Assembly (NCBI GenBank): GCA_964247135.1
Contig: CAXTTL010000138.1
Location: 1 to 12,846, forward strand
Source of the DNA: an uncultured Deinococcales bacterium
GTDB taxonomy: Bacteria; Deinococcota; Deinococci; Deinococcales; JAAFIG01
Direction: 5' to 3'
DNA length: 12,846 nucleotides
This document shows positions 1 through 12,846 of the stretch, in pieces. Below the pieces are notes generated by a model. It ran no database searches. It was not told the DNA's origin and was given only the letters and a program-made list of their open reading frames with translations. Position 1 is the first letter of the stretch. Every line of letters starts with the position of its first letter. A program made the translations under genes and the position numbers.

Positions 1-2
1 TC

Positions 3-1646
3 GAGGGTCTGGTGGTCGGCGTTGACCTGGAAAGCAAAAATCCACTCGAGCGTGCGATGTTAAGTTTGTATCAAACCGGCACCAAAAGCCTGGTCAAATT
101 GAGCCTCGAGCGTTTGGAATCGATCACGATTTTGGATGCGGTGGCGGCGGGCGATCTCGAGTTTGCGCTGCAAAATGCCAAACGCGACGAAGACCGATCC
201 TCGGCGCTGCTGCGGCTCTCCGAGGGTGAGCACGATCTGTCCGTTTCTTATATTGCCCCAGCCCCAGCTTGGCGCGTTTCGTACCGCGTGATTGCCGAAG
301 AAATTGAGGGTACTGAACCCGATGCTCGAGAAATTTTCGTGCAGGGTTGGGGTCTTTTTGACAACACGCTCGAGGAAGACCTTGACGGTGTGGAACTGAG
401 TTTGATGGCGGGAATGCCCGTCTCGTTTCGTTATTCCCTGTTCGCGCCCAACACGCCCGAACGTCCCTTGGTCGAAGATCAAGAGCGCACGGTCGGCGCT
501 CCGATCCAGTTTGCAAGCATGGAATACATGGAAGAGGCGAGCGTCGGATCGATGGGTGGCATGGCACGAGCCAAAAAGTCAATGGCTCCAGCCATGGCTG
601 CCGCCCCAGCACCGCTCTCGAGCCAGATGATGCAAAGTTCAAAACCCGTATCACAAGGTGAGTCTCGAGGCGCATTGTTCGCCTACCGGGTGGCGCATCC
701 GGTCAGCGTGGCGAGGGGTCAATCGGGCATGGTCTTGCTGATGTCGGCAAAACTCAAAGGCAAACGCGAACTCTTATACAACGGCGCGAAAAATCCCGAA
801 AATCCGGTCGCCAGCTTGCGCTTTGAGAACGGCTCTGGTTTTACCCTCGAGCGAGGACCCGTCACGGTGCTCGAGGCGCAAGCTTCACAATCCGCCGAGT
901 ACGCGGGTGAGGCGGTGCTCGAGTTCACACCGTCCGGCGCGGAAGTGATCGTGGCGTTTGCGGTCGAACTCGGTGTCAAGGTCACCGAACAACAAACCTG
1001 GGAAACCCATTTAAACCGTATCAGTGTGTCTCAAGGTTATTTGCTGGTTCAAGAATATCAAACCTGCCGAACTCGTTTTGAGATCATTTCGCAACTCGAG
1101 AAATCCGTGGTCGTGACGCTCGAGCGGGATCGCTTGAACGGTTACGATTTTTTTGAAACCGTTCAGCCCGAATCGCTGACCATGACCCTGGCGCGTTGGA
1201 AACTTGATGTTGGCAGCAAAGCCAAGCTCGGGTTTGTGGTGCAAGAACGGATGCTCCAGAGCCGTTACGAGCAAGTCAGAAACATCACGTTTGAAAGTTT
1301 GAGCGAATATTTGAAGAACAGGTTTTTGGACTCGAGCACCTTTGAGGCGTTGAAAAGCATCCGCAATCTGTACGCCCAGATTGAAAGCACAAACTCAAAA
1401 ATCAGTTCGCTCGAGGCTGAGCGTGAACGCATTTTTGCGCGTCAAACCCAAATTCAAGGTAACCTCTCGCCGCTGGCTCGAGACGGCGACGAGGGGCGAC
1501 TGCGTTCCAAATTGGTCAAAGAACTCGACGAGTCCGAAAACCGTTTGAAAACGCTCGAGAAAGAATCCGAAAACCTGCGGACACTGGCTGCAACTCTCGA
1601 GCAAGACGCCGCCAAGGCGATAGCGGCGCTCGAGCCTAAAACTTAA
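3..1646 (+). CDS. DUF4139-domain protein with C-terminal coiled coil (5'-truncated)
   Basis: The frame is open from base 3 (GAG GGT CTG GTG GTC...), so the true start lies upstream of the window. Motifs SYIAPAPAWRVSYR, WGLFDNTLEEDLDGVELSLMAGMP, FAYRVAHPVSVARGQSGMV and FTLERGPVTV..YAGE match the DUF4139 pattern. An Ala/Pro/Met-rich linker and a heptad-rich C-terminus follow. Confidence 0.75.
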   Translation, partial: EGLVVGVDLESKNPLERAMLSLYQTGTKSLVKLSLERLESITILDAVAAGDLEFALQNAKRDEDRSSALLRLSEGEHDLSVSYIAPAPAWRVSYRVIAEEIEGTEPDAREIFVQGWGLFDNTLEEDLDGVELSLMAGMPVSFRYSLFAPNTPERPLVEDQERTVGAPIQFASMEYMEEASVGSMGGMARAKKSMAPAMAAAPAPLSSQMMQSSKPVSQGESRGALFAYRVAHPVSVARGQSGMVLLMSAKLKGKRELLYNGAKNPENPVASLRFENGSGFTLERGPVTVLEAQASQSAEYAGEAVLEFTPSGAEVIVAFAVELGVKVTEQQTWETHLNRISVSQGYLLVQEYQTCRTRFEIISQLEKSVVVTLERDRLNGYDFFETVQPESLTMTLARWKLDVGSKAKLGFVVQERMLQSRYEQVRNITFESLSEYLKNRFLDSSTFEALKSIRNLYAQIESTNSKISSLEAERERIFARQTQIQGNLSPLARDGDEGRLRSKLVKELDESENRLKTLEKESENLRTLAATLEQDAAKAIAALEPKT

Positions 1647-1678
1647 AATCACAATCATTTGTCTGGGTTTGTTCGGGT

Positions 1679-1684
1679 TAAACT
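1679..1684 (+). promoter_or_regulatory. -10 box TAAACT, probable leaderless promoter
   Basis: TAAACT lies 6 nt before GTG 1691 with no Shine-Dalgarno. It overlaps the palindrome AACTCGAGTT (1681-1690). Confidence 0.6.
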
Positions 1685-1690
1685 CGAGTT

Positions 1691-3022
1691 GTGCTTTTGT
1701 ATGCAAAATTATTAAATTCAATCTCTTTCGAGCTTGATGGCGAAATCTTCCAGGGGCTTCAAGGTCGTCCTCTCGAGCTGATGGTGTTCTTGGCATCTCG
1801 AGGCGATGCCAAAACCTGGACTGCACTCGAGGCTATAGGATTTGTTCACGACGATCTCGAGGCGGCAGAACTCGAGCCGTTGCGTGAATTCTTGGTGGTC
1901 GAAAACGATTCTTTGCGGCTCGAGGCAGGGTCAGATGTGCAAGATTATTTGAATGCTGGCGCTAACCTTCGGACGCTCACCAGTTTGCGCGGCGAGTTTG
2001 CGCCGGGTTTAAACTCAAGTCATCCAGCCTTTCAAACTTGGCTGACGCGCGAACGATTTGAACTGCACAAGGTTTTCTTGAAAGCCTTGCTCGAGAATTC
2101 GGCGGGATTGTTTGAAACTGGACGCACCGAAGAGGCGAGCAAAAACCTCGAGTTTGTGATGCGCGAATGCCAGAAATACAATGACTTCAATCCTGAATTT
2201 GGGGCGGAAATCTCGCTCGAGTTGGCGCGGTTTGAATGGCGTTTAAACCATCCCGAAAAAAGCGCCGAACACCTTCAAAGGGCGCTGCCAAATTTGCACG
2301 GCATTGCTGCCGATCATGTCAAAGCCAACCTTGCCAGTGCGCTGATTCGCGTTGGAAAACCCAAAGCAGTTATCGCGCTGCTCGAGCCAATGCCAAACCA
2401 CCTCGAAGCCAAAGGTTGGGCGCTGGTCCATCTGGCAAATGCGTACCGAATTCTAGACGACCTCGAGAACAGCCTCAAGTTTGCGCTCGACGCGTTTCAG
2501 ATTTCAAACCTCGAGCAAGACGGTTTTATGGCTGTGGCGGCGTTGACGGTACAAGGCGAGGCGTTGCTCGAGAAAGCGATGCTCGAGGCAGTGAATCCAA
2601 AAGAGGCAGTCATCGCCTTTGGTAAAGCCGTCGGAATATCAGAAGTCTTGGGCGAGGATGCCAGCGCTGGCGTGCTGGCGGGTTTGGGACATGCCCACGC
2701 GGTCTGGGGCAGTAAAAACAAGGCGCTCGAGGTTTCAGAAAAAGCCTTCAAACGCGCCCGAGCCGCCAAAGATGCCGCCAACACCACCCGAGCGCTTTTG
2801 GCGCTTTATGCCACCACCAAAATTGGCAGTTTTGCCCGCAACGCCCTGACCGAAGCCAGGATTGCCGGTCACAAACCGTATGAATTGCTGGCGTTGCTCG
2901 AGGTGAGCGAAAAAGAAAAAGATTTGGCTTTGGCGCAAGACGCCCTCGAATTGGCGCGTTCAATCGGTTCAAAACGCCTGCAAGCTCGGGCTTCAAATCT
3001 GGTTCATCAGCTCGAGACTTGA
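1691..3022 (+). CDS. TPR-repeat protein with degenerate N-terminal SARP/BTAD-like region
   Basis: 443 aa. The N-terminus (KLLNSISFELDG...PLELMVFLA) and LRGEFAPGL...FQTWLTRERFEL resemble SARP/BTAD regulators. The C-terminal two thirds are Ala/Leu-rich TPR-like helices (e.g. GWALVHLANAYRILDDLENSLKFALDAF, AGVLAGLGHAHAVWGSKNKALEVSEKAF). Confidence 0.65.
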   Translation: MLLYAKLLNSISFELDGEIFQGLQGRPLELMVFLASRGDAKTWTALEAIGFVHDDLEAAELEPLREFLVVENDSLRLEAGSDVQDYLNAGANLRTLTSLRGEFAPGLNSSHPAFQTWLTRERFELHKVFLKALLENSAGLFETGRTEEASKNLEFVMRECQKYNDFNPEFGAEISLELARFEWRLNHPEKSAEHLQRALPNLHGIAADHVKANLASALIRVGKPKAVIALLEPMPNHLEAKGWALVHLANAYRILDDLENSLKFALDAFQISNLEQDGFMAVAALTVQGEALLEKAMLEAVNPKEAVIAFGKAVGISEVLGEDASAGVLAGLGHAHAVWGSKNKALEVSEKAFKRARAAKDAANTTRALLALYATTKIGSFARNALTEARIAGHKPYELLALLEVSEKEKDLALAQDALELARSIGSKRLQARASNLVHQLET

Positions 3023-3654
3023 GCTTTCTCGAGTAACTCCTGGTACATTTTTCTAACGCGAATCGCAACGGGTGCAGCCAGCACTTTTTGTATCATCTCG
3101 AGGCTCGGGTTTGGGTCGTAAAACCAATCGAAAGTATCAACCACACTCAAATACGCAACTTCACTCGGCTCGAACTTGACCGATTCGCCAACTTGAACCT
3201 CACCCTCTTTGATCACCCGACAGTACAAGCCTGGTCGGCGGGCTTGCTTAAATTTTTTGACAAACCCCGCGTCGCCCATTCGCGCCGCCAAGGTGCTACA
3301 CGGAATTCTGGACGCCGAAACCTCGAGCGAGACCGTGCCAATATTTAGGCGGTCACCGATATTGAACTTGGCGCTCTCAAGGTCGCTGACCGTCAGGTTT
3401 TCACCAAACACTCCAGGCTCGAGGTTCGTTTGCAATTGCTGCGACCACCAGGCGTAATCGGTTGTGCCGTAAACATAAACGGCTTGGTCTGGACCGCCGT
3501 GGTGCTTTTTGTTTTGCACCACATCAGCCTCGAGTCCGAGTTTTCCAACGCGGACTGGGTGGTTAACGGGCGTTTTGAAAATTCCCGTTTTGGTGTTGTG
3601 ATGTCCCACCTCGAGCGGTTGTGAACTGCCGATGTTGACAGAAATCAGTTTCAT
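3007..3654 (-). CDS. MOSC-domain protein (YiiM-like, with C-terminal 3-alpha region)
   Basis: Motifs TGIFK, GLEADV..KKHHGGPDQAVYVY, PGVFGENLT, RIPC (conserved Cys) and GLYCRVIKEGEVQVG are hallmarks of the YiiM/MOSC family. Confidence 0.92.
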   Translation of the reverse strand: MKLISVNIGSSQPLEVGHHNTKTGIFKTPVNHPVRVGKLGLEADVVQNKKHHGGPDQAVYVYGTTDYAWWSQQLQTNLEPGVFGENLTVSDLESAKFNIGDRLNIGTVSLEVSASRIPCSTLAARMGDAGFVKKFKQARRPGLYCRVIKEGEVQVGESVKFEPSEVAYLSVVDTFDWFYDPNPSLEMIQKVLAAPVAIRVRKMYQELLEKAQVSS

Positions 3655-3657
3655 GGA

Positions 3658-4071
3658 TCAGTCTATCTCGAGCGACCGAATCACAACTGGAATCTCGCGC
3701 ACCTGATCGAGTAACTCCCAAGCCCGAGCCTGTTGATGTTGAACGTCCAAAATAAGGTAGGGCACGTCCCAGGTGGCTTTCTCGAGATCGGTTTTGGACG
3801 GTACGGCTTCATGCCTTGGGTGCGAATGGTAAATCCCGATCAACTCGAGGTGTTGATTTTTGATGGCTTTGAGGGCGCGAATCGCGCCGCTCGGCTCTGC
3901 GACGTAAAAACTGGTCGCATCGCTGGCAACATTGACCAATGGAAACACCGCACTGACCTGCCCGCTCGCAATACCCGCCAGAAAACCCACGCATTCGTTC
4001 GGTAAAGCCTTGCGTGCCAATTCAAACAAATGCGTCAGCAATATTTTCGGAAGCTCGAGTTTTGCGCTCAC
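3658..4071 (-). CDS. JAB/MPN+ (Mov34, M67 family) metalloprotease
   Basis: Complete JAMM motif E-x(n)-HSH-x7-S-x2-D: PNECVGFLAG ... IYHSHPRHEAVPSKTD. Its stop lies 3 nt upstream of the MOSC start, consistent with an operon. Confidence 0.93.
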   Translation of the reverse strand: MSAKLELPKILLTHLFELARKALPNECVGFLAGIASGQVSAVFPLVNVASDATSFYVAEPSGAIRALKAIKNQHLELIGIYHSHPRHEAVPSKTDLEKATWDVPYLILDVQHQQARAWELLDQVREIPVVIRSLEID

Positions 4072-4163
4072 AATTCAGTCTGACACGGGTGCAGGTTCCA
4101 ATGGCATCAATTTCGGCTCGGGTTCAATTGAAACTTCTTTGCTTCACTTTTGACCCCTCGGCT

Positions 4164-4172
4164 TGGTACACT
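4164..4172 (+). promoter_or_regulatory. Extended -10 promoter (TGgTACACT) of the peptide ABC operon
   Basis: TG-n-TACACT at 4164-4172, with a possible -35 TTCACT at 4143-4148 (18 nt spacer). It lies about 60 nt upstream of the SD-led ATG 4236. Confidence 0.5.
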
Positions 4173-4223
4173 TTGCCCACTCACCACGAAAATTTGCTCA
4201 CTCGAGCAAAGTGGTGCATTGTA

Positions 4224-4231
4224 AGAGGAGG
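4224..4231 (+). promoter_or_regulatory. Shine-Dalgarno of the SBP gene
   Basis: AGAGGAGG ends 4 nt before ATG 4236. Confidence 0.8.
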
Positions 4232-4235
4232 TTGT

Positions 4236-5834
4236 ATGAAGCACTGGAAGATTGCTTTTGTCACACTCGCGTTAGGGGCGGCGGCGCTGATGGTCGCCAC
4301 AGCTCAGTCAAGCGCGAAAACCCTCGTTTTTGCCCAATCGGGCGACGCGATCAACTTTGAACCAGGTGATCGTGAGGACGGCAACACGCTTCAAGCGCAA
4401 CAACCCATTTATGAACGCCTGCTCGGTTTTGAATCTGGTACGACCAAACTCGTGCCCTCATTAGCCAAAAGCTGGCGTGCCAACAAAACCGCGACCGAGT
4501 GGACGTTTAGTTTGCGTTCTGGCGTGAAGTTCCATGACGGCACGGGTTTTGATGCCGATGCGGTCAAATTCAACGTCATGCGTTGGTGGGACCCCAAGTT
4601 CGAGTTTGGTTACCGCGATAAGGGCAAGCTCTGGGAACCGATGGGCGATTTGCTTAACGGTTATAAAGGCGATGCTGGCGCAATCATCAAAGACGTGCAA
4701 GTGGTTAACAAGTACCAGATCAAATTTGTTCTGACCCAACCGTTTGCCGCTTTTGACGCGGTCATGGCTTCGATTTATTTCGAGATTGCCAGTCCAAGCG
4801 CCATCAAAAAAGCTGGAGCCGATTACGGCACACCCGCCAGCGTGGGCACCATCGCCGGCACGGGTCCATTTATCTTGAAGGATTGGAAACCAGGCGACAG
4901 AATCGTTTACAGCAAAAACCCAAATTACTGGGGCAAAACCACCACCAATGTCGATCAGCTCGTGTTCCGAACCATCAAGGACACCAGCGCCCGTTTTGCC
5001 GAGCTTCGTGCCGGAACGGTTGACTTGACAGTGAACCTCAACCCAGACGATTACGCCGCCATCAAAGCCGACCCCAAACTGAAAGCCATTTTGCGCCCAA
5101 GCTTTAACGTCGGTTATGTGGCGTTCAACACGCAACTCAAACCCTTCGACAACGTCAAGGTTCGTCAGGCGGTGGCGCAAGCCGTCAACAAAAAAGACAT
5201 CGTGGCGAGCTTCTGGAAGGGTTTGGGCGTGACCGACGGTTCGTTCTTGCCCTCAACCTTTTCTGATTTCAGATCACCCAAAGTCAAAGATTATGTCTAC
5301 AACCCAGAAGCCGCCAAGAAAGCCTTGGCAGACGCCGGATATCCGAACGGCTTTGAAGCCGATTTCTGGTACATGCCCGTGTCCAGACCGTACTTCCCAA
5401 CGCCAAAACCGATTGCCGAAGCCATCGCCGCAGACCTTGCCCAAATCGGCATCAAGCTCAACCTCAAAACCGAGGATTGGGGCACCTACCTCGAGGACCG
5501 CAAGAAGAACAAATTCCCAATGTTCTTGCTCGGCTGGACCGGCGATTACGGCGATGCCGACAACTTCTACACCCCTCACTTCGGACCTGGCGCGGTGGAT
5601 GATGTGAACTACCGCAATCAAAAAGTCTTTGATCTTCTCGAGAAAGCCCAAAAGCTCACCAGCCGCAAAGCCAAAGTGCCAATTTACCAACAAGTCGAAG
5701 AAATTCTTTTCAACGACGTGGTGCGTTTGCCCTTCGTTCACAGCCAACCGCTCGAGGCGAGCAAAGCAGAAGTGGACGGTTACAAGCCAAGCCCACTGGG
5801 TGAAATCAACTTTGCTGACATCAGCATCAAGTAA
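4236..5834 (+). CDS. Peptide/nickel ABC transporter substrate-binding protein (SBP family 5, DppA-like)
   Basis: Start moved from 4014 to ATG 4236 because of the strong SD and the signal peptide MKHWKIAFVTLALGAAALMVATAQ. Family motifs: LAKSW..TEWTFSLRSGVKFHDGT, GTGPFILKDW, NPNYWG, PFDNVKVRQAVAQAVN, GWTGDYGDADNF. 532 aa. Confidence 0.95.
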   Translation: MKHWKIAFVTLALGAAALMVATAQSSAKTLVFAQSGDAINFEPGDREDGNTLQAQQPIYERLLGFESGTTKLVPSLAKSWRANKTATEWTFSLRSGVKFHDGTGFDADAVKFNVMRWWDPKFEFGYRDKGKLWEPMGDLLNGYKGDAGAIIKDVQVVNKYQIKFVLTQPFAAFDAVMASIYFEIASPSAIKKAGADYGTPASVGTIAGTGPFILKDWKPGDRIVYSKNPNYWGKTTTNVDQLVFRTIKDTSARFAELRAGTVDLTVNLNPDDYAAIKADPKLKAILRPSFNVGYVAFNTQLKPFDNVKVRQAVAQAVNKKDIVASFWKGLGVTDGSFLPSTFSDFRSPKVKDYVYNPEAAKKALADAGYPNGFEADFWYMPVSRPYFPTPKPIAEAIAADLAQIGIKLNLKTEDWGTYLEDRKKNKFPMFLLGWTGDYGDADNFYTPHFGPGAVDDVNYRNQKVFDLLEKAQKLTSRKAKVPIYQQVEEILFNDVVRLPFVHSQPLEASKAEVDGYKPSPLGEINFADISIK

Positions 5835-5841
5835 TTTGTTT

Positions 5842-5871
5842 TCTGGGGGAAGGATTTTTCCTTCTCCCAGA
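5842..5871 (+). terminator. Stem-loop after the SBP gene (terminator or mRNA-stabilising hairpin)
   Basis: TCTGGGGGAAGGA-TTTT-TCCTTCTCCCAGA forms a 13-bp stem with one G-U pair, 7 nt after the stop. The U-tract (TTCTATT) is only weak. Confidence 0.7.
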
Positions 5872-5913
5872 TTCTATTGAGCCTCGGGATTTGAATGGCT
5901 CGAGCGGGTTTTT

Positions 5914-5972
5914 GTAGGTTGCGCCCCGCGCACCAATGGTACGTGAAAGAGGCTGCGCAAGGCGCAGCCTGG
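5914..5972. repeat. Inverted pair of GTAG-type REP-like palindromes (REPIN-like doublet)
   Basis: GTAGGTTGCGCCCCGCGCACC (5914-5934) faces AGGCTGCGC-AAG-GCGCAGCCT(GG) (5950-5972). The reverse complement of the second, CCAGGCTGCGCCTTGCGCAGCC, resembles the first. Confidence 0.55.
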
Positions 5973-6038
5973 CAACGACCTCATTTTTGTGGCGCTTATT
6001 TTGAATTTCACAAATCCTCGAGAATTCACAAGGACAAA

Positions 6039-7097
6039 ATGTTTGTTTACACCATGCGTCGCCTGATCGCCATTGTGCCTGTCTTAATCGGGATTTCGAT
6101 TTTGGTTTTCATGTTCATTCACCTGATCCCTGGCGATGCCGCCACGATTTTGTTGGGCGAACGCGGCACGCCTGAGCGTCTGGCAGAGGTTCGTGAGCAA
6201 CTGGGTTTGAACAAACCCTGGGTGGTGAATCCTGCGGGTTTGACCAAAAACGGAATTGTCGGTTTTTTTGATTCGCAGTATTTTAATTTTGTCGGCAAGC
6301 TCTTGCAGGGCGACCTTGGCGTCAGTTTATTAAAAAATATTCCGGTCAAAACCGAACTCGTACAGCGCTGGCCTGGAACAATTGAACTCTCCATTGGTGC
6401 AATGATCCTCTCGACGTTTCTGGGCATTCCAATCGGCATTTTGGCAGCCGTGCGGCGCAATTCAATCGTTGATAATCTTTCCATGACAGTTGCGCTGGTC
6501 GGCGTGTCGATGCCGATTTTCTGGCTCGGTCTGCTGCTGATCTACCTTTTTGCCGTCGAACTGCACTGGTTGCCGCCAGGTCATCGTCTCGGCACCGACC
6601 TTTCGATCTCATTTAAACCGATCACCAACTTGCTGGTTTTGGACGGCATTTTGCGCGGACAACTCAATGTCACCCTGCAAGCTTTACAACACCTGATTTT
6701 GCCCTCGGTGGCACTCGCCACCATTCCCACCGCGATCATCGCCCGCATGACGAGAAGCGCCATGCTCGAGACACTGAATCAAGATTATGTTCGTACCGCC
6801 AGGGCAAAAGGTTTGTCGCAGCGCACCGTGGTTTACAAACACGCGCTGCGTAACGCGCTGCTGCCGGTCGCCACCGTGATCGGTTTGCAGGTCGGTGCGC
6901 TCTTGGGCGGCGCCATCCTGACCGAAACGGTCTTCAGTTGGGAAGGCATCGGCTTGTGGATTTACGAGGGCATCTCGACCAGGGATTACCCGATTGTGCA
7001 GGCGGGCGTGATTTTCGTGGCTTTCATTTTTACGCTTGTCAACACCATTGTGGACATCAGTTACGCCCTGCTTGACCCCAGAATTCAGTACAGATAA
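6039..7097 (+). CDS. Peptide ABC transporter permease (DppB/OppB-like)
   Basis: Start moved from 5895 to ATG 6039 (AAGGA SD; family-typical N-terminus MFVYTMRRLIAIVPVLIG..HLIPGD). Contains the EAA-loop region DYVRTARAKGL and KHALRNALLP, ETVFSWEGIG, RDYPIVQ, LDPRI. Confidence 0.95.
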   Translation: MFVYTMRRLIAIVPVLIGISILVFMFIHLIPGDAATILLGERGTPERLAEVREQLGLNKPWVVNPAGLTKNGIVGFFDSQYFNFVGKLLQGDLGVSLLKNIPVKTELVQRWPGTIELSIGAMILSTFLGIPIGILAAVRRNSIVDNLSMTVALVGVSMPIFWLGLLLIYLFAVELHWLPPGHRLGTDLSISFKPITNLLVLDGILRGQLNVTLQALQHLILPSVALATIPTAIIARMTRSAMLETLNQDYVRTARAKGLSQRTVVYKHALRNALLPVATVIGLQVGALLGGAILTETVFSWEGIGLWIYEGISTRDYPIVQAGVIFVAFIFTLVNTIVDISYALLDPRIQYR

Positions 7098-7106
7098 GGA
7101 CACCAT

Positions 7107-8006
7107 GTGACCACCGCAACCGCACCATCAGAAAGAAAAGCCCAACTCGAGACACCGAGTGCCCAGATTTGGCGGCGCTTTCGCGCCTCGAGTCCAGGAA
7201 AAGTGGGCGGCATCATTGTGCTGGTGTTTATTGTGCTGGCGCTGCTCGCACCAATCTTAAAACCCTATGATGCCTTCAAAGACCGCTCGTACCTGGACCG
7301 TTTAACCCCGCCCAGCATCACGCACATTTTCGGCACGGACAACCTCGGGCGCGACGTGGCAACACGGGTTTTGCACGGTTCGAGAATCTCGTTGCAGGTC
7401 GGTTTGATTTCGGTGTCATTGGCGGCGGTGGTCGGAACGCTGCTCGGTTTGGTCGCCGGTTTTTTCCGTGGTCGGGTGGATGCTGGCATCGATTGGGGCA
7501 CGAACATTCTGCTGGCATTTCCTGGCACGCTGCTTGCCATTGCCATCGTCGCCGTGCGCGGACCTGGTTTGACCAACACCATGCTCGCCATTTCGGTCAC
7601 GCAAATTCCAGTCTACGTTCGGATTGCGCGGTCGATGGTTTACAGCCTGCGCGAACAAGATTTCATTCACGCCGCCGAAGCGCTCGGCGCCTCGAGTTGG
7701 CGGCAAATGTTGGTTCATGTGCTGCCCAACGGTTTAAGCCCGCTGATCGTTCAGAGCACCCTGACCATCGGCACGGCGACGCTCGAGGCGGCGGCACTGG
7801 GTTTTCTGGGTTTGGGGGCGCAACCCCCACAACCCGAATGGGGTACGATGATCGCCGATGCCTTCCAGATTGGCGTGGCAACCACCGCGCCGTGGACGAT
7901 GATTTTTCCTGGTTTGGCGATTTTGCTGACCGTGCTCGGGTTTAATTTGCTGGGTGACGGTTTGCGCGATGCGCTCGATCCAAAATCGCAACGCGCCGCC
8001 AAGTAG
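7107..8006 (+). CDS. Peptide ABC transporter permease (DppC/OppC-like)
   Basis: Motifs HIFGTDNLGRD, GSRISL, FIHAAEALGAS (EAA loop), HVLPN, LGFLGLGAQPPQPEWG and FNLLGDGLRDALDP. Confidence 0.95.
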   Translation: MTTATAPSERKAQLETPSAQIWRRFRASSPGKVGGIIVLVFIVLALLAPILKPYDAFKDRSYLDRLTPPSITHIFGTDNLGRDVATRVLHGSRISLQVGLISVSLAAVVGTLLGLVAGFFRGRVDAGIDWGTNILLAFPGTLLAIAIVAVRGPGLTNTMLAISVTQIPVYVRIARSMVYSLREQDFIHAAEALGASSWRQMLVHVLPNGLSPLIVQSTLTIGTATLEAAALGFLGLGAQPPQPEWGTMIADAFQIGVATTAPWTMIFPGLAILLTVLGFNLLGDGLRDALDPKSQRAAK

Positions 8007-8028
8007 GGGCGAGGCACGCCTCGCCCCT
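8003..8028. repeat. GTAG-type REP-like palindrome filling a convergent junction; probable bidirectional terminator
   Basis: GT-AGGGGCGAGGC-AC-GCCTCGCCCCT is a perfect 11-bp inverted repeat. It spans from the dppC-like stop (TAG 8004-8006) to the stop of the convergent gene (8029-8031). Confidence 0.7.
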
Positions 8029-9135
8029 TTAACGCTCGCCCTGCAATGCCTTCCAAGGATTCGTGAGCGGACTCGAGCCTTTGACATAACCTGTCAACTC
8101 CATGTACCCCACCCCCCTGGTCGTTCCCGTCACATTAACTGCGCCCTCATAATAATTAAAACCCGTGGTCGCTCGAGCTTCAACCTCTTGATTGTCGGTC
8201 ACGGCGCGAATCGTTAAAATCGTGCCATCCTCGAGTCGCAGGCTCCATTTGGTCGGGTACTTGCCACCCGTGGCGGGTGAAGTCCAAGTGTCCCAGGGTT
8301 GAAACCTGAAATTGCGCAGTTCGGTGCTTTTGCCCTCGCCGCTGGTGATGCTGATAAAGCGGTCGCTCGGTTCGTTTTTGGCGTTTTTCACAATGTAAAT
8401 CATCATGTCGCGCCCATCCTCGAGTTGCAGGCTCATCCAGTCCCAGTTCGGATTGATGCTGGCGCTGCCATCGCCCGTTGGCGTTCCCCATTGATGGTCA
8501 AACCAGACGATGCCCGTGACAGGTTCGCCATTTAATGTTCCCGTGACTTTGAGCCGTGTGGCGCTGTAATAATACATTCGTCCAGTCTCGAGATTGCCGC
8601 TCCAACCAGGACCATGCACGACTTCGGGACGCAGCGGCTCGAGGTCGAGTTGAAGTGTATCCTGTCCGTTGTTGCTCGAGTTGACGGTGTAATGCCCATT
8701 TTGCTCGCGGGTCATGCGCCAATCGCCCAAATGCACGTCCATGCGGGTTTCGCTGGCGGCGGCATCGGTCACCCGAATCTTGGGGTTTTTGACAAACGGT
8801 AAGGTGCTACGTTCGCTGCTCGAGAAACTGCCAGAGGTTTTGTCCAGAAGGCTGTAATGTCCAAAGTAAAAGGCTTGCGGTAAAATGCTGGCTGCCGAAA
8901 TTAAACCGATTTTGCTGTCCTCGGGAATAAAAACTTGAAAAATCGCGGCGGCAAAACCTTTTTTGGCGCCGGACCCCGTCTCGAGATGACCGTTCATGTA
9001 CCACCACTCGACGGCGCTGCGATGGGCGCCCTGGTCGGCAATCGGGTCGGGTTTGCGCTCAATAAATCCCTCGAGTTGCCTGACTGGAGCACAGGACATG
9101 AGCAGCATTAACAGCAGCAAAACGCTTCTTTTCAT
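8029..9135 (-). CDS. Lipocalin-like / AttH-CrtC family (predicted secreted hydrolase) lipoprotein
   Basis: Lipoprotein-type signal MKRSVLLLLMLLMS-C. Family motifs: EWWYMNGHL, YYYSATRL, WFDHQWG, WDWMSLQL, WTSPATGGKYP, YYEG and GYMELTGY. Confidence 0.85.
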   Translation of the reverse strand: MKRSVLLLLMLLMSCAPVRQLEGFIERKPDPIADQGAHRSAVEWWYMNGHLETGSGAKKGFAAAIFQVFIPEDSKIGLISAASILPQAFYFGHYSLLDKTSGSFSSSERSTLPFVKNPKIRVTDAAASETRMDVHLGDWRMTREQNGHYTVNSSNNGQDTLQLDLEPLRPEVVHGPGWSGNLETGRMYYYSATRLKVTGTLNGEPVTGIVWFDHQWGTPTGDGSASINPNWDWMSLQLEDGRDMMIYIVKNAKNEPSDRFISITSGEGKSTELRNFRFQPWDTWTSPATGGKYPTKWSLRLEDGTILTIRAVTDNQEVEARATTGFNYYEGAVNVTGTTRGVGYMELTGYVKGSSPLTNPWKALQGER

Positions 9136-9141
9136 GGTTTG

Positions 9142-9147
9142 AGTTTA
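9142..9147 (-). promoter_or_regulatory. -10 box TAAACT, probable leaderless promoter
   Basis: The minus strand reads TAAACT-caaacc-ATG(9135): 6 nt spacing and no SD. Confidence 0.6.
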
Positions 9148-9213
9148 TCCAAAATTCGCAAAGTCATTCGTACTCGAGGCTGGGATTTTTGTTGGTCAGC
9201 GGTTTGAATCGTG

Positions 9214-9219
9214 TAAACT
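9214..9219 (+). promoter_or_regulatory. -10 box TAAACT, probable leaderless promoter
   Basis: TAAACT-gtgaggc-GTG(9227): 7 nt spacing. Confidence 0.55.
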
Positions 9220-9226
9220 GTGAGGC

Positions 9227-10699
9227 GTGAAAGCGTTACTTTTCGCCATTGTTTTGGCGCTCGGATTCTCGAGTGCGCTGGCTGGAAGTTACACGGTTCA
9301 GCCCAAGGACACGTTGTACAGCATTGCGAAAAAATTTAACCTCAGTGTTGAGGAATTGCAAAAACGCAATCAATTGACGGGCAACAGCGTCAACGTTGGG
9401 CAGGTTTTGATGGTGCCCGACCCGCAAAAAGTTCATGTGGTGGCTGCCAAAGAGACTTTGTTTTCAATCGCCAAAAAATATGGCGTTTCGGTTCAGGCGA
9501 TGCTCGAGGCAAACAAACTGAACACGCCTGAACTTAAAATTGGGCAGCGTTTGCTGATTCCAAACTCGATTGTGCCTCGATCTGGCATTCAAGCCTCGAG
9601 CAATCCTGCAAAGCCTCCAGCCTCGAGTCCACCTTCAAAACCAAGCTCGGGCACGCCCCCAAAACTTCCCACCCTCGCCACCGCGCCCAAACCGCAAATC
9701 TCGAGCACGGTTGAGAAGCCAAGCTCGAGCGGAGTAGTCAAACCACCAAAACCTGAAGTGGCGCCTACCAAACCTGAAATTGTAGCGGTGAAACCAAATT
9801 CGGTGGTTGCGCCGCCAATGCCAAACTCGGGTGTGACCAATCCTGAGGTTGCGGTTGCGCCACCAACAAATGCCTCGAGCCTGCCAGCCAGACCGAGCAC
9901 GCCAGCCACGCTGAAACCTCCGACCACTGGCAATGTCAAACCCTCAACCTCGAGCGCCAACACGGGTACGGTGCTGCCCAATGCTCGAGGGTCGGATGCG
10001 CCCATTGTCGTGCCAGTTTTAAAAACCGCGCCGATGCCAAACCTCAGCACGCCGCCAACCGCGCCAGTCATCACCAGTACGGTGGTTGATACAGGCACCA
10101 GCCTCCCAGTCGAACAACCACTGCCCGAAGCCAGCAGCGACGCACCAGAACTGTTTTATACGGTGCTGGCGGGAGAAACGCTGTACCGCATCGCGCTACG
10201 TTACAAAGTCAGTATTGAAAGCATCCGCGCCGCCAACGACCTGACCAGCGACGCGATCAGTGCTGGACAACGCATCAAGATTCCGATGGCTGCCACGGCT
10301 GCGATAGCGCCACCCAGCAAAAGCCCACAAGGGATTTCTGAAATTTCCCAGCGGTATTTGGGTGTGACCTACCGTTACGGCGGCACAGACCCGAGCGCTG
10401 GACTCGATTGCAGCGGTTTTGTGCAAATCGTTTTTGCCGAACTGGGTTTAAAGTTGCCGCGCACCAGCGCCCTGCAATTTCAGGCGGGCATCGAGGTCGC
10501 TCGAGAAAACTTGCAGGAGGGCGATCTGGTGTTTTTTGACACCACCGGGCGCGGGGTCAGTCACGTTGGAATTTACCTCAGAGACAATCAATTTATCCAC
10601 GCCGCCAGCAATCCTGGCAAAGTCACGATCTCGAGCCTGACCGAAAAATACTGGCAACCCAAATACCTCGGGGCGCGTCGGGTGCTGACCGATGACTGA
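9227..10699 (+). CDS. LysM x3 + NlpC/P60 (C40) peptidoglycan endopeptidase
   Basis: Signal peptide; LysM repeats [32 protein letters not shown] and [16 protein letters not shown]; a long Pro/Ser/Thr linker; and NlpC/P60 motifs YRYGG..GLDCSG, GDLVFF, SHVGIY and FIHA. Confidence 0.95.
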
Positions 10700-11246
10700 A
10701 TGGAGCATTTCAACCGAGCGTTTAAAGTTACGTCAATTCAAAAAATCCGATCTGGCGGCGTTGTTGGCATACCGTAACGATCCCGAAGTTTCTCGCTATC
10801 AGGGTTGGGGTTCAAGTTACTCGAGCGAACAAGCCAGCCAATTCATCGCCCAGATGTCCACCCGAGAGGCGGGGCAAATCGACTGGACGCAACTTGCCGT
10901 TCAGTTGAAATCCACAGGCGCAACCATTGGCGACGTTGCCCTCAACAGCCTCGAGTTTGAACCCAAGGGCGCCATGATCGGTTACACGCTGGCTCGAGAA
11001 CACTGGGGTCAAGGCTACGCGATTGAAGCCGTGAACGCCACCTTAAAACACTGTTTTGAAGACCTCCACATGCACCGCATTCGCGCCAACTGCGACACCA
11101 GAAATGTTGCCTCATGGCGTTTGCTCGAGAAAATCGGTTTCAGGCGCGAGGCACATTTTATTGAAAGTTACTTTGAGCATGAAAGCTGGTGTGACGAGTT
11201 TGAATACGCACTGCTCGAGCGTGAATGGTTTGGGTTGAAACGGTGA
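10692..11246 (+). CDS. GNAT family N-acetyltransferase (RimJ/RimL-like)
   Basis: Motifs [25 protein letters not shown] and [17 protein letters not shown]. The 8-nt overlap (ATGACTGA) with the upstream stop implies translational coupling. Confidence 0.92.
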
Positions 11247-11248
11247 TG

Positions 11249-11275
11249 GTTGGGGCGCATGGCAATGCGTCCTGC
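11249..11275. repeat. Degenerate REP-like palindrome / hairpin after the GNAT gene
   Basis: GTT-GGGGCGCAT-GGCA-ATGCGTCCT-GC forms a 9-bp stem with two G-U pairs. It resembles a decayed GTAGGGGCGCAT...ATGCGCCCCTAC element. Confidence 0.5.
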
Positions 11276-11322
11276 CGGAAATTCAAATTGGATGGTTCGA
11301 GGTTTGATATTCTTTTGCAAGC

Positions 11323-11331
11323 TGTTAAACT
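11323..11331 (+). promoter_or_regulatory. Extended -10 box TGtTAAACT, probable leaderless promoter
   Basis: TG-n-TAAACT followed by 6 nt (tccccc) and then GTG 11338; no SD. Confidence 0.62.
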
Positions 11332-11337
11332 TCCCCC

Positions 11338-12171
11338 GTGACTTGGAAACCTTACGAAGAAGTGTACGGCACCAAACATACGGTAGTGGGCGATGTCCGC
11401 GTTTGGCAGAAAGTCTCGGGTTCTGGTTTGGCAGCGCGGAACATTCTGGTTTACTTGCCGCCAAATTACGATTCCCAAACTCGAGATTACCCAGTGCTGT
11501 ACATGCACGATGGACAAAATATTTTTGATGACCTGACCGCCTATGCTGGCGAGTGGGGTGTGGATGAAACGGCGCAAAGTTTGGCGGCTCGAGGTTTGCC
11601 GTGCATTGTTGTGGGCATTCCCAACGGGGGAGAGGCGCGTCTGGACGAGTACGGACCCTGGGAGGACGAACGCTTAAAGCAGCATTCGGCGACTGGACAG
11701 GGTGGGCGGGCGCTCGAGTACCTGACATTTTTGCTCGGCAACGTCAAACCGCTGGTGGACTCCAGCTTCCGCACCTCAAGGCTGAGAAGTCAAACGGGTA
11801 TCTCAGGCTCGTCGATGGGCGGTCTGGTGAGCCTCTGGGCGGCACTCGAAGCCCGCGAGACGTTCGGGTTTTGCGCGGCGCTCTCCTCGAGCTTCTGGCT
11901 GGGTGGAAAACTCGAGGCATTTGTGGCGGCTCGGGTGGCGCCAGATTTAAGAATTTATTTGGATGTGGGCGGCAAGGAAAGCAGCCTCAAAGCCCAGCAA
12001 AACGCTTACCTCAAATCCAACCGCAAAATGCGCGACCTGCTCGAGTCTCAAGGCTACGATCTGGTGTACCTCGAGGATGCCAACGGCATTCACAACGAAG
12101 CCGATTGGCGGCGGCGCTTTCCTGCGGCGCTCGAATGGTTTTTAGACCCAAGCAAACGCCCCAAGTTGTAA
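11338..12171 (+). CDS. Alpha/beta hydrolase (putative esterase family)
   Basis: Motifs VYLPPNY...YPVLYMHDGQNIFD, nucleophile elbow GSSMGG, IYLDVGGKE and catalytic His in HNEADW. Confidence 0.92.
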   Translation: MTWKPYEEVYGTKHTVVGDVRVWQKVSGSGLAARNILVYLPPNYDSQTRDYPVLYMHDGQNIFDDLTAYAGEWGVDETAQSLAARGLPCIVVGIPNGGEARLDEYGPWEDERLKQHSATGQGGRALEYLTFLLGNVKPLVDSSFRTSRLRSQTGISGSSMGGLVSLWAALEARETFGFCAALSSSFWLGGKLEAFVAARVAPDLRIYLDVGGKESSLKAQQNAYLKSNRKMRDLLESQGYDLVYLEDANGIHNEADWRRRFPAALEWFLDPSKRPKL

Positions 12172-12181
12172 GGAGTTTTCT

Positions 12182-12846
12182 GTGAGTGTCATCAGCTTTT
12201 TGCAAGATTTAATCCGTATCCAAAGCCTGCCCAAACAAGAGTCCGCCATCGCCGCTCGGGTCTTGATTGAATACCGCAAACTCGGTTTTGACGAAGCCTG
12301 GAAAGACCAGTACGGCAACGTTTTTGGTTTGGTGCGCGGAATTGAAGCTGGCGCGGGCTGGTTGCTGTTAACGCATTTGGACCATGTCGATGTGGGCGAT
12401 CAGGCGCAGTGGCAGCATCCGCCGTTTGCAGGAATTCTCGAGGACGGCGTTGTTCATGGACGCGGTGCGGTGGACATCAAAGGACCGCTGGCGGCGCAAA
12501 CCTACACGCTTTCCAGAATGCTCGAGCGCAAATTAAAACCCAAACGCAACGTGATCTTGTGCGTTCCCGCCGAGGAGGAAACCGGCGGCGAGGGCATCGC
12601 ATTTGTGACCGCCAACCTGCCCATCGAAACACCGCAACACGAAAAGCTCGAGATTGGGGCGTGCATCGTTGGCGAACCCAGTTCCAACCGTGTGATGCTC
12701 GGACACCGTGGCATTTGCCGCTCGACCGTGTCGTTTCACGGTCGCGCCCATCATGCAAGCTTGGCATTAAAGGACGAAAATCCGCATTACCAACTGGCGC
12801 AATTTTTGACGCGGCTGTACAACCTCAAGTTGCCCACCCATCCCAT
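12182..12846 (+). CDS. M20/M25/M40 family metallopeptidase (ArgE/DapE/YgeY-like), 3'-truncated
   Basis: Absent from the ORF track because it has no stop in the window. My translation from GTG 12182 (AGGAG SD overlapping the upstream TAA) is MSVISFLQDLIRIQS...LTHLDHV...HGRGAVDIKG...AEEETGG...VGEPS...GHRG...HGRAHHAS, which contains the M20 metal-binding motifs. Confidence 0.92.
   Translation, partial: MSVISFLQDLIRIQSLPKQESAIAARVLIEYRKLGFDEAWKDQYGNVFGLVRGIEAGAGWLLLTHLDHVDVGDQAQWQHPPFAGILEDGVVHGRGAVDIKGPLAAQTYTLSRMLERKLKPKRNVILCVPAEEETGGEGIAFVTANLPIETPQHEKLEIGACIVGEPSSNRVMLGHRGICRSTVSFHGRAHHASLALKDENPHYQLAQFLTRLYNLKLPTHP

Follow-up and report, generated by a model that had tools for sequence, protein, structure and literature searches.

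CTCGAG, a highly iterated palindrome in a family of Deinococcales

To our knowledge, highly iterated palindromes have been studied in cyanobacteria only and have stayed unexplained for about thirty years. Restriction targets, for their part, are normally avoided in genomes, and the Dcm/Vsr pair of E. coli is associated with an excess of CCWGG and a deficit of CTWGG. Known uptake sequences are 9 to 12 nt long, asymmetric (not palindromic) and found about once per kb; according to one uptake-sequence study they reportedly bias protein sequences. The cyanobacterial palindrome HIP1 (GCGATCGC) reaches densities of 300 to 2,700 per Mb in the available part of PMC4390886, which also describes cognate orphan methyltransferases co-occurring with HIP1 and alternative HIPs in cyanobacteria. 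In the excerpts available of two further papers, HIP1 conservation is read as the sign of a chromosome-level function, as proposed by Xu et al. (PMC5861425), and the HIP1 motif is described as enhancing transformation (PMC13756078).

The window studied here is the whole stretch of 12,846 nucleotides of contig CAXTTL010000138.1, from the MAG of an uncultured Deinococcales bacterium (GCA_964247135.1). An array of 94 dispersed CTCGAG sites (45..12652; strandless, the word being a palindrome) covers the entire contig with a mean spacing of 137 bp, in agreement with the count and density given in an initial annotation of this DNA. About 2.6 sites were expected: 200 dinucleotide-preserving shuffles of the window yielded a mean of 2.59 sites (sd 1.62, maximum 8), and 94 was reached in none of the 200. 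The corresponding 36-fold excess is larger than the 25- to 30-fold first noted. With the longest ORF calls, 92 sites lie within ORFs, in both gene orientations and in all three frames as had been claimed (62 CTC-GAG, 12 xCT-CGA-G and 18 xxC-TCG-AG), and 2 lie outside. The latter are located in the intergenic gaps between ORF 3..1646 and ORF 1691..3022 (site 1683..1688) and between ORF 8029..9135 on the minus strand and ORF 9227..10699 on the plus strand (site 9173..9178). Three other sites had been annotated as intergenic. One (4201..4206) falls in the 5' extension of the longest solute-binding protein ORF, where further start codons follow in frame at 4236 and 4290, and two (5899 and 6017, together 5899..6022) in that of the longest OppB-like ORF (400 aa), whose orthologue matches begin at residue 25 to 52, after both sites. 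As in-frame start codons exist downstream of all three sites and the orthologue matches begin later than 5899 and 6017, these sites are perhaps intergenic, the last two possibly lying upstream of the true start.

The longest CTCGAG-free stretch of the window (4207..5489, 1.29 kb) lies within the SBP_bac_5 gene. In the OppC-like permease gene, a CTC-GAG encoding Leu-Glu (7782..7787, plus strand) is common to 13 of the 13 family genomes compared, and is the only site position in OppB, OppC and SBP for which this is the case. Another CTC-GAG (7146..7151, plus strand) is limited to the genus of the window; elsewhere in the family its place is taken by Ile-Glu, Thr-Ala or Ile-Gln, which makes it an example of a CTCGAG accompanying an amino-acid replacement. 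No gene responsible for the enrichment was found in the window, as the initial annotation had also reported.

The whole MAG (386 contigs, 84% complete, largest contig 115.6 kb) contains 33,925 CTCGAG in 5,091,702 bp, i.e. 1 per 150 bp or ~6,660 per Mb, and CTCGAG is its commonest hexamer. The genome-wide observed over expected ratios (O/E) were 24.7, 35 and 14 for models of order 0 (base composition), 1 and 2, respectively, which places CTCGAG among the short palindromes over-represented at least about 15-fold genome-wide that form the HIP class. The sites in ORFs are distributed over the frames CTC-GAG, xCT-CGA-G and xxC-TCG-AG as 17,645, 4,503 and 6,674. Shuffling synonymous codons, a procedure that already retains the inflated codon usage, left 3,987 sites in ORFs against 28,822 observed, so that a 7.2-fold excess survives the codon-shuffled null; a whole-codon shuffle left about 1,670. 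In all, 85% of the sites fall in ORFs. Their density is higher outside ORFs (7.6/kb) than inside (6.5/kb). We found no published description of this hyper-abundance in the literature.

The core is the 6-mer itself, as first annotated: the neighbouring bases show only slight preferences (39% G at -1, 39% C at +1, 37% A at -3), extension of the palindrome is at chance level and the most frequent 12-mer accounts for only 109 of the 33,925 sites. A REP/MITE-like dispersed repeat was rejected on the basis of the weak flank information, this top 12-mer and the 85% of sites in ORFs. The remaining 15 NTCGAN contexts occur at ordinary or low levels, and the mirror word GAGCTC is found 0 times in the MAG. 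The one-mismatch neighbours of CTCGAG are not depleted in 8 of 9 classes (O/E 0.5 to 1.7), including the deamination products TTCGAG (1.7) and CTTGAG (1.2); the sole low class, CTAGAG (O/E 0.08), contains the avoided CTAG. About 20 other palindromes are extremely avoided, from which we conclude that DNA-modification systems clearly shape the genomes of this family. CGATCG is nearly missing (47 sites, O/E 0.03). HIP1 proper was rejected on this value, on the difference between the two words and on the placement of the organism in Deinococcales, not cyanobacteria. Only 47 gaps of at least 1.2 kb without CTCGAG exist in the 5.09-Mb MAG, the window's free stretch being one of them, and the longest are islands of 27 to 40% GC: foreign, recently arrived low-GC DNA is devoid of sites.

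The turnover of sites was followed in a 209 kb alignment with a sister species (85.6% identity). CTCGAG was conserved in 1,185 of 1,502 cases (79%) compared with 92,702 of 203,244 (46%) for other hexamers, ranking 1 of 2,402 hexamers. Outside ORFs, 116 of 159 sites were conserved (73%) versus 48.8% for controls. Divergence within the word is 5.3 to 6.5% at all six positions against a baseline of 13 to 14%. Non-shared sites are mostly one substitution away from the orthologous sequence, mainly by transitions and at all half-site positions, and site positions are shared at 63% within a genus and 15% between genera, chance being about 0.4%. CTCGAG is no mobile repeat: it arises site by site through point substitution, between genes and also inside them, where all frames and both strands are used, and the whole hexamer is read at the DNA level by a force that retains existing sites. 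This force is still active, since each genus mostly has its own site positions and recent low-GC DNA lacks sites. The nulls, frames, substitution origin and conservation agree with the initial description of a HIP1-like palindrome outside cyanobacteria that owes its origin and upkeep to a DNA-level process acting across the genome. Direct selection, whatever the function, or biased repair would account for the conservation just as well.

The trait is genome-wide and family-wide, and partly phylum-wide. All 18 other genomes of the MAG's Deinococcales family carry the excess, and the 14 orthologous loci sampled all hold 2.7 to 7.3 CTCGAG/kb at GC contents of 44 to 61%, so that the enrichment is independent of composition. 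Beyond the family, one genus and, in a second one, two of three species are enriched at full strength; several more genera show intermediate levels, and others lack the enrichment or show its reverse. The trait is polyphyletic in Deinococcota and varies even inside one genus, with 24,536 sites in G157 versus 683 in G158, both species of a single GTDB genus. Three viral contigs of unassigned host share the bias, a result that would not obviously follow from uptake drive alone.

Proteins are affected as well. In the MAG ORFs, CTCGAG spells 77% of the Leu-Glu dipeptides (17,645 of 22,991) versus 4.9% expected, and the Leu-Glu dipeptide has an O/E of 2.38 versus 1.01 for Glu-Leu. Of 183 positions at which CTCGAG encodes Leu-Glu, only 31 carry this dipeptide in the orthologues of four Deinococcota with weak or no enrichment. 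The force on CTCGAG overrides synonymous-codon choice and changes protein sequences in favour of Leu-Glu, Ser-Ser and x-Arg.

Our preferred reading, held tentatively and somewhat short of an even chance, is that this highly iterated palindrome of the Deinococcales family is kept by self-recognition in uptake or recombination. A binding or uptake protein was the alternative offered in the initial annotation, and it is the guess that we now favour. Its central element, a CTCGAG-recognising protein that would mark 'own' DNA in natural transformation or homologous recombination, is suggested by analogy and is possible, if doubtful. The putative protein would recognise the word as a mark of self, recognition would act during either process, and site-bearing segments would be preferentially taken up or retained and would then spread, with the net effect of an uptake-sequence-like molecular drive as now proposed for HIP1. 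CTCGAG has two traits of uptake sequences: it is scarce in recently acquired DNA and shared across the family. The genome encodes ComEC and a PilQ-type secretin, making uptake or recombination at least possible; as both are also found in the non-enriched G158, the competence machinery does not track the enrichment. Further points speak against uptake: a 6-mer carries little information, the known uptake sequences are longer and non-palindromic, the nearly random spacing of sites (CV 0.96) hardly suggests that an even coverage is selected for, and no correlated gene or receptor was found.

The strongest rival, which we nevertheless consider unlikely, is the methylation-coupled repair ratchet of Elhai's HIP1 model, in which an orphan methyltransferase would mark CTCGAG and methyl-directed or mismatch-specific repair would turn near-cognate sequences into sites and restore those lost to mutation. 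It has a published precedent in the cognate orphan methyltransferases found with HIP1 and alternative HIPs, as far as the available part of PMC4390886 describes them; the family genomes are rich in restriction-modification genes and strongly avoid some 20 other palindromes, and with biased repair it would be understandable that viral contigs from such hosts could share the bias. We searched five Pfam families (PF00145, PF01555, PF02086, PF02384, PF07669) in five genomes, four MAGs 84 to 94% complete and one 94%-complete single contig. At a cut-off of at least 30% identity and at least 70% coverage, no methyltransferase orthogroup spans more than 3 of the 5 family genera, and the sole one that reaches 3 reflects generic C5 similarity. 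PF01555 has no match in the single-contig genome G011, no C5 methylase was found in G008, and the C5 methylases of the family genomes are non-orthologous. A methyltransferase of another family, or non-orthologous enzymes of the same specificity, would be compatible with this five-family, five-genome search; sequence alone does not reveal target specificity.

Nuclease and repair genes were also searched. The XhoI-family nuclease (PF04555) is absent from the 19 family genomes and present in 3 of the 22 other genomes of the order (G021, G033 and G031), each time adjoining a methyltransferase. Close relatives of the two kinds of methyltransferase found beside XhoI-type nucleases in other Deinococcota are missing from this genome: the linked enzymes show only 22 to 41% local similarity to its proteins and to the sampled family loci, and that of G031 had no match in this MAG (G000). 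None of the 19 family genomes has Vsr (PF03852). Small genes that encode the Vsr fold alone (DUF559) occur in several copies in G000 and in 14 of its 18 relatives from the family, which would suit the ratchet; they do not track the trait, as the enriched G042 and G180 lack them and a genus that avoids CTCGAG has them in 5 of 6 sampled genomes. A ratchet driven by deamination and repair is further disfavoured by the equal protection of all six positions, with no focus on a methylated base, and by the undepleted one-mismatch neighbours. The orphan methyltransferase coupled to Vsr or mismatch repair put forward in the initial annotation finds no support in these searches. Three candidates were rejected: an XhoI-type restriction target (no PF04555 in the family), a product of Vsr very-short-patch repair (no PF03852, non-orthologous C5 methylases, TTCGAG and CTTGAG not depleted) and a Chi-like recombination hotspot (none of 41 genomes has RecC, PF04257, and a palindrome has no orientation).

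Direct selection, with CTCGAG binding an abundant nucleoid, condensation or repair-scaffold protein, seems to us quite improbable. Sites are conserved both in and outside genes, the equal constraint on six positions is what a protein-binding site would show, and HIP1 conservation is interpreted in this manner in the accessible text of PMC5861425. The spacing of sites is, however, nearly Poisson (CV 0.96), and the 3-bp codon signal is the sole periodicity at spacings of 4 to 69 bp. Moreover, G158 does without the motif though it belongs to the same GTDB genus as the enriched G157, and no candidate protein is known.

A passive by-product of codon or dipeptide usage, or of the avoidance of other words, with no force on CTCGAG itself, is very improbable. 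It would account for high-GC relatives such as genus g9 (32 species), where CTC and GAG are common codons, CTCGAG is a few-fold over its base-composition expectation, and CTCGAG and GAGCTC are equally common at about 0.8/kb each. It does not account for the 7.2-fold excess over the synonymous shuffle, the denser sites outside ORFs, the enrichment at GC 44% to 61%, the 73% versus 49% conservation of non-coding sites, or the lack of GAGCTC in the MAG. An assembly, binning or library artefact, for instance XhoI sites of linkers or adaptors, would suit a MAG in 386 fragments and 84% complete, yet can practically be dismissed: sites are in frame in conserved genes and at orthologous positions in other species, all 386 contigs have at least 2.56 sites/kb, and the excess recurs in 19 separate family assemblies, among them MAGs with different isolate prefixes and one single contig. 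None of the three refuting outcomes named in the initial annotation (loss of the excess under a codon-shuffled null, confinement to the window, a library or assembly artefact) was thus borne out.

CTCGAG is a second, independent case of a highly iterated palindrome, outside cyanobacteria. Its useful features are a different word, a higher density, a measurable protein cost (Leu-Glu 2.4-fold) and no obvious cognate methylase, and the sharp contrasts among related genomes (G157 versus G158) make comparative gene-hunting and experiments directly possible. Going further, one may imagine a switchable, hexamer-specific 'self-DNA watermark' in Deinococcota, repeatedly gained or lost, in which a putative CTCGAG-reading protein, distinct from classical restriction enzymes, Vsr and conserved methyltransferases, would bias uptake, recombination or repair strongly enough to rewrite a fifth of a percent of all positions in every genome and to double proteome Leu-Glu. 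This is speculative and rather unlikely; if true, it would provide natural on/off pairs for identifying the mechanism behind highly iterated palindromes. In practice, the excess distorts the k-mer signatures used in binning, codon-usage statistics and restriction-based methods, and may contribute to the fragmentation of the family MAGs.

Among the known systems, Dcm/Vsr shares with CTCGAG the idea of a sequence-specific repair enzyme enriching its own target word. The effect on CTCGAG is orders of magnitude stronger, and here no Vsr was found, no C5 methylase is conserved, TTCGAG and CTTGAG are not depleted, and all six positions are protected. XhoI/PaeR7I restriction-modification has the same target and exists in other Deinococcota; in the family, by contrast, no nuclease was found in 19 genomes, the linked methyltransferases have no orthologue, and the word is the commonest hexamer instead of being avoided. 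The DUS of Neisseriaceae and USS of Pasteurellaceae have the following in common with CTCGAG: a family-wide genome excess of one short word that accumulates by point mutation, is rare in recently acquired DNA and is dense enough to bias proteins, with the competence genes ComEC and secretin present here. CTCGAG differs in being a palindrome of 6 bp that recurs every 150 bp on average, its uptake role is a guess, and competence genes here fail to separate enriched from non-enriched relatives.

HIP1 has eight bases and CTCGAG six; the former belongs to cyanobacteria and the latter to Deinococcales, another phylum, at ~6,660 per Mb compared with the 300 to 2,700 per Mb given in the available part of PMC4390886. 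A cognate orphan methyltransferase was not found for CTCGAG (five Pfam families, five genomes), and one-base deviations are biased to end positions in HIP1, as far as the accessible texts describe it, and not in CTCGAG. HIP1 also has a quasi-periodicity of 10 to 90 kb, to be set beside a largest contig of 115.6 kb here. Within what the available parts of these papers describe, both words are low in foreign DNA; both are polyphyletic and patchy, some related genomes lacking the motif; both spread via substitution, not insertion, and are conserved between genomes above background. Each is a short palindrome rich in GC that exceeds its expectation tens of times, within genes as well as in intergenic DNA (PMC5861425, PMC4390886, PMC13756078).

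Exactly 94 CTCGAG copies (hereafter sites) lie in the window, from position 45 to position 12652, bearing out the count and span of the initial annotation. By comparison, 200 dinucleotide-preserving shuffles of the window (contig C138, one of the 386 contigs of the metagenome-assembled genome) gave 2.59 ± 1.62 copies, with a maximum of 8. Using longest-ORF calls, 92 of the 94 sites were located inside ORFs on both strands, distributed over the frames as 62 CTC-GAG, 12 xCT-CGA-G and 18 xxC-TCG-AG. Five sites had been described as intergenic. Two of them (1683 and 9173) are outside all called ORFs; the other three (4201, 5899 and 6017) fall in the 5' ends of longest ORFs, and here the annotation may be right, because in-frame starts exist downstream of them and orthologue alignments of the OppB-like gene start only from residue 25-52 of its longest ORF. 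The OppB-like protein is 92% identical to its nearest named records, two 'MAG: Deinococcales bacterium' assemblies.

The genes of the window are ordinary: a TPR protein, a MOSC protein, an Opp-type ABC transporter (binding protein and two permeases), a CrtC-like lipocalin protein, a LysM-NlpC/P60 peptidase, a GNAT acetyltransferase, an esterase and a 544-aa ORF (window 12-1646) without Pfam family at E <= 0.001. DNA-modification genes are not among them, in agreement with the earlier statement that no responsible gene is present. The 544-aa ORF has the second-highest site density of the window, 10.9/kb. Most neighbouring genes reach 7.5-12.8 sites/kb, but the three Opp-transporter genes (window 4014-8006) just 2.2-4.4, a difference that may partly come from scarce Leu-Glu in membrane segments, though within the binding-protein gene a stretch of 1.29 kb is also free of CTCGAG.

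The initial annotation had allowed that the excess might be limited to the window or disappear under a codon-shuffled null model. It does neither. The whole genome (5,091,702 bp, 52.7% GC, 84% complete) contains 33,925 sites, one per 150 bp; all 386 contigs have at least 2.56 sites/kb, and the longest gap between sites is 2,644 bp. CTCGAG is by a wide margin the commonest hexamer, the runners-up being its one-base extensions. Observed-to-expected ratios (O/E) were 24.7, 35 and 14 for base composition, first-order and second-order Markov models, respectively, higher orders being saturated by CTCGAG itself. A rough gene prediction, with 4,297 ORFs that do not overlap and reach 120 aa or more (87% of the genome), placed 28,822 sites within ORFs (6.5/kb) and 5,062 outside (7.6/kb). 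Shuffling synonymous codons per gene, which preserves the protein sequence and a codon usage already distorted, left 3,894-4,057 sites in 10 replicates, so that the observed number is 7.2-fold higher. Shuffling whole codons left about 1,650-1,690 sites in 5 replicates. Since these two nulls differ, the amino-acid sequence itself is biased.

The enrichment is a property of the whole hexamer and not of its TCGA core: counts of the 15 alternative NTCGAN words run from 121 to about 4,290, and TTCGAA and GTCGAC are strongly avoided. Flanking positions are low in information and the palindromic symmetry stops at six bases, which upholds the six-base core initially proposed. A dispersed repeat element was rejected, because the flanks are not extended and the top 12-mer around sites occurs only 109 times. 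The 8-bp palindrome CCTCGAGG is under-used, its C...G flank pair being found at 1-2% of sites, several-fold under the roughly 4-5% estimated from flank-base frequencies. Spacing is near random (CV 0.96) with a 3-bp codon periodicity, and the idea of evenly spaced sites was dropped on this overall CV. Gaps below 20 bp and of 400-800 bp are depleted, no other gap class being so, and a spacing of 6 never occurs because it would generate the absent mirror word GAGCTC. A DNA-level force specific to the hexamer acts on this genome.

Site turnover was examined on a 209-kb alignment to the sister species G005 (85.6% identity). There, 1,185 of 1,502 sites were conserved (78.9%) against 92,702 of 203,244 other hexamers (45.6%), and of the 2,402 hexamers present 60 times or more, CTCGAG ranked first. 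Conservation outside ORFs was 116/159 (73%) against 48.8% of controls; within the window, five species comparisons gave 67-89% against 36-45%. Divergence was 5.3-6.5% at all six site positions and 13-14% for the same bases elsewhere. The protection therefore covers the entire hexamer and not a single base, and its equal strength at all six bases points to a protein recognising the complete site. Opposite a species-specific site, the counterpart sequence is usually one substitution away, mostly a transition; site-altering changes are about equally frequent at positions 1/6, 2/5 and 3/4, and one-mismatch neighbours of CTCGAG have ordinary abundance genome-wide. Polarised events over 13 kb in the window's genus comprised 7 gain-like and 18 loss-like changes. 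For three orthologous genes in 13 genomes of the Deinococcales family to which this genome belongs, site positions were shared at 63% within a genus and 15% between genera (chance about 0.4%), window 7782 being the single position common to all 13. The contrast between 15% and 63% implies that each lineage is still producing new sites. The force produces sites through substitutions and makes their loss about three-fold slower.

It also outweighs codon and amino-acid preferences. Among the ORFs of the genome, Leu-Glu has an O/E of 2.38 against 1.01 for Glu-Leu, the only more skewed dipeptide being the rare Cys-Cys (235 occurrences); Ser-Ser has an O/E of 1.62. CTCGAG encodes 17,645 of the 22,991 Leu-Glu (77%), where codon usage elsewhere predicts 4.9%, and CGA is chosen for 74% of the Arg codons that follow an xCT codon versus 13% otherwise. 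We aligned 183 CTCGAG-encoded Leu-Glu positions with their orthologous counterparts in four Deinococcota that are enriched weakly or not at all (47 gene pairs of 51-57% identity). Leu-Glu stands opposite only 31 of the 183; at the rest the outgroup mostly shows Leu-x or x-Glu. Where an outgroup Leu-Glu is also kept in this genome, it is spelled CTCGAG in 31 of 39 cases. Site creation is accompanied by amino-acid change, as at window 7146, where Leu-Glu in the window's genus faces Ile-Glu, Thr-Ala or Ile-Gln elsewhere.

The 18 other genomes of the family, from five genera and including a single-contig 5.1-Mb genome (G011), all carry the word, with 12,028-35,442 sites by whole-genome pattern count, and GAGCTC is near-absent in most of them. 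Orthologous loci of 14 family genomes range from 44% to 61% GC and all have 2.7-7.3 sites/kb, so base composition is not the cause. Across 364 Deinococcota genomes (one of which, G327, is unpublished and bears on no result) the enrichment is polyphyletic. It reaches full strength in two of three species of a genus of another family, G156 (16,253 sites in 1.9 Mb) and G157 (24,536 in 3.5 Mb), but not in the third, G158, where 2.3 Mb contain 683 sites. Enrichment is also strong in another genus (G042, 13,562 sites in 3.8 Mb), and several genera of two other families are intermediate (2-3.5 sites/kb). CTCGAG is on par with GAGCTC in a 32-species genus and strongly avoided in a 111-species genus (26-1,372 sites per genome).

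Genome samples confirm, by the spelling of Leu-Glu, that the intermediate enrichment is genuine. The fraction spelled CTCGAG was 0.90, 0.85 and 0.75 in the strong genomes G156, G157 and G042, and 0.72, 0.67 and 0.45 in the intermediate genomes G180, G193 and G265. It was 0.24 in G019 (0.22 expected), 0.21 in G022 (0.27 expected), 0.04 in the non-enriched G158 and 0 in G020, where the word is avoided. Leu-Glu O/E was 2.9-4.0 in G156 and G157, whose samples span just 8.1 and 4.6 kb (their site totals being whole-genome counts), versus 1.15 in G158, which encodes Leu-Glu at none of 9 in-frame sites of the first two. The force is independently at work in many lineages, yet close relatives lack it. 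Although assigned to one GTDB genus, these genomes are far apart: a gene they share is just 68-69% identical at the nucleotide level. At least 14 G157 contigs match, at 82-88% identity, a G156 segment of about 45 bp (L295:2714-2761), which may be a short dispersed repeat or a piece of a multi-copy RNA gene.

Other palindromes of the genome are avoided far beyond usual restriction avoidance: GAGCTC has 0 copies in 5.09 Mb, GGGCCC 1, CGGCCG 3, AGGCCT 4, CGTACG 5, GGATCC 7 and CCGCGG 11. GGCC has 380 sites (O/E 0.016), CTAG an O/E of 0.07, and the non-palindromic GGGCTC/GAGCCC 10 occurrences. A D12-class adenine methyltransferase gene and a SacI-like endonuclease gene (RE_SacI, E 5.7e-7) lie on contig C320 at 742-4293 (323-1432 and 1414-2253 of sampled locus L132, minus strand), and likely form a GAGCTC restriction-modification system. 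This methylase, the only well-conserved one found, occurs in 7 of the 19 family genomes; it is 83% identical between this genome and G011, of a different genus, and the six copies outside this genome are 76-93% identical. It was rejected as the CTCGAG agent, since its pairing with a SacI-like nuclease fits the GAGCTC absence and not the CTCGAG excess.

Candidate agents were searched by gene content. A XhoI restriction system was rejected, the XhoI-family endonuclease PF04555 being found in 0/19 family genomes and 3/22 others of the order. In those three it adjoins a gamma-class (G031) or beta-class (G021) methyltransferase. The gamma-class query had no match in our genome and a best family match of 27% identity; both queries gave only local similarity of 22-41% against this genome and sampled family loci, and an orthologue was rejected. 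At the G031 restriction-modification locus (C1:1093829-1096226; L086, L089-L091) the endonuclease frame is broken by one TGA and one TAG; G031 has about 2 sites per kb.

The initial annotation had suggested an orphan CTCGAG methyltransferase with a Vsr or mismatch-repair partner. We searched PF00145, PF01555, PF02086 and PF02384 in one genome for each of the five genera (four incomplete assemblies and G011, 94% complete) and PF07669 in 41 genomes. Many genes, of specificity not readable from sequence, were found and their matches clustered; no orthogroup was common to the five genera, and no close relative of the XhoI-linked methylases appeared. No C5 methylase was detected in G008, nor PF01555 in G011. 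Vsr (PF03852) was found in 0/19 family genomes, and the suggestion gained no support from the genomes searched.

Stand-alone DUF559 (Vsr-fold) genes are multi-copy in this genome and in 14 of its 18 relatives. They were discarded because their presence does not follow enrichment: they occur in 11/22 other genomes, CTCGAG-avoiding ones included, and are absent from the enriched G042 and G180, while this genome contains no homologue of the weakly DUF559-like ORFs seen in G156 and G157. The four copies here (C142:2027-2323, C61:2782-3150, C252:2754-3125 and C290:138-449; about 100-125 aa, one broken) are set between two dihydropyrimidine-dehydrogenase-like genes, beside Mfd or beside methylmalonyl-CoA mutase; relatives have up to nine, many adjoining large Eco57I-like methylase proteins. 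RecC was found in 0/41 genomes searched, and a RecC/Chi mechanism was set aside. Finally, ComEC and a PilQ-type secretin are present in this genome and equally in the non-enriched G158, so competence genes do not discriminate.

The longest site-free gaps are mostly islands at 27-40% GC; those at 27-33% GC (C13:11892-14536, C70:14167-16418, C13:4757-6745, C20:7985-9673 and others) were probably acquired recently. The same kind of junction occurs in a viral contig, G364, whose first 2.4 kb contain 12 sites and whose remaining 13.4 kb (26-31% GC) contain none. Among the matches listed, most viral contigs are high in GC with equal GAGCTC, and three, of unknown host, have an asymmetric bias: G365 (72.9 kb), G367 (17.0 kb) and G368 (36.9 kb; L287-L294) carry 2.5-3.3 evenly spread sites per kb, have 0, 4 and 1 GAGCTC, respectively, and spell 54-78% of Leu-Glu as CTCGAG. 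At E 1e-10 / 1e-15 their only similarity to this genome consists of five tblastx matches between G365 and contig C33. Phages infecting enriched Deinococcota are a possible identity for them, and their bias would fit an intracellular process or mimicry.

Among possible agents we place first, tentatively, a self-recognition drive, in which CTCGAG would be read as a mark of own DNA during uptake or recombination. It is ranked so because the whole site is protected, the Deinococcota include well-known naturally transformable bacteria, HIP1 has been linked to transformation, and the classical routes (restriction target, Dcm/Vsr-type patch repair, conserved orphan methylase) are unsupported by gene content or substitution pattern. 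PMC13756078 reports that HIP1 makes transformation more efficient, and proposes that it acts as an uptake sequence. The asymmetric bias of the three viral contigs, among the matches listed, speaks mildly against a drive based purely on uptake. A ratchet of methylation-coupled repair, which would require an unrecognised enzyme, comes second and seems unlikely. Direct selection for a nucleoid-level binding function ranks third, as a distinctly improbable alternative to the self-recognition drive.

The nearest known phenomenon is the cyanobacterial class of highly iterated palindromes (HIP), as portrayed in PMC5861425, PMC4390886 and PMC13756078. Unlike the class portrayed there, no methyltransferase association was found for CTCGAG in the families and genomes searched. 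In the openly readable full texts searched, neither CTCGAG enrichment in Deinococcota nor any HIP-like word beyond the cyanobacteria is described, though an earlier mention elsewhere is possible. This is thus an apparently undescribed instance of a HIP-like phenomenon outside that phylum. CTCGAG differs from HIP1 in sequence, length, density and host phylum. It has in common with the HIP class described in those papers its over-representation, its occurrence both inside and outside coding DNA, its spread through substitutions and its conservation from genome to genome.
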